64,000 bases of DNA from Syntrophales bacterium (GCA_034678725.1 JAXDBM010000033.1:1308-65307); one strand, 5' to 3'. Positions 1 to 64,000 are shown, counted from the stretch's first letter. Notes: generated by a model not told the origin, from the sequence alone. Translations and numbers: made by a program.

Positions 1-23
1 TGAAGCCGAGCGAGACCGGAAGG

Positions 24-530
24 TTATTCCGACTTGATGGGGATCTTTTTCCCCTTCGCCTTGGCTTCCTCCGCTTTGGGAAGCGTGATGTTCAGGACGC
101 CGTTCTTGAACTGGGCCTGGACCTTCTTCTGGTCGATGCCGGCCGGAAGGGGGATCACGCGGTGGAACGAGCCGTAGCTGCATTCGACGTGGTAATAGCC
201 TTTCCCCTTGTCTTCCTTCTCCTCTTTCTTTTCACCCTTGATCGTGAGGGTTTCGTTGTCCAGCAGGACTTCGACGTCCTTTTCTTCCAGGCCGGGAAGC
301 TCGGCCTTCACGCTGATCTCCTTGTCGCTTTCCTTGACGTCGATCGACGGATGGAACGCTGCCAGGCGTGCGCTTGGCCCGGCGAACGGCGCTACGTCCC
401 ATCCCTGAAAGAAATCGTCGAAGATCCGGTTCATTTCCCGCTGCAGGGAAAAGAACGGATGACCCTCCTCACGCCGGGACGGCATACTCCCTCTGTTCCA
501 GAGAGAAGGCACAAGATTCTTGATTTCCAT
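24..530 (-). CDS. Hsp20/alpha-crystallin small heat-shock protein
   Basis: Alpha-crystallin motifs (PSIDVKE, AELPGL, YGSFHRVIPLP, AQFKNGVLNITLPK) and C-terminal IPI motif. Confidence 0.95.
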   Translation of the reverse strand: MEIKNLVPSLWNRGSMPSRREEGHPFFSLQREMNRIFDDFFQGWDVAPFAGPSARLAAFHPSIDVKESDKEISVKAELPGLEEKDVEVLLDNETLTIKGEKKEEKEDKGKGYYHVECSYGSFHRVIPLPAGIDQKKVQAQFKNGVLNITLPKAEEAKAKGKKIPIKSE

Positions 531-550
531 GATCTTCTCCTCCTTTCCCG

Positions 551-955
551 TTATTCCGCTCTGATGGCGATCTTTCTGGCTTTCACCTCTTCGGCCTTGT
601 GAAGGGTCACACGCAGGACGCCGTTCTTGACGCGGGCGTCGATCCTGTCGCGGTCCACTTCATCGGAGATGGTGAATGCCCGCTGATAATCGCCGACATC
701 ATACTCGGCATACGCTGCGCCGTATCCCGGAAACGCTTCAGGCTCCACGGTGCCGGCGATCGTCAGAATGTTCTTCTCGAGCGTCATGTCCACATGATTT
801 TCATCCACGCCGGGCATGTCGGCAATCAATACGATGGAATCTTTGGTTTCGTAGATGTCCACCTTGGGCAGGAAAACCTTGCGGCTCCTGGTTCGTTCCG
901 TTTCCACCGGATTCTGGGCCGGTTTTTTCTGAATATCCTTTTCCTCGGTTGCCAT
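551..955 (-). CDS. Hsp20/alpha-crystallin small heat-shock protein
   Basis: PKVDIYE, ADMPGV, KNGVLRVTLHK, C-terminal IAI; GGAGG SD. Confidence 0.95.
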   Translation of the reverse strand: MATEEKDIQKKPAQNPVETERTRSRKVFLPKVDIYETKDSIVLIADMPGVDENHVDMTLEKNILTIAGTVEPEAFPGYGAAYAEYDVGDYQRAFTISDEVDRDRIDARVKNGVLRVTLHKAEEVKARKIAIRAE

Positions 956-971
956 GAATCATCAACCTCCT

Positions 972-1415
972 TTACTCGGATTTGATCTTGATTTTTCTGG
1001 GCTTGTCCACCTCCGCCCTCGGAAGCACGATGCGAAGTACACCCTTTTCGTACTTTGCCTCCACTTTTCCGGAATCCACCTGAAAGGGCAGTTGCAGCGT
1101 TCTGGTGAAACGCCCCTGATTGCGCTCCTGCCGATGGTAGCTTTCGCCTTCCTTCAAAACATCGGATTCACGCACGCCGGACAGCGTCAGGCTATCCCCC
1201 ACGACGGCGATTTCCACCTTGTCCGGATCGATGCCGGGGGCTTCCGCCGTCACAATGGCGCCTTCCTCTCCCCTCCAGACATTGACCGGAGGGAAATCAT
1301 GCGCATAAAGTTCCGAGGCGCCTGAAAAAAGGCGATTCATTTCTCTTTGCAGGCGCTGCATGTCCGTCATCGGATCCGTGATTCTTCCGAACCTCCAAAT
1401 TCCCGGTCCAAACAT
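972..1415 (-). CDS. Hsp20/alpha-crystallin small heat-shock protein
   Basis: PPVNVW, AEAPGI, ERNQGRFTRTLQLP, GVLRIVLP, IKI; AAGGAGG SD. Confidence 0.95.
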   Translation of the reverse strand: MFGPGIWRFGRITDPMTDMQRLQREMNRLFSGASELYAHDFPPVNVWRGEEGAIVTAEAPGIDPDKVEIAVVGDSLTLSGVRESDVLKEGESYHRQERNQGRFTRTLQLPFQVDSGKVEAKYEKGVLRIVLPRAEVDKPRKIKIKSE

Positions 1416-1527
1416 GATGCATACCTCCTTTGATTTTTGTTTTCATTTTTCTGGTGAAGCCCCCTTCACCGGGAGGCATAACCAGAGCAACACACTGATA
1501 TCATTGGACACATCAGCATTCGACCGT

Positions 1528-1555
1528 AATATAATCACCAAATTTTCCTTGTCAA
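1528..1555 (-). promoter_or_regulatory. sigma70-type promoter of the hsp20 operon
   Basis: TTGACA-N16-TATATT on the minus strand upstream of the first hsp20. Confidence 0.55.
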
Positions 1556-1591
1556 GAGAGGGTGTGTTCGAGAAGATGTGTACGCCCGGGA

Positions 1592-2374
1592 TCAGATTGT
1601 CTCGGCTGCTTTGAACACGGTCATCAGTGCCTGGTGCAGGGCGCCGTTGGAGGCAAGGACATGCGGTGCAGAGAGGTGATGGGGCGCGCCGAAAAGATCG
1701 GTCACGGCGCCGCCGGCTTCACGGACCAGGAGGCACCCGGCGGCGGTGTCCCAGGGCATCAATTTCAGTTCCCAGAAGCCGTCGAACCGGCCGGCGGCCA
1801 CATAGGCCAGATCCAGCGCGGCGGAACCGGCGCGACGGATCGCCCGGACTTTCCGGGCCATTTCGGCAAAATAATTGATGTTGTTGTTCCTGTCATTGCG
1901 GATGTCGTAGGGAAATCCCGTGGCCAGAAGACTGTGGGAAAGAACAGGGGTCCCGGAGACGGAAAGCCGGGAACCGTTCAAATAAGCGCCCTTCCTCTTT
2001 TCTGCGACGAACATTTCATCCAGCATGGGGTTATGCACCACGCCGAGAATGACTTCTCCCTTCCTTTCGAGGGCGATGGACACACAGAATACGGGGTACC
2101 CGTGGGCGTAATTCGTCGTTCCGTCCAGGGGGTCGATGATCCAGCGGAACGCCGAGCCGGTTTCCGTGGCGATTGATTCTTCCGACATGACATCATGGTC
2201 CGGGAACCGGCTGCGAATGGCGGACAGGATCATATCTTCGGACATGCGGTCGGCATCGGTGACGATGTCAATCTCGCCCTTGAAATCAATCTTGCGATGA
2301 TCATTCAGTTTGCTCTTCAAGAGCATTCCGGACTCTCTCGCGATGTCAACGGCAAAGGTCCTGTAGTCCGCCAT
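1592..2374 (-). CDS. suhB: Inositol monophosphatase family protein (SuhB-like)
   Basis: WIIDPLDGTTNY, GSAALDLAYVAAGRFDGFWE, WDTAAG motifs. Confidence 0.9.
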   Translation of the reverse strand: MADYRTFAVDIARESGMLLKSKLNDHRKIDFKGEIDIVTDADRMSEDMILSAIRSRFPDHDVMSEESIATETGSAFRWIIDPLDGTTNYAHGYPVFCVSIALERKGEVILGVVHNPMLDEMFVAEKRKGAYLNGSRLSVSGTPVLSHSLLATGFPYDIRNDRNNNINYFAEMARKVRAIRRAGSAALDLAYVAAGRFDGFWELKLMPWDTAAGCLLVREAGGAVTDLFGAPHHLSAPHVLASNGALHQALMTVFKAAETI

Positions 2375-2553
2375 CGTCCCTCCTTCTTGATACCGGTTCC
2401 AGCAGGCGAACGCATGTCTATCATAAACGATGTAAAAAAAACAATTTGAAACCCCTTCCGGTTTCAGCCGGTTTTGTGCAGGCCGATTTTTTATTGCCTG
2501 AAGGGCTCTTTGGTGTTAGATTTCACCAGCGTCATGAAGGGGAACCGGTGTAA

Positions 2554-3267
2554 ATGACAAAGCAGCACAACCTTGAGAATACGGATCGGCCGGCTGGTGA
2601 AGCCGCAAAGCTGGCAAGCCTGGACTTGAAGGCCCTGAGGGAAACCCGGGGGATCACGCTGAGGGAAATTTATGAACAGACGCGCATCACGGTGGTGAAT
2701 CTCGAGGCCATTGAAACACAGAATTTTCATTTGCTTCCGTCACCGGCATATGCAAAGACCTTCATTCGGGGTTATGCGGATGCCATCGGTATGGAAAGCA
2801 AAATCATACAAGAGGCCTATGACCAATATCTCCATGCGCTTCATGCCGAGCAAGAGCAGGGAAAAGACCATGGCAATAACCGGAGGAAAGGAAAAAACAA
2901 ACGGATTCTGGTCTGGACGGTCCTGCTGACGATCGCCGCCGGCGCCGTGCTGCTGGCACTTTTTCTTTTATACGGAAGCGATCCGGAAATCCCGCGGACA
3001 GAATCGGACAAAACAACGCTGAAGAAGACGGACGCCGCAACGGTTGAGGCCACCAGACCCGTCGACGCGCCCGTTCCGCCCGGACAGGCTGACCCGGCTA
3101 GACCGGAGACGAAGGCAGACGGCACACCGTTCATGACCGGTCAGAACCCCGCACAGGCGGGGCGAGACTTACAGGCAGGGATGCAGACAGGGGTGGCGCC
3201 GCCGCCTGCGACGGTATCCGGACCGCCTGTTTCATCGGAAAACCGGCAGACGGCAGAACCCAGATAG
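2554..3267 (+). CDS. RodZ-like HTH membrane protein
   Basis: N-terminal XRE-type HTH (LKALRETRGITL...YAKTFIRGYA), basic stretch, one TM helix, Pro/Ala/Thr-rich tail. Confidence 0.75.
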   Translation: MTKQHNLENTDRPAGEAAKLASLDLKALRETRGITLREIYEQTRITVVNLEAIETQNFHLLPSPAYAKTFIRGYADAIGMESKIIQEAYDQYLHALHAEQEQGKDHGNNRRKGKNKRILVWTVLLTIAAGAVLLALFLLYGSDPEIPRTESDKTTLKKTDAATVEATRPVDAPVPPGQADPARPETKADGTPFMTGQNPAQAGRDLQAGMQTGVAPPPATVSGPPVSSENRQTAEPR

Positions 3268-3303
3268 CAAGGCTGTCGGTGAAGACAACGGTTCAAGATT
3301 TGA

Positions 3304-3332
3304 TTGACAGAGCTCCGCTATTGTTTTAGGAT
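3304..3332 (+). promoter_or_regulatory. sigma70-type promoter of tatA
   Basis: TTGACA-N17-TAGGAT. Confidence 0.6.
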
Positions 3333-3390
3333 GGGGCCGAAATGTGGGTGAAAAGCATATAAGATTTTTATTTGATTGAGGTTATACGCT

Positions 3391-3576
3391 ATGTTTGGAA
3401 TCGGCATGCCTGAATTGATCATCATCCTTGTGATCATTCTGATCGTTTTCGGCGCAGGCAAGCTTCCGGAGATCGGCGGCGCCATCGGCAAGGGCATTAA
3501 GAACTTCAAAAAGGCGTCCAAAGAGCCCGATGAAATTGATGTTACGCCGGAGGACAAGAAAATCGGTCAGAAATAG
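3391..3576 (+). CDS. tatA: Twin-arginine translocase TatA/TatE subunit
   Basis: [41 protein letters not shown]; ATG 3391 preferred over TTG 3376. Confidence 0.95.
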
Positions 3577-3593
3577 CGCGAGACGGCGGAGTC

Positions 3594-4010
3594 TCAGAAC
3601 GGAACGTCATCTTCCGGGATGACGCCCGTTCCGGTATCGGATGGAAAGCGCTCATCGCCGGCCGGTTCCTGGCCCCTGCCCTGTCCTTTGGAATCCAGCA
3701 TCTGCATGTTTGCGGCGACAATCTCCGTCGTGTAACGCTTGTTCCCGTCCTTGTCCTCCCAGGACCGGGTCTGGATGCGTCCCTCCACGAAGACCAGTTT
3801 CCCCTTGTTAAGATAATTGCCGCAGATTTCCGCAAGCTTGCCAAAGGTGACGATGCGATGCCATTCCGTTTTCTGGACGCGCTGCCCGCTTTTGTCTTTC
3901 CACTGTTCGTCCGTCGCCAGATTGAAATTGGTGACCATCATGCCGTCCGGCGTGTAACGGACTTCCGGATCCTTGCCGAGCCTGCCGATCAGTAGCGCTT
4001 TATTGACCAT
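3594..4010 (-). CDS. ssb: Single-stranded DNA-binding protein
   Basis: [26 protein letters not shown], acidic DDVPF tail; start moved to ATG 4010 (GGGGAG SD). Confidence 0.97.
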
Positions 4011-4193
4011 TTTCTCCCCCTTCGCCAGCTTGATGATGGAAGGAAGCATACACAACTGAACGGTCAATGGCAATGGAATTTTGATGTTGCCCGGAAGACA
4101 TGCCTGCATCTGATTTCTCGAAATCTTCCTTGACTAATAAAGAAAATAAATATAGTGAAATCGACCTTATACTAATCATGGGAATGGCGGCTT

Positions 4194-5684
4194 ATGGAAG
4201 AGAGCGAGCTTCTGAGGAAAAGAAAAGAGAAGATTGAAGCCCTGAAAGCCGAGGGGGTTGATCTTTATCCGAATGACGTGAACGTGAAGGACACCACGGC
4301 GGAACTTTTGTCCCGTTTTTCCGGAATGGATCATGCTCAACTGGAGAAGGTGGAGGAGCGGTTCAGCCTAGCCGGAAGAATCATGGCCATACGGAATTTC
4401 GGAAAAGCCTCTTTCATCAGCCTGCAGGACCGAAAGGGCCGGATTCAGGGCTATATACACAGGCAACTGGTCGGTGAAGCTTCTTATCAGCTTTTCAAAA
4501 AGCTGGATGTGGGAGACATCGTCCATATCGAAGGGCGGATCTTCAGGACAAAAACAGGGGAGTTGACCGTCGAGGCGGGCCGGCTGCGCCTGGTGTCCAA
4601 AGCCATTCGTATGCTTCCGGAAAAGTGGCACGGCCTGACGGATATCGAAACCCGGTACCGCCAGCGCCACCTCGATCTGATGGTCAATCCGAAGGTCCGG
4701 GAGGTGTTTCAAAGGAGAAGCCGGATCATCCAGTTGATTCGCCGCTTCATGGAGGATCGCGATTTTCTGGAAGTCGAAACCCCGATGATGCAGCCCAGGG
4801 CGGGCGGAGCGGTGGCGCGGCCCTTCAAGACCTACCACAACGCGCTGGGGATGGATTTTTACCTGCGGATTGCCCCGGAACTGTATCTGAAACGGCTGGT
4901 TACCGGGGGTCTGGAGCGGGTTTATGAGCTGAACCGGAACTTCCGCAACGAGGGGATTTCGACATTCCACAATCCCGAATTCACCATGATGGAGTTTTAC
5001 CAGGCTTACGCCACCTATCAGGATCTCATGAAGGTGACCGAAGAACTGCTCGTCTACATTGCCCGCGACCTGTTCGCGGGCTTGTCCTTTCCCTATCAGG
5101 GGCGTCAGGTTGATCTGACGCCTCCCTGGAAGCGGATATCGGTCAAAGATGCCATCGTGCAGACCTGCGGCATCGATCCCGCCGTGCTGGAGGATCGGAC
5201 GAAGGCCGCGGACCTGGCCGGATCGATGCGAATCGAGATCAAGGACTCGGATCCGCTGGGGAAAATCATGATGGCGGTCTTTGAAGAAGCGGTCGAGGCC
5301 AGCCTCGTCGAGCCCACGTTCGTTACCCATTATCCGGTTGAAGTGTCCCCCCTCTCCCGAAAAAACGAGGCGGATCCCCTCCTGACCGACCGGTTCGAAC
5401 TCTACATCTGCGGAAAGGAGATCGCCAATGCCTTTTCGGAGCTGAACGACCCCGCCGATCAGCGTGAGCGGTTCATGATGCAGCTCAGGGACCGGGAGGC
5501 GGGAGATGAAGAGGCTCATGAAATGGATGAGGACTACATCCGGGCTCTCGAATACGCCATGCCTCCCACCGCCGGCGAGGGGATCGGGATCGACCGGTTG
5601 GTCATGCTGTTTACGGACAGCGCCTCCATTCGGGATGTGATTCTCTTCCCCCACCTGAGGACAAAGGAGGAGAGCGGACACTGA
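4194..5684 (+). CDS. lysS: Lysine--tRNA ligase (class II)
   Basis: FLEVETPMM, YLRIAPELYLKRL, FRNEG, HNPEFTMMEFY, GIGIDRLVM. Confidence 0.98.
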   Translation: MEESELLRKRKEKIEALKAEGVDLYPNDVNVKDTTAELLSRFSGMDHAQLEKVEERFSLAGRIMAIRNFGKASFISLQDRKGRIQGYIHRQLVGEASYQLFKKLDVGDIVHIEGRIFRTKTGELTVEAGRLRLVSKAIRMLPEKWHGLTDIETRYRQRHLDLMVNPKVREVFQRRSRIIQLIRRFMEDRDFLEVETPMMQPRAGGAVARPFKTYHNALGMDFYLRIAPELYLKRLVTGGLERVYELNRNFRNEGISTFHNPEFTMMEFYQAYATYQDLMKVTEELLVYIARDLFAGLSFPYQGRQVDLTPPWKRISVKDAIVQTCGIDPAVLEDRTKAADLAGSMRIEIKDSDPLGKIMMAVFEEAVEASLVEPTFVTHYPVEVSPLSRKNEADPLLTDRFELYICGKEIANAFSELNDPADQRERFMMQLRDREAGDEEAHEMDEDYIRALEYAMPPTAGEGIGIDRLVMLFTDSASIRDVILFPHLRTKEESGH

Positions 5685-6961
5685 TGTCCTATGAACTCTT
5701 CGTCGGCCTGCGTTATCTGCGCGCCAAGCGGAAGCAGGTCTTCGTTTCCATCATCACTTTCATTTCCATTGCCGGCATTTTTCTGGGCGTTGCCGCGCTG
5801 ATCATCGTTCTGGCCGTGATGAACGGCTTTGAGACCGATCTGCGCAACAAGATCCTGGGGATCAACTCACACATTGTTCTTATGGAATATTCGGGGACCA
5901 TGAAGAATCAGGAACGGGTGCTGAAAGAAATCGAACAGATCCCCGGAGTGGTCGCCGCCGCACCCTTCATTTACAGCCAGGCGCTGCTGAAGAGCGGGAA
6001 CAGCGCCAGCGGGGTCGTCCTGAGGGGTCTGGCCACGGACAGCAAATCCAAGGTGATTGATCTGGGTAAAATGCAGCAGGGCCGCCTGGATTATCTGGCC
6101 AGCGACAGACGTCCCGCGTCCGGGATCGACAAAGACCTCATGGACCTTCCCGGTCTCATTGTGGGCAAGGAACTGGCAAAAAATCTGGGCATCATGCTTT
6201 TCGAAACCGCCAGCATCGTCTCGCCCATGGGCATATCGACCCCCATGGGAATGATGCCCCGGATGAAAAAGTTTCTGGTGGTCGGGATCTTCGATTCGGG
6301 GTTTTACGAGTACGATTCGACGCTGGCCTACATCTCCCTGAAAGACTGCCAGGAATTTCTGAATATGGGCGATCAGGTGACCGGCGTCGAGGTCCGGGTG
6401 GACGACATCTACAAGGCCGACGCCATCGGAAAGGCCATTGAAAAAAAGCTGGGTTTTCCCTACTGGGCCCGGAACTGGATGGAAATGAACAAGAACCTCT
6501 TCTCGGCGCTCCGGCTTGAAAAGCGGGTCATGTTCATCATCCTGAGCCTCATCGTGCTGGTGGCCGCCTTCAACATCATCACCGCCCTGATCATGGTCGT
6601 TATGGAAAAGAACAAGGATATCGCCGTCCTGAAATCCATGGGCGCCACCTCCAAAAGCATCATGAAAATTTTCATTTTGCAGGGGCTCACCATCGGCGCC
6701 ATCGGAACGGTGCTCGGCTGCATCGGAGGGCTCGCGATTGCGATAAACCTTTCCAAAATTTCCCTGTTTATCGAGCGGCTTCTCGGGATCAAGATCCTTC
6801 CGGGGGATGTGTACTATCTGAACGAGCTCCCCTCGCGCGTCAATTACGGAGATGTCGCGATTATCATTGCGGGCACCATCCTGATCTGCTTTCTGTCGAC
6901 CATCTATCCGTCCTGGCGGGCCTCGAAACTGGATCCGGCAGAGGCCTTGCGATATGAGTGA
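5684..6961 (+). CDS. lolE: Lipoprotein-releasing ABC transporter permease (LolC/LolE type)
   Basis: RYLRAKRK, VLAVMNGFE, VAAFNII, DIAVLKSMGA, YPSWRASKLDPAEALRYE. Confidence 0.92.
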   Translation: MSYELFVGLRYLRAKRKQVFVSIITFISIAGIFLGVAALIIVLAVMNGFETDLRNKILGINSHIVLMEYSGTMKNQERVLKEIEQIPGVVAAAPFIYSQALLKSGNSASGVVLRGLATDSKSKVIDLGKMQQGRLDYLASDRRPASGIDKDLMDLPGLIVGKELAKNLGIMLFETASIVSPMGISTPMGMMPRMKKFLVVGIFDSGFYEYDSTLAYISLKDCQEFLNMGDQVTGVEVRVDDIYKADAIGKAIEKKLGFPYWARNWMEMNKNLFSALRLEKRVMFIILSLIVLVAAFNIITALIMVVMEKNKDIAVLKSMGATSKSIMKIFILQGLTIGAIGTVLGCIGGLAIAINLSKISLFIERLLGIKILPGDVYYLNELPSRVNYGDVAIIIAGTILICFLSTIYPSWRASKLDPAEALRYE

Positions 6962-7062
6962 CCATTTGTGAAAAGCGACGTGAATCCTTTTCAGTGCTGC
7001 ATCCGCGCGCGCCGGCCGGCGCGCCTGACATTTGAAGATCCGGTTCGGGAGGCCGGCGGGCC

Positions 7063-7734
7063 ATGATCCGGCTGCAGCAGTTGAGCAAGACATTCATCAA
7101 GGACGGAACCCGGATTGAAGTGCTCAAAGGGCTGGACCTGGAGATCCGCAAAGGCGAATCTCTGGCGGTGGTCGGTGTTTCCGGGTCCGGGAAGAGCACG
7201 CTGATCCATATTCTGGGAACGCTGGATCACCCGACGTCCGGCACGCTCCTGTATGATGAAAAGAATGTTTTTGAATGGCCGGAACGGAAACTGGCAGCGT
7301 TTCGGAATGAAAAGATCGGTTTCGTGTTTCAATTTCATAACCTGCTTCCCGAATTCACCAGTCTGGAAAACACAATGATGCCGGCCCTGATTCACGGCAT
7401 GGCAAAAGGGGAGGCTCGAAAGCGGGCAGAAGCCATCTTGAATGATCTGGGTCTTCGTGATAGGGTGACGCATAAACCGGGGGAACTGTCCGGCGGGGAG
7501 CAGCAGCGCGTTGCCATGGCCCGGGCGCTGATTATGGAGCCGGAGATCCTCCTTGCGGATGAACCGACGGGCAACCTGGATTCGGAAACCGGCGCCAGAA
7601 TCGGCAATATCCTGGTTCAGCTAAACCAGAACAGACAAATCACACTGGTCGTCGTAACCCATAACCCGCTGCTGGCGAAGCAGATGTCCCGAAGCATCGG
7701 GCTCAAGGACGGGAGGATCGATTTCCATGAATAA
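7063..7734 (+). CDS. lolD: Lipoprotein-releasing ABC transporter ATPase
   Basis: Walker [39 protein letters not shown]; follows the permease. Confidence 0.93.
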
Positions 7735-10369
7735 GAAACGCACGCTCATCGGGATTTGCATTGTCATTGCCCTGGTCTGTCTTTTGCTCACGGAAGCCGT
7801 TGCCCAGGATGTGAGAAAAATCGCCGTCCTGCCTTTTGAAATCCACAGTCGCGCCAATGAGGCCCAGATTCGGGAAGCCATTGAGAAGGGGCTGACGGCC
7901 GAACTGCTGAAGTCGAAGAATATACAAGTCCTCGACAAAAGTGTCGTTGATGCCGAGACCCGGGGCGGGAAACTGAACGAAACTCAGGCAATTTCCGCGG
8001 GGCGGGCGCACGCTGCCGATCTGATCGTGATGGGGAGCGTCACGGAGCTCGGTGAGTTGATCAGCATCGATGCAAAGGTGGTGGATGTCAAAAAAGGACA
8101 AACCATTCCCGGTATTTTTGCCCAGGGTCGGGGCCTGAAAAACATCGACGCGATCCTGGCGCAGTTGAAGCGGGAGATCCTGGTGCGGGCTTTCGTGGAT
8201 CAGAGAATTGCCGGCGTGGAAATCAAGGGGAACGTCAAGATCGAGGCAGCGGCGATCAGCCAGGTTCTGAAAAGCGCGAAGGGCGGGCTTTATTCCGAGC
8301 CCGATGTAACCGCCGACATTCGGGCGATCTACAAAATGGGCTATTTCGATGATGCAAGAGCCGACATGGCGGATACGCCCGAGGGCAAGCGCATCACCTT
8401 CACGGTAACGGAAAAGCCGCTCATTTCAGAGGTGAGCGTCAAAGGGAACAAGGCAATCGATATTGGCGACATCCATGGCGTGCTGACGACGAAATCCCGT
8501 CAGGTCGTGAATTCGGAAAAAGTCAATTCGGACATCGAGAAAATCCGGGATCTTTATCATGCCAAGGGTTATTACAATGCGGAGATTGCGACCGTTCTGG
8601 AAAAAAAGGGCGACAAGGAGGTTCTGGTCCTTTTCAACATCGTGGAAAACGACAAGACCTACGTGAAGAAAATCGATTTTCAGGGTAACCGGACTTTCAG
8701 CGATAAAACGCTCCGCAACATCATGAAGACCACGGAGTGGGGCATTTTTCATTTCTTCACCGATTCTGGCGTTCTGAAGAAGGATCAGTTGAAGCAGGAC
8801 ATCGGAAAGCTGAACGCTTTTTACCTGAATAACGGCTTCATCAACGCCCAGGTCGGCGAGCCGGAGATCACCCATGACAAGAAGGGGATCTATCTGAAGG
8901 TCCCCGTATCGGAAGGCAGACAGTTCAAGGTCGGCAAGGTCCAGATCACCGGAGACACCCTGAAGGTCCCGCATGACGCGCTTCTGAAGAATCTGAGCAT
9001 CACGAAACAGGAATACTTCAGCCGGGAAGCGATGATCAAGGACATCGATTATCTGGTTCAGATGTGCAATGATGAGGGGTTCGCCTATGCGGATGTCCTC
9101 TTCCAGACCGCGCCGCAGGAGAAAAGTCAGACGGTCGACGTGAGCTATCAGATCAAGAAGGGGAATGAGGTCCATTTCAACCGGGTCCTGATCACCGGAA
9201 ACACCAAGACCCGGGACAAGGTGATCCGGCGGCAGCTTTCCGTGGTGGAGGGCGATCTGTACAGCAAGCGGGCCTTGAAAAGGAGCTACAACGCGCTCAG
9301 CGGACTCCGCTATTTCGAGGAGGTGGATTTCCAGACGGAGAAGGGGGCCTCGGAGAACCAGACGGATGTCATGATCCGCGTCAAGGAAAAGCAGACGGGG
9401 ATTTTCAGCGTGGGGGCCGGTTACAGCGCCATCGACAATGCAGTGGTAACGGCGTCCATTTCCCAGCAGAATCTCTTCGGCAGGGGCCAGACCCTGACCC
9501 TGAAGGCGAGCATCGGCGGGAGCACCCAGCACTACGACCTGTCTTTTATTGAACCCTGGCTCTTCGACATCCCGCTGTGGAGCAAGTTCGACATCTGGAA
9601 TTACAGCCGCACGTACGATACCTACACCCTCGACTCCAACGGCGCCGGCATTGTCCTGGGCTACGGTCTCTGGGATTACGTAACCGGATACCTGGGATAC
9701 CGGTTTTCGAACGACGATGTGACGGAGGTCCAGACGAACGCATCCACGTACATCAAGAGGCAGGAGGGTGTGACCACCACGAGCGGCCCCACCGCCACAC
9801 TCATCCGAAGCACGCTGAATGACGCCATGTTCCCCTCGACGGGTTCGAAAAACAGCGTCTCCGTCACCTATACCGGCGGAATTTTCGGCGGCAACACGAC
9901 TTTCACGAAAGTCAATGCGAACAGCTCCTGGTATTTCCCGCTGCCTTTCGATACCGTGCTGGGCATTTACGGGAAAGGGGGGTACCTGACCAGCAACGAT
10001 GAGAAGGACGTACCCGTTTACGAGCGGTACATCGTGGGCGGGATGAGCACGCTGCGGGGACAGCGGGACATCGGACCGAGGGACCCCGTAACGGGTGACA
10101 TCTTGGGCGGGTTGACATGGATGGGCTTCACCGGGGAGCTCATTTTACCGCTGATCCGGGACGCCGGAATGAAATGGGTCCTTTTCTACGACACCGCCAA
10201 CGCCTGGGAGAGCGGGTATCACTTGGACGACCTGCGGCAGACGGCGGGAGTCGGCATTCGGTGGTATTCGCCGATCGGGCCCCTGAGGCTGGAATACGGG
10301 TTCGTGCTGGACCGGAAGGAAAATGAGTCCGCCGGCCGCTTCGAATTCACGCTGGGCATGGCTTTTTAA
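7727..10369 (+). CDS. bamA: Outer membrane protein assembly factor BamA with N-terminal extension
   Basis: Signal peptide, POTRA repeats (GNTKTRDKVIRR), barrel, SPIGPLRLEYG, terminal Phe. Confidence 0.96.
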   Translation: MNKKRTLIGICIVIALVCLLLTEAVAQDVRKIAVLPFEIHSRANEAQIREAIEKGLTAELLKSKNIQVLDKSVVDAETRGGKLNETQAISAGRAHAADLIVMGSVTELGELISIDAKVVDVKKGQTIPGIFAQGRGLKNIDAILAQLKREILVRAFVDQRIAGVEIKGNVKIEAAAISQVLKSAKGGLYSEPDVTADIRAIYKMGYFDDARADMADTPEGKRITFTVTEKPLISEVSVKGNKAIDIGDIHGVLTTKSRQVVNSEKVNSDIEKIRDLYHAKGYYNAEIATVLEKKGDKEVLVLFNIVENDKTYVKKIDFQGNRTFSDKTLRNIMKTTEWGIFHFFTDSGVLKKDQLKQDIGKLNAFYLNNGFINAQVGEPEITHDKKGIYLKVPVSEGRQFKVGKVQITGDTLKVPHDALLKNLSITKQEYFSREAMIKDIDYLVQMCNDEGFAYADVLFQTAPQEKSQTVDVSYQIKKGNEVHFNRVLITGNTKTRDKVIRRQLSVVEGDLYSKRALKRSYNALSGLRYFEEVDFQTEKGASENQTDVMIRVKEKQTGIFSVGAGYSAIDNAVVTASISQQNLFGRGQTLTLKASIGGSTQHYDLSFIEPWLFDIPLWSKFDIWNYSRTYDTYTLDSNGAGIVLGYGLWDYVTGYLGYRFSNDDVTEVQTNASTYIKRQEGVTTTSGPTATLIRSTLNDAMFPSTGSKNSVSVTYTGGIFGGNTTFTKVNANSSWYFPLPFDTVLGIYGKGGYLTSNDEKDVPVYERYIVGGMSTLRGQRDIGPRDPVTGDILGGLTWMGFTGELILPLIRDAGMKWVLFYDTANAWESGYHLDDLRQTAGVGIRWYSPIGPLRLEYGFVLDRKENESAGRFEFTLGMAF

Positions 10370-10464
10370 CATCGAGTGGAGCCGGAACGGGAATCCGTCA
10401 TCACGGCCGGAAAGACGAAGACGCGATCTTTATGATGGATACGAAACTTCAGGAAGGGGGAATT

Positions 10465-11001
10465 ATGAAAAGATATGGTTTTTGGATGCTGGGCGCGGCG
10501 ATGGCCTTGTTGCTGGCGCTGTCCGCCGTCCCGGTGATGGCGGCGGAAAAGATCGCCTTTGTGCATTTCCAGGCGGCACTGATCAATTCCGATGCCGGCA
10601 AGGTTGCGGCCGGCCAGTTGTCGAAAGTGATCGAGAAAGACAAGGCCACGATTCAGGCGAAGGAAAAGGAACTGCAGAAACTCAAGGATGAGCTCGAAAA
10701 GCAGAGGCAGGTCCTGAAGGAAGACGCATTTCGGGCCAAGGAAGCGGACTATCAGAAGAAATTGAGAGATTACCAGCTCATGGTGCGAGACGCCAATGAG
10801 GAGGTGGAGGCAAAACGGCAGGAAGTGTTCAAGCCGCTTGCGCCGGTCATGGGCAAGGTGATCCACGATATCGGCGAACGGGAAAAATACACGATGATCG
10901 TCGACGTCAGCGTCATTCCGTTGATCTTTTACGACAAGAAGCTGGATATTACACAGAAGGCGACGGAAGAGTTCAACAAGGCCTACAAGGCAAAGAAGTA
11001 G
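10465..11001 (+). CDS. skp: OmpH/Skp periplasmic chaperone
   Basis: Signal peptide, KIAFVH, coiled coil, DITQK; position between bamA and lpxD. Confidence 0.88.
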   Translation: MKRYGFWMLGAAMALLLALSAVPVMAAEKIAFVHFQAALINSDAGKVAAGQLSKVIEKDKATIQAKEKELQKLKDELEKQRQVLKEDAFRAKEADYQKKLRDYQLMVRDANEEVEAKRQEVFKPLAPVMGKVIHDIGEREKYTMIVDVSVIPLIFYDKKLDITQKATEEFNKAYKAKK

Positions 11002-11024
11002 TCACCGAAGAGAGCGAATCGCCT

Positions 11025-12083
11025 GTGCAAAAAACTTTGAACGAGCTCTCGGTCCTGCTGAACGGCCGGGTTGACGGGGACGGCGATGCGGTGATCCGCC
11101 GGGTCCGGGGAATCGAGGAAGCCGAAGCAGGGGACCTGACATTCGTTGCCAATCCGAAATATTCAAAAAAAATGGAGGGGTCATCCGCCTCAGGGATCCT
11201 CGTGTCTCCCGGCATGGAATGCCCGGGGAAAAACCTGCTGATCGTCGACGACCCCTATGTGACCTTCGGCAGGGCGCTGGCCCTCTTTCATCCCGAAGAG
11301 GCAGCGCTCACGGGACGCAGCCCTCACGCGTTTGTGGAGCATAACGCGGATGTTTCCGAAGAGACAACCCTGTACCCCGGCGTTTATGTGGGCCACCGGG
11401 CGAAAGTGGAGCGGGGCGTCGTCCTCTATCCCGGGGTTTTCGTCGACCATGACGCCGTCATTGGCGAGGATTCCATCCTCTATCCCAATGTGACGGTCTA
11501 CCGGCGGTGCCGGATCGGCAGACGCGTGATCCTCCATGCCGGAGTGGTGGTCGGCAGTGACGGTTTTGGTTTTGCCCGGCCCGGCCGGGAAAATGTCAAG
11601 ATCCCCCAGATCGGCATCGTGCAGATCGATGACGATGTCGAGGTGGGCGCCAACACAACCATTGACCGGGCTGCCATCGGCCGGACCTGGATTCAGCGAG
11701 GCGTCAAGATCGACAACCTGGTTCAGATCGCCCACAACGTCATCATCGGCGAGTACTCCATCATTGTGGCCCAGGCCGGCATCTCCGGAAGCACGAGGGT
11801 GGGGAAGAGCGTGATGCTGGGGGGGCAGGCGGGGCTGGTGGGCCATATTCGAATCGGTGATTATGTGATGGTCGCGGCGCAGTCCGGCGTCACCAAAGAC
11901 GTTCCGGCCGGCCGTGTGGTCGCCGGCTCTCCCCACAGACCGCACCGGGACTGGCTGCGTGCCGAGGCCTGCATTTCCGGACTTCCGGAAATGCGTCAGA
12001 TGCTGACGGCCCTGATGAAACGCGTGGAGAAACTTGAAGCCGGGAAACAGTCCAATGGCATGGAAGGGGATGCAGGCATATGA
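11025..12083 (+). CDS. lpxD: UDP-3-O-acylglucosamine N-acyltransferase
   Basis: Hexapeptide repeats, [26 protein letters not shown]. Confidence 0.97.
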
Positions 12084-12853
12084 AGATTCATCCGACGGCA
12101 GTCGTCGCACCGGATGTCGAACTGGCGGAGGGGGTTGAGATCGGCCCCTATGCGGTGGTCGGCCCGGATGTTCACATCGGGGAGAATACCGTCATCGGTT
12201 CCCATGTCGTGATCGAAGGCCATACCGATATCGGCGCAAGATGCCGGATCTTTCAGTTTGCCTCGATCGGCGTTCAGCCACAGGATCTCAAGTTCAGGGG
12301 TGAGCCCACACGCGTCGTGATCGGGAATGACAACACCATTCGGGAATTCGTGACCATCCATCGGGCGACGGTGTCGGATATCGGCGTCACGATCATGGGA
12401 GACCACAATCTGATCATGGCTTATTCCCATATCGCACACAACTGCAAACTGGGAAATCACGTCATCATGGTCAATGCTGCCAATCTGGCCGGGCATATTC
12501 ACGTTGAGGACTATGCAATCATCGGCGGCCTGACCGGTGTCCACCAATTCACGCGCATCGGAGCCCACTGCATCATCGGCGGGGCTTCCGCAATCTCGAA
12601 GGATGTCGCCCCCTATCTTCTGGTGTCGGGCAACCGCGCAAAACCCCACGGGCTCAATCTCATCGGGCTGAAACGACGGGGCTTCAAGGAAGGCACCATT
12701 CGGGCCCTGAAAGACGCCTATCGCCTGATTTTCCGCTCGTCCCTGCTGCTCCGCACGGCCATCGAAAAGGTTCGAAACGAAGTGGAGGACTGCCCCGAAG
12801 TGAGACACTTTGTCGAATTTATCGAGCAGTCGAAGCGCGGAATCTGCAGATAA
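12080..12853 (+). CDS. lpxA: Acyl-ACP--UDP-GlcNAc(3N) acyltransferase
   Basis: [45 protein letters not shown]. Confidence 0.97.
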
Positions 12854-12952
12854 ATCGAATTCATGGATTTCTCGAATGCGGGTGCTCGAAGCGAATCCGG
12901 CCGGTTCCGTCGTGGTCGAACCGCCGGGCGCCGGCATGAACATGCGGACGGT

Positions 12953-13906
12953 ATGAAGATGGATAAAATCAGAATCGGCGTCGTGGGCATTGGCCATCTC
13001 GGCCGGTACCACCTGCAGAAATACGAAAAGCTGGATCAGTGCGAGATCGTCGCGGCGGCCGATATCGTTGAGGAGCGTGCCGCAAGGGCTGCGGCGCTTC
13101 ATGGATGCCGGGCCATGACGGATTACCGGGAAATGATCGACGCCGTGGACGCGGTGAGCATTGCCGTGCCCACCCAGTGCCACCATGCCGTCGCCGGGGC
13201 CTTTCTCGAGGCAGGCGTGCACGTCCTCCTGGAAAAGCCGATTGCAGAAACCCTCGACCAGGCAGACGAACTGATTGCCCTGGCCGATCGAAGCGGCCTT
13301 GTTTTTCAGATCGGTTTTGTGGAGCGGTTCAATCCGGCCGTGGTCGCCCTGGGTCAGGTGATCGGACGGCCCCTTTTCATCGAATCGCACCGCCTCCATC
13401 CTTTTTTTGAGCGGGGGACCGATGTGGATGTCATCCTCGATCTCATGGTTCATGACCTGGACATCATCCTGCATTTTGTCGATTCTCCTCTTGAGGACAT
13501 CGATGCGGTGGGAACTGCCGTGCTGTCGGACAAGGTGGATATCGCCAACGCACGACTGCGCTTTCGGAACGGCTGTGCAGCCAATGTCACGGCCAGCCGG
13601 ATCAGCGTCAAGACCATGCAGAAGATTCGGTTTTTCGGACTGGAAGGCTACCATGCCGTGGATTTCGCGAAGCGGGACCTGCTTTCGCTCCAAAGGGTGA
13701 AAAAAGCGGAAGGCCAGATTGAAATCATTCAGAATCAGATTGAAATCCTTCAGAAGGACCCGCTGGAACAGGAAATCCGGACCTTTGTCGATGCCATCGT
13801 GCAGGGGACCCCTACCCCGGTTCCCGCCAGTGAGGGTAGACGGGTACTTGAAGTTGCACTGCAAATTGTAAACGAAATCAAGTCGTCTCAGGAAAAATTG
13901 TCATGA
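12953..13906 (+). CDS. gnnA: Gfo/Idh/MocA oxidoreductase, probable UDP-GlcNAc 3-dehydrogenase (GnnA-like)
   Basis: GVVGIGHLG, EKPIA, ERFNPA, DLMVHDLD; between lpxA and lpxB next to an aminotransferase. Confidence 0.78.
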   Translation: MKMDKIRIGVVGIGHLGRYHLQKYEKLDQCEIVAAADIVEERAARAAALHGCRAMTDYREMIDAVDAVSIAVPTQCHHAVAGAFLEAGVHVLLEKPIAETLDQADELIALADRSGLVFQIGFVERFNPAVVALGQVIGRPLFIESHRLHPFFERGTDVDVILDLMVHDLDIILHFVDSPLEDIDAVGTAVLSDKVDIANARLRFRNGCAANVTASRISVKTMQKIRFFGLEGYHAVDFAKRDLLSLQRVKKAEGQIEIIQNQIEILQKDPLEQEIRTFVDAIVQGTPTPVPASEGRRVLEVALQIVNEIKSSQEKLS

Positions 13907-14994
13907 TCCCCATGGTCGACCTGCAGCGGCAGTATCAAGATCTGAAAAGCGAAATGGACCATGCCCTGCAGAACGTTCTGAATCAGGGCCAGTTCATCCT
14001 CGGGCCGGAAGTAACCGCCCTGGAGGGCGAAGTGGCCGCCTATCACGGCGTTCCCTTCGCCGCGGGAGTGGCCAGCGGGACCGATGCCCTGCTGCTTGCC
14101 CTGCGGGCCAGCGGGATCGGTGCGGGGGACGAGGTAATCACCACCCCCTTCACGTTTATTGCCACTGCCGAGGTTATCTCCCTCATTCGTGCGACCCCCG
14201 TTTTCGTCGACATTGAACCGGACACGTTCAATCTGGATCCCGGGAAAATAGAGAGGAAAATAACAAAAAGAACCCGGGCCATCATCCCGGTTCATCTTTT
14301 CGGCCATCCGGCCGACATGGAACCCATTCTCGAACTGGCCCGAAGATATCGTCTGAAAATCATCGAAGACTGCGCGCAGGCCTTCGGCGCCGCCTATCAC
14401 GGAAAAAAGGTCGGCGCCATGGGGGAATGCGGCTGCTTCAGCTTTTTCCCGAGCAAAAACCTCGCCGGCTACGGGGATGGCGGCATGATTATCACCCGGG
14501 ACGAAGAGACGGTCGACCGCATCCGGATGCTGCGCAACCACGGCAGCAAGCAGCGATACCACCATCACCTGCTGGGCTACAACAGCCGCCTCGATGAACT
14601 TCAGGCGGCGATTGTCCGCGTCAAATTCAGGCGCATCGATGCGTTCAACGCGGCCCGCCGCAGGCATGCTGACCTGTACCGGGCCGTAATCGGGCAGGAG
14701 GATGTCATTCTGCCGCTGGAACGGCCCGGCTGCCGTCACGTCTATCATCAGTTCACCCTTCGGTCGAAGTTCCGGGACCGGATCATGGCGTCTCTGCAAG
14801 ACCGAGGGGTCGCTTCGGCCATATACTACCCCGTACCCCTGCACCGACAGGAAGTCTTTAGGGCCGACGCGGCCGGCGTTCAATTGCCCTGTGCGGATAC
14901 CTGTGCCGGAGAGGTGCTTTCCCTTCCCATGTTTCCGGAATTGCGCGAAGAGGAAATCCGGCTGATCGGCGACATCATCAACCATGCCTCGTGA
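13903..14994 (+). CDS. gnnB: DegT/DnrJ/EryC1/StrS aminotransferase, probable GnnB-like
   Basis: SGTDAL, EDCAQAFG, SFFPSKNL (PLP Lys), GYNSRLDELQAA; context lpxA-gnnA-x-lpxB. Confidence 0.78.
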   Translation: MIPMVDLQRQYQDLKSEMDHALQNVLNQGQFILGPEVTALEGEVAAYHGVPFAAGVASGTDALLLALRASGIGAGDEVITTPFTFIATAEVISLIRATPVFVDIEPDTFNLDPGKIERKITKRTRAIIPVHLFGHPADMEPILELARRYRLKIIEDCAQAFGAAYHGKKVGAMGECGCFSFFPSKNLAGYGDGGMIITRDEETVDRIRMLRNHGSKQRYHHHLLGYNSRLDELQAAIVRVKFRRIDAFNAARRRHADLYRAVIGQEDVILPLERPGCRHVYHQFTLRSKFRDRIMASLQDRGVASAIYYPVPLHRQEVFRADAAGVQLPCADTCAGEVLSLPMFPELREEEIRLIGDIINHAS

Positions 14995-16168
14995 AACGCG
15001 CATATCCAGTTGTGATATGACAGCCGGCAATCCCTTCCATGCCAAGCCAATCATGATTGTAGCCGGCGAACAATCGGGCGACCTTCACGGGTCCAATCTG
15101 GTCAAAGCCATGCGCCGCATCGATCCCTCACTCCGGTTTTACGGCATCGGGGGCAGAAAGATGCAGGAGGCCGGGGTCGAGTTGATGGCGGACGCGGCCG
15201 ACATGGCGGTTGTCGGTCTGACGGAGGTTGCCGGAAAACTGGGGATGATCCTGGGTGTCATGCGACGGATGAAGCAGGCCCTGAAAGACCGGAAGCCGCC
15301 GCTTTTGATCCTGATCGATTATCCGGACTTCAACCTGATCCTGGGGAAGACGGCGAAAAAAAACGGTGTCCGGATCTTCTATTACATCAGTCCGCAGATC
15401 TGGGCATGGCGGAAGGGGAGAATCGAGAAAATCCGTAAAATCGTGGACAAAATGGCGGTGATTCTGCCTTTCGAGGAGCCGTTCTACCGGCAGGCGGGCA
15501 TGGATGTCACCTTTGTCGGACATCCGCTACTCGATGCGGTGAAAAAAAAATACCCGCGGTCGGAGGCTTTTCGCAAATTTGATCTTCGGGAAGGGATCAC
15601 CACGATCGGACTGCTCCCCGGGAGCCGCCAGGGGGAAGTGGCCAGACTTTTGCCCGTGATGTTGAAGGCCGCCGGCATCCTGATGCAGCGCCGGCCTTCC
15701 GTTCAATTCATTCTCCCCCTGGCCGATGCCCTGGACCGGGATTTCGTGGAAAAGATGATCCGCCAGGAATCCGTGCCGGTGCGCGTCATCCCGAACGAGA
15801 TCTACGATGTCGTCGGCGTGTGCGACATTGCCGTTGTTGCGTCCGGCACGGCAACGTTGGAAACGGCCCTGCTGGGAACCGCCATGGTCATCATTTACAA
15901 GGTGTCCCCCCTGTCTTATCGGATCGGGGCAAAGATCATCCGCGTGACCCACATCGGCCTGGCGAACCTCATCGCCGGGAAAACCATTGTTCCCGAATTG
16001 ATCCAGCATGATGCCAATCCGGACCGCATTGCGGAGGAAGTGATGGACATCCTGGGCAATGAGACGCGGATGCATTGGATCAAAGAGGAGCTGAATCGAA
16101 TCCGGGAGAAACTGGGCGGCGCCGGGGCTTCGGAACGAGCGGCCCGCCTCGCCTGCGATCTCCTGTAG
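14984..16168 (+). CDS. lpxB: Lipid-A-disaccharide synthase
   Basis: IVAGEQSGDLHG, IDYPDFN, YISPQIWAWR, LLPGSR, SGTATLE; exact start uncertain. Confidence 0.96.
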   Translation: MPRETRISSCDMTAGNPFHAKPIMIVAGEQSGDLHGSNLVKAMRRIDPSLRFYGIGGRKMQEAGVELMADAADMAVVGLTEVAGKLGMILGVMRRMKQALKDRKPPLLILIDYPDFNLILGKTAKKNGVRIFYYISPQIWAWRKGRIEKIRKIVDKMAVILPFEEPFYRQAGMDVTFVGHPLLDAVKKKYPRSEAFRKFDLREGITTIGLLPGSRQGEVARLLPVMLKAAGILMQRRPSVQFILPLADALDRDFVEKMIRQESVPVRVIPNEIYDVVGVCDIAVVASGTATLETALLGTAMVIIYKVSPLSYRIGAKIIRVTHIGLANLIAGKTIVPELIQHDANPDRIAEEVMDILGNETRMHWIKEELNRIREKLGGAGASERAARLACDLL

Positions 16169-16220
16169 ATGGCGGTTTCATTGAGCGGGACCCCCTGCCG
16201 CATTGAAAGCATCGGACACC

Positions 16221-17969
16221 ATGAATATCTATAAACGTCTTGTAAAGCTCGCCAGACCGCATGTTGCCAAATTCATTCTGGCCATGTTCTGCATGCTGGT
16301 CGTCGGGGGCCTGACCTCCGCGCTGGCTTTTCTGGTCAAGCCCGCCCTGGACGATATCTTCATGAAGAAAAACATGGTGATGCTGAAATGGATTCCCGTC
16401 GCCGTCATCACGATCTACCTGCTCAAGGGGCTTTGCAATTACGTGCAGATCGTGCTCATGAGCTTTATCGGCCAGCGCGTGGTTGCGGACGTGCGCAACC
16501 AGCTCTACCGGGCCATTCAGGGGCAATCGATGTCCTTTTTCACGAAGCACCCCACGGGGATTCTCATGTCCCGGATCACCAACGACGTCAATTCCATGCA
16601 GGGTACGGTCTCGGAGGCGGTGACCAGCCTTCTGAAGGATTCGTTCACTCTGGTCTGCCTGATCTTTGTCATTTTTTACCGGGACTGGCAGCTTGCCCTC
16701 GTGGCGATGGTGATCTTCCCGTTGACGATCTATCCGATCGCGACCTTCGGACGGAAAATGAGAAGCGTGGCGACCCGGACTCAGGTGACGATGGGAACGC
16801 TGACGACCCTCCTGCAGGAGACGATTTCAGGAGCAAGGATCGTCAAGGCCTTCGGACGGGAGGACTATGAGGGCAGCCGGTTCTCAAGGGAAAATGAAAA
16901 CCTTCTCAGGCTGACCCTGAAAGCCGTATCGATCAGCGCCATCTCCAGCCCTTTCATGGAATTTCTCGGCGGCATTGGCATTGCCGCGATTGTCTTTTAC
17001 GGCGGCTACCAGGTCATCCAGGGTGTGTCCACGCCGGGCACCTTCTTTTCCTTTCTCACGGCGCTCCTGATGCTCTACGAGCCGATCAAGCGCCTGACCA
17101 ACGTCAACAACACGATCCAGCAGGGCATTGCCGGTGCACAGCGCGTGTTCAGCATCATCGATACCGTTCCGGAAATACAGAACAAGACCGGGGCGGTTCC
17201 CCTGCCGGCGATATGGAAGGCGATCGAGATTCGAAATGTCACATTCCGCTATGAGGATGTTCCGGTCCTGAACCGGATCAATCTGACCGTCCGGGCCGGC
17301 GAGGCCGTGGCTTTCGTGGGGATGAGCGGCGGCGGGAAGACCACTCTGGTCAATCTGATCCCCCGCTTCTACGATGTTTCGGAGGGGCAGATCCTGATCG
17401 ATGGCCTGGACGTCCGCGATGTTACCATCGAATCGTTGCGGGCCCAGATCGGAATGGTCACACAGCAGACCATTCTCTTCAACGATACGGTCCGGAACAA
17501 CATCGTCTATGGCGACAGCGGAAAGACCGAAGCGGATGTCATTCGGGCGGCAAAAGCGGCCAATGCCCACAACTTCATCATGAATCTTCCCCAGGGTTAC
17601 GATACGGTCATCGGTGAGCAGGGGACAAAGCTTTCCGGCGGCGAACGGCAGCGGATCTCCATCGCCCGGGCGCTCCTGAAGGATGCTCCCATTCTGATCC
17701 TGGACGAGGCCACTTCGTCCCTGGACACGGAGGCGGAAATCGAGGTCCAGGAAGCCCTGGAAAATCTGATGCGGGGAAGAACGACGCTGGTGATTGCCCA
17801 CCGGCTGTCCACGATACGGAATGCCGACCGGATTGTCGTCCTGGTGAACGGCGAGATTGCGGAAGAGGGAACCCATGAGACCCTGCTTAATAAACGAGGC
17901 GAATATTACCGGCTTTATCAGATGCAGTTCAAAAATGGCGATCCGGTGAAAAATTCCGGGAATCCCTAG
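16221..17969 (+). CDS. msbA: Lipid A export ABC transporter
   Basis: TM domain plus NBD (GMSGGGKTT, LSGGERQR, LDEATSSLD); between lpxB and lpxK. Confidence 0.92.
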   Translation: MNIYKRLVKLARPHVAKFILAMFCMLVVGGLTSALAFLVKPALDDIFMKKNMVMLKWIPVAVITIYLLKGLCNYVQIVLMSFIGQRVVADVRNQLYRAIQGQSMSFFTKHPTGILMSRITNDVNSMQGTVSEAVTSLLKDSFTLVCLIFVIFYRDWQLALVAMVIFPLTIYPIATFGRKMRSVATRTQVTMGTLTTLLQETISGARIVKAFGREDYEGSRFSRENENLLRLTLKAVSISAISSPFMEFLGGIGIAAIVFYGGYQVIQGVSTPGTFFSFLTALLMLYEPIKRLTNVNNTIQQGIAGAQRVFSIIDTVPEIQNKTGAVPLPAIWKAIEIRNVTFRYEDVPVLNRINLTVRAGEAVAFVGMSGGGKTTLVNLIPRFYDVSEGQILIDGLDVRDVTIESLRAQIGMVTQQTILFNDTVRNNIVYGDSGKTEADVIRAAKAANAHNFIMNLPQGYDTVIGEQGTKLSGGERQRISIARALLKDAPILILDEATSSLDTEAEIEVQEALENLMRGRTTLVIAHRLSTIRNADRIVVLVNGEIAEEGTHETLLNKRGEYYRLYQMQFKNGDPVKNSGNP

Positions 17970-18126
17970 CCCGGGGAGGTCCTGCCGGAGGCGCCCAATG
18001 GTATGGGCCGCAAATCCGTCGCATCGGCGGAAGGCATTTCAGGGCGCTGCATTCATGCTGAAGACGAGGCGAAACCGATCCGATGCATCTGCCGCGAAGG
18101 ATGGAATACGGGCCGGCAAAGTGGAC

Positions 18127-19209
18127 ATGGCATTCAGACGATTATGGGACGAGGAAAACCGAACCCTTCGGGGAAGGCTTCTTCTCTTTTCATTGCTGCC
18201 TCTCTCGCTGATTTACCGGTCCGCCGTCTTTCTGAGAAACGGCCTGTTCGAGATGGGAATTCTCAAACAGCGGAAGATGGGGTGTCCGGTCATCAGCGTC
18301 GGCAACCTGACCGTCGGCGGAACGGGGAAGACGCCGCTGGCGGTCATGCTGGCTAATGTTCTTCGGGAAAACGGGTATCGACCGGCCGTGCTGAGCCGGG
18401 GATACGGGAGCAGTTCTTCATCGCCGGTAACTGTCGTGTCCGATGGCGAACGGATCCTGACAGGCTGCGCCCAAGCGGGAGATGAACCGCTATTGATCGC
18501 CAGATCGTGCCCGGGTGTGGCGGTCCTCACCGGCGCCAGCCGGGCGCTTGCGGGAAGGCAAGCCACCGACCGTTTGGGCGCCGACATCCTGATTCTGGAT
18601 GACGGTTTCCAGCATCGCCATGTCGCCAGGGACATCAATATTCTCCTGGCGGACCGCGCCAGACCATTCGGAAACGGGTTTCTCTTGCCTGCCGGACCCC
18701 TGCGTGAGCCGCCGAACGCCATGGACAGGGCGGACCTGATCATCGTCACGGACAGCGATGACGGGGGCGCGGGGGATTTCCCCCCCGACGTCAGGATCCG
18801 CTCGGTAGCCCCCCTTTTCCGGGGCGTCCGGCGGCCGAAAGACATCCGCCACGGGGGAACGGGGCAGATATTGCCGCTGACTTCTTTACGCGATGCCCGG
18901 ATCTGCGCCTTCAGCGGGATCGGTTCGCCGGAATCCTTCTGTAAGACCCTGCGATCCCTCGGCGCGGAATTGGTCTGTTGCCTTGACTTCCCCGATCATC
19001 ACCGCTATCGCAGGGAGGATTTGGACAGGATCGAGGCGGCTGCAGCCGGGGTGAAGGCTGCCATGATCGTGACGACCGAAAAAGACGGCGTGCATCTGGA
19101 GGATTTCCCGTTTTTTCTTGAAAAGGTTTTCTTCCTCAGGATCGCCATGGAAATCATCCCGAATGAGAAGGCTTTTCAGCAGTGGCTGCTCGAGAGGCTG
19201 GCTCGTTAG
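18127..19209 (+). CDS. lpxK: Tetraacyldisaccharide 4'-kinase
   Basis: VISVGNLTVGGTGKTP, LSRGYG, GDEP, DDGFQH, PAGPLRE, TTEKD; start estimated. Confidence 0.96.
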   Translation: MAFRRLWDEENRTLRGRLLLFSLLPLSLIYRSAVFLRNGLFEMGILKQRKMGCPVISVGNLTVGGTGKTPLAVMLANVLRENGYRPAVLSRGYGSSSSSPVTVVSDGERILTGCAQAGDEPLLIARSCPGVAVLTGASRALAGRQATDRLGADILILDDGFQHRHVARDINILLADRARPFGNGFLLPAGPLREPPNAMDRADLIIVTDSDDGGAGDFPPDVRIRSVAPLFRGVRRPKDIRHGGTGQILPLTSLRDARICAFSGIGSPESFCKTLRSLGAELVCCLDFPDHHRYRREDLDRIEAAAAGVKAAMIVTTEKDGVHLEDFPFFLEKVFFLRIAMEIIPNEKAFQQWLLERLAR

Positions 19210-19411
19210 CGGAGAGGAACCCCTGAGCCTCGTTGAATAAGGGGAGTACGAAGCGATCAAGCACATCGGAAGAAAGGGCGCGGAAGAATCCCGACCGGTA
19301 ATTGCTCTTTTCTCGCATGAGTTCTGATGACCGGATGCAGCCGATTCAAGGTGTCGAAAGCCGCCCGGCGCCGGCATCGGCTCGGTGTGGAATGTTTTGA
19401 GGTCTTGTCCC

Positions 19412-20467
19412 ATGCAAGTGCGGATTTCCGCAGGAAGACCCTTCAAAGAAGGAAAGAATCTCCTGATCCGGGGGACGAACTGGATCGGCGATGCGGTCAT
19501 GACGCTTCCCGCCATATCCGCCGTTCGTCAGACCTTTCCCGGGGCGAGGATCACGATACTGGTGAAACCGTGGGTGGCGGAGCTTTTCCATCTCTGCCCG
19601 GATGTCGACGAGGTCATGATTTTTCAGAGTCCCGGTCCTCATGACGGTGTGGCGGGAAAATGGAGGCTGGCCGGGGAACTGAGGAAAAAGAATTTTGACA
19701 CGGCCATTCTCCTGCAGAACGCGATTGAAGCGGCCATCATCGCCCTGATGGCCGGCATCCCCGTGCGCGCCGGTTACAACAGCGATGTGAGGGGGCCGCT
19801 CCTGAGCCATTCGGTCCGGCGGACGAGGGCCGTCCGCGAAATTCACCAGACCGGCTATTATCTCGAGATGGTCAGGGCGCTCGGATGTGAAACCAGCGAC
19901 GCGAAGGTGCATCTCGATGCGGGCAGGGAATCCGGTCCTCTGGCAGAATCCCTGATTGGGCGCTTTGGGCTGGACAAAGGCCGGCTGCTGATTGGAATGG
20001 CGCCGGGCGCCGCCTACGGGCCGGCGAAGAAATGGTTCCCGGAACGGTTCGCGGCGGTTTCAGACCGGCTGGCGGACGCTTTGCCGGTGCAGACCGTCCT
20101 CTTCGGCAGCGCCGGGGACAGGGAAAGCACGGACGCGGTCCGGCGGAGTGCTACATTCCCGATCCTCGATCTGGCCGGGCAGACCAGCTTGAAAGAGGCG
20201 ATGGCCCTTATGTCCCGCTGTCGTGTTTTTGTTTCCAATGACTCCGGGCTGATGCATGTCGCGGCGGCGCTGGGCGTCCCGACCGTCGCCATTTTCGGGT
20301 CCACGAATACGCTGACGACCGCTCCGGTGGGCCGTCGCGTTGCGATTGTCCACAAACCGGTGCCCTGCAGCCCCTGTCTGAAGCAGACCTGCCCCGCCGA
20401 TTTCCGGTGCATGGCAATGATCGGCGTCGACGATGTCTATGATGCAGCCAGGGGGCTGTTGGAATGA
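19412..20467 (+). CDS. waaF: LPS heptosyltransferase II (GT9)
   Basis: NWIGDAVMTLP, PGAAYGPAKKW, NDSGLMHVAAA. Confidence 0.9.
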   Translation: MQVRISAGRPFKEGKNLLIRGTNWIGDAVMTLPAISAVRQTFPGARITILVKPWVAELFHLCPDVDEVMIFQSPGPHDGVAGKWRLAGELRKKNFDTAILLQNAIEAAIIALMAGIPVRAGYNSDVRGPLLSHSVRRTRAVREIHQTGYYLEMVRALGCETSDAKVHLDAGRESGPLAESLIGRFGLDKGRLLIGMAPGAAYGPAKKWFPERFAAVSDRLADALPVQTVLFGSAGDRESTDAVRRSATFPILDLAGQTSLKEAMALMSRCRVFVSNDSGLMHVAAALGVPTVAIFGSTNTLTTAPVGRRVAIVHKPVPCSPCLKQTCPADFRCMAMIGVDDVYDAARGLLE

Positions 20468-21030
20468 AGAAGCGGATTGCCGTTTTTCTGGACCGCGACG
20501 GGACCCTCAACGAAGAGGTGGGATATCTGGACAGCCTTGCGAAACTTCATGTCTTTCCCCGGGCCTACGAGGCGGTCCGGCTGATCAACAGAAGCGGCAT
20601 GAAAGCCGTCGTGATCACCAACCAGTCCGGTGTGGCGAGAGGGTATTTCGACGAAGACTTTGTCGAAACGGTGCATGCACGCATGCGGGAGATGTTTCGA
20701 GTCCAGAGGGCGTGCATCGACCGTTTTTATTACTGTCCCCATCACCCCACGGAAGGTACGGGCATTTACCGGGTCTCCTGCTCGTGCCGAAAACCGGAAT
20801 CGGGCTTGCTGATCCGGGCTGCCGAAGAGATGGACATCGATCTGGCCGGCTCCTACATGGTGGGCGACATGCCCAAGGACATCGAAGCGGCCCGGAAAGT
20901 CGGGGCGAAGGGCATTCTCGTGAGAACGGGATACGGCGCGGAGCACGCTTCTTGGCCGTTGACGCCGGATTACATCGCCGGCGACATTCTCGATGCGGTG
21001 TTGTGGATCGTCAGGGACCGGGCAAAATGA
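20464..21030 (+). CDS. gmhB: D-glycero-D-manno-heptose 1,7-bisphosphate phosphatase
   Basis: FLDRDGTLN, TNQSGVARG, CPHHP, CSCRKP, VGD. Confidence 0.92.
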   Translation: MKKRIAVFLDRDGTLNEEVGYLDSLAKLHVFPRAYEAVRLINRSGMKAVVITNQSGVARGYFDEDFVETVHARMREMFRVQRACIDRFYYCPHHPTEGTGIYRVSCSCRKPESGLLIRAAEEMDIDLAGSYMVGDMPKDIEAARKVGAKGILVRTGYGAEHASWPLTPDYIAGDILDAVLWIVRDRAK

Positions 21031-22067
21031 ACATCCTGATCGTCAAGCTGAGTGCCATCGGCGACGTCATCCACACGCTGCCGGCCCTGTCCGCGCTGAG
21101 GAGACGCTATCCCGATGCCGACATCACCTGGGTCGTCGAGGAGGCCGCGTCGGACCTGATCCGGGGGCACCCGCACCTGGACCGGGTGATCGTCTCGCGC
21201 CGAAAGCGCTGGATGGACGATCTTCTGAACCGCCGGGGCGGCCTCGCCTGGAGAGAGATGCGGCAGTTTTTCGGGGAGTTGAGAAGCCGCCGGTATGATC
21301 TGGTCATCGATTTTCACGGTCTGTTCAAAAGCGCCGCGATCGTATGGCTGAGCGGCGGAGGAAGGAAACTGGGTTATGACAGCATGCAGGAGCTGAGCGG
21401 TCTTTTCTACAACGAGAAGATTCCGGAGGACATGAGCAGGCATGCCGTTGACCGCTATTTGGATTTTGTCCGATATCTGGGCGCGGATCCGGTCGCGCCG
21501 GAATTTGTCATCTCCGTCGACAGGGAAAACCGAACCCGCGCCGGGAACCTTTTGAAGGAGTCCGGAATCGGGAGCGGGAAGGGCTTTGTGGCGGTCAGCC
21601 CCCAGGCGCTTTGGGAGACGAAGCTCTGGGAGGACGAAAAATTTGCCCGTTTGTGCGATCGGATCGTCCGCGGGCTGGACCGTCCGGTGGTCCTTACGGG
21701 CAGCGATGCGGAGGCAGTTGCGCGGATCCGGTCGCACATGACCGCTCACTGCGTCAGTCTGGCGGGTCGGACGACCCTGCGGGACCTGGCCTGCGTCTTT
21801 CAGGAGGCGGCGCTTCTGGTCACAACGGATTCCGGACCCATGCATCTGGCGGCGGCGGTGAGGACTCCCGTTGTCGCCCTTTTCGGCCCCACGGACCCCG
21901 GACGGACGGGCCCTTACGGGGACGGCCACGTCGTCTTGCGCAGGGAGATGGCCTGCAGCCCCTGTTTTGCCAAAACCTGCGAAACGAAGCGCTGCATGCG
22001 GGAAATTACGGTGGAAGAGGTCTATGAAGCCGTCCGGGGGAAACTGACGGAACACGGCGGGGGATGA
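21027..22067 (+). CDS. waaC: LPS heptosyltransferase I-like (GT9)
   Basis: MNILIVKLSAIGDVIHTLP, DFHGLFKS, DSGPMHLAAA; ATG 21027 overlaps the gmhB stop. Confidence 0.8.
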   Translation: MNILIVKLSAIGDVIHTLPALSALRRRYPDADITWVVEEAASDLIRGHPHLDRVIVSRRKRWMDDLLNRRGGLAWREMRQFFGELRSRRYDLVIDFHGLFKSAAIVWLSGGGRKLGYDSMQELSGLFYNEKIPEDMSRHAVDRYLDFVRYLGADPVAPEFVISVDRENRTRAGNLLKESGIGSGKGFVAVSPQALWETKLWEDEKFARLCDRIVRGLDRPVVLTGSDAEAVARIRSHMTAHCVSLAGRTTLRDLACVFQEAALLVTTDSGPMHLAAAVRTPVVALFGPTDPGRTGPYGDGHVVLRREMACSPCFAKTCETKRCMREITVEEVYEAVRGKLTEHGGG

Positions 22068-22182
22068 ATCCGGCTTGGCAGGGGATTGGAAGGATCGATC
22101 GGCGGGTCCATCGCTTTGAAGGTCGTGAAGGCCGTTCGAGAGGATTCGCGTGAAACCGATCAATAGAAGGGAGAAAGGGACG

Positions 22183-23163
22183 ATGCATTATTTGATCACC
22201 GGCGGGGCCGGATTCATCGGCTCCAACATCGCCGAGACGCTGGTGAGGCAAGGCGGGAAGGTTCGCGTCCTCGACAATTTCTCCACGGGCAAGCGGGAGA
22301 ATCTCGCTGTCCTTCGCTCCTTGTCAAAAACAAAAACGGGAGATCCGGTAGAGATTATCGAGGGCGATGTCCGCGATCCGGATGCCTGCAAACGGGCTGT
22401 TCAGGGCGTTGACTATGTTCTTCACCATGCCGCGATGGTTTCCGTTTCCCAGTCCGTTTCCGAACCCCTTCTGTGCAATGCCGTCAATGTCACCGGCACC
22501 CTGAACATGCTCATTGCCGCCCGGGACAGCGGGGTCAGGCGCTTCGTGCTGGCCTCTTCGTCCGCCGTTTACGGCGACGGGGAGCGGGAGGCGGTCCCGG
22601 AGCTTCATGAGATCCCGAAAGCCCGCCGCGAGGATATGCCGGTGGATCCCATGACGCCCTATGCCGTCAGCAAGCTGATCGGCGAAAGCTACTGCCGGAT
22701 CTTTTGCCGCCTTTACGGTCTCGAAACGGTCTGCCTTCGCTATTTCAACGTATTCGGGCCCCGGCAGGACCACCGCTCGGAATACGCTGCCGTGATCCCC
22801 AAATTCATCGATGCCCTCCGTCACGGTCGCAGGCCCGTGATCTATGGCGACGGGCTGCAGTCGCGGGATTTTGTCTTTGTCGGGGACGTGGTCCTGGCCA
22901 ATCTTCGAGCCTGTGTCGCGCCCGGGGCCGCCGTGGGCCGCGTTTTCAATGTGGCCAGCCACCGTGCCGTCACGCTGCTCGAACTGCTCGACGCCCTGAA
23001 AACGATCCTCGACAGCGACCTGGCCCCGATTTTTTCCGAGGCGCGACAGGGGGATATCCGCCACTCCTGGGCGGAGAACGCCCTCGCCCGGGAATTCCTC
23101 GAATTCTCGCCAGCCGTTTCGCTTCAGGAGGGCCTCGAACGGCTCATTCGGTCCGAGGGGTAG
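22183..23163 (+). CDS. NAD-dependent nucleotide-sugar epimerase (extended SDR, WbpP-like)
   Basis: ITGGAGFIGS, YAVSK, LRYFNVFGPRQD, YAAVIPKF. Confidence 0.9.
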   Translation: MHYLITGGAGFIGSNIAETLVRQGGKVRVLDNFSTGKRENLAVLRSLSKTKTGDPVEIIEGDVRDPDACKRAVQGVDYVLHHAAMVSVSQSVSEPLLCNAVNVTGTLNMLIAARDSGVRRFVLASSSAVYGDGEREAVPELHEIPKARREDMPVDPMTPYAVSKLIGESYCRIFCRLYGLETVCLRYFNVFGPRQDHRSEYAAVIPKFIDALRHGRRPVIYGDGLQSRDFVFVGDVVLANLRACVAPGAAVGRVFNVASHRAVTLLELLDALKTILDSDLAPIFSEARQGDIRHSWAENALAREFLEFSPAVSLQEGLERLIRSEG

Positions 23164-23246
23164 CGCGTCGGGAATGGGGGATGAAAAAACGGTTCTTGGA
23201 AACGGTTTGGGTAAGGGCAGGAACGGAAAAGACAGGGGGATGGGAG

Positions 23247-23417
23247 ATGACGATCAGTGAGGAGTTGCTGGAGATTCTGGTATGCCCCAGGTGCAAGGGC
23301 GATATCTATCTGAATGAAGCGAAGGACGGTCTGATCTGCGACCGCTGCCGGCTCCTGTACGAGATCCGGGACGGCATCCCGATTATGCTGATCGATGAGG
23401 CGAAACCACTTTTATGA
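23247..23417 (+). CDS. Trm112/YcaR family protein
   Basis: LLEILVCPRCKG...C..C...YEIRDGIPIMLIDEA; the last 56 aa of the 22704..23417 ORF. Confidence 0.9.
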   Translation: MTISEELLEILVCPRCKGDIYLNEAKDGLICDRCRLLYEIRDGIPIMLIDEAKPLL

Positions 23418-24380
23418 CGGCTTTTGATGCCACCGCCAGGCGGTTTCGATGATCGCGGCGAGGTCGGCGAATCGCGGGCGCCAGCCAAGGGTGTCCCGGG
23501 CCTTCAGCGTGCTCCCGATCAGCGCCGGCGGGTCGCCGGCGCGCCGGCCGGTCTCAATGCATCGAATGGACCGCCCGGTAATTTTTTCGGCGGCCCGAAT
23601 GACCTCCCGTACGGAAAAGCCGCTTCCGTTCCCGAGGTTGAAAGAATCGCTCGGGCCGCCGCCGCGAAGGTATTCCAGGGCCTGAATGTGGGCATCGGCC
23701 AGGTCGGTGACGTGGATGTAATCGCGAATGCACGTCCCGTCGGGGGTTTCGTAATCGGTGCCGAAGATCTTCACGTCGGGCCGCCGGCCGGAGGCGGCAT
23801 CGAGAACCAGCGGGATCAGGTGGGTTTCCGGGTTGTGCCACTCGCCGACTTCGGCGTCGGGATCGGCCCCCGCGGCATTGAAATAGCGGAGGTTGACATG
23901 CCGGATCCCGTAGGCGCGCTCGTAATCCCTGAGGATCTGCTCGATCATGAACTTGCTCCAGCCGTAGGGATTAACAGGCGACTGGGGGTGATCTTCCGTC
24001 AGCGGGACCTGGCGTGGCAAACCGTAGGTGGAGCAGGTGGACGAAAAGATCAGGCAGGGAACATCGAACTCGCGCATGGCGTCCAGAAGGTTCAGGGTGT
24101 TGGCGACGTTGTTGCGGTAGTACTTCGCCGGGTCGATGACGGACTCGCCCACGTAGGCATAGGCACAGAAGTGCATGACGGCTTCGATCGGGTACTTCTG
24201 AAAGCAGAGACGGACCTGGTTCCCGTCGGCAAGGTCTCCCAGGACGAATTCTCCCCATCTTGCGAACGACCGGTGTCCGTAAACCAGATTGTCAAAGACC
24301 ACCGTGTCATATCCGCGCTGGTGGAACAGCTTGTTTGCATGCGAGCCGATATAGCCCGCCCCGCCGGCGATGAGAATCAT
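23412..24380 (-). CDS. galE: UDP-glucose 4-epimerase
   Basis: GGAGYIGSH, AYVGES, PYGWSK, LRYFNAAGA, DGTCIRDYIHV. Confidence 0.95.
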   Translation of the reverse strand: MILIAGGAGYIGSHANKLFHQRGYDTVVFDNLVYGHRSFARWGEFVLGDLADGNQVRLCFQKYPIEAVMHFCAYAYVGESVIDPAKYYRNNVANTLNLLDAMREFDVPCLIFSSTCSTYGLPRQVPLTEDHPQSPVNPYGWSKFMIEQILRDYERAYGIRHVNLRYFNAAGADPDAEVGEWHNPETHLIPLVLDAASGRRPDVKIFGTDYETPDGTCIRDYIHVTDLADAHIQALEYLRGGGPSDSFNLGNGSGFSVREVIRAAEKITGRSIRCIETGRRAGDPPALIGSTLKARDTLGWRPRFADLAAIIETAWRWHQKPS

Positions 24381-24404
24381 GGAAGACCGCCTTTCCCCTT
24401 TTCC

Positions 24405-26306
24405 CTATAAAATGCTTTCCGCCTCTTGAGGCTTGTATTCCGGAACGATTTCCTGAAGCTTCTTCTTGATGTCGCGGGCGTCATGACGTCTGGCCGCATC
24501 GTACAGCGCCTCCAGTTTGGTGGAGAGCCCTTCTCGGGAAGATGCGTCATGAAGGGAAGCGTTTCCCTGCCCGTTTGGACGCAGCACCATGATTTTTTCA
24601 TGCTGTGTCGCGACGATGCCTTCGCCCACGGTAATGAGCTCTTCGTAGAGCTTCTCTCCCTCTCGAAGCCCGGTGTAGACAATCTGGATATCCCGGTCCG
24701 GCTCTTTTCCGGAAAGCCGGATCAGGTCTCTTGCCATGTCGGCGATCTTCACGGGCGTGCCCATCTCGAGAATGAACACTTCACCCCCCTCGCCGATCGC
24801 GCCCGCCTGAATGATCAGTTGCACCGCTTCGGGAATGGTCATGAAATAGCGGGTCACGTCGGGGTGCGTAACCGTCACGGGACCGCCCTGCTCGATCTGC
24901 CGCCGAAAAATCGGGATTACGGAGCCCGATGAACCGACCACGTTTCCGAAACGGACGGCCATGAATCTTCCGCCGTCTGGTTTGCGGGATTGAAGCATGA
25001 TCTCGGTGATGCGCTTGCTGGCGCCCATGACGTTCGTGGGTCGCACAGCCTTGTCCGTCGAGACAAGGACAAGGCATTCGATGCCGTGCTTGCGGGCCAT
25101 TTCGATGATGACGGCGCTGCCCTGGATGTTGTTCAGAACGGCCTCCCAAGGGTTTTTTTCCAGCATGGGGACGTGCTTGTAGGCTGCCGCATGGAAAACC
25201 ACCTGGGGCTGATAGGTTGTGCAGACCCGATCCATCAGCGCAACATCCTGAACGTGGCCCAGAATGGCCCGGCAGCGGTTGAAATAGAGTTCGTGCCGAA
25301 GCTCCATCTGGATTTTAAAGAGGTTTTCCTCGCTTGCGTCAAACAGGATCAGATTCTGCGGTTGAAAGGGGACGACCTGGCGGCAGAGTTCGGCGCCGAT
25401 GGAACCGCCGCACCCCGTAATCAGGATCGTCCTTCCCTCGAGATAATGGCTGATGCTCTGCTTGTCCAGTTGAACGGGCGGCCGGCCCAGCAGGTCCTCG
25501 TAGCTGATGTCTCTGAGCTTTTTGATGCTGACCCGGCCATCGATGATTTCACCCATGCTGGGCAGGGTCTTGTATTCGATGCCGCAATCCTTGCAGATCT
25601 TCAGAATTCGCCGCATCCGGTCTCCGCTTGCCGAAGGGATGGCGATCAACGCCTCCCGGACCTCCCATTTGTCCGCGAGATAGGGCAGATGGTCGATTTT
25701 TCCGATGACGGGAATGCCGTGTATGGACCTCCCTTGTTTTTCGGGATCGTCATCGACGAAACCGATCACATGATAGTCCAATTGCTCGTTTTCATTGAGT
25801 TCTCGCAGCGTTTTCTCGCCCGTGTTGCCGGCGCCGATGATGAGGATGGGATGCGATTCCCCGTCCTTTTTCTGAAAGGGGCTCCAGCCGCTCAGATGCA
25901 TCCCGCCCGTGTAGTGGTATCGAATGATCAATCTCAGTCCTCCCGTCAGGAGGAACGTCAGCACGCCGTCCATCAGAAAAACGGCGCGGGAATAGCCAAG
26001 GAATCTGTAAATATACAGGATAATCGCCATGATCAGGAGCGTTGAAAGAACGCTTGCCTGAAGCAGATGACCGAAATCCCCGACGCTGGTGTATCGCCAC
26101 ATGCCGCGGTAGAGGCCGAGTCCGAAAAAAATGAAGACTTTCAGTGGGATGATCCAGATCAGGGTCGTTTGGAACTGATGAATGAAATGCGGATCGATGT
26201 CGAAGTCGAAACGGAGAAGGTGAGCGATGTAGTATGCCGCGGCGAAAAGAGCCGCATCACATAATATCATCAGATAGAGCTTCGGATTGACCAGTTGCCT
26301 GTGCAT
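24405..26306 (-). CDS. Membrane-anchored UDP-GlcNAc 4,6-dehydratase (CapD/PglF/WbpM type)
   Basis: N-terminal TM helices, GCGGSIG, HAAAYKHVP, STDKAVRPTNVMGASK, VRFGNV, GEKLYEEL. Confidence 0.93.
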   Translation of the reverse strand: MHRQLVNPKLYLMILCDAALFAAAYYIAHLLRFDFDIDPHFIHQFQTTLIWIIPLKVFIFFGLGLYRGMWRYTSVGDFGHLLQASVLSTLLIMAIILYIYRFLGYSRAVFLMDGVLTFLLTGGLRLIIRYHYTGGMHLSGWSPFQKKDGESHPILIIGAGNTGEKTLRELNENEQLDYHVIGFVDDDPEKQGRSIHGIPVIGKIDHLPYLADKWEVREALIAIPSASGDRMRRILKICKDCGIEYKTLPSMGEIIDGRVSIKKLRDISYEDLLGRPPVQLDKQSISHYLEGRTILITGCGGSIGAELCRQVVPFQPQNLILFDASEENLFKIQMELRHELYFNRCRAILGHVQDVALMDRVCTTYQPQVVFHAAAYKHVPMLEKNPWEAVLNNIQGSAVIIEMARKHGIECLVLVSTDKAVRPTNVMGASKRITEIMLQSRKPDGGRFMAVRFGNVVGSSGSVIPIFRRQIEQGGPVTVTHPDVTRYFMTIPEAVQLIIQAGAIGEGGEVFILEMGTPVKIADMARDLIRLSGKEPDRDIQIVYTGLREGEKLYEELITVGEGIVATQHEKIMVLRPNGQGNASLHDASSREGLSTKLEALYDAARRHDARDIKKKLQEIVPEYKPQEAESIL

Positions 26307-26324
26307 TTTTCGAGTCTTCGCCTG

Positions 26325-26891
26325 TTAGTGCCGGACCCCTTCGGCCTTGATAACTTTTAATATTGTCATATACAATATTTTCATGTCAAAGAAGAACGAC
26401 TTTTTATCCAGATAGTATGAATCATATTCGACTTTTTTCGGTATCGGAAGGTCGTCGCGGCCGTTGACCTGAGCCCACCCGGTGATGCCCGGAACGATTT
26501 TATGAACGCCCTTCAGCGTCCGCAGGCGGATCAGGTCGTCCTGATTGAACAAGGCCGGCCGCGGACCGACAAAACTCATGTCGCCTTTCAGAATGCTCCA
26601 GAGTTGGGGAAGTTCGTCCAGACTGAATTTACGGAGAAAGGAGCCGACCGGCGTCAGGTATTCATCCGGATTCTTCAGCAGATGCGTCGCCACCGCCGGG
26701 GTGTCGATGCGCATGGTCCGGAATTTGGGCATCCTGAATATCCCGTTTTGCAGCCCCACCCGCTCGGACCAGTACAGGATCGGTCCTTCGGAACTCTTTT
26801 TCACCAACAGCGCGATCAACAGCATCGGGACGGCAAAGATGCCGGACAGGATGACGGCCATGACGAAATCAAAAATGCGTTTGGCGTTCAC
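26325..26891 (-). CDS. Initiating phosphoglycosyl transferase (PglC-type)
   Basis: KRIFD, KFRTM, SLDELPQL, GDMSFVGPRP, PGITGWAQVNGR. Confidence 0.93.
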   Translation of the reverse strand: MNAKRIFDFVMAVILSGIFAVPMLLIALLVKKSSEGPILYWSERVGLQNGIFRMPKFRTMRIDTPAVATHLLKNPDEYLTPVGSFLRKFSLDELPQLWSILKGDMSFVGPRPALFNQDDLIRLRTLKGVHKIVPGITGWAQVNGRDDLPIPKKVEYDSYYLDKKSFFFDMKILYMTILKVIKAEGVRH

Positions 26892-27895
26892 AGGGCGCCT
26901 GCCCGCCGCATTTCCCGAACGGTCTCCCGCCAGCCGGCCGTCAGGTCGTAGCCCGGAAGGAAACCGAGCTCCTGCTGAATGCGACTACCGTCCACAGCCA
27001 TGTCCTCTGCGTACTTGGAAAGGGCTGCCACAGTCTGCGGCAACGGGAGACGGGTGCGTCTCAGGATTTTTTCCAGCATTGACGCCGCCCGAAGCGCCGG
27101 CGCAAGAGGGAGCGAGTAACCAGGGGGGGGCCGTTCGAGGGCATCGCAGAGGGTTGCAATGATGGTTTTCATGCTGTGAAAGCGACCGTCCGTAACGTTG
27201 AACACCCGCCCCGCCGCGTTTGAATGGGTTGCCGCCAGCACGGCGGCACGGCCGACATCTTTGTCATAAATCAGGGATCTACGGTTCGAGCCGTCGCCGA
27301 CGGGAATGAAACGGCCCGCTGCCAGAGAGCGGAGCAGGCGCTCGTAATTCCCCTTGATTCCCGGTCCGTAGACGGCGCCGAGCCGAAGGGCAGCACCGAT
27401 GCGGCTGCCGTCTTCGCCCTTGGCATCCAGGACGATTTTCTCCGCCGCCAGTTTGGTTTGGGCATAGTCGGTGTCGGGGCAGGGCGGCGTGTCTTCGGTC
27501 AGGACCTGTCCGCGGGACGGCCCGTACACGGCGATTGTGCTGAAGAGCACCACGCGGCGGACGCCCGCCTGCACGGCGGCTTCGGCGACGGTCGAAGTTC
27601 CCTGTACGTTGATTCTGACGTATCGTTCCCGCATCGAAGACGGCGGGTTCGCGATGTGCAGCAGGGCGGCCATGTGGATGACCGCGTCGGCATCTTGCAT
27701 GGCGGAAGACACGGCCGCCGGATCGGTCACATCGCCGATGCGCGCCTCCACGCCCTCAGGAAGGAATCCTGACTTCGGGGGGTCGATGGACAGGGTTCGG
27801 ATCGAAAAACCGGAAGACCGGAAGGCCTCCAAAACCGCAGGGCCGATTGCGCCGGTTGCGCCTGTAATGAGCGTAAGGGGTTTGCGTTCGTTCAC
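26888..27895 (-). CDS. NAD-dependent nucleotide-sugar epimerase/4-reductase
   Basis: ITGATGAIG, YAQTK, VYGPGIKGN; GTG 27895 overlaps the upstream stop. Confidence 0.85.
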   Translation of the reverse strand: MNERKPLTLITGATGAIGPAVLEAFRSSGFSIRTLSIDPPKSGFLPEGVEARIGDVTDPAAVSSAMQDADAVIHMAALLHIANPPSSMRERYVRINVQGTSTVAEAAVQAGVRRVVLFSTIAVYGPSRGQVLTEDTPPCPDTDYAQTKLAAEKIVLDAKGEDGSRIGAALRLGAVYGPGIKGNYERLLRSLAAGRFIPVGDGSNRRSLIYDKDVGRAAVLAATHSNAAGRVFNVTDGRFHSMKTIIATLCDALERPPPGYSLPLAPALRAASMLEKILRRTRLPLPQTVAALSKYAEDMAVDGSRIQQELGFLPGYDLTAGWRETVREMRRAGAL

Positions 27896-28695
27896 AGCCA
27901 CGTCCAGCCCCATTTGCCGAAATAGCGATACATGCTGACCACGAAGATTGCGGCCATTCTCATACTCCTGTGAGCCCCCCTCGTCCAGTAATGCGTGACG
28001 GAGGCTTCCGGGCAATACACGGTTCGGTGCCCCTCCCGCTGGATCCTGCGGCTCAGGTCGAAGTCCTCGAAATAGAGGAAGAAACGAGGATCGAATCCGC
28101 CGACTTTTTTCAGCACCGCGGTACGGCAGAGCATGAAGGCGCCGGACATCGCCTCGACGTCGCACATCCGGTCGTATCCGATGTCCCGCATTTCGTAGCG
28201 GTCCAGGCGGGTCTTCAGCAGGGGGTCAAGGACGTGTGGCGCAAATCGGCGGACAAAGAGGTCCATGACGCTCGGATAGCGCTTGTTGAGGCATTGATCC
28301 GTGCCGTCTTCGTTCAGCACCCGCGGGCAGACCATTCCGATGTCCGGGTGGAGGTCCATGAAACGAATCAGGGTCCGGATTGCTCCCGCGTGTATCAGGA
28401 TATCCGGGTTGAGGACCAGGTGGTATTTCGATGGTTCCGCTTCAAAAATGGCGCGGTTGTGCGCCCGGCCGTATCCCGCGTTTTCGCCGCCGAAATGGTA
28501 GGCAACCGGAAGGCCGTCAAAGGCGGAACGCAACGCGTCCTCCGGTGAGTTGTCCACGACGTAGAGCATCACGGAACCGTCCGTGTTCAGAAAACTGGAG
28601 GCTGCGTCCCTGACGACCGCGGGAGGATTCCTGTAAAGGACCATGGACGCGGTGCAGTCGCGCATCGGGATCCTTCTGTCTCGCTTCCCCGTCAT
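27892..28695 (-). CDS. Glycosyltransferase family 2
   Basis: VVDNS, NAGYGRAHN, LNPD, SGAFML, FFLYFEDFDL. Confidence 0.9.
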   Translation of the reverse strand: MTGKRDRRIPMRDCTASMVLYRNPPAVVRDAASSFLNTDGSVMLYVVDNSPEDALRSAFDGLPVAYHFGGENAGYGRAHNRAIFEAEPSKYHLVLNPDILIHAGAIRTLIRFMDLHPDIGMVCPRVLNEDGTDQCLNKRYPSVMDLFVRRFAPHVLDPLLKTRLDRYEMRDIGYDRMCDVEAMSGAFMLCRTAVLKKVGGFDPRFFLYFEDFDLSRRIQREGHRTVYCPEASVTHYWTRGAHRSMRMAAIFVVSMYRYFGKWGWTWL

Positions 28696-28824
28696 GGCGC
28701 GATCCGTTTTCCATGCCGCCGCACGAAGGGAAATCCGGTCACGCCTGTCCCCGTTCCGTCATTCATGCGTGGTCAGATTCCAATGGATTGTCTGTCACGA
28801 GCCGTTCTCCGGCAAGTTGAACGG

Positions 28825-29805
28825 TCATCCACCGGCCCTGCGGGTCTTCAGGCGCCGCAGCAGACCGGGCCGCTCCAGCAGGCTCCAAACGTAAGCATCA
28901 TCCACGGTTCTGCCGCTTTGTACCCGGTTCCGTTTTTGCAAGGCCCCGCTGAATCCCCTGAGGGCGTCCCGCTTCGCCCTCAGGTAATCCCCTCCCCGTC
29001 CGCACAGGACAAAATAGCCGAGAGCGGCGATGTTGTAAAGGAGATGGGGGAAGACGGTGCGAGGAATCAGCCGCGCGGGCATGTTCTGAATATAGACCCA
29101 CTCCAGATTCCGATGGCCGTAGTAAACCGAGACGGGCGAGTCGTGCACGAGACTGGCGCTTCCCCGGTGGTAGACGACCGCTTCCGGAACATAAAGGCAC
29201 TTGTACCCCCGCAACTGCGCCCGGAAACTCAGGTCAACGTCTTCGTAGAGGAGGAAAAAATCCTCGTCAAAGAATCCGATATCCTTCAGCATCGATGTCC
29301 GGTAAAGCGCCGCGCCGGCGCAGGCGCCGAAGACCCGCTCCCGGCGGCTGTAGCGGCCGGACGGTTCACCGCGGCCGCGCAGAAGCGCCGCGCCGGCCCT
29401 GCTGTACCCGTCACCGCAGCGGTCGATCACGTGCGGACGGTCGAAAGCGAGCATTCTGGAGGCGGCAAAGCCGGCCTCTTTCGCTTCGTCCAGGGCCTCG
29501 ACCAGCGCCTTGAGCCAGCCGGGATCCGCTGTGGCATCGTTGTTGAGGAGCGCCGCATAAGGCGTCGTCACGTCGGCAAGGGCGCGATTGTTGGCGGCGG
29601 CAAAGCCCAGGTTTTCCTTCAGGGCGATCAGGCGAACCTCGGGGAAGCGGCCGGATACGAACGCCGGCGAATCATCGGTGGACCCGTTGTCGACCAGGGT
29701 GACCGAAAAGGACCGGTACGTCTGCGCTCTGAGGCTCTGGATGCAGTCCTCCAGGAATTCCTTTCCGTTCCAGTTGACGATGATGATGTGGACCTGTTCT
29801 GACAT
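28825..29805 (-). CDS. Glycosyltransferase family 2
   Basis: IIVNWNG, VDNGSTD, NLGFAAANN, LLNND, YEDVDL. Confidence 0.92.
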   Translation of the reverse strand: MSEQVHIIIVNWNGKEFLEDCIQSLRAQTYRSFSVTLVDNGSTDDSPAFVSGRFPEVRLIALKENLGFAAANNRALADVTTPYAALLNNDATADPGWLKALVEALDEAKEAGFAASRMLAFDRPHVIDRCGDGYSRAGAALLRGRGEPSGRYSRRERVFGACAGAALYRTSMLKDIGFFDEDFFLLYEDVDLSFRAQLRGYKCLYVPEAVVYHRGSASLVHDSPVSVYYGHRNLEWVYIQNMPARLIPRTVFPHLLYNIAALGYFVLCGRGGDYLRAKRDALRGFSGALQKRNRVQSGRTVDDAYVWSLLERPGLLRRLKTRRAGG

Positions 29806-29816
29806 GGACAGAGGGA

Positions 29817-30776
29817 TCAGGGCGTATCCGCCGTGACCTGCGTGTAGCGGCCCTCGCCGTTCCGGCCGGACCGCCCCGCCAGGCCGTGACCGATGCCCCG
29901 CATGGCCTGCATCAGGCTTTGCAGGCGCCGCTTCTCGTATAGAACGATCAGGATCAGCATCTTGATCAGAATCAGCCGGTTCCTGCGGCGCCAGGGGCGC
30001 TGGGATGTGCGATACTGGCGGTGCAGAAGGAGGGCGTTCCGGAACTGGTAGTAGCGCCGCAGGGGCGGATGGTGCGTGGGATGCACCGTCGTTCCCACGA
30101 GAACATTTTCCTCGAGCCTGCCCATCTGATGCAGAATTTCCGCGGAATGGACTTCGATGACCTGATAGCCCAGCGTCCTCAGGCGGAGGCAGTACTCGAC
30201 ATCGACATAGTCGATGAAGAGCCCTTCATGGAAATATCCGGCCACCTCAAAGGCTCTCGAGGAGAAGAGGCTGCCCGAGGTGATCACATAGTTCGCGTCC
30301 GTCCAGGAGGGGTCGGCCGCGGGGGAAGGTCGGAGCGTGCTTCCCACGAACACGGTGCGGGGTCCGGCAACCATCAGCCGCTCCGGGTCAGGGTGGCATT
30401 TCCAGGCCTTCTTCATCCTCTCCACCATGTCCGGCGCCGGCAGGCTGTCCTGGTCGAACGTGGCGATCCAGGAAAAGCGTTCACCGCCCTTCAGGGCCGC
30501 GTGGACCCCCTGGTTCAGGGCGGCGGCGACGCCGATGTTCTCGCGGTTGCGAATGCAGGTGATCCCCTCCCGAATGCCCAGCGCCATATCCAGATTCAGC
30601 GAGGATCTGCCCGAGGTTCCGTTGTCCACGACAACCACGCGGGAGACCTGTGTGGCGATCTTCTCCAGCCGCTCCGGAAATCCCGCGTCGGGGAAGAACG
30701 TGACCACGACGGCGCAGACGCGGTCGAGCGGTTCGTCAAAGGCGTGAGGTGTCGGTTCGGTCATGGATGGATCCAT
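29817..30776 (-). CDS. Glycosyltransferase family 2 (rhamnosyltransferase-like)
   Basis: NIGVAAALNQG, TFDQDS, ITSGSL, LFIDYVDVEYCLR, RRYYQFRN. Confidence 0.88.
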   Translation of the reverse strand: MDPSMTEPTPHAFDEPLDRVCAVVVTFFPDAGFPERLEKIATQVSRVVVVDNGTSGRSSLNLDMALGIREGITCIRNRENIGVAAALNQGVHAALKGGERFSWIATFDQDSLPAPDMVERMKKAWKCHPDPERLMVAGPRTVFVGSTLRPSPAADPSWTDANYVITSGSLFSSRAFEVAGYFHEGLFIDYVDVEYCLRLRTLGYQVIEVHSAEILHQMGRLEENVLVGTTVHPTHHPPLRRYYQFRNALLLHRQYRTSQRPWRRRNRLILIKMLILIVLYEKRRLQSLMQAMRGIGHGLAGRSGRNGEGRYTQVTADTP

Positions 30777-30800
30777 CGCGATGCAGTCCGCGGTCTTCGT

Positions 30801-32738
30801 TCAGCGGTCGGCCGGCCAGCGCGGAAACCGGCGGTACGATGCCAGGGAGATGGAGTAATCTTCCCGGTAGCGGGTCAGGTGCGGGCTGTAAAAGGGATCG
30901 TTTTTGAGCAGTTCGCCCCAGCGGGCCTCCATCAGGTCGATCTCGCCCCGAAAGCGGATCTGTTTTTCCACCGTGTCCTCCGGACCGCGGGTTTTCGATT
31001 CGTGATGGTACAGGACCGGATGGCTCAGGCAGAGGTTGTAATAGCCGGCCTTCAGCAGCCGGATGCAGAAATCGACATCGTTGAAGGCTACGGGCAGGGC
31101 CTCATCAAAACCGCCGGCATCATCGAATTTCGTCCTCTCCACCATCAGGCAGGCGCCGGTCACGGCGGCATAATTCGCCGTGATCCGCAGCCGGTCGAAG
31201 TACCCGGTCCGGTCGTTCGAAAGGTATTTGTGGCTGTGGCCGGCGACGCCGCCGATGCCCAGGACGACGCCGGCATGCTGAACGGTGTCGTCGGGATAGA
31301 GCAGCTTGACGCCGACGGCGCCCACCCGGGGGCGCATCGCCTGTGCGGCCATCTCGGCCAGCCAATCCCCGGAAACCACTTCGATGTCGTTGTTCAGAAG
31401 AAGGACCAGATCGCCCCGGGCCTTTCGAACACCCTCGTTGATCAGGGCGGGGAAATTGAAGGGGATCGGCATCGGCACGACGCGAAAACGCGCAGGTTCC
31501 CTTTCCTGCCAGCGTCGAAAGAGTTCGCGGGTTTCCGGTTCCCGGCTGTCGTTGTCGACGATGATCACCTCAAAGCGGTCGTAGGCGGTCCTTTCAAAGA
31601 CGGAATGCAGGCAGGTTTCGAGAAGTGCGGACAGGTCCCGTGTGGGAATGACGATCGAAACCAGCGGCCGGCCCGGCAGCCGGTACCGCGCGCGGTAGCG
31701 GCCGGAAAGCCCCTCCACCGGCTCCGCCACGGCATCCTCCCCGCGACGCTCGAGCGCCTCCCGAACGGCCCGAAGGCCGGCATCCTGGGCGTATCCCTTT
31801 GAATCGAAGCTGGAGGCGCTCGATGCCGGGATGGAGCGCCAGTGGTAGAGCACCCGCGGGATGTGCCGGATCCTGTCCGTGCGCTCGGTCAGGCGAAGCA
31901 CCAGGTCATAGTCCTGGCTTCCCTCGAACCCTTCCCGGAACCCGCCGATCTTCCGGACCAGTGCGGTCCGGTACACGCCCAGGTGGCAGGTGTACATGAG
32001 GGAGAGAAAGGTGTCGGGCGACCAGTCCGGCTTGAAAAAGGGGGAATGCCGCCGGCCCTGCGTGTCGATCTTGTCCTCATCGGTGTAGATCATGTCCGTT
32101 TCCGGATGGCGGCCGATGAGCGCGGCAATCTCGTAGAGGGCGTCGGGGGTCAGCTCGTCGTCATGATCCAGAAGGGCAACGTAATCCCCCGCCGCCAGGG
32201 AAAGGGCAGAATTGGAAGCTGCCGAGATGTGGCCGTTGGTCTCCCGGAAAACCAGGCGGACGCGCCCGTCCCCGTTTCGGTATTCCTCGAGTATGGAGCG
32301 GACATGGGGAAGCGTGGAGGCGTCGTCGGCAATGCAGAGTTCCCAGTGGGGGTAGATCTGGGACAGAACGGAATCCAGGCATTTCCTCAGCCAGGCTTCA
32401 TCGGTGTTGTAGACGGGAAGGAGGACCGAGATCAACGGCGGCCGGGCCATCTTTTCCACCTGTGCGCGGATGCGGTCACGGTCCTCCGCCGTCAGGCGAT
32501 GCCGCCTCTGCCAGATTTCGTAGAGCTCGCGGTCCGCAAGATGAAACCGCTCTTCAAAAGTGTACCAGAGCCCACTCCACCCTTCGCGGCGGATGATCTG
32601 CCGGACCTTGCGGGCGTGGCGCGGCAGCGCCTTCAGGAAGGAAGCGAAGCGGCGCAGACGTGCGATAAGGATTCGGGTCAGCGTCCGGAATTTCCTCAGG
32701 ATCACGGACAGCGTGAGCTTTTCTTCTTTTTTATGCAA
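30801..32738 (-). CDS. Two-domain GT2 glycosyltransferase
   Basis: Two GT-A domains (ISVLLPVYN...LDHDD; VSIVIPTRD...LLNND, AVTGACL). Confidence 0.9.
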   Translation of the reverse strand: MHKKEEKLTLSVILRKFRTLTRILIARLRRFASFLKALPRHARKVRQIIRREGWSGLWYTFEERFHLADRELYEIWQRRHRLTAEDRDRIRAQVEKMARPPLISVLLPVYNTDEAWLRKCLDSVLSQIYPHWELCIADDASTLPHVRSILEEYRNGDGRVRLVFRETNGHISAASNSALSLAAGDYVALLDHDDELTPDALYEIAALIGRHPETDMIYTDEDKIDTQGRRHSPFFKPDWSPDTFLSLMYTCHLGVYRTALVRKIGGFREGFEGSQDYDLVLRLTERTDRIRHIPRVLYHWRSIPASSASSFDSKGYAQDAGLRAVREALERRGEDAVAEPVEGLSGRYRARYRLPGRPLVSIVIPTRDLSALLETCLHSVFERTAYDRFEVIIVDNDSREPETRELFRRWQEREPARFRVVPMPIPFNFPALINEGVRKARGDLVLLLNNDIEVVSGDWLAEMAAQAMRPRVGAVGVKLLYPDDTVQHAGVVLGIGGVAGHSHKYLSNDRTGYFDRLRITANYAAVTGACLMVERTKFDDAGGFDEALPVAFNDVDFCIRLLKAGYYNLCLSHPVLYHHESKTRGPEDTVEKQIRFRGEIDLMEARWGELLKNDPFYSPHLTRYREDYSISLASYRRFPRWPADR

Positions 32739-32777
32739 GGTCCTCGGACGGCTTTTCCGGGAAACGGGAAATTGCGC

Positions 32778-33860
32778 TCAAGGGAGGAGGGGAACCTTCT
32801 TCCATCCATCGCTCTGTGTGAATTCCCGCGCGGCGAAGCACCAGACGACCAGCTTTTTCGTTTTCCAGTAGTTCGGGTCGCGCTGGGACCGCCGCAGCAG
32901 GTTGACGCGGGCGGGCGTGGCGCCGGAGCCTCTCACGGCGGCCAGATCCACCGGAAACCCGAGTTCCGCGGCAAGCTGGTCGGGCAGGCCCGCATCGCGG
33001 GCCTGCATGTCGTCCCCGGCATGGAAAACGAGGTTATGGCTGTCGCCGACCAGAAGGACGGGGCTTTTCATGTCGACAGCGACCGGCTTGAGCGATCCGG
33101 CGCTGCCGATCCCGACTTGGCGGACCGCCAGCGTTTCCTGTGCCAGATTCTTGCCGCCCAGGGCCTTCCAGAGATCCCCGCTGATGGGAATGGACTTCCA
33201 GGCCGTCTGATAGGCGGTCTTCGGGACCGTCTTCAGCCAGGGCCTTCCCTGGATCTCCTCGCGGATCTTCTGTGCGGCCAGGACGCAGCCGTTGCCGGAC
33301 CAGTGGGTGTCCTGCTTGCAGTAAGGGGCGCCTTGGACGTGAAAGCGGTTGGCCAGGAAGACGGGCGTCAGATCCAGGACGCGAATGCCGTTCTTCCTCA
33401 GGAGCTGGTAGAAGGCCTGCGCGTCCCGATCCAGCCGCGCCGGCGCATTCGCGCGGGAAGGGGAAAGCTGGTCGGACAGAAAGTCGGGGTAGATTACGCT
33501 TTTGGGGGGTACGGGCACCATCAGCAGCTCGATGCCCATCTTCTTGAGCTGCCGGTAGAAATCCAGAATGGCCGGAAGGGGGTCGGCATGCTCGGGCTTC
33601 GTCGCCCGGCTGACCTTCGCCGCCGCCTTTCCCCAGAACGGCCCCGCCGAGACGAAATGAAGCTCGGGGCCGAAGAAGATCCACCCCTCCTTTCCCGGTA
33701 CGGCAATGGTCCCCTGCTGCTGCGCGGAGCGGGCCATCGACGCAAACTGGTCCGTGACCTTTCGGACGGTATCGGACTCGGCGGCGGTCGAAGTCATGGC
33801 GATCACGCAGAAGCCGACAGCCGCCAGGATGATTAAGATTCTGTTTCTGTTTAATTTCAC
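32778..33860 (-). CDS. AlgX/AlgJ-like SGNH O-acetyltransferase, secreted
   Basis: Signal peptide, GKEGWIFF, PPKS, DTHW, GDL, VGDSH; GTG 33860 after GGAGA. Confidence 0.82.
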   Translation of the reverse strand: MKLNRNRILIILAAVGFCVIAMTSTAAESDTVRKVTDQFASMARSAQQQGTIAVPGKEGWIFFGPELHFVSAGPFWGKAAAKVSRATKPEHADPLPAILDFYRQLKKMGIELLMVPVPPKSVIYPDFLSDQLSPSRANAPARLDRDAQAFYQLLRKNGIRVLDLTPVFLANRFHVQGAPYCKQDTHWSGNGCVLAAQKIREEIQGRPWLKTVPKTAYQTAWKSIPISGDLWKALGGKNLAQETLAVRQVGIGSAGSLKPVAVDMKSPVLLVGDSHNLVFHAGDDMQARDAGLPDQLAAELGFPVDLAAVRGSGATPARVNLLRRSQRDPNYWKTKKLVVWCFAAREFTQSDGWKKVPLLP

Positions 33861-33888
33861 TTGCACTTCTCCATTCTGAATTTCTTTT

Positions 33889-35607
33889 TTATTTCTGCAG
33901 GGGCTCGCCCCAGCAGGGTTCGACAAGCTGCAGCGCCTCGTCGTCCAGCTCGCTGCGGTTGATTCCCTCGTAGCGGCCGGCGACATCTGTCCAGGACGAC
34001 AGCCGGAGCGCCACCATTTCGTCGGGACGGTAGCGCGCCGCCGCCGTCAGGGCATTGTCGGTCATGCTGCTCATATAGACCATCGCGTCCGTTTCCGTCA
34101 AGGGTCGGCCTTCCGCCGTCAATTCAGTTAGGTGGATCGCCATCACGTGATCCTTGTAGGGCACCGTGCCGGGCCGCGGAACGGAAGAGACCGCCTTGAT
34201 CCTGCCGCGGATGATTCGTTCCGTCCCCGGCGGCAGCGTAAGATAATTCACCGGTTCGGGCGTTCCGATTTTCAGGTCGATCCGTTTCCAGTTTCCGACG
34301 GCGAGTTCCCGAATGGCGAACTGATAGATCACCAGGCGCTTCCCGGCCAGACGGTCCCGCCCCCTGGCCATTTCGCCGGCGAGGAACTCCCGGGTGGCAA
34401 AGGATCCGTTGTCGTTTCGCGTGATGCGATCCAGGGGTCGCTGCATGGCGAGGCTGAGATGTTCGATGAAGCCGGCCCCTTCGCCCCAGCCCATCGCCCC
34501 GAGAGAATAGATGTTGCTGAAACTGTCGCCCAGTACGAGCACGTCGGCGTTCGGATGGGGCTGCCAGGCCTCTCCGCCGTCGCCGGTTATCTTCCGGATC
34601 GTCACCTTCTCCGACGGAAAGATCCTCTGATTCACGGGCAGGCTCAGCATGACGGCCAGGTCGCCCAGATGTGTCACCTCGTCGCTTTCCCCACCGTATC
34701 CGGCTGGGGGCAGCGGCGGCAGGTCAACGTGTCGGTCGATGAACTCCTTCAGCCCGGCGGCTACTTTTTCCATGGCTTCGGGGCGCCAGTGGGTATCGCT
34801 GGCAAGGAACTGGGCCCGGCCGCTCTGCCGCTTCCATTCCATCAGCGCCGGCGCCGCGTCGAAGACCAGGACCCCCGCGCCCTCCATCTCCTCCTTGAAG
34901 CGGCGGTAGGAGGGGTTCTGCAGGGCTTCCGCCTGCCGGCCGTAGCGGCCGCTCAATTTTTCCGGATGGATCATGGCCTTGATGGGCGTCGGCATGACGA
35001 TCAGGGCGATCCCCCTTCGGGAGAGCTGTTCATGAAGATGCAGGATCGCGGCCCGTGGGTCCGGCTCCGTCGGGGCGGCCCACTCGTCGCCCCCCGTCCC
35101 GCGCTTTCGAAGCTGGACCGGATCGAGAAAGGGCGGGCCGGCCAGGTAGTCGATGCCGGGGCGGTAAAAGAGCCAGGGCCGGCTGCCGCAGTAGGCCTTC
35201 TCGTTGCCTGCGCCCAGCCAGGCCGTCAGGGCATACTGAATCCGGGGACGCAGCCATTTTCCGATCGCAGACTGGTCATCCAGCGTTTCCTCGTACTTTT
35301 TCATCTCTTTCAGAAGGTTGCGGTTGACCGCAAAGATATTTTCGATCCACGCCGGCCCGGCCGTACCGGATGCCTTCATGGCCGCGGGCAGGAGCGAGAA
35401 GACATCCCAGGCCTGCGGCAGTGGGGAGCGGCGCTCCCCGGATAAGAAGCTCCGGAACTCCGATAGGTGCTGGACCGCGGGAACGGAGAGGATGACGATC
35501 AAAAACAGGGCGATGATGACCCGGGAAAGGGCCGGGGCGATCCGGGTGTGCCCCACCTCCCGTCTTGCCGTTTCCTCGCGCAGTTCCTGATGTTTCCAGT
35601 CGCTCAT
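33889..35607 (-). CDS. AlgJ-like SGNH O-acetyltransferase with N-terminal TM helix and extra C-terminal domain
   Basis: TM helix, WLFY, PIK, SDTHW, GDL, LGDSFS; directly downstream of the MBOAT gene. Confidence 0.82.
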   Translation of the reverse strand: MSDWKHQELREETARREVGHTRIAPALSRVIIALFLIVILSVPAVQHLSEFRSFLSGERRSPLPQAWDVFSLLPAAMKASGTAGPAWIENIFAVNRNLLKEMKKYEETLDDQSAIGKWLRPRIQYALTAWLGAGNEKAYCGSRPWLFYRPGIDYLAGPPFLDPVQLRKRGTGGDEWAAPTEPDPRAAILHLHEQLSRRGIALIVMPTPIKAMIHPEKLSGRYGRQAEALQNPSYRRFKEEMEGAGVLVFDAAPALMEWKRQSGRAQFLASDTHWRPEAMEKVAAGLKEFIDRHVDLPPLPPAGYGGESDEVTHLGDLAVMLSLPVNQRIFPSEKVTIRKITGDGGEAWQPHPNADVLVLGDSFSNIYSLGAMGWGEGAGFIEHLSLAMQRPLDRITRNDNGSFATREFLAGEMARGRDRLAGKRLVIYQFAIRELAVGNWKRIDLKIGTPEPVNYLTLPPGTERIIRGRIKAVSSVPRPGTVPYKDHVMAIHLTELTAEGRPLTETDAMVYMSSMTDNALTAAARYRPDEMVALRLSSWTDVAGRYEGINRSELDDEALQLVEPCWGEPLQK

Positions 35608-35616
35608 CGGCTTCGC

Positions 35617-37074
35617 TCAAAAAATGAAATAGATGAAAGGGTTGTAGGACTGTGTCATCAGAACGGCCAGTGACGTGAGGAGCGCGACGAAAATTGCGGC
35701 GGCCTTCCACCGGGGGATCGTCCGCGTCCAGTCCCAGGTCTGCGGGCATCCCCAGACGATGAGCGCCGCAACGGCAAAAGTACCCCAGTAGTAGGGCTGG
35801 TAGAGAATCCCGCCCAGAAGGCCTGCCCCTTCCTGAAGCGCCGAGAGACCGAACAGGCTGCCGAGATAGGCCATCGCCGCGGGCAGATCGGGCGCCCGGA
35901 AGAAAACCCAGGCGATCATCACGATGACGAATGTCATGGCGATCCGCAGGGGTCCGGGCATTCGGCGGTAAAAGGCATCCTTTCCCTGGGCGCGCTCCAT
36001 CACCAGCATCCCGCCGTGGATCCCGCCCCAGATGACGAAATTCCAGGAGGCCCCGTGCCAGAGTCCTCCCAGCAGCATGACGACGGCCAGGTTGAAATAG
36101 GTGCGCCATCCCCCCTTCCGGTTTCCCCCGAGGGGCACGTAGAGGTAGTCCCGCAGCCAGGTGGACAGGGAGATGTGCCAGCGGCGCCAGAATTCCGTGA
36201 TGGATTGCGACAGGTAGGGGGAGTCGAAGTTCTTCGGAAAGACGAAGCCCAGCATCAGCCCAAGGCCAATGGCCATGTCCGAATAGGCGCTGAAATCGAA
36301 ATAGATCTGAAAGGCATAGGCGACCAGGCCGTACCAGGCATCCAGCACGCCTCGTGAGCCCGCGTCGAAGACCACGTCGGCGATCTTCCCGCACGGATTG
36401 GCCAGAAGCACCTTCTTGGCCAGGCCGAGGCTGATGAAGGCCACGCCGCGGGCAAATTTTTCCGGGGTGTGGGTCCGGTTGGCCATCTGGTCGGCAATCT
36501 CGCGGAAGCGAATGATCGGGCCGGCCACGAGCTGGGAGAAAAGCGAGATGTAGCAGGCGAAATCGACGATGTTGCGAAGGACCTTCGCCTGGCCGCGGTA
36601 AACGTCGATGGTGTAGCTCATCAGGTGAAAGGTGTAGAAACTGATGCCCAACGGCAGGGTGACGCGGATCGCCGTCTCCAGCTTCAGGTGGGAAAGCCCC
36701 AGCCACTGGATCAGGAGGTTGTAGTTGTCCATGGTGAAGTTGAAGTACTTGAAAAACCCCAGCATGGAGAGGCTGGTGACCGTAGAAATGAAAAGCCAGA
36801 ATTTCTTACGGCGCAGGACGGCGTCGTCCGGCATCTGACCGGCGGGCAATGCCGGACCGGGACTCAGACGCTCGTCGGCGATCTTCAGTCCGCAGACATA
36901 GTTGATCAGGGTGGAGGTCAGCAGCAGGACGACGAACAGAGGGTTCGCCCACCCGTAGAACACGTAGCTCAGCAGCGTCAGCGCAAGGTGGCGGCCGCGT
37001 CGCGGAAGCCCGTAGTAGACCGCAAGGGCCAGCGGGAGGAAATAGAAGAAGAAAATCTGTGAGCTGAATACCAT
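35617..37074 (-). CDS. algI: MBOAT O-acyltransferase (AlgI/PatA-like)
   Basis: LPLGISFYTF, QLVAGPI, QIYFDFSAYSDMAIG, FWRRWHISLS, GLWHGA. Confidence 0.9.
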   Translation of the reverse strand: MVFSSQIFFFYFLPLALAVYYGLPRRGRHLALTLLSYVFYGWANPLFVVLLLTSTLINYVCGLKIADERLSPGPALPAGQMPDDAVLRRKKFWLFISTVTSLSMLGFFKYFNFTMDNYNLLIQWLGLSHLKLETAIRVTLPLGISFYTFHLMSYTIDVYRGQAKVLRNIVDFACYISLFSQLVAGPIIRFREIADQMANRTHTPEKFARGVAFISLGLAKKVLLANPCGKIADVVFDAGSRGVLDAWYGLVAYAFQIYFDFSAYSDMAIGLGLMLGFVFPKNFDSPYLSQSITEFWRRWHISLSTWLRDYLYVPLGGNRKGGWRTYFNLAVVMLLGGLWHGASWNFVIWGGIHGGMLVMERAQGKDAFYRRMPGPLRIAMTFVIVMIAWVFFRAPDLPAAMAYLGSLFGLSALQEGAGLLGGILYQPYYWGTFAVAALIVWGCPQTWDWTRTIPRWKAAAIFVALLTSLAVLMTQSYNPFIYFIF

Positions 37075-37215
37075 GGGCTTGTCGCCGATAAAAAAAGCGG
37101 GATGACCATTCCGCCGCCGTTGCCGCCGCCGGTCGTCATTTCCCGTTAAACATCAAAGCCGGAATTGAATTTCGGGGTGAACGATTGAAAGCTGAAGGCG
37201 TCCGTTTAAAAGGGA

Positions 37216-38808
37216 TCAGCTGCGCAATTCATAGTAAAGCGGCAGTCGGAACTCGTCGCTGTCCATGATCAGGCGCTCCCCTTCCAGCTCAGGGTGATCG
37301 TCGTAGCGTTCCAGGACCATACGGTAGATTTTTCCCTTCTGCCGGATCGCTTCCTGAAGGACGATTGCATCCTCGATCACCCAATGGGCGGCCATGAGCT
37401 TCCTGCGGCCGTAGGAGCCGGAGACAACCCGCACCACTTCGTAGCCGTTCACCAGCAGGGCCCGCCGGTAGGGGGCGATATCCTGCGGCGAAGGAATCAC
37501 GGAGGGTTCGGTCAGGCGGGCTTCGACCACCAGACGCTTCGGCGTTTTTCCGGTGGCCGGCTTTTTGGACGGGGCCGCTCGGGCTTTCCGGGCCTCTCCG
37601 CCCGGCGCAAGACCCGCGGCGGTGCTCTTTTTCCCCGTTGTTTCAGCGCCGGAAGCTTTCACGGCAGCCGGCTTGGCGCTCTGGAAAGGTGCGACCCAGA
37701 CATCTGGAAAGAAGTCCGCCCGGTCGTTTCGGGTGATCTGCCGCCAGGCCTCGATCTTTGTGAGACCCGGGTTGAATCTGCCGATGAATATTTCAATGTT
37801 CCGGCCGCCCCCGCTGATCTTGTTGCCGCCAAAACCGGTTTTGTAGGGACCGGTCATGGCCATGATCCGAGACTGGTTGCTCCAGCGGGGATGGTAGACC
37901 TCGAAGCCGTCGATCCCTGGCGCCCCGTTTATGTTGACCTGCCATTTGTGCTCGTTTTCGGGATTGATGATCGTCAGGTTCCGGTGGGCGCCGTCGAAGA
38001 TCCAGAGATGGCTTCTTCCCCTTTCGGGACTCATCGCCGACCAGCAGCCCTTCGCATAGATCTTCATCGCCCGGTTGGGCAGTTGGGCGATGCCGCCGGA
38101 AGGCCAGGGGAAGAGGCCCCCCGCCATCCGGCCGTCCGCCGAGACCTGAAAACTGTGCACGCTCACCGGCGTCTTGTTCCAGATCAGCTCCGGCGTTCCC
38201 GGACCGTCCAGCAGCGTCCGGTAGACCGCCGGGCAGTGTTCGCTGCCGTCCTTTCCCTCCATCGCGCCGTAGTAGAGCCACTCCCGGCCGTCGGCGGGAT
38301 TCCGCCAGAGCGCCAGCGCGAATCCCTCCAGCACCTCCCGCTGTCCCGTGCCGTCCCAGTTCACCACGAAAACCTTCTTCCGCGCCCGGTCCGAATACAC
38401 CACCCGGTCCCCCCTGGGCGTGATCAGGGGCTTCGAGTAATTCCCCGGCGTTCCCAGAATTGCCCGTTCGCCCTGGCCGTCGGACGTGTCCAGCCCCATG
38501 AGCCGCAGGCTTCCGCCCTGGGCGAAGACGTCCCGATTGTCCCCCATGTCCTGAACCCAGGCCACGCGCATGCGGGCAACGACGGACCATTCGGAAGTGA
38601 CCGCGTTTTTGGCCGCGGGGGACGGATTGGCCCAGACCGGCACCGGGAGAGTCATCAGAGCAAGGGCGATCATGAAAAATAAACGCATCTGCCAAAATAC
38701 CCCATGTCGGAATACTGCCGGGCGGCAATTGGAACCGCGGTCCGGCCTTCCGGTCTTTGCGATCATTCCCTGTCCCGATCCTTTCGGCTGCATCGCCCGC
38801 AACTTCAA
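37216..38808 (-). CDS. Secreted hypothetical protein: TolB-like/propeller domain, low-complexity linker, C-terminal beta domain
   Basis: Long ORF; signal peptide if started at ATG 38688; PD40-like motifs (YHPRWSN, DFFPDVWV); paralogous to 52097..53476. Confidence 0.7.
   Translation of the reverse strand: MKLRAMQPKGSGQGMIAKTGRPDRGSNCRPAVFRHGVFWQMRLFFMIALALMTLPVPVWANPSPAAKNAVTSEWSVVARMRVAWVQDMGDNRDVFAQGGSLRLMGLDTSDGQGERAILGTPGNYSKPLITPRGDRVVYSDRARKKVFVVNWDGTGQREVLEGFALALWRNPADGREWLYYGAMEGKDGSEHCPAVYRTLLDGPGTPELIWNKTPVSVHSFQVSADGRMAGGLFPWPSGGIAQLPNRAMKIYAKGCWSAMSPERGRSHLWIFDGAHRNLTIINPENEHKWQVNINGAPGIDGFEVYHPRWSNQSRIMAMTGPYKTGFGGNKISGGGRNIEIFIGRFNPGLTKIEAWRQITRNDRADFFPDVWVAPFQSAKPAAVKASGAETTGKKSTAAGLAPGGEARKARAAPSKKPATGKTPKRLVVEARLTEPSVIPSPQDIAPYRRALLVNGYEVVRVVSGSYGRRKLMAAHWVIEDAIVLQEAIRQKGKIYRMVLERYDDHPELEGERLIMDSDEFRLPLYYELRS
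38081..38577. repeat. Direct repeat copy 1 (497 bp, about 90% identical to 52491..52987)
   Basis: Ungapped manual alignment at offset 14,410 gives about 50 mismatches; 70-bp exact core 38382-38451. Confidence 0.95.
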
Positions 38809-38809
38809 A

Positions 38810-40318
38810 TCAGCGTGTCAGCGCGCCGCGGAAGGTGTTCGCGATGATCTGGTGGCCAGCGCTGTTGGGGTGGATCCCGTCATCCAGAATGAGGCTCTGG
38901 TTCCACCCGAAGGATGCCTCGAGATCGGCGCAGGCGATTCCCTCCGAGGCCGCCAGTGAGCGAATCTGCTGGTTCAGTGTGATGAGACTGGGCTTCCTCC
39001 AGGCCCATTCCCCGAATACGGGTGTCAGCGTGGCCACGACCGGTTTGGTTCCGTTCGCCTTGGCCTGCTGAATGATGGAGCGCAGATTGCCGATGGTCCA
39101 ACTGGCGGGATAGAAACCATCGTCGTTGTTTCCGTAGAAGATGGTGATGTATTTGGGATTGTACTGGGCCAGCACGCTGTCGATGATGTTGGCGCCGTAG
39201 GAACTCAGGACCCCGGAGACGCCTCTGTTGTAAACCGTTTTGCCCCAGGATCCAGACAACAGGGGCACATAGGACAGGGAGTAGTTGACGCCGTAACCCG
39301 CAGTGATGCTGTCTCCCATCGCAACGCAGACATCCTGCAGCTTCGTGTTGATGGGAGTTGTCGCGGACACCCGCTCTGATGGCGAGCTTTCGCCGTGGTT
39401 GTTGACCGCTGTGATCACGTAATAATACGTTGTGCCCCAGGCCAGTTCTGCATGGGTATAGGAGCTGCCTGCAACGTTGGCGATCAAGGTCCCGGTCTTT
39501 CTGGACACATCGGCTGATCTTGACCAGTAGATGTTGTAGGCCGTGACGTTCTCGACGGGGATCCAGGAAAGCGTCACCTTTCGCTCGCCCGCTGTGGCCG
39601 AGAGTCCGGTTGGGGGCGAGGGGGCGTCTCCCTGATTGGGCACGGAGGACGCCTCTTCCGATTCCACGCTTTCTCCATAGCGGTTCACCGCCGTCACCAC
39701 GTAATAGTAGTCCGCCCCGTTGGTCAGGTCTTCGTGGGTAAAGGGAGAAGCAACGTTCTCGATCTTGTTTCCGGTCGCCTTCGTGACACCGGCGGATGTC
39801 GCCCAATAGAGGTTGTACGATGTGTTGGATTCAACCCCTTCCCAGCGGATGATGACGATCATGTGCCCCGCCAGGGTCGCGACGTTATGTGGCGGCAACG
39901 GCGGGTTGGAGGAAGAGGGCATGACCGACACTTCCTTGGATTCGGTGCTCTCTCCATATTCGTTTGCCGCAGTGACGACGTAGTAATAAGTGGTGCTGTT
40001 GGTCAGCCCGGTATGGTAATATGGGCTGGTGACGGTGGGTATTTTCGTTCCGTTCTGCCGGGTGACGCCGCTTGTCGTCGACCAGTAGACATTGTAGGAC
40101 GTCGCCCCGCTGACGGTCCCCCATTTCAGCATGACCTGTGTGTTCCCGCCGGCCGCCGTGACGCCTTCAGGCGCCGCCGAGATATCGGTCGCGATGGTTT
40201 CTCCGCCGCCGCCACCGCCGCCGCCACCGCCGCCGCAGGACAGAACCAGAAGGGAGATCATCAGAAAGATCAGGCAACATTTTCTGCTCATATTGAACCT
40301 CATCGTCGAGTTAATCAT
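38810..40318 (-). CDS. Lipoprotein with three fibronectin type III repeats and a C-terminal SGNH/GDSL hydrolase
   Basis: Lipobox-like VLSC plus poly-Gly; 3x YNxYW...YYYVxTA.N..GES; GDSIT, NRGVSG, GNND, DGIHP. Confidence 0.88.
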   Translation of the reverse strand: MINSTMRFNMSRKCCLIFLMISLLVLSCGGGGGGGGGGGETIATDISAAPEGVTAAGGNTQVMLKWGTVSGATSYNVYWSTTSGVTRQNGTKIPTVTSPYYHTGLTNSTTYYYVVTAANEYGESTESKEVSVMPSSSNPPLPPHNVATLAGHMIVIIRWEGVESNTSYNLYWATSAGVTKATGNKIENVASPFTHEDLTNGADYYYVVTAVNRYGESVESEEASSVPNQGDAPSPPTGLSATAGERKVTLSWIPVENVTAYNIYWSRSADVSRKTGTLIANVAGSSYTHAELAWGTTYYYVITAVNNHGESSPSERVSATTPINTKLQDVCVAMGDSITAGYGVNYSLSYVPLLSGSWGKTVYNRGVSGVLSSYGANIIDSVLAQYNPKYITIFYGNNDDGFYPASWTIGNLRSIIQQAKANGTKPVVATLTPVFGEWAWRKPSLITLNQQIRSLAASEGIACADLEASFGWNQSLILDDGIHPNSAGHQIIANTFRGALTR

Positions 40319-40361
40319 GTTCCCGCTAAAGTTTACTTCTTCAGCTCGAAATCGGTCGCCC

Positions 40362-40389
40362 TGTATAACACATGCTTAACGGTTTGCAA
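40362..40389 (-). promoter_or_regulatory. sigma70-type promoter upstream of the Fn3-SGNH/alg block
   Basis: TTGCAA-N16-TATACA with extended TGn. Confidence 0.45.
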
Positions 40390-40537
40390 GGGCCGAATTG
40401 ATGTTTTTGCGGCTCCCGTGAATGATCGGGAATAAGCCAATCATATCAAAAAAATCCTTCAGGATTACAAATTCCTGGAAGTGGTAAGATTGTTTTGATT
40501 GGTTCTCCCGGCCCCCTGCTTTCGAAGGGTGTTCAGT

Positions 40538-41764
40538 TCATATAACGCGCACATGCGGAATGGGCACGATAAAACGCCCGCCCCATTCCCGAATGTGGCC
40601 CATCTGTTCCATGATTTCCTCTTTGATGTTCCAGGGCAGGATCAGGACATACTCCGGCCGGTCCTCCCGAATCCGGTCCGGGTGCCGGATCGGGATGCGG
40701 CTTCCGGGCAGGTAGCAGTTCTGCTTGTGGGGGCTCCGATCCACCGTGTAGTCCAGGAAATCCGTGCGGATCCCGCAGTAATTCAAGAGCGTGTTCCCCT
40801 TGGCCGGCGCACCGTAGCCGACGATCCGCTTTCCCTCGTTCTTGAGGCCGATGAGGAGCTGCAGGAGGTTTCGTTTCACCGCCTGAACCTCATTCTGAAA
40901 CCCCAGGTAGTGTTCGATGGCTCCGTAACCCCGGTTTTCCTCGCTCGCCTTCAACTTGGCGACACGGGGGGATATGGATTTGCCCGAATCCTCGGCATGG
41001 GCGGCAAAGATCCGGAGGGAGCCGCCGTGGGTCGGAAGCTCCTCCACGTCGAAAATGATCAGTCCATGCTCCCGGAAGATCCGCTCCACGGCCAGGAACG
41101 AGAAATAGGAGAAGTGCTCATGATAGATCGTGTCGAACTGGGTTTCTTCCATCAATCTGGCCAAGTGAGGGAATTCCATCGTAATCAGACCGCCCGGCTT
41201 CAGGGCTGTCTTCAATCCTTTGACGAAATCGTTCAGGTTGGGGTTGTGGGCGAGGACGTTGTTCCCAATGATCAGGTCGGCCTGCCTTCCGGCCCGGCGC
41301 ATGCCCTCCGCGTAAACCTGATCGAAAAAAGTGATTTCCGTGGGGATGCCTTTGTCCCGGGCCACATGGGCCGTGTTGGCGGCCGGTTCGATGCCAAGGA
41401 CGGGAACGCGATGCCTGCCGAAATACTGGAGCAGATAGCCGTCGTTACTCGCGATTTCAACGACGAATTTGTTTTCGTTCAGGCCGAACCGCTCCACCAC
41501 CATATCGACGTAGTTTTCACAGTGCTTCAGCCAACTGTCCGAGTAGGATGAAAAATAGGCGTACCCCTCGTGGAAAATGTCCTGCGCCTTTTCGAATTCC
41601 TCCAGTTGCACCAGCAGGCAGTTGTGGCAGACATACACATCGAGGGGATAGTAGGGCTCCATCTTGTGGAGGTCTTCTCCGCTTAGGTAGGAATTGGAAA
41701 GCGGCGAGGCGCCGAGGGACAGGAAAAGATGCCGCAGCGGCGTGTTGCAGAATCGACATTCCAT
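40538..41764 (-). CDS. NDP-hexose C-methyltransferase (SAM-dependent, Zn-binding)
   Basis: CRFC/CHNC, EIASNDGYLL, FDTIYHEH, THGGS, GYGAPAKGNTLLN, LPWN. Confidence 0.9.
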   Translation of the reverse strand: MECRFCNTPLRHLFLSLGASPLSNSYLSGEDLHKMEPYYPLDVYVCHNCLLVQLEEFEKAQDIFHEGYAYFSSYSDSWLKHCENYVDMVVERFGLNENKFVVEIASNDGYLLQYFGRHRVPVLGIEPAANTAHVARDKGIPTEITFFDQVYAEGMRRAGRQADLIIGNNVLAHNPNLNDFVKGLKTALKPGGLITMEFPHLARLMEETQFDTIYHEHFSYFSFLAVERIFREHGLIIFDVEELPTHGGSLRIFAAHAEDSGKSISPRVAKLKASEENRGYGAIEHYLGFQNEVQAVKRNLLQLLIGLKNEGKRIVGYGAPAKGNTLLNYCGIRTDFLDYTVDRSPHKQNCYLPGSRIPIRHPDRIREDRPEYVLILPWNIKEEIMEQMGHIREWGGRFIVPIPHVRVI

Positions 41765-41800
41765 GGTTTTTTGTCTCCCTGTTTTCAGAACAATGGGGCC

Positions 41801-42913
41801 TTATACATGAGGCAAGACCAGTTCCGCAACCATTTTTGCGATGGCCAGGGAAGCGGTCAGGCCCGGCGACTCGATGCCAATGAGATTGACGAGCCCCGGC
41901 AGCCCTCTGTCCGATTCTTCGCGGATCACGAAGTCACGGGTTTTCTCTCCCGGACCCTGCAGCTTGGGCCGAATGCCGGCCATGTCGGGCGTCAGGGCGC
42001 TACGCTCCAGACCCGGAATGATCTTGGATGCGCCTGCAAAGAACAGATCTTTCTTCTCCTCCTCGACCCGGTAGTCGATTTCGTCGACATATTCCACGTC
42101 CGGGCCGAAGCGAAGGCGCATGCCCATATCCAGCGTGGCATGAACGCCGAGCCCGGCCAGTTCTTCGTGGGGGACGGGATAGACGAGCATCTTCACCGGT
42201 GAGGGTTTCTGATAAGAGAAATAGGAGCCCTTGCACGGCTTGATCCGATATGCCAGTTTCTCCACGTCGAGCCCTGCCATTCCGGCCACCCGGTCCGATT
42301 GAAGCCCCGCCGCGTTGATGACGACACGCGACTGGAAGCGGTACCGGCCTTCCTTCACGCCGGCCACGAAATGGTCATTTTCCCGGGAAAGCCGATCCAG
42401 TTCGCTGTTGAACGCAAAGGTTACGCCCCGGTCCGTGGCGGATTTGTACAGGCATGTCATCAGCGCATGGGAGTCCACGATCCCCGTCCGCGGCGAATAC
42501 ACGGCCGCAATGCCGTTCGTGTGGGGCTCGATGCGCCTCAGGTCAACGGCGTCCAGCATGGCGAGGTCCGGGACATCATTGGCGGCGCCTCTTCGGAAGA
42601 CATCATCCAGCGTCGCCAATTCTTCAGGGGATGTGGCGATGATCACCTTGCCCAGCTTCAGGTGGGGAATGCGGAAGGTTTCACAGAAAGCGTAGAGCCG
42701 CTCCGCCCCTTCCCGGCACAGAAGGCTCTTCAGAGAGCCCTTCGGATAATAGATGCCGGCGTGGATCACCTCGCTGTTGCGGCTGCTCGTCTCCCGGCCG
42801 AAGCGATCGTGCTTTTCGAGGACGACGACATCCCGGCATTTCAAGGACAGCTCCGCCGCGACCGCCAGGCCCACGACGCCGGCGCCGATGATCGTAATGG
42901 CCGCTTTATCCAT
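41801..42913 (-). CDS. FAD-dependent oxidoreductase (LhgO/L-2-hydroxyglutarate oxidase-like)
   Basis: GAGVVG, TSSRNSEVIHAGIYY, LGVHAT, GIRPKL, GIESPGLTASLAIA. Confidence 0.88.
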   Translation of the reverse strand: MDKAAITIIGAGVVGLAVAAELSLKCRDVVVLEKHDRFGRETSSRNSEVIHAGIYYPKGSLKSLLCREGAERLYAFCETFRIPHLKLGKVIIATSPEELATLDDVFRRGAANDVPDLAMLDAVDLRRIEPHTNGIAAVYSPRTGIVDSHALMTCLYKSATDRGVTFAFNSELDRLSRENDHFVAGVKEGRYRFQSRVVINAAGLQSDRVAGMAGLDVEKLAYRIKPCKGSYFSYQKPSPVKMLVYPVPHEELAGLGVHATLDMGMRLRFGPDVEYVDEIDYRVEEEKKDLFFAGASKIIPGLERSALTPDMAGIRPKLQGPGEKTRDFVIREESDRGLPGLVNLIGIESPGLTASLAIAKMVAELVLPHV

Positions 42914-42947
42914 GCCGAATCAGCCGAATCAAAGGTGCCCCGCCGTC

Positions 42948-44006
42948 TCAAGAATGGTTGCGGAACGTCCAACGCAGCTGCTCGTCCAGGCAGCCCCGTT
43001 CTCTCAGGGAATCGATGATCTTCAGCCTCATGAAGTTCGTGTTCCGGAAGTTCTGCTCCCGGAAAGTCATGGCCTCCAGCCCGTCCCTCAACTCCCGAAT
43101 GGTTGTGTCCAGATCGAACAGCGGCTGGTGATCCGGCGCCAGCGACCGGAACAGGCCGAAATTGACCCGATAGGAACGCTTGTCCGGCTGGGCGTTCTTG
43201 TTGATGGAAACCTCTGTGCCGGGGATGATCATTGCAACGGCCTCTGCCAGATCCCGCACCTGGTAGTTCCATTCATTCGCCCCGACATTGACCACGAGAA
43301 AGGGCCCTCCCGCGGCGAGCGGTCGCTCCAGCCCCCAGTCGATCGCCCTGGCCATGTCCTTGATGTGAATCAGCGGGCGCCATGGCGTCCCGTCGCTCAG
43401 AATGGTGATCTTGCCGGACGCGACGGCGGAAGCCACAAAATCGTTCAGAACGAGATCCAACCGCAACCGTTCACTCATTCCGCAGGCCGTTGAAAACCTC
43501 AGGCAGGTGACCCGGAACGCTTCGCTCGCCAGCGGTTTCAGTTCCTGCTCCGTGAAGACCTTGGAACGGGCGTAGGCCGTCAGGGGGTTCAGGGGCGAGC
43601 CTTCCGTCATGGCGCGCTCCTCGGCAAAGCCGTAGGTGCTGCAACTGGATGCAAAGACGAAGGACCTGACGCCGGCCGACTTTGCCCGGGCCGCCAGGGC
43701 CACCGCCGAACGGTAATTGATGTCGAGGGTCACCGCCTCGTACTTGTTTCCCATGGGGTCATTGGAAATCGCCGCCAGATAGACGATGCCGTCAACGCCG
43801 TGCAGGATCTCTTCCGGAAAGCTTCGGACGTCACCAAAGTACTGTGTGTCCAAATTACATTCCGGGAGGTGATCCGCGCGGGTCAATTGGCCGGCGAAGT
43901 ACCCCATATCATAGCCGATGAGCGTCGCGTCAGGATGGCTCTCCCGAAGGCGCTTTACCACGGAGGGCCCGATATAGCCCATGTTGCCAGTAATCAGAAG
44001 TTTCAT
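42948..44006 (-). CDS. NAD-dependent nucleotide-sugar epimerase/reductase
   Basis: ITGNMGYIG, AAISNDP, YARSK, LRFSTACG, DGTPWRP; ATG 44006 after GAGGA. Confidence 0.9.
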   Translation of the reverse strand: MKLLITGNMGYIGPSVVKRLRESHPDATLIGYDMGYFAGQLTRADHLPECNLDTQYFGDVRSFPEEILHGVDGIVYLAAISNDPMGNKYEAVTLDINYRSAVALAARAKSAGVRSFVFASSCSTYGFAEERAMTEGSPLNPLTAYARSKVFTEQELKPLASEAFRVTCLRFSTACGMSERLRLDLVLNDFVASAVASGKITILSDGTPWRPLIHIKDMARAIDWGLERPLAAGGPFLVVNVGANEWNYQVRDLAEAVAMIIPGTEVSINKNAQPDKRSYRVNFGLFRSLAPDHQPLFDLDTTIRELRDGLEAMTFREQNFRNTNFMRLKIIDSLRERGCLDEQLRWTFRNHS

Positions 44007-44030
44007 GACGATCCTCATTCATCTCAATGC

Positions 44031-44114
44031 ATCCGGACCTTTGAGCGGGCCGAAATTCCGTGGCCCGGCCAGCCACATGCGAAGCAATGTGTAAGAAATC
44101 ATCTCAGTCCGGAT
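44031..44114 (-). promoter_or_regulatory. Candidate structured cis-regulatory RNA (three-way junction)
   Basis: Outer stem 44031-44045/44103-44114 enclosing hairpins 44046-44067 and 44074-44091. Confidence 0.45.
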
Positions 44115-44135
44115 CCATACAGTTTGTGGGTGTTT

Positions 44136-44489
44136 TCAGGTGGTTTGAACCGAGACCAATGAGGGTGGAGCACGGTCAAGAAGGGAAATCAAGCAAATGA
44201 GGGGTGCCTGAAAGTCGATTTCTTCGCGGTTGACGGATGCGTATGAATGTTGCCGGACACCAACGGCGTCTCCGCCTTGGGTTCGATCAAAGATAGGTTT
44301 GAAGCAGATATGAATGCCTTTATTGTCAACTTCCATACCTTCAAGGACGGCAACGCTGATATTCAATGGCTTCCATGGTTCCGAAATATCGTACAACCCG
44401 GACAACAGGAATGAAACCGTGAGGAAAAGGCAGAGGATTGCTTTTTTTGAGATGACGCGTTTCTGTCTGGTCATAATTCCGAAGGGCAT
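44136..44489 (-). CDS. Small membrane-targeted leader ORF with C-terminal RAPP motif (candidate arrest peptide)
   Basis: Basic N-region plus hydrophobic helix; ends LLDRAPPSLVSVQTT; directly behind a consensus promoter. Confidence 0.62.
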   Translation of the reverse strand: MPFGIMTRQKRVISKKAILCLFLTVSFLLSGLYDISEPWKPLNISVAVLEGMEVDNKGIHICFKPIFDRTQGGDAVGVRQHSYASVNREEIDFQAPLICLISLLDRAPPSLVSVQTT

Positions 44490-44516
44490 GCCGCCAAAGC
44501 ATTGCGAACGCCGCGA

Positions 44517-44545
44517 ATTATAGGGCAGATGGCTTCAGGTGTCAA
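44517..44545 (-). promoter_or_regulatory. Perfect consensus sigma70 promoter
   Basis: TTGACA-N17-TATAAT on the minus strand. Confidence 0.85.
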
Positions 44546-44637
44546 TGAATTAAAGGGGATACAATCCTTCTTGGGTGATTCAATTTTGAAAGATCCAAGA
44601 TTCCGAAACCTCAGATCTCGTCGGTCATTCAGGAAAT

Positions 44638-45474
44638 TCAACGAGCCTTTCCGCCACGGTTCATGTCCAATGATTCGTTCGATTCACTTTGCCGATGTAC
44701 GGCAGATGCCTTCAGCAGCCCTTCCGGTGAACCGATGTCCAGGTATCCATGCCGACGAAAGAAGATGCTCTGCGTCTTAATCCCCTCGCGGACGCCGGCC
44801 TGGATGACGTGCCCCACCGTCAACTCTTCGGGCAGTTGCGTACCGGGCAGTTGCGCGGAAGTCCGGGGCACGGCGAGATAGTCGTGGAGAAAGTCGGTGA
44901 AGGTCGCTGTCCATACGGCAAACATCCATCCCAGCTTCAGATTTCTCTCGCACGGTTTGGGTATGACCTCGCGCACCCGGCCGTCGCGGTCGACGGCGAC
45001 CATGTCCGAAAATCCGGCCTGGTGGATCCGGTAAAGGCCCAGCACGAGGTCGGCCTTCGTTTCCGACTGCCGGTTCAGGGCCTTCCGGAACGCGTCGGCC
45101 GGGCCCAGCAGGATGTCCGGGAATCCCAGTGCCACCCGCTTGCCCTTCACGAAAGGGTATGCCTGGTCAAGCGTGTAGGGAGGGCCGTAGGGCAGCGCGG
45201 CAATCAGGTAACCCAGATCCATGCCGAAGGAGGCGCCGTCGCCGTAATAGTCCGGAATGTCCCACTTGCCCCTGCGCAGGATGAAGAATGCCTTCCGCAC
45301 GCCGCCGCGGCGAAAAAGATCCAGAAGGTAATGTGAGACCACTTTGGGATGCAGCAGGCCGATTTCATTTTTTTGGAGACCCACCGGAAGGATCTCCTTG
45401 CTGCAGGGCAGGGGTGCGATTCGCGTGGCATAACCACCGCAGGGAATGAGACCGATGACTTCGCTGTCCGGCAT
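44638..45474 (-). CDS. Sugar-phosphate nucleotidyltransferase (RmlA-like family)
   Basis: GLIPCGGYATRIAPLPCSKEILP, KWDIPDY, GFPDIL, YLDIGSP; start moved to ATG 45474. Confidence 0.8.
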   Translation of the reverse strand: MPDSEVIGLIPCGGYATRIAPLPCSKEILPVGLQKNEIGLLHPKVVSHYLLDLFRRGGVRKAFFILRRGKWDIPDYYGDGASFGMDLGYLIAALPYGPPYTLDQAYPFVKGKRVALGFPDILLGPADAFRKALNRQSETKADLVLGLYRIHQAGFSDMVAVDRDGRVREVIPKPCERNLKLGWMFAVWTATFTDFLHDYLAVPRTSAQLPGTQLPEELTVGHVIQAGVREGIKTQSIFFRRHGYLDIGSPEGLLKASAVHRQSESNESLDMNRGGKAR

Positions 45475-45533
45475 GATGGCAAAAGATTGATCAGGAGTTA
45501 CGGGATCGGAGGCGTTTCCGGACCTGAGCCGTT

Positions 45534-46502
45534 CTATTCCGCTGTCATCCACGAAGGGTTCTCGGAGGGTTTGATGTCCTGTTCGCCCAGGTGCTGCGTG
45601 CGGACGCCGATGCGCCGGCCTTCGTGCAGGAAATAGGCGGTCTGCTGAAGCCCTTCGTTCCCCCTGTGAAGAAGCTCGATCAGCTCCTTCGCGTTGCGTG
45701 GGGCTTTGAGGTCGATGCATTCGGAATTCCGCCCGATGCTCCCGTCGGGGTGGTCTGCGACGAATTCCACGCGCACGTAAACGCGCTGTCCGTCCGCGAC
45801 GAAGTAGGCCGCCGGGTAGGGGGGATAGGTCCTCGCGCGAAGTAGATTCAGGAGTTCCCCCGCGGGATATTCTTTATCCAGATCGATGTGGTCAAGCGTC
45901 GCCAGCACGCCGCGCCGGTGTTCCGTGGCCTTCGAATGGTCCTGGGGTATGCGCGCGTATTTCCCTTCACGAATGAGCGGCCAGGTTTCCTTGAAGAAAT
46001 CCACCATGCCGCAGGTGATCTTCTCATGGAGCGATCCCCCCGTATCGGTCGGTTCGACGGGGATCCGGCGCTGGGTGATCAGATCGCCGGTATCGACGCC
46101 CGGGTCGATGAAATGGATGGTCATGCCCGCAGGCGATCCGTCAAGGATCGGCCATACATTCGTGTACCAGCCCCGGTTCCAGGGCAGGTAGGCCGTGTGG
46201 AGGTTGATGCACCCCACTTTGAACACCTGCAGCAGGTCCGGCTTCAGGATGTATCCGAACCATCCCGATATCCCGATGTCCGGCTCCAGTTCCTTGAACC
46301 GGGCCACCGTCTCCGGGTTTCTCAGCTCCGGGGCGCGCCAGACACGGTCTGCCGGCATGTCCAGTGCGTCGAGGATCTGCCGCGCGAAACGCTCGTCGCT
46401 CTCCGGCTGAACCACCAGAGCCACGATATCCTCATTGCGCTCACGGAGCCATTGTGCGACTTTCCATCCGCCCCAGTTGTTGAGAAAAAGAATGATTCGC
46501 AT
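45534..46502 (-). CDS. N10-formyl-THF-dependent formyltransferase (sugar N-formyltransferase-like)
   Basis: CINLHTAYLPWNRG, TIHFIDPGVDTGD, NLLRART. Confidence 0.85.
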   Translation of the reverse strand: MRIILFLNNWGGWKVAQWLRERNEDIVALVVQPESDERFARQILDALDMPADRVWRAPELRNPETVARFKELEPDIGISGWFGYILKPDLLQVFKVGCINLHTAYLPWNRGWYTNVWPILDGSPAGMTIHFIDPGVDTGDLITQRRIPVEPTDTGGSLHEKITCGMVDFFKETWPLIREGKYARIPQDHSKATEHRRGVLATLDHIDLDKEYPAGELLNLLRARTYPPYPAAYFVADGQRVYVRVEFVADHPDGSIGRNSECIDLKAPRNAKELIELLHRGNEGLQQTAYFLHEGRRIGVRTQHLGEQDIKPSENPSWMTAE

Positions 46503-46528
46503 GATCCTTCTCTTTTTTTCCGTCGATG

Positions 46529-47476
46529 TCAGGTCTTTCGCCGCGAACGGCTTTTTTTGAGCTCTTTTGTGGCCGGCGTGACTGGTGTCAAGTCGATTTC
46601 CGGGTGGGGAGAAACGCCCCGGACCGCCTGAAAATAGCCCGTCTGCAATTCTTTGAGAAGCGGTGAATTCTCCGGGAGCGGGCGCCCTTCGATCATTTTG
46701 ACCGGCACCACTTCGGCCAGCGTGCCGCAGATCGCCAGCTCATCGGCGACCACCAATTCGGTGCGGTCGATCGGTCGCCTTTCGAAAGGGATTCCCTTCG
46801 TGCGGGCGAGCGCTTCGATGGCCTGCACCGTGATGCTCTCGAGGGCGCCTTCGGTCGCAGGCGGCGTGCAGACCGTTCCTTCCCGCACCATGAGGATGCA
46901 CGATCCGGTGGCTTCGGCCACGCGGCCCGACTGGTTCAGCAGCACCATGTCCTCGCATCCGATCGCCCGACCCTCGATCCGGGCCAGGCGGGCCACCTGA
47001 TAGTTGCTGCCGGTCTTGATGCGGGCCGGCAGCGAGACATCGGGGCTCCTCCGCCAGGTGCTTACGCCCAGGCTGATCGGTTTGGGCAGGGCCGTTTCCG
47101 CTTGGTAGGCCGTAATCACCAGTTCCGCCTTCGTGCCCTCGCCCCAATGGCCCTGAGTCGCAAATAGCGTGGTCCGGAGCCACATTTCCTTGTCGGGCTG
47201 GACCAGGGCTTCGGCCAGTTCGCGAATGCATCGGGTGAACTTCTCGTAGCTGTGTTCAAAGGGGATGTAAAGCAGGCGGGCGGAGCGCTGCAGGCGTTCG
47301 TAATGGTGTCGCAGCATGACGATGGCCAGGGACCCGTCCGGCTGGCGGTAGGCCTTGACACCCTCGAAGACGTTGAGGCCCCGTATGGCGGCCTCGCATC
47401 CGACATGCAGGGTGGCTTCGTCCCAGAGGCGAAGCCGGCCGTTCATGTGCACAAACTTGGGTTTCTGGAGTTTCAT
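46529..47476 (-). CDS. PLP-dependent aminotransferase class IV (BCAT/DAAT-like)
   Basis: VFEGVKAY, HYERL..SA, IKTGSNY (PLP Lys), EATGS, LESIT, GTLAEV. Confidence 0.88.
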   Translation of the reverse strand: MKLQKPKFVHMNGRLRLWDEATLHVGCEAAIRGLNVFEGVKAYRQPDGSLAIVMLRHHYERLQRSARLLYIPFEHSYEKFTRCIRELAEALVQPDKEMWLRTTLFATQGHWGEGTKAELVITAYQAETALPKPISLGVSTWRRSPDVSLPARIKTGSNYQVARLARIEGRAIGCEDMVLLNQSGRVAEATGSCILMVREGTVCTPPATEGALESITVQAIEALARTKGIPFERRPIDRTELVVADELAICGTLAEVVPVKMIEGRPLPENSPLLKELQTGYFQAVRGVSPHPEIDLTPVTPATKELKKSRSRRKT

Positions 47477-47580
47477 GATCTCAATCCTGTCAAGTGTATG
47501 ATTTCATTTCGGTTCCGAAACGATTGCCGTGCGGTTTTTCATCCGTTTCGACGGATGGCCGAAAGCTTTCGGTCGGGCGA

Positions 47581-47609
47581 GACATACGGGAGGCGGTTGC
47601 ATTTGTCAA
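47581..47609 (-). promoter_or_regulatory. Possible sigma70 promoter of the aminotransferase-formyltransferase unit
   Basis: TTGACA-N17-TATGTC. Confidence 0.4.
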
Positions 47610-47694
47610 GCGGGAACTCGAACCCGCCTTCTTCACGCTTCGGTTGGTGCATGACGCAACGGGTGCTTTTCCGTCGATCCTTCCGCCGCGGGTG

Positions 47695-48708
47695 TCACGC
47701 CCCCGGGATATATTCATAATCCTTGATGAAAGATTCCTGCTTCAGGACATGTTTGAAGACCAGGTAGGTCAGGGGCCGGCTCCAGAGGATGCTCGCCCGC
47801 AGTGCGGTGAAGCGGGGATCCAGCAGGATGGAGCGGTAGACGTCCTTCTCGTTTGCCTTCAGATAGTTCATGATGGCTTGTTCATTGGGTCTGTTGTTCA
47901 TCAGGAGGGCCCGGACGATGATCTGGACGAAGTACCGTTTCAGCATCCGCCGCCGCCATCGTTGCAGCGTTTCCGGCGGGAATGCCCCAATCGAGAGGGC
48001 GTACCGGTAGGGGGAATCGATGTAGGCGACGTTCTGAAGGTCCAGGTCCAGGTCCTGCTTGAATGTCGCGCTCGAGCCATGCCGACGCCAGACGCCGACG
48101 AACCGGTTGATGAAGCCAACCTTCCGGCCAATGATGAGCTTCAGAAGGTTTTCCCAGTCGGTGCTCCTTATGTTGTAGTCGTAGAAGCCGACCTCCATGG
48201 CCCGCTTCCGGTCGTGCACGACGCTCAGGGATGTCAGCGAGTAGCCTTTATGGTAGTTCAGGAAGAGCCAGTTGCCGTCCATGACAGCCGGCAGGTCGCT
48301 GTTGACCTTGTCCGAAACGAGAGTGTGATCGCGCTCGTAGAAGGATCTCGTCCTGCCGAAGACCATGATCAGGCCATGGCGCTCGATCATATCGACCGCT
48401 TCCGAGATGTAATGCGGGTCGGTCAGGTAGTCATCGCCGTCCAGATGTTGTGCCAGTTCTCCCGTCGAGTGTTCGTAGAGGGCCTTCTTGAAGTTTCCGA
48501 TCATCCCCAGGTTTACGGGATTCCGGTGATACCGCACCCGGGGGTCAGACAGGTACGGCTGGACGACCTCCGTCGTGTTGTCCGTGGAGGCGTTGTCGCT
48601 GACGATCACTTCCAGATTCGGATAATCCTGGGCAAGGACGGAGTCCAAAGCCTGTCGAATGAAATGCGCCTGGTTGTAGGCCGGGATGGCGACGCTGACT
48701 TTCTTCAT
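47695..48708 (-). CDS. Glycosyltransferase family 2
   Basis: VSVAIPAYNQ, VSDNASTD, NLGMIGNF, LDGDDY. Confidence 0.92.
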   Translation of the reverse strand: MKKVSVAIPAYNQAHFIRQALDSVLAQDYPNLEVIVSDNASTDNTTEVVQPYLSDPRVRYHRNPVNLGMIGNFKKALYEHSTGELAQHLDGDDYLTDPHYISEAVDMIERHGLIMVFGRTRSFYERDHTLVSDKVNSDLPAVMDGNWLFLNYHKGYSLTSLSVVHDRKRAMEVGFYDYNIRSTDWENLLKLIIGRKVGFINRFVGVWRRHGSSATFKQDLDLDLQNVAYIDSPYRYALSIGAFPPETLQRWRRRMLKRYFVQIIVRALLMNNRPNEQAIMNYLKANEKDVYRSILLDPRFTALRASILWSRPLTYLVFKHVLKQESFIKDYEYIPGA

Positions 48709-48891
48709 GATATTCTTAATATTTGTGCGGATGGATTGGCTTCAACGGTCATGGTTCTGTTCCGGTTTCGGGTGTGCCTACTATGGATGGTCCGGTTTGT
48801 CAAGCACAACGCTTCCCACGGCACGCTTTTGAAATCGTTGCATAATATGCGAAAGGCAGATGCAGGGGGTGGAGCGGATGGAACCCTGACG

Positions 48892-49713
48892 TCAATCGAA
48901 CGGGGCCTGATCCTGACGGTCCGGGATATAACGGTTGTAGAGCGGGTGGTCAAAAACATGCAGCGCATACATCGCCTGGCACCATCTGCTTTTGATGATG
49001 CGATACTGGGCTAGACCATGGATCAATGCGATTTTCCGATCCATGTGCTGTTCATTGAATTCCCGAATCGCTAAAAGTTCGCCCGTATATTCATTGTACA
49101 GTTCTTCCCGGCTGCCCATCGTATCATCGAAATAGCAATAGACCCTCGGAAGAAGCCGGCCATGGCCCGATGAGAGGATTTTCATCGCATGAACCGTGGA
49201 GCTGTAGAAATCCAGATCAAAGGCCGCAAATCCGACGGGAGCAATGTCGGTCCGCATGAACTCCGGGACCGTAGTGCCCACGTCGCCCAGAATCAGCCGG
49301 GTCGACTTTTTCAGCTTCGCCCGCAGGCTTTCGCTATCCATTTTATAGAAGCCGCCTTTGAACAGGTAAGGCAAATCCCGGTAATCCGAAGGTGCGGGCA
49401 GGCCGGTCCCCATGTCAAAGCCATAGACATCGAAGCCCACACCGGTGATCTTCGTGACCTCTTCCGCGATCTTTTCCATTTCGAGCAGGCCGTTTCCGGC
49501 GGCGACGCCGAATTCGATCGCTGCGAGATGTTTTATGCCGAGGCTTCTTGCCTGCTTTGCGGCATGGAACATCGCGTAGCCGTAATTCGGACGCATCAAG
49601 CCGTCCAGGGCAAGCCTGAACTCAAAAGTCCCGATGGGAACCCTTCTCAGAAGGTTGCTGATCGCCACCGCCGGGTTGAACAATCCGGCAAGCACCATCT
49701 CCGTTTTTTTCAT
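48892..49713 (-). CDS. TylF/MycF-like SAM-dependent O-methyltransferase
   Basis: IEFGVAAG, YGFD, GLP, DLDFYSST, FDD pattern. Confidence 0.65.
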   Translation of the reverse strand: MKKTEMVLAGLFNPAVAISNLLRRVPIGTFEFRLALDGLMRPNYGYAMFHAAKQARSLGIKHLAAIEFGVAAGNGLLEMEKIAEEVTKITGVGFDVYGFDMGTGLPAPSDYRDLPYLFKGGFYKMDSESLRAKLKKSTRLILGDVGTTVPEFMRTDIAPVGFAAFDLDFYSSTVHAMKILSSGHGRLLPRVYCYFDDTMGSREELYNEYTGELLAIREFNEQHMDRKIALIHGLAQYRIIKSRWCQAMYALHVFDHPLYNRYIPDRQDQAPFD

Positions 49714-49802
49714 CGCACTACCAAAATTTTCTTAGTAGGATGCTGTTTCGAGTAAATCAGAATAGGGTCTCATAATCCAGCTGCGAAGCGGCTCTGAACG
49801 GA

Positions 49803-50291
49803 TCACGTGTCCGTATCGACAATCATGATCTCGGCCCGGGACACCCGGTTGTAGCGTCTGAGCCTGCCGACGTATTTGCAGAATTCCTTCAACAGGGACT
49901 TTTCCGTTTCGTCCGCGGAAGCCATGTTCTCAATCACTTCAAGGATGGCCACTTCCAGCGATTCGAGCGAGGTCCCGGAAGGAATAGCGATCAGATTCCG
50001 CCCCGGCGCAATTTCGACCAGACGGATCCATGGGATCCTGGACAGCAATGTATCGGATCCCACGATGAGGACCGAATTGTGCGGCGCCACCTTGACGACT
50101 TCAAAGGAACTACCCCTGGGATAAGCCTTTTGCGTAGCGATGTCGGTTACTTTCGCAATGGCCCGGGTCAAATCCTGATCCAAGGTTTCCAGCAATTGCA
50201 CGGTTTTCTCCGGCAGCGTCAATGTAATGACTCTGTTATCCTCCGATGCTTGCGCTTTCTTGTCACTGTTGTGCATTTTTTCGTTGTCCAT
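49803..50291 (-). CDS. Hypothetical protein, possible ribbon-helix-helix-like N-terminus
   Basis: Co-oriented ORF filling the gap; alternating strand VITLTLP followed by two helices. Confidence 0.55.
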   Translation of the reverse strand: MDNEKMHNSDKKAQASEDNRVITLTLPEKTVQLLETLDQDLTRAIAKVTDIATQKAYPRGSSFEVVKVAPHNSVLIVGSDTLLSRIPWIRLVEIAPGRNLIAIPSGTSLESLEVAILEVIENMASADETEKSLLKEFCKYVGRLRRYNRVSRAEIMIVDTDT

Positions 50292-50315
50292 TTCGATGCC
50301 CTTTCCTCAACCGGA

Positions 50316-51482
50316 TTAAAGCTGCCGGACCAGTGTTCGCTGAATCCGGTCGCTCGGTTGCGGACAGGCCCACCGGATCTGAAGCTTGTGCGCATCTTCC
50401 GTGAAAGTTCTGAGCTGGTCCGTGCTGAACGCATGCATATCGGCGCTTTCACCCTGCCGATCCCATTCCTTGTACCATTCGACCGTTTTGGCCAGCACCT
50501 CGGGGAGGGCGTAGACGGGATGCCAATCGAGCCGGACAGCGGCTTTTTCCCAGCTAAGGGTCAACCAGTGCGCCTCGTGCGGTTCATCGCCCCTGCTCAT
50601 ATCGCGCCACTCTCCGGAGCCCCAGAGCTGGATGACTTTTTTGACAATGTTTTGAACGCTGTCGCTCGCCAGGTCGATCGGGCCGAAATTCCAGGGCTCC
50701 GCAAACTTTGCGCCGTCAAGAAGGAGCCTGACGCCCAGCCACATATACCCGCTCAAAGGGGAAAAGACGCACTGCCACGGCCGGGTCGCTCTGGGGCTGC
50801 GAATGTCTATGGATCTGCCCTCCGTCAAGGCTCGGATGGCATCCGGCAGCAGACGGTCTCTCGCCCAATCGCCGCCTCCCACCACGTTTCCCGCTCTGAC
50901 CGAAGCGACGGCCACCGCATTTTCGCCGCGATCTCCCCAGGGAAAGAAGGCGTCGCGATAAGCCTCGATAGCGATTTCAGCCATTGCCTTGCTGGCACTG
51001 TATGGATCTCCGCCGCCGAGCGCGTCGTTCTCCCGGTATCCCCAGATCCACTCGTTGTTCCGGTAGCATTTGTCGCTGGTGATGAAAACGGCCGCTTTGA
51101 CCGCAGTGGTCATCCGGATCGCCTCCAGCATGTTGATCGTTCCCCAGGAATTGATGATGAATGTGTCCCGGGGATTCTCGTAGGACTCCCGCACGATCGG
51201 CTGCGCGGCCATGTGAAAGACGATTTTGGGTTGAAATTCTTTCAAGACGCTTACGAGTTTATCCAGGTCCCGAATGTCTGCCCGAATGTCCACCATGCGG
51301 TCCTTCATCCCGGACATGTCGAAGTGATTCGGCCGGGTCGGCGGATCGAGGCTGTAGCCGATTACGCGGGCGCCCAGAAGATGCAGCCACATGCTGAGCC
51401 AGGTTCCCTTGAAACCCGTGTGCCCCGTTACGAGGACCGGCATGTCCTTGTAGATGCCGGCAAATGTTTCCTGAATGTCCAT
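50316..51482 (-). CDS. rfbG: CDP-glucose 4,6-dehydratase
   Basis: VTGHTGFKGTWL, AAQPIVRESY, TSDKCY, DPYSASK, RAGNVVGGGDW, WNFGP. Confidence 0.93.
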   Translation of the reverse strand: MDIQETFAGIYKDMPVLVTGHTGFKGTWLSMWLHLLGARVIGYSLDPPTRPNHFDMSGMKDRMVDIRADIRDLDKLVSVLKEFQPKIVFHMAAQPIVRESYENPRDTFIINSWGTINMLEAIRMTTAVKAAVFITSDKCYRNNEWIWGYRENDALGGGDPYSASKAMAEIAIEAYRDAFFPWGDRGENAVAVASVRAGNVVGGGDWARDRLLPDAIRALTEGRSIDIRSPRATRPWQCVFSPLSGYMWLGVRLLLDGAKFAEPWNFGPIDLASDSVQNIVKKVIQLWGSGEWRDMSRGDEPHEAHWLTLSWEKAAVRLDWHPVYALPEVLAKTVEWYKEWDRQGESADMHAFSTDQLRTFTEDAHKLQIRWACPQPSDRIQRTLVRQL

Positions 51483-51531
51483 GCGATCATCCTTTCGTTC
51501 CAGCGGAGCCGATCATTAAAAAATCGGCCAC

Positions 51532-51560
51532 ACTGTATGGTCTTTTCAGCCGCTTGTCAA
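51532..51560 (-). promoter_or_regulatory. sigma70-type promoter of rfbG
   Basis: TTGACA-N17-TACAGT. Confidence 0.55.
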
Positions 51561-51627
51561 ACTTTCAAAGGATTGGAAAATGCTTTTATTTTGAGGCAAT
51601 GTTGAATACCGGCAATTTTCCCTGCCG

Positions 51628-52050
51628 TCAGGACAACTGCCCCTGCACGGGAAACGGGACCGTATCGGTTGCGTCGTAGGGGTCCGGCAAGAGCTCCAGG
51701 GCCTGGGCGTAGCCCTTTGAACGGTAGCTGTGGGCAACGCCTGGGGCCAGTGTGATGCGGTCTCCGTCCCGGACGATCAGGATCGCCCGTTCCGACGTTT
51801 CCCTGTCCACAGCGGTGACCTCGATCTCGCCGGTCAGCACGTAGCAGACCTCGGTCTTGATCCTGTGGTAGTGGCTGCCCCTCGTCTGTCCGCTCCGGGG
51901 CGAATCGAGGTCCCAGTAGACCAGATGCCGAACGGCGGCGGTTCCGTTGACGATCTGGGCCAGCTCGCCCTTGGGCGAAAATACCCGCCGCTCGGCCTCG
52001 TCCGGTCCGCCGATGGGGAGCGAAACGATTCGGATCTTGTCCTTCAGCAT
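51628..52050 (-). CDS. Cupin-domain protein (sugar isomerase/epimerase-like)
   Basis: RGSHYH...E...V..G and PGVAH cupin motifs; AGGAG SD before ATG 52050. Confidence 0.78.
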   Translation of the reverse strand: MLKDKIRIVSLPIGGPDEAERRVFSPKGELAQIVNGTAAVRHLVYWDLDSPRSGQTRGSHYHRIKTEVCYVLTGEIEVTAVDRETSERAILIVRDGDRITLAPGVAHSYRSKGYAQALELLPDPYDATDTVPFPVQGQLS

Positions 52051-52096
52051 ACCGGCTCCTGTTGAACGTTGACAAGCGTGGCTCCCGCGAGCGATC

Positions 52097-53476
52097 TCAT
52101 TGGCTGATCCACACATCCGGGAAAAAGTCCGCGCGGCCGTTTCGAGTGATCTGCTGCCAGGCTTCGACGGTCCTGTAATTGGCGTCGAAGCGGCCGATGT
52201 AGACTTCCACCTCGGCTCCCCCTCCGGTTATGCGGTTCGATTTCGTCCCGACCTTGTAGGGCCCGGTCATGGCCATGATCCGCGGATGGCTGCCCCAGCG
52301 GGGATGATAGACCTCGTAGCCTCCGATGCCCGGCGCCAGGCTGACATTGATCGTGCGCTCCTGGCCCCCCGTGGCGTTCGTGATGCGCAGGGTGCGGTGG
52401 TCCTCGCCGAAAATCCAGAACGTGTAGGTGTTGTCCTGAGAAAGCCCCGTCCAGCATCCGCTTCCCAGCTTTGTCCAGGACTGGTTCGGCAGTTGGGCGA
52501 TGCCGCCGGCGGGCCAGGGGAAAAGACCTCCCGCCATGCGGCCATCCGCGGAAACCTGAAAACTGTGCACGCTCACGGGGGTTTTGTTCCAGATCAACTC
52601 CGGCGTCCCGGGACTGTCCAGCAGCGTCCGGTAAACCGCCGAACAGTATTCGTCTCCGTTATTCCCCTCCATTGCGCCGTAGTAGAGCCACTCCCGGCCG
52701 TCGGCGGGATTCCGCCAGAGTGCCAGTGCAAATCCCCCCAGTACCGCTCGCTGCCCCGAACCGTCCCAGTTTACCACGAAAACCTTCTTCTGCGCCCGGT
52801 CCGAATACACCACCCGGTCCCCCCTGGGCGTGATCAGGGGCTTCGAGTAATTCCCCGGCGTCCCCAGAATCGCCCGCTCGCCCTGGCCGTCGGATGTGTC
52901 CAGCCCCATGAGCCGCAGGCTGCCTCCCTGGGCAAAGACGTCCCGATTGTCGCCCACGTCCTGCACCCAGGCCACCCGCATGCGGGCGCCGCCCGGATCC
53001 GTCCGTGGTATGGCGGAGACTTCGGGGGACAGGCCGCTTTCGCCGGAGTCGTTTGCCGCTGTGACCGCATAGTAATAGGCGATCCCGTTGATCAGTCCCG
53101 CGTGAAGATAGGGATTCGAGGCATTGGCTATTTTTTTACTGGCCGCCTTGGAAATACCGGACGCCTCCGACCAGTAAAGATTATAGGATGATGCTCCGGT
53201 TACCGCTTTCCACTGAACCGTGATCTGGCCGCTGCCCGCCGCGGCTGTGAGGTCCGTTGGCGCGGCAGGGGCTCCGGTCGGAACCGACGTCGAACTGCCG
53301 GAAGACGATGCCGTGGATGCATTCCCGGACTGGCCACTTTCGGAGGCCGGTTTCGATTCGGTCGTCGTGGTCGTCGTTCCGCTCGGCGGTGTGGGCAATG
53401 TCGTGGTTTCCTCAGAAGAACAGGATACCGTGAACAGGATAAACACCAACAGCAATCCGTGGATCAATTTCCGCAT
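52097..53476 (-). CDS. Lipoprotein with Ser/Thr-rich linker, one Fn3 repeat and a TolB-like/propeller domain
   Basis: TVSC lipobox-like; YNLYW...YYYAVTAAN; domain nearly identical in part to 37216..38808. Confidence 0.8.
   Translation of the reverse strand: MRKLIHGLLLVFILFTVSCSSEETTTLPTPPSGTTTTTTESKPASESGQSGNASTASSSGSSTSVPTGAPAAPTDLTAAAGSGQITVQWKAVTGASSYNLYWSEASGISKAASKKIANASNPYLHAGLINGIAYYYAVTAANDSGESGLSPEVSAIPRTDPGGARMRVAWVQDVGDNRDVFAQGGSLRLMGLDTSDGQGERAILGTPGNYSKPLITPRGDRVVYSDRAQKKVFVVNWDGSGQRAVLGGFALALWRNPADGREWLYYGAMEGNNGDEYCSAVYRTLLDSPGTPELIWNKTPVSVHSFQVSADGRMAGGLFPWPAGGIAQLPNQSWTKLGSGCWTGLSQDNTYTFWIFGEDHRTLRITNATGGQERTINVSLAPGIGGYEVYHPRWGSHPRIMAMTGPYKVGTKSNRITGGGAEVEVYIGRFDANYRTVEAWQQITRNGRADFFPDVWISQ
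52491..52987. repeat. Direct repeat copy 2 (about 90% identical to 38081..38577)
   Basis: Ungapped alignment; exact core 52792-52861. Confidence 0.95.
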
Positions 53477-53804
53477 TTATTCTTCTCCTCAAAGGTTTTT
53501 ATCTTCATAGGCGGGGCGCTTCCAAAACGCGCCGGCGTTCGGGCAGCCGGGAATCAGGGTTGTAGACGCCTGCTGGATGAGGCCTTCACTTCTTAGAACG
53601 GAGGTCATCGATGCGATTCACCGCCAGAGGAATTTGCCGTGAAGACCACGGCGCGAGCGGCCGTTGTCCTGAAATTGCGGCAAGATGAAGCTCCAACCCG
53701 TTCATGGTTTACTACGGCAGTGATGCCCGGGCCCGGTCCTCCAATCCGGCTGATGCCGTCCGTGTCGCGGTATAGGATGAAACATCCGCCTCGGCGCGTG
53801 AGGC

Positions 53805-55466
53805 TTATGGATTCGGGGATAGGGCGTCGGCCGACCGGGTCGCGGGCGCGAGGCCGGGCTGCAGGGTTGCCGGCTGTACGCCCATGTCCGCGAACAGGTT
53901 CACCGTCGCCTGCTGCATCCGCCGGTCGGCTGCCGGACCGGGAATGTCGTGATACGCATCGAGCCCCCAGGACCATTGAATGGTGCCGGCGCCGAAAACG
54001 AGCGCGCCGCTGCCGTGGCGGTAAAGCGAAAGGCTGTGCGTCACGACACCCGTCGGGGAGTATGAGTATCCGCTTCGGATTTTGGCAGGATCGACAGCGA
54101 TCCTTGTCGTGGACAGTCGAATCAGGCCCGGTGGAAGGGCGCCATTGTCCCGCACCTCGTCCCACTCGAACCCCAGCACGCCCGCCGGCAATTGGGCGGT
54201 CTCTCCTGCCGCCAATTTGTCGATCCCCGTGTTGCGCCAGAACGGATACTTGCCCTCGCCGGCGGAAATTGTGATCGGGTCGTACCGGGGCGCGTCAACG
54301 GCATACCATTGCCCCGTCAGGGCGTTTTCGGGATTGACGTCACGCCACATGCCGGTCCACTCCGGGCTCGGGTCGATCTTTCCGCCCGACCAGTTCTCAT
54401 GATAGCAGACCAGGGTTCGATGGGGGGTGTTTGCACCGTCGATGCTGCTTTCCCAGCGCGTCTTCCAGTAGTACTCGTTCCCGGTGAAAAACCCGAGGTG
54501 CACACCCGCCGCCCGCGCCGCCTCGACGTTGGCGCGCTGCCCCGCCGACACGTACTCGTCGTGGCCGACGGACAGGAAAACCTTGTGGGAAAGAAGCGCG
54601 GCTCCCCGGCGATCCGTGTCCATGGCGGAGGCATAACTGATGTTGTATCCGTTGGCTTCGATCCAGCGGATCATCGGATACTCGGTGTTGAACAGATAGG
54701 TCTCCCGCTCGAAGAACTGCGACGTCGAACCGCGATTGATGAACGGGCGGTTGTAACTGACCTTGTACGCACGGGTCGCGTAGCCGCTGGTGCCGGTTCG
54801 GTAGAGGTTGCTGCCTCCGTACTGGTTGAACGCCTGCCAGGTCGCGTCGCCCGTCTGAAAAAGAATGTCGGATTTCCCTTCGTCGTCCCGCACGACGAAA
54901 ACGATGTGGCTGGCGCCGCCCGTGTCCGTACGGACCGGCCGGGCGATGTAAACGCCCGATACAGCGTCGGAGGGAACGGCCCAACTGGCGGAAACAGCCC
55001 AGTTTCCGCAGTCGACGAGCCTCGTGGACGCGTCGCTGACGCAGGCCGGCTGGTTCTGGGGAAGGCTGGCCGACGGCTCGATGGTGGCCACCTTCCGCGC
55101 GCCCAGGCCGCCGTAATAGCCGAGCCGGTAAATGTCGATGCGGTAAGCCGCTGCGTCGGTCTTGATCTTGAACGAAACCGTCTCACCATGGTTCACGCTG
55201 AAGTCCGTGGCGAACCCCTGGATGCTCGCATCTCCTGCTCCGCCGACCTCCCATTCGCCCGGCGGGTTTCCGGCCTTGCTGTTTTCCGCGCTGATGGCAT
55301 TGGGACCGCCCGCCGTCTCCTCGCCACCCCCGCCGTTTGTTCCTCCCCCGTTCCCCCCGCCTCCGCAGGAGAAAACGAAGGCGAAGACAAGCGCGAACAG
55401 GATGGCTGCCTGAAGCGCGCTTTTGAAACGATCAAGGATGACTGGCGCTGTTCCGGAGTGTTTCAT
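53805..55466 (-). CDS. Lipoprotein with N,N-dimethylformamidase beta-subunit-like (DUF6605-type) domain
   Basis: VFSC plus Gly-rich linker; IYRLGYYGG, SGVY, TWQAFN, VSYNRP, SVGHDEY, GAGTIQWSWGL. Confidence 0.78.
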   Translation of the reverse strand: MKHSGTAPVILDRFKSALQAAILFALVFAFVFSCGGGGNGGGTNGGGGEETAGGPNAISAENSKAGNPPGEWEVGGAGDASIQGFATDFSVNHGETVSFKIKTDAAAYRIDIYRLGYYGGLGARKVATIEPSASLPQNQPACVSDASTRLVDCGNWAVSASWAVPSDAVSGVYIARPVRTDTGGASHIVFVVRDDEGKSDILFQTGDATWQAFNQYGGSNLYRTGTSGYATRAYKVSYNRPFINRGSTSQFFERETYLFNTEYPMIRWIEANGYNISYASAMDTDRRGAALLSHKVFLSVGHDEYVSAGQRANVEAARAAGVHLGFFTGNEYYWKTRWESSIDGANTPHRTLVCYHENWSGGKIDPSPEWTGMWRDVNPENALTGQWYAVDAPRYDPITISAGEGKYPFWRNTGIDKLAAGETAQLPAGVLGFEWDEVRDNGALPPGLIRLSTTRIAVDPAKIRSGYSYSPTGVVTHSLSLYRHGSGALVFGAGTIQWSWGLDAYHDIPGPAADRRMQQATVNLFADMGVQPATLQPGLAPATRSADALSPNP

Positions 55467-55533
55467 GGTCGTTCTCCTGTTTGCTGTTGACTGCGACATT
55501 TGGAAGGAATTCCATCAGCCGGCGCTTTTAAAA

Positions 55534-55562
55534 ATTATATATGAACAGAACAGACACGGCAA
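55534..55562 (-). promoter_or_regulatory. sigma70-type promoter of the DMFase-like lipoprotein
   Basis: TTGCCG-N17-TATAAT. Confidence 0.55.
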
Positions 55563-55587
55563 GTCCGTTCATGAAAGTCCGTTCATG

Positions 55588-56898
55588 TCACACGGGCGAC
55601 AGGAGGCCCTTCTCGAGGAGCGCCGAGGCGGCGTTCCGGATCGTCGCGAATTCGCATCCGGACCGTTCAGCGATGTCCAGCAGCGAATGGCGCCCGTCGC
55701 TGAGATTCAGGACCCACAGCAGGGACATCTGATCGAACCCCGTTTCCCGGTCGCCCCCGGTGAGCCGGTAGAGTCCCCTTCTGCCGAGCTGTGGCTCGCA
55801 TTTGGGGTTGCGGTTGAGATAGGTCCGGTTGTGCTCCAGAATGTCCAAAACCGCAAGATACTTCGCATAGGAATCGGCAAGAAATTCCGGCCGCACGAAG
55901 GCCAGATCGTCCGCTGATGTGTGATATTCGGGGTAGCGCCCGTGGGGCGTCCTCATGAGGCAGCCGACGGGCAGGTCGAATCCCGGCGAGCCGTACTGAC
56001 GCTCGTCGTACCCGTACGGGAAAAAATCCACGATTTCGTAATCCTGGCCGGAATGCCGTAAAACGTGGGCAACGGCCCGGTCGATTTCGGCATCCCCGTG
56101 GCGGCTCTTCTTGTAGGTGATTTTGCCCGGATCACCCGTGCAGGCCGCCACCAGACCGTGCCGGATTTTCGAAACCGCCGGTTCGTTGAGGCAGAGCCAG
56201 GTGATGGAGCCGATCGTCCCGGGAATGAAGAGGAACCGGTAGGAATAGCGCCGGCGACAATTTTCCAGATGCCTCGCCAGAAAGGCGGCCAGCGCGATGC
56301 TGGAGAGGTTGTCGTTGCAAAGCGAGGGATGGCAGGCATGGCAGGAGATGAGGACCTCGCTTTCCTCTTCCCCCTCGAGGAAGCACTCTCCATAGGTAAG
56401 GTGGCCGGGCTCCAGGGAACTGTCGATGCAGACCTCGTAGCGCTCGTCCCGCATTTTCAAAAGGTCGTTGTGGCTCAGGCAGAATCCCCATGTCTCCTGG
56501 TAGTAGGAAGTGCGGTAAGGGATCCAGTCCGGATGCTCCGGCAGGGTGAAGAGGTGCTTCTTCAGGTCTTCCAGCGACATCGTTGCCCGGACGGGGATGC
56601 TGTAACTGACCACGTGCAGGTTCGAGTTTTGAAAATCGATCACACGGTTTCCGGCGCCGTCCTTGACATAGGCGTCCCGAATGTTCCATTCCTTCGGCAC
56701 GGTCCAGTCGAATACGGGGGTTCCGGTCGGCACTTCGCGGATCTCCAGGGGGATGTGGCGGCGAATCAGTGAGAGGGTATCGCGGAACCCGTTGCCGGTG
56801 ATGCTTCGGCAAATCGGATACATCTGCTCGATGAAGTCATGCATTTCCCGGCCGATGCCGGCGCCGTTTGCCTTTTTTGCTTCCGGAGTGATGTTCAA
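55588..56898 (-). CDS. DUF4910/DUF2172 aminopeptidase-like polysaccharide-locus protein
   Basis: PICRSITGNG, FDWTVPKEWNI, IPYRTSYY, CHPSLCNDNLS, YDERQY, YHTSADD, EPQLGRRGLY; TTG 56898 after AGGAGG. Confidence 0.88.
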   Translation of the reverse strand: MNITPEAKKANGAGIGREMHDFIEQMYPICRSITGNGFRDTLSLIRRHIPLEIREVPTGTPVFDWTVPKEWNIRDAYVKDGAGNRVIDFQNSNLHVVSYSIPVRATMSLEDLKKHLFTLPEHPDWIPYRTSYYQETWGFCLSHNDLLKMRDERYEVCIDSSLEPGHLTYGECFLEGEEESEVLISCHACHPSLCNDNLSSIALAAFLARHLENCRRRYSYRFLFIPGTIGSITWLCLNEPAVSKIRHGLVAACTGDPGKITYKKSRHGDAEIDRAVAHVLRHSGQDYEIVDFFPYGYDERQYGSPGFDLPVGCLMRTPHGRYPEYHTSADDLAFVRPEFLADSYAKYLAVLDILEHNRTYLNRNPKCEPQLGRRGLYRLTGGDRETGFDQMSLLWVLNLSDGRHSLLDIAERSGCEFATIRNAASALLEKGLLSPV

Positions 56899-56902
56899 CG
56901 GA

Positions 56903-57451
56903 TCAGCCTCCTGATTTCGATTGCGGGTAATCCGGCCATTCCCGGTCGCGTTCCGACAGGATCGCCCGGCCTGCGTCCGGCCAGCGAATCCCGAAGGCCG
57001 GGTCGTTCCACCGGACGCCGCGCGCGGACTCGGGGTGGTAGAATTCGGACATCTGGTAGATGGCTTCCGTATTGTCGGCCAGAGTCTGAAAGCCGTGTGC
57101 GAAGCCCTTGGGGACATAGAGCATTCGGCGGTTGTCTTCCGTCAGTTCAAGGGCTTCCCACTGCCTGAAGGTCGGCGAGTCCTCGCGCAGATCGATGATC
57201 ACGTCGTACAGCTCGCCTCGGCTGCAGCGAATCAACTTGTCCTCGGCATGGGGCGCATCCTGGTAGTGCATTCCGCGCAGCGTGCCGGCTTTCCGGTTGA
57301 AGGAGATACTGCACTGGACCACGTCGGGGTTCAGCCCGTGCGCGAGAAACTCCCGGCGGCAGAAAATGCGGCCGAAGAACCCCCGCTCGTCCTCCAGGCG
57401 CTGCACCTCGATGACGAACGCCCCTGGCAGTGTAATTTCCCTGAATATCAT
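56903..57451 (-). CDS. rfbC: NDP-4-keto-6-deoxyglucose 3,5-epimerase (RmlC/RfbC)
   Basis: DERGFF, GTLRGMHYQ, YVPKGFAHGFQTL, WNDP. Confidence 0.92.
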   Translation of the reverse strand: MIFREITLPGAFVIEVQRLEDERGFFGRIFCRREFLAHGLNPDVVQCSISFNRKAGTLRGMHYQDAPHAEDKLIRCSRGELYDVIIDLREDSPTFRQWEALELTEDNRRMLYVPKGFAHGFQTLADNTEAIYQMSEFYHPESARGVRWNDPAFGIRWPDAGRAILSERDREWPDYPQSKSGG

Positions 57452-57547
57452 CTCACTCGCCCTCTCATCCCCGGATTTTCACGCGCGGCGGTGATTCCGG
57501 GCTGAAATTCCATATCGCGATCTGTGTGCTTGCTCTCGCCGCATGCC

Positions 57548-58597
57548 TCAATCCGGCTGGGGATAGCCGGAAAGCTTCGCGCGTTCCGGAGTTCCCCCCA
57601 TGAGCACGGCCAGACCGCCCATCAGGACAAAGATCAGGCTGAAGCCGAGAAAGAAGGTCGACAGGATCAGCGAGCTTTCCGGCGCCACCTGGTAGTATTT
57701 GCCGAGCAGATAAATGATGCTGATGTCCCTCACGCCCATTCCCATGAGGGAAACCGGCAGCATTTGGACGAGATTGACCACCCCGAGGAGCCACACGGAA
57801 ACCTGGAAGGGGAGATGAATCCCCACCATGACCATCAGCAGGTAGGTGAACAGGATCAGAAGAAGGTGATACAGGACGGACAGGACCACGGTCCACAGCA
57901 TCACGCCCGGATCGATGCGGGTGCAGGCGATCACGGAATCCCAGAGCCTGCCGTTGAGCCGGTCCAGTTTATTCCTCCATGCCGGCAGCGGGGTTCTCAG
58001 CAGGATCGCCCGCATAACGCGTTTCGCCGCGGTTGCGGCTCGAAAGGACACGAAAGGGATGAACATCAACAGGAACAGAATTGCCGGAAAAGTCGTGTAC
58101 ATCCTCAGGTTGAGGTCAAGCATCCTCTCCTCGAAGATGAGTCCGGCGGCGGTGAAGGCGATCAGCGTGATGATGCTCAGCATCCGGAGAAAGATGATGA
58201 CGGAGGCGGAGGCGGCCTTTTCCCCGGACTTGTCCGCAATCATGTACCAGGTGATCACGCCGCCGGCGAGGTCGCCCGGCAGGACCAGTCCATAGAAGGA
58301 AGAGATCAATTGGGCCTTGAAGACGAAGGCGGTCCCGAGCCTGCTTGCAAAGACCTTTTTGAAGTAATAGTGGATCTGGTACGCGCTCAGGTATCTGCCT
58401 GCCAGCGAGAGGACCAGCAGGTAGACAAACAGGTCGGGCCGCACGTATTTGAGTGCGGCCAATAAATCTTCGTACCGGATGTACCTGGAAAAGATGTAGT
58501 AGAAGATCGCGCCGCTGACGGCCAGCTTGACCGCGTTCAGGAGCCGCCGGCGCCGTCTTGATTGTTGAACGTCCAATCGGCCGCTATCCGCCGTCAT
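57548..58597 (-). CDS. Lysylphosphatidylglycerol-synthase-TM (UPF0104, flippase-like) membrane protein
   Basis: Multiple TM helices, FYGLVLPGDLAG, LPVSLMGMGVRD. Confidence 0.78.
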   Translation of the reverse strand: MTADSGRLDVQQSRRRRRLLNAVKLAVSGAIFYYIFSRYIRYEDLLAALKYVRPDLFVYLLVLSLAGRYLSAYQIHYYFKKVFASRLGTAFVFKAQLISSFYGLVLPGDLAGGVITWYMIADKSGEKAASASVIIFLRMLSIITLIAFTAAGLIFEERMLDLNLRMYTTFPAILFLLMFIPFVSFRAATAAKRVMRAILLRTPLPAWRNKLDRLNGRLWDSVIACTRIDPGVMLWTVVLSVLYHLLLILFTYLLMVMVGIHLPFQVSVWLLGVVNLVQMLPVSLMGMGVRDISIIYLLGKYYQVAPESSLILSTFFLGFSLIFVLMGGLAVLMGGTPERAKLSGYPQPD

Positions 58598-58642
58598 GAT
58601 CGTCGACAGGGGCCTTCAGCCGAAGCGGCGCACGGAAGCGCT

Positions 58643-59422
58643 CTACCAGACCTTCCATGGCGCGTTTTCTTCGTTCCACAGCCGGTTGAGGTATTCCGTC
58701 TCACGGATCGTGTCCATGCAGGCCCAGAAGCTGTCGTGCCGGTAGACCATGAGTTCCCCCTCGGACACGATCTTCTCGATCGGACCGTATTCGAGGTCGC
58801 AGTTGTCCGATTTGTCGAGATAGTCGAAGATCCTTCGATTGAACACGAAATAGCCGCCGTTGACGAAACCCTCGATGTCTTTCGGCTTTTCGAAAAACTC
58901 GCTCACCTGGTTGCCCTCGATCATCAGCTCTCCGAAGCGGAGCGGCGGGCGGGGCACGCCCGTCACGGTGGCCATTTTCCCGTGCCTGAAGTGGAAATCT
59001 ATGAGCGCGTTGATGTCGATGTTGCAGACCCCGTCGCCGTACGTTGCCATGAAAGTGTCGCCCTTGACGAACTTCTCGACCTTCTTCAGCCGGGCGCCCT
59101 TGAGGGCCTTTTCGCCGGTGTCGGCAAGAGTGATCCGCCATCCCGCCTCTTCGTGGTTCTGGTGGATTTCGACATTCTCGGGCTTTCCCAACTCGATGGT
59201 GACGTCGTTGTTCATCAGCTCGTAATGGCAGAAATAGTTCTTGATCATCTCGCCCTTGTATCCGAGGGCCAGGATGAAGTCCCTGTGCCCGAAGTGGGCG
59301 TAGGTCTTCATGATATGCCAGAGAATAGGCCTCGTCCCGATGTTCACCATCGGCTTCGGGCGGAACTCCGTCTCCTCGCGAAGCCGCGCCCCGATGCCGC
59401 CGCAGAAAATGACCACTTCCAT
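58643..59422 (-). CDS. rfbF: Glucose-1-phosphate cytidylyltransferase
   Basis: CGGIGARLREET..PKPM, ILWHIMK, LGYKG, TYGDG, FWACMDT. Confidence 0.94.
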   Translation of the reverse strand: MEVVIFCGGIGARLREETEFRPKPMVNIGTRPILWHIMKTYAHFGHRDFILALGYKGEMIKNYFCHYELMNNDVTIELGKPENVEIHQNHEEAGWRITLADTGEKALKGARLKKVEKFVKGDTFMATYGDGVCNIDINALIDFHFRHGKMATVTGVPRPPLRFGELMIEGNQVSEFFEKPKDIEGFVNGGYFVFNRRIFDYLDKSDNCDLEYGPIEKIVSEGELMVYRHDSFWACMDTIRETEYLNRLWNEENAPWKVW

Positions 59423-59536
59423 GATTCTGAATGCCTCCTTAAAAGTATATTGCGCCTCACATCCGTCCGCGGACGAAGAGGGGGTTCCTTTCCGTGCCGG
59501 CTCTGCCCCGGTGGGGCGTCACCTCCCGTTACCTGC

Positions 59537-60667
59537 CTATGAGGGGCTCGGCGGCGCTTTCACTCCCGCCGCGTACACCTCTTGCAGGTATCTTTCCACG
59601 ACGGATTGCCAGTTCATCCCCTCAGCCATTCGGCGCGATCTTCTGCCGTGTTCCGGGATCAGGGAGGGGTTCTTGAGATAGATATCGAGCGCCTCCACAA
59701 TCGAATCCGCGTCGGCGATTTTTCCGATCACCACGCCGTTCCCGTCGATCATCTTTCCCACCCCGCCCACACCGGTGCTGATGATGGGAAGACCCGCCGC
59801 CATGGCCTCGAGCGTCGCGTTGCTCATTCCCTCAACCAGGGATGTGGAGATGAAAATGTCGGCTCGGTGAAGCTCCCGGTTCAGGTCCGCATGCTCGACA
59901 TATCCTCGGAACTCCACATCGAGCCCTTCGCTCTCCCGTTTCAGGCTCTCCATCTCGGAACCCTGCCCGACGAGGATGAGGCGGTACCCTTTGATTTTTC
60001 GCAGGGCGTGAATGAGGTGAATGTGCCCTTTGCGCTGGCCCAGCCGGTTCGAGGAGATGAGCGTGAGCGGCAAGCGGTTTCCCCCATACTGTTTCGGTTT
60101 GAACTCTTCCGTGTCGACGCCGTTCGGAATGATCGCGATCCTGCAGCGCAGCGTGTTCTGCGCGAGTTCGCTCAGTTCTTCCGAGTTGGCCGTGACGATC
60201 GCCGCGTGTCTCCAGATTGCCCTGGAAAGGTCCTTCAGGATGATCTTCTCCAGAAGGCGAAAGCGGATTTCGTAGCCGGGCACATCATTTCCCCTCAGGG
60301 CGACGACATAGGGTATCTTTTTCCGGTGTAGATACCCGAAGAACCCCGGCGGCCAGCCGTTCCAGCAGTGGCAGATGTCGTAGGCGTTTTCCCGCAGGAG
60401 TCGTTTGATGTAGAAGTGCGCGCGCAGGCACCAGGAGAGCATTTCCGGTCCCGACCAGTGGTGCAGGTCCTTCTTGCGGATTCCGATCCTGTGCAGGCGG
60501 ATGCGATCCGAAAAGTTCTCGATCCGCATGCCCGGTTGAGGCTGGACGGTGACCAGGTCAGCGGCGACTTCCGGGTGTTTCGCCAGTTCCCGGATGAAGT
60601 AGTAATTCGCGTTGGCTGTGCCGCCGCCGACCGGCGGGTACTCGTAGTTGATCATCAGGACCCGCAT
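59537..60667 (-). CDS. Glycosyltransferase family 4
   Basis: YEYPPVGGG, IPNGVD, EGMSNATLEAMAAG. Confidence 0.92.
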   Translation of the reverse strand: MRVLMINYEYPPVGGGTANANYYFIRELAKHPEVAADLVTVQPQPGMRIENFSDRIRLHRIGIRKKDLHHWSGPEMLSWCLRAHFYIKRLLRENAYDICHCWNGWPPGFFGYLHRKKIPYVVALRGNDVPGYEIRFRLLEKIILKDLSRAIWRHAAIVTANSEELSELAQNTLRCRIAIIPNGVDTEEFKPKQYGGNRLPLTLISSNRLGQRKGHIHLIHALRKIKGYRLILVGQGSEMESLKRESEGLDVEFRGYVEHADLNRELHRADIFISTSLVEGMSNATLEAMAAGLPIISTGVGGVGKMIDGNGVVIGKIADADSIVEALDIYLKNPSLIPEHGRRSRRMAEGMNWQSVVERYLQEVYAAGVKAPPSPS

Positions 60668-60670
60668 GAT

Positions 60671-61639
60671 CTAAACAGGGAGGTTACCCTTCTCGTTTTC
60701 GATGTAGATCGGCCTCCCCTTCACCTCGTTGTGGATTCGGCCGATGTACTCCCCCAGGATCCAGATGAACATGAAGAGCACCCCCATCAGCATGAACAGC
60801 AGCACGACCAGGAATTTATAGAGATGGTAATATTTATCGAAGATCAGCGCATCCAGAACCATGTACAGGAGAAAGAGGGAGCCCAGGACAATATTGACGA
60901 TACCGATGATGAAACCGATGCGGAGGGGCAGGAGCGAAAAGTTGAGCATGCCGTCCATCCCGAGGGAGATCAGCTTCTTGAAGGAGTATCCCGTTTCGCC
61001 GACCTGCCGGTCCGGCCGTTCGTAATCGACAAAGGCGTGCGAGAAACCCGCCCAGGCCACCATGCCGCGCAGGTACCGCGCGCGTTCGGGCATCGCCTTG
61101 AGGATGGAGAGCACCTTCCGGTCTATCAGCCGGAAATCCCCGACATTTTCCGGCATGTCGATATCGGACGTCTTTCCCAGCACAAAATAGTAGGCCATGG
61201 AGGCGTACCGCTTGACGAGGCTGTCTTTGCGGTAGTTGCTCCGCCGGGCATAGACGATGTCGAAGCCTTCCTCCCACTTCCGGCAGAGCTGCGGGATCAG
61301 TTCCGGGGGGTCCTGAAGATCGCAGTCGATTGAGATGACTGCTTTTCCCGCCGCGTGATCGAGACCGGCTGTCAGCGCAGCCTGGTGCCCGAAATTCCGG
61401 CTCAGGCTGACGTACTTCACGCGATCATCCCTTTCGGCCAGGGCCCGCAGCTCCTTGAGGGTGCCGTCCGAGCTCCCGTCGTTGACGAAGATGAGTTCCC
61501 ATGGTTTTTCGAGTGAATCCATGGTCTTCCGGGCCCTGTCGTAGAACAGGGCCACGGTGTCCTGTTCGTTGAAAGCCGGGACGACGACGGAGTAGAACGC
61601 ACCGTCGGCCGTAAGCGGTTTATCCTCTGTTGTTTTCAT
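60671..61639 (-). CDS. Undecaprenyl-phosphate glycosyltransferase (GtrB/ArnC-like GT2)
   Basis: VNDGSSD, LSRNFGHQAA, DCDLQDPP, GDFRLID, two C-terminal TM helices, LGEYIGRI. Confidence 0.9.
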   Translation of the reverse strand: MKTTEDKPLTADGAFYSVVVPAFNEQDTVALFYDRARKTMDSLEKPWELIFVNDGSSDGTLKELRALAERDDRVKYVSLSRNFGHQAALTAGLDHAAGKAVISIDCDLQDPPELIPQLCRKWEEGFDIVYARRSNYRKDSLVKRYASMAYYFVLGKTSDIDMPENVGDFRLIDRKVLSILKAMPERARYLRGMVAWAGFSHAFVDYERPDRQVGETGYSFKKLISLGMDGMLNFSLLPLRIGFIIGIVNIVLGSLFLLYMVLDALIFDKYYHLYKFLVVLLFMLMGVLFMFIWILGEYIGRIHNEVKGRPIYIENEKGNLPV

Positions 61640-61671
61640 GCCAGCACCCATAGTCCGATTTGCCGTCCTTG

Positions 61672-63633
61672 TCAAGAAGCCGGCTGGTTCGAATCATCGC
61701 GTTGCTTTGCCGGCGCCTCGACGCCTTTTCGGCTTGTACCTGTGCCCCGCATTCCAGGCGGGAAAACGGCAGGCTGCCGCTTCCCGCACCAGGCATTCAG
61801 AAGCCAGAGGTTCCACAGGAAGGCCCGGTGATCCGTTCGGCAGGCCACGTGCGCCGCCGCGAGGGAGGCAACGTACGGGGCATGGAGGCGAGGGAACGAG
61901 CCATTTCCCTCGAGCTTGAGCCTGCCCTCCTGGAACCACCGTCCGATGGGCACGCTGAACCCCTTCTTGGAGCGGTAGAGGAGTTCGTGTGGCAGAACGG
62001 GCTCGAGCGCCTTTTTCAGAATGTACTTGGTCCGGCCGTTCCGGTATTTGTACTGATGAGGTATTTTCCTTACAAAATCTATCAGTTCAATGTCCAGAAA
62101 GGGAGCGCGAACCTCCAGGGAGTTCATCATGCTCGCCCGGTCCGATTTGACGAGAATGTCGTCCTGCAGATAGAGCTTCGTGTAGAAATGCAGGGTCTTG
62201 TCCACCAGGTTGTCCTGGCCGCAGGCGTCCCACTGTTCGATCGCCTCGGCGTAGACCTCCTCGATGTCGGTGGGTTCCCGGAACAGCTCGTCCAGATCCC
62301 GCGGGTCGAGCGGACCCAACCAGACGGGGGCCCAGAGGTTTCTTGAATAGGAAAGCCCCCTCAGGGTTCGCTTCAGGCGGAAATCGATGCTCATGTTCCC
62401 GTACGTCGAGGGGAGAACGGCCACGGCCATGCGAATGGCCTGATGGACCGGTCGGGGAACAAGCCGGTCATACCACTGCGCCATTCCGAGAGCCCGAAAG
62501 GGATCGTAGCCGGCGAACAGTTCGTCGCCGCCGTCCCCGGACAGGGCCACGGTCACGTGCTTTCTCGTTTCCCGGCAGAGCAGAAAGGTTGGCATGAGCG
62601 AGCTGTCCCCCATCGGCTCGTCGAGCCTGCCGACGATCTCCGGGAGCAGATCGCCGGCCCGCTCCATGGAGAGGATCTCCTCGCGGTGCTCCGTGCGGTA
62701 CCGGCGTGAGATGATCCGGGCGTATCCGGTCTCGTCGAAGCCGGCTTCCTCGAAGCCGATGCAGAAGCTCTTCATGCCCGCCGGCCCGGAGGACTCGGCC
62801 GCAAAGGCGGTGATCGCGGAGGAGTCGATGCCGCCGCTGAGGAAGACGCCCAGGGGAACGTCGGACATGAGGCGCCGCCGCACCGATTTTCGCAGCAGGT
62901 CGCGAAGCTCCTCTCCCCAGGCTTCCTCGGGGTCTGCCGGCATGCGGTCGAACGGTTCCAGGACGAAATCCCAGTATTTCGAGATCCGAAACGTCAGGTC
63001 TCCGGTCCTGAGCAGCAGGTTGTGGCCGCCGGGGAGCTTGAAGATCTGCCGGTAGAGTGTGGATGGCGCCGGAATGTAGCCGTAGGCAAAGTACTTCTTG
63101 AGGCTTTTCTCGTTCAAGTGGGCCGAAACGCGGGGGTGCCGGAGAAGCGAGGTCAGTTCGGACGCAAAGGCAAAGGCGCCGTTCTGCAGGGAGTAGAAAA
63201 GGGGCTTTTTCCCGAAGCGGTCCCGGCTGAGGAAGATCTCCCGCCGCTCCCGGTCAAACAGGGCAAAGGCCCACATGCCGTTGAGTCGGGACGGCAGTCC
63301 CTCCCCCCACTGCCGGTAGCCGTGCAGCAGCGCCTCCGTGTCGGAATGGTCCGAAAGGAAACGGTGCCCCGCCCGCGTCAGCTCTTCACGAAGCTCCAGA
63401 TGATTGTAGATCTCCCCGTTGAAGACGATCCCAAGGGCGCCGTCTTCCGTCCACATCGGCTGCGCCCCGCCGTCGAGGTCGATGATGGAGAGGCGGCGGT
63501 GGCCGAGATAGACGGCCTCACTCGCGTCGTGCCACATTCCTTCGGCGTCCGGCCCACGGTGGACCATCGCCCCGGTCATGGACGCGAGGATGTCGATGTC
63601 GCCGGCGCCGCTAAAACCGCAGATTCCGCACAT
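61672..63633 (-). CDS. asnB: Asparagine-synthase-like glutamine amidotransferase (glycan amidation type)
   Basis: MCGICG, HRGPD, RLSIID, NGEIYN, LSGGIDSS, LSGDGGDELF, SLEVRAPFLD. Confidence 0.92.
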   Translation of the reverse strand: MCGICGFSGAGDIDILASMTGAMVHRGPDAEGMWHDASEAVYLGHRRLSIIDLDGGAQPMWTEDGALGIVFNGEIYNHLELREELTRAGHRFLSDHSDTEALLHGYRQWGEGLPSRLNGMWAFALFDRERREIFLSRDRFGKKPLFYSLQNGAFAFASELTSLLRHPRVSAHLNEKSLKKYFAYGYIPAPSTLYRQIFKLPGGHNLLLRTGDLTFRISKYWDFVLEPFDRMPADPEEAWGEELRDLLRKSVRRRLMSDVPLGVFLSGGIDSSAITAFAAESSGPAGMKSFCIGFEEAGFDETGYARIISRRYRTEHREEILSMERAGDLLPEIVGRLDEPMGDSSLMPTFLLCRETRKHVTVALSGDGGDELFAGYDPFRALGMAQWYDRLVPRPVHQAIRMAVAVLPSTYGNMSIDFRLKRTLRGLSYSRNLWAPVWLGPLDPRDLDELFREPTDIEEVYAEAIEQWDACGQDNLVDKTLHFYTKLYLQDDILVKSDRASMMNSLEVRAPFLDIELIDFVRKIPHQYKYRNGRTKYILKKALEPVLPHELLYRSKKGFSVPIGRWFQEGRLKLEGNGSFPRLHAPYVASLAAAHVACRTDHRAFLWNLWLLNAWCGKRQPAVFPPGMRGTGTSRKGVEAPAKQRDDSNQPAS

Positions 63634-63749
63634 GGGGATTAACCTCTCGAATCAGGTCAGGGACCGACGGCGGAAAAACTGTTGCGCCATCCCTGCATCG
63701 TAATCCGGGCTCAAATCGGTTCATGCGATTATCGGACATGCGGACGCCT

Positions 63750-64000
63750 TTATCCGCACCCGGAAAGTTTCGGAATATGCCGGATCGCCGTCCAGAGAAA
63801 GGAAGAGGCGCTCAGAAAAAAGAAAATGAGGCTGAAGATGGGGATGATCCTCGTGCGGAACCTATCGGGCAGCCTGTCCAGGCCGATCACGAGCATCGGC
63901 AGAATCACAAAGAGATAGCGCCCCTGGGGCTGATAGTCGTTCACCCAGGAATGGTAGACCGACTGGCCGATGGCGAGACCGGCGAAGAGTATGACGATCA
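63750..64000 (-). CDS. 3' end of a polytopic membrane protein (GT-C/DUF2142-like), truncated by the window edge
   Basis: Frame is open to the window end; hydrophobic helices around QPQGRYLF. Confidence 0.6.
   Translation of the reverse strand, partial: IVILFAGLAIGQSVYHSWVNDYQPQGRYLFVILPMLVIGLDRLPDRFRTRIIPIFSLIFFFLSASSFLWTAIRHIPKLSGCG

Follow-up and report, generated by a model that had tools for sequence, protein, structure and literature searches.

Organization of the locus

The window, that is, the whole stretch of 64,000 nt of Syntrophales bacterium DNA that was analyzed, carries a small open reading frame (ORF) on its minus strand, preceded by a promoter and followed by three genes on the same strand:

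44517–44545, minus strand: sigma-70 type promoter TTGACA-N17-TATAAT, 12/12 matches
44136–44474, minus strand: small ORF, candidate RAPP arrest leader peptide, 112 codons plus stop (117 from an alternative ATG at 44489)
44385–44447, minus strand: N-terminal hydrophobic helix (signal anchor), residues 10–30, following a basic stretch; predicted from hydropathy and AlphaFold
44163–44174, minus strand: RAPP codons CGT GCT CCA CCC, residues 101–104, predicted stall site
44151–44164, minus strand: pyrimidine-rich tract CCUCAUU-G-GUCUCG, predicted to pair with the ribosome-binding region of the epimerase gene
44007–44135, minus strand: spacer of 129 nt from leader stop to epimerase start, C-rich and G-poor in its first ~30 nt and partly homologous in relatives
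44012–44026, minus strand: epimerase Shine-Dalgarno GAGGA (44016–44012) with adjacent bases, the 3′ arm of a helix predicted by folding
42948–44006, minus strand: NAD-dependent sugar epimerase/dehydratase-family gene, the first after the leader (Pfam PF01370 Epimerase, E 4.8e-38)
41801–42913, minus strand: FAD-dependent oxidoreductase, LhgO-like (Pfam DAO, E 2.4e-65)
40538–41764, minus strand: sugar C-methyltransferase (PF08484 Methyltransf_14, E 1.6e-67; PF08421 Methyltransf_13, E 1.9e-22; PF13489, E 3.3e-16)

The two promoter hexamers occupy 44545–44540 (TTGACA) and 44522–44517 (TATAAT) with 17 nt between them, and the genome has five perfect sites of this type with spacers of 16–18 nt, where base composition predicts 0.17. 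Transcription would begin a few bases past the −10 element, at approximately 44510. The first ATG, at 44489, opens a frame of 117 codons (44489–44136) located 27 nt from the −10, which is the version given in a preliminary description of the locus, whereas a second ATG at 44474 yields 112 residues at a distance of 42 nt and is favored by the homologues and by three of five gene calls. The Shine-Dalgarno of the small ORF is degenerate (GGCGG only, ~15 nt upstream), a point counted against reading it as a leader.

The encoded protein begins with KRVISKKAILCLFLTVSFLLSGL and reaches a best 15-residue hydropathy of 2.46; AlphaFold placed a helix at residues 10–30 (block pLDDT 82–93), with the remainder of the model below 55. 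At 112 residues, eight of them after the motif, it is a small protein (<300 residues) with an R-A-P-P/R-G-P-P motif near its C-terminus, a predicted N-terminal signal sequence or transmembrane segment, and a co-directional gene downstream. No Pfam (E up to 0.01) or NCBIfam (E up to 0.001) family matched the small ORF, and these scans detected no homology to the sequence families of ApdA, ApdP, CruR (DUF2946), or SecM. Neither a conserved Cys or His cluster nor a folded sensor domain is evident (AlphaFold <55 outside the helix). A SecM_small (PF10818) cluster came up at rank 11 in a protein-language-model search, with a score of 0.94 and 157 shared features; we treat it as a lead only.

Of the downstream genes, the sugar C-methyltransferase comprises a zinc-binding N-domain, a methyltransferase domain, and a C-methyltransferase C-domain, and the oxidoreductase scored 243.7 bits against the NCBIfam L-2-hydroxyglutarate oxidase model, below its 299-bit cut-off, so that "LhgO-like" is the right label. 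Among epimerase relatives on genome contigs, the best 80 of 482 align from query residue 1–3. The preliminary description had reported the perfect promoter, a basic N-region with a hydrophobic helix, RAPP (44174–44163) eight codons ahead of the stop, and the epimerase, LhgO-like, and C-methyltransferase genes, all of which were borne out.

Conservation of the small ORF

Judged from the window alone, the small ORF could be a product of chance. When the 619-nt intergenic stretch was shuffled 5,000 times with dinucleotides preserved, 14.5% of the shuffles contained an ORF of 117 codons or more, and intergenic small ORFs that combine a C-terminal RAPP/RGPP with a hydrophobic N-terminus are expected ~0.5 times genome-wide (10 motif-bearing ORFs among 2,221, multiplied by the 0.0495 that have a hydrophobic N-terminus), against one seen, the window ORF itself. 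Codon usage is atypical, with a GC3 of 0.54 versus 0.67–0.83 in neighboring genes and a codon score (−0.12 bits) at about the first percentile of real-gene chunks, yet one exceeding 99% of shuffled ORFs. A first, word-based search returned the ORF itself and no relatives. The shuffles, the expected count, the low GC3, and the word-based search would all fit a frame left open by chance in a non-coding 5′ leader, with RAPP a coincidence in a GC-rich genome.

Comparative data, namely the homologues and their shared frame, motif, and dN/dS, raise the small ORF above chance and leave that explanation scarcely credible. HMMER searches against 1.84 billion representatives recovered five small homologues at 31–58% identity, and a profile search recovered 23 clusters, all of them unnamed hypothetical proteins without Pfam domains. 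The family amounts to 33 unique sequences of ~108 residues, in all of which the reading frame is kept; its carriers are 8 of 339 genomes of the window's order, and of 401 genomes drawn separately from the phylum the window's own was the only carrier. Frame, length, helix, and motif persist in homologues at 23–58% identity, a divergence that excludes assembly copies of one sequence. Members within one genus gave a dN/dS of 0.33–0.44 at dS 0.19–0.55, and between the window and locus L016 both indels ahead of the motif are multiples of three, while those after it are not. On this comparative sequence evidence the small ORF is a real, conserved gene, the translation of which is indicated indirectly by the kept frame and by a dN/dS below 1.

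R101, P103, and P104, the R, P, and P of R-x-P-P, are the only invariant columns in an alignment of 29 sequences. Among the 33 unique sequences the motif reads RAPP in 28, RGPP in two, RPPP in two, and RTPP in one, and a hydrophobic segment of at least 2.13 is present in 32. The motif codons vary synonymously between loci (Arg as CGT/CGC/CGA, the first Pro as CCA/CCG/CCC/CCT), and selection therefore acts on the peptide.

Genomic context of the family

A promoter with at least 10/12 matches and an N17 spacer precedes the homologous ORF at seven of eight loci, and the end of the −10 lies 42–43 nt from the ATG at six of the eight, the promoter-to-start-codon distance being fixed across family loci. 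The interval from leader stop to downstream start is likewise short, 47–130 nt at seven of eight loci with a defined downstream start; at G065 the next gene begins 336 nt away.

The genes that follow are diverse. Over nine family loci they are a receiver gene and then tatA (four), tatA directly (one), a chemoreceptor (one), HU (one), and an epimerase (two, the window and one other), so that five loci precede a TatA-family gene, with the receiver gene intervening in four. The leader was missing at all four other closest epimerase loci inspected. Since the promoter-ORF-spacer unit precedes different genes in relatives, it behaves as a portable regulatory module, and because the downstream genes differ over the nine loci and four epimerase loci are without the leader, the family has no conserved functional link with glycan synthesis. 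The preliminary description had looked to homologous small ORFs that keep the hydrophobic N-terminus and RAPP upstream of glycan genes; the helix and R-x-P-P are indeed kept, but the glycan association failed, with two of nine loci preceding an epimerase. Its remark that no sec, yidC, or TonB gene is nearby holds for the window, where an epimerase and no Sec/YidC-type localization gene lies downstream, but not in the same sense for the relatives, in which tatA is a protein-localization neighbor at five loci, although Tat is not the Sec/YidC pathway.

This variety of unrelated downstream genes, the homologous epimerase operons that work without the leader, and the 336-nt gap at G065 would also suit a genuine conserved small membrane protein with a role of its own, for which pausing at R-x-P-P is optional and which shares promoter and transcript with the epimerase operon without regulating it. 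We consider such a protein unlikely, if deserving of real weight, on four grounds. The family's only invariant feature is a motif that proteomes strongly avoid (across 2,423 coding-like ORFs of the genome RAPP was observed once against 16.3 expected); in 27 of 33 members 2–3 residues separate this motif from the stop; conservation elsewhere in the protein is poor and its model is of low confidence; and the spacer up to the downstream Shine-Dalgarno is partly homologous between contexts, which suggests that the unit includes the junction.

RNA folding and transcription

No terminator-like site was found between the leader and the epimerase on the minus strand. A stretch of 211 nt has a folding energy of −62.2 kcal/mol (z −2.21), which 5 of 200 shuffles also reach, so the spacer, described previously as structured, is folded but only modestly so. 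The GAGGA-N5-start arrangement also precedes the 83–84% identical epimerases of L012 and L016. In minimum-energy folds the pyrimidine tract pairs with the Shine-Dalgarno (pair probabilities ~0.95–0.96; mean pairing of the Shine-Dalgarno with the stall-site window 0.82), and pairing between these two regions is predicted at P 0.67–0.94 in six of eight loci and is absent in G064 and G065. However, the duplex does not rise above controls: 12% of shuffles equal or better it, as do 40% of the 760 genomic controls, and when the stall-site window is shuffled with its composition preserved, pairing is still predicted at mean P 0.28–0.72 in the six pairing loci. RNAalifold returned no consensus structure and no useful covariation. 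Pairing that does not exceed controls and is missing at two of eight loci is a further point in favor of a membrane protein with its own role.

A real arrest might also be relayed by other means. In tnaC, the ribosome controls the access of Rho to RNA past the leader stop, and here a single G occurs within the ~30 nt around and after the stop (44149–44120). Transcription termination, with the ribosome governing Rho access to this C-rich, G-poor RNA, could thus take the place of unmasking a ribosome-binding site, and short leader transcripts would accumulate unless read-through were allowed. RNA-library contigs from four runs of three studies contain the region; they are uninformative on strand, ends, and translation, and the libraries may include DNA. 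Two runs have contigs with ends at 44129 and 44128, immediately beyond the stop, which is a weak hint, but both runs come from one study and contigs do not define RNA ends. In one of the two, the contig ending just past the stop is the sole contig over the 6.3 kb examined. A contig from a different study runs unbroken over 43627–44798, in keeping with a leader and epimerase that share a transcript. The spacing of the stop also bears on this route. It falls three codons past the motif in 25 of 33 members, so that a stalled ribosome would extend to the stop codon and into the beginning of the spacer, whereas in the window it falls eight codons past, which would leave the C-rich tract outside the stalled ribosome. 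Taken together, a relay through termination appears distinctly improbable.

Comparison with known arrest peptides

SecM, MifM, and VemP are monitoring substrates in which the stalled ribosome frees a downstream ribosome-binding site. The window ORF resembles them in pairing an N-terminal targeting signal with a C-terminal arrest, both predicted here, and differs in that its downstream gene is not a localization factor and it has no Pfam SecM match. SecM has the motif RAGP and is linked to secA (PMC12992588).

RAPP or RGPP has been described toward the C-terminal end of small proteins, secretory or membrane, that are encoded upstream of diverse genes, and in Streptomyces lividans seven of seven such proteins stalled (PMC12992588). 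Their downstream genes encode ECF sigma, thioredoxin-domain, and metal-related proteins, and an ApdA homologue lies upstream of secDF (PMC12992588). The window ORF shares with these proteins a length below 300 residues, a transmembrane or signal segment, a C-terminal motif, a co-directional gene, and diversity of targets, but it belongs to another phylum and family and has one transmembrane helix where several of them have four. ApdA and ApdP also are small proteins with an N-terminal localization signal, R-A-P-P near the C-terminus, and a same-strand downstream gene. Mutagenesis found their Arg and third-position Pro essentially irreplaceable, with ApdP partly tolerating Gly at the Pro position, and their Ala position fully tolerant of Gly and partly of Pro, Ser, and Asp (PMC12992588); the Ala-position variants of the present family (G, P, T) follow that tolerance. 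In contrast to ApdA and ApdP, with which it has no detectable homology, the window unit precedes an epimerase and not a Sec component, carries a conserved promoter of its own, and is found again ahead of unrelated genes, and its stalling is predicted. CruR (DUF2946) provides a RAPP-dependent small upstream ORF with a target outside the Sec/YidC pathway (PMC12992588, PMC9426467), and its stall with two Pro codons in the P and A sites is the one predicted here. The window ORF differs from CruR in sequence family and in having no evident Cys/His cluster or folded sensor domain, and no metal or TonB genes are near it.

The preliminary description held this context to be one not known to be described. 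The general idea, small ORFs with RAPP that precede genes other than those of protein localization, was published in December 2025 (PMC12992588), and the context is to that extent less novel than assumed, while nucleotide-sugar enzymes, as well as tatA, a chemoreceptor, and HU, are not named as targets in the main text of that paper. For the relatives, whose localization gene is tatA, a literature search found no Tat-linked arrest peptide.

Proposed mechanism

We propose, at a probability of roughly 0.58, that the 112-codon ORF is a RAPP-type arrest leader controlling the epimerase/LhgO-like/C-methyltransferase operon. The conserved gene, the invariant R-x-P-P, the N-terminal helix, and the same-strand operon without a terminator-like site lend partial support to the arrest-leader reading as originally put forward, apart from its tie to glycan genes. 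Stalling itself is supported indirectly, by the conservation of the motif and its scarcity in the proteome. Translation would begin at ATG 44474, and the helix at residues 10–30 would direct the growing chain to the machinery of membrane insertion. With CCA (44168–44166) in the P site and CCC (44165–44163) in the A site, a placement taken from CruR, ApdA, and ApdP, peptide-bond formation would stall (PMC12992588). A ribosome stalled at RAPP would cover ~15 nt downstream, the CCUCAUUGGUCUC tract, which is otherwise predicted to pair with the epimerase GAGGA; with the tract covered, folding predicts that the epimerase start would be exposed and the operon translated. SecM and MifM are released from their stalls by pulling on the nascent chain, and by analogy pulling during membrane insertion would free this one, so that slow insertion would raise output. 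It counts against this reading that the sugar enzymes to be coupled to membrane insertion are cytoplasmic, a coupling with no evident logic. On E. coli ribosomes stalling was poor for several RAPP peptides, and stalling can therefore depend on the species (PMC12992588).

The small ORF is thus probably a membrane-anchored nascent-chain regulator that, with its own near-consensus promoter and spacer, forms a leader, and the unit as a whole is probably a stalling leader of a recently described kind.

A candidate leader ORF ahead of a nucleotide-sugar operon

The perfect promoter, the RAPP-containing ORF, and the succession of epimerase, LhgO-like and C-methyltransferase genes laid out in the preliminary description were all confirmed. 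The ORF, hereafter the leader, comprises 112 codons, or 117 from the upstream ATG.

Features of the leader and operon in the window
44545-44540, minus: -35 element TTGACA, followed by 17 nt and then the -10 element
44522-44517, minus: -10 element TATAAT, exact consensus
ATG 44489 or ATG 44474 to stop 44138-44136, minus: small ORF with a basic, then hydrophobic N-terminus
44174-44163, minus: RAPP, 8 codons ahead of the stop
129 nt, minus: spacer from the leader stop to the epimerase
42948-44006, minus: SDR-family sugar epimerase
41801-42913, minus: LhgO-like FAD oxidoreductase
40538-41764, minus: sugar C-methyltransferase

The genome holds five perfect -35/-10 pairs where base composition predicts 0.17; the organism therefore uses the TTGACA/TATAAT consensus, and the promoter is probably real. 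The locus sits within a long minus-strand polysaccharide cluster, which includes a class-IV aminotransferase, an N-formyltransferase, a nucleotidyltransferase-like gene, and a glycosyltransferase-like ORF upstream (the last labelled tentatively), and a fibronectin-III/SGNH-like protein and an MBOAT-like acyltransferase downstream (labelled from their translations only). At 38810-40318 (minus), 3' of the C-methyltransferase in the same cluster, a 502-aa protein combines a lipoprotein-like N-terminus, an 11-glycine run, three fibronectin-III-like repeats, and an SGNH-like C-terminal part. Upstream of the leader, a 360-codon ORF (44638-45720, minus) had no full-length Pfam match; its first ~90 residues, rich in Arg, Ala, and Pro, overlap the formyltransferase ORF at its end, and its true start probably lies near MPDSEVIGLIPCGG, at about 45450. 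The shorter form had weak RmlA-like NCBIfam matches alone (E = 3e-6).

Coding potential judged from the window

On window-level evidence, before homologues were known, it was reasonable to regard the ORF as an open frame that had arisen by chance in a non-coding leader. The G+C content is 48% in the 619-nt stretch from the nucleotidyltransferase-like gene to the epimerase, whereas most genes around it have 57-63% and one has 54%. An ORF of such length arose in 14.5% of 5000 shuffles of this stretch, and the GC3 of the ORF is 0.54, against 0.67-0.83 in neighbouring genes. Its codon score of -0.12 bits per codon was attained by 1.1% of shuffled ORFs (-0.42 ± 0.13) and lies beside the first percentile (-0.13) of chunks of real genes (0.38 ± 0.17). 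Among 2221 small ORFs genome-wide, mostly outside coding-like ORFs, RAPP or RGPP stands at most 25 residues from the end in ten, and the N-terminus is hydrophobic in 5%; about 0.5 ORFs combining the two were expected and one was observed.

Searches for relatives at this level were similarly sparse. A word-based protein search recovered only the ORF's own near-identical cluster (five members, 94-100% identical), while in 40 related genomes the leader protein found nothing credible, one weak match (E = 0.0056, within a 299-aa frame) being set down to chance, and the leader DNA gave only 23-32-nt matches with E above 5e-4. A metagenome scan returned two loci, each 100% identical at the protein level, with no variation to compare. 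The ORF's cluster, P0003, contains a near-identical metagenomic variant with seven amino-acid changes that leave RAPP intact and all fall within residues 77-111 (117-aa numbering); one, an L to F right after PPS, produces the PPSF of the family consensus.

Homologues and conservation of the motif

Among the best 80 of 482 related epimerase loci, a regular-expression search found no upstream ORF with R[AG]PP, RAGP, or R[SD]PP, a pattern blind to the RPPP of one of these loci, L016. When the leader was compared by blastn with the same best 80 of 482 (genome_contigs), it matched L016 at 70% over 121 nt (E = 3.6e-7), where the gene order is that of the window: nucleotidyltransferase-like gene, 114-codon ORF, epimerase. 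The leaders share 39% identity (E = 4e-18) and lie next to epimerases that are 84% identical; when the DNA of the two loci is aligned, two indels of 3 nt each fall ahead of the motif and indels of 1-2 nt follow it. Locus L104 has the same ORF and gene order as L016, and the two are counted as one. No leader-type ORF was present at L012, the closest syntenic locus then known (epimerase 83% identical), in which the epimerase is preceded by about 150 nt of AT-rich sequence and by the remains of a nucleotidyltransferase gene. There, between a 273-aa gene and the epimerase (7880-8320, minus), the nucleotidyltransferase-like gene is left as three short open fragments matching the intact copy of the window, and the aminotransferase, formyltransferase, and glycosyltransferase genes are absent; L012 looks like a decayed, shortened version of the window's glycan cluster.

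A HMMER scan of 1.84 billion representatives exposed five small homologues (108-115 aa, 31-58% identity), and a further 23 clusters came from a profile search, none of them named and none with a Pfam domain. Among the members known as proteins only, P0006 and P0007 stand nearest to the protein of the window. Four long proteins, P0008 and P0011-P0013 (839-1167 aa, six to eight matched stretches each), were taken as internal-repeat matches and set aside, and a weak match in the related genome G114 (E = 2.8e-4) was lost with a richer profile. Look-alikes from a protein atlas comprised unnamed clusters and a single SecM_small cluster, whose 157 shared features fall short of the guide value of 170; they were treated as a lead only. 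Of 339 genomes of the order, whole-genome searches showed the family in 8, one of which has two copies; among 401 genomes drawn separately from the phylum, the window's own was the only one with it. Family records with source names are labelled Syntrophales.

The only invariant columns in an alignment of 29 sequences were R101, P103, and P104 (112-aa numbering), and the motif in 33 unique sequences was RAPP (28), RGPP (2), RPPP (2), or RTPP (1). Three residues follow it in 25 of these, mostly as RAPPSFS-stop, two residues in 2, and eight in the window's copy, while an N-terminal hydrophobic segment scoring at least 2.13 was present in 32 of 33, the outlier being a truncated 90-aa entry. Among loci, the motif codons differ synonymously (Arg as CGT, CGC, or CGA; the first Pro as CCA, CCG, CCC, or CCT), and the constraint therefore acts on the peptide and not on RNA alone. 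This retention of R-x-P-P and the helix by homologues, together with a dN/dS of 0.33-0.44 at dS 0.19-0.55 across four genomes of one genus, strengthens the earlier proposal that the ORF encodes an arrest peptide, as a prediction from sequence. AlphaFold, supplied with the family alignment, was confident for the helix at residues 10-30 only (rest below 55; mean pLDDT 55.6), a model that weakly favours a tethered, largely unfolded chain over a folded sensor domain.

Agreement with published arrest experiments

To our knowledge, RAPP-type arrest peptides were long known solely as monitors of the Sec/YidC pathway. A 2025 study argues from proteome statistics and seven Streptomyces cases that such peptides regulate many other kinds of gene (PMC12992588). 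RAPP and RGPP are reported there to be among the most avoided tetrapeptides of bacterial proteomes and to cluster close to the C-terminal end of small proteins, of the secretory or membrane type, that precede diverse genes, with motif-dependent stalling in 7/7 such S. lividans proteins; in the CruR stall, the two Pro codons occupy the P and A sites (PMC12992588). In the same study, the Arg and third-position Pro of RAP are essentially irreplaceable in ApdA and ApdP, apart from partial support of arrest by Gly at the Pro in ApdP. The Ala position is more tolerant: arrest is full or enhanced with Gly there and partial with Pro, Ser, or Asp (PMC12992588).

The leader family resembles ApdA and ApdP in that its motif varies only at the Ala position (G, P, T), the position tolerant in those peptides. 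Avoidance was also evident in the coding-like ORFs of the window's genome, which hold one RAPP against 16.3 expected and four RGPP against 15.2 expected. Our confidence that the motif would stall ribosomes comes mainly from this agreement of family and genome with the published mutagenesis and avoidance, and the arrest-peptide reading of the leader is well supported as a sequence-based prediction. The one coding-like ORF with RAPP, which lies on contig C20 of the same genome (4589-7249, plus), encodes 886 aa and carries the motif 20 residues before its C-terminus; it is possibly a shadow frame.

A promoter-leader-spacer unit before different genes

In 7 of 8 loci, the ORF is preceded by a promoter with N17 spacing that matches the consensus at 10 or more of 12 positions, the exception being the L016/L104 locus (8/12), and 42-43 nt separate the end of the -10 from the ATG in 6 of 8. 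The spacer is partly alignable across contexts, as far as the downstream ribosome-binding site. A GTATCCC lies at 44556-44562 (minus) of the window, about 11-17 nt 5' of the -35, with GGTATCC(C/T) at the same position in four loci of one genus and GATTCCC in genome G064; this motif may serve the cassette as an operator or as an UP-like element.

Genes downstream of the leader
Window; L016/L104 locus: epimerase
Four genomes of one genus: CheY-like receiver, then TatA-family gene
G064: TatA, directly
G064, second copy: Cache-domain chemoreceptor, then CheW-receiver protein
G065, another related genome: HU, 336 nt away

The preliminary description suggested looking for homologues with a hydrophobic N-terminus and the motif upstream of glycan genes. 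A family with these two features was found, with an epimerase downstream in 2 of 9 loci; the tie to glycan synthesis is a local one that does not characterise the family. The window's own TatA-family gene (3391-3576, plus; PF02416, E = 4.8e-20), preceded by a 237-aa ORF, has no RAPP leader upstream of it, and a second TatA gene of this genome is on contig C53.

Upstream genes likewise differ among loci, and because the flanking genes change from locus to locus, the promoter-ORF-spacer unit looks like a module put before unrelated genes. We tentatively propose, with a probability of roughly 35%, that a portable arrest cassette in this order, comprising a near-consensus promoter, a membrane-anchored R-x-P-P arrest peptide, and a spacer, was placed by recombination before tatA paralogues, a chemoreceptor, HU, and a nucleotide-sugar operon, such that one sensor of membrane insertion or envelope status would be connected to different outputs, including the first Tat-linked and first glycan-linked arrest leaders. 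No leader of either type turned up in literature searches or in the core arrest-peptide papers, the supplements of which may list such classes.

How a stall might reach the operon

Gating of the sugar operon by the leader is plausible as a model. In folding of the full leader, CCUCAUU-G-GUCUCG (44164-44151), which starts within the second Pro codon, pairs with UGAGAU-G-AAUGAGG (44026-44013), which contains the epimerase GAGGA, at pair probabilities of about 0.95-0.96. With CCA in the P site, a stalled ribosome would lie over the 44164-44151 tract. A stalled ribosome over a tract paired with a downstream ribosome-binding region is the classical arrangement. The duplex energy of this anti-Shine-Dalgarno helix was not significant, being equalled by 12% of shuffled leaders and 40% of 760 genomic controls, and the pyrimidine-rich stall-site window, when shuffled, still pairs substantially with the Shine-Dalgarno sequence. 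Additionally, no such pairing was present in G064 or G065, and RNAalifold on six spacers gave no meaningful consensus structure (-2.5 kcal/mol). The predicted pairing may reflect no more than composition. A structured small RNA was also considered and dropped, the 383-nt RNA at 44510-44128 not being unusually structured (z = +0.68), and an Rfam scan of 43500-45200 with E up to 1 returned no match.

Alternatively, stalling could control access of Rho to the C-rich, G-poor RNA beyond the stop codon, for which there is a weak hint in assembled RNA contigs from two library runs, X16 and X17, that stop at 44129 and 44128, 8 nt beyond the stop codon. The X16 contig (359 nt, 44129-44487) is nearly exactly the small ORF and the sole contig on the 6.3 kb of 40300-46600, and that of X17 spans 44128-44412. 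Both runs, however, come from one study, a contig from a different study passes through (43627-44798), and the contig ends (44128/44129, 44487) and uncovered parts are not evidence of transcript ends.

Implications

For annotation, the lesson is that word-based homology searches and codon statistics both suggested an orphan, non-coding ORF, and that the family was revealed only by the full HMMER scan and the DNA comparison of syntenic loci. Where the motif tolerates change, at a single position, the variation found in nature agrees with laboratory mutagenesis and provides an independent check on that work. The leader family is a new sequence family, of a kind described in 2021-2025. From an uncultured anaerobic lineage, it would contribute an example that is both independent and well conserved. 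It would also bring in new target classes (tatA paralogues, chemotaxis genes, and an operon for nucleotide-sugar modification) and an indication that a leader travels as a module with its promoter.
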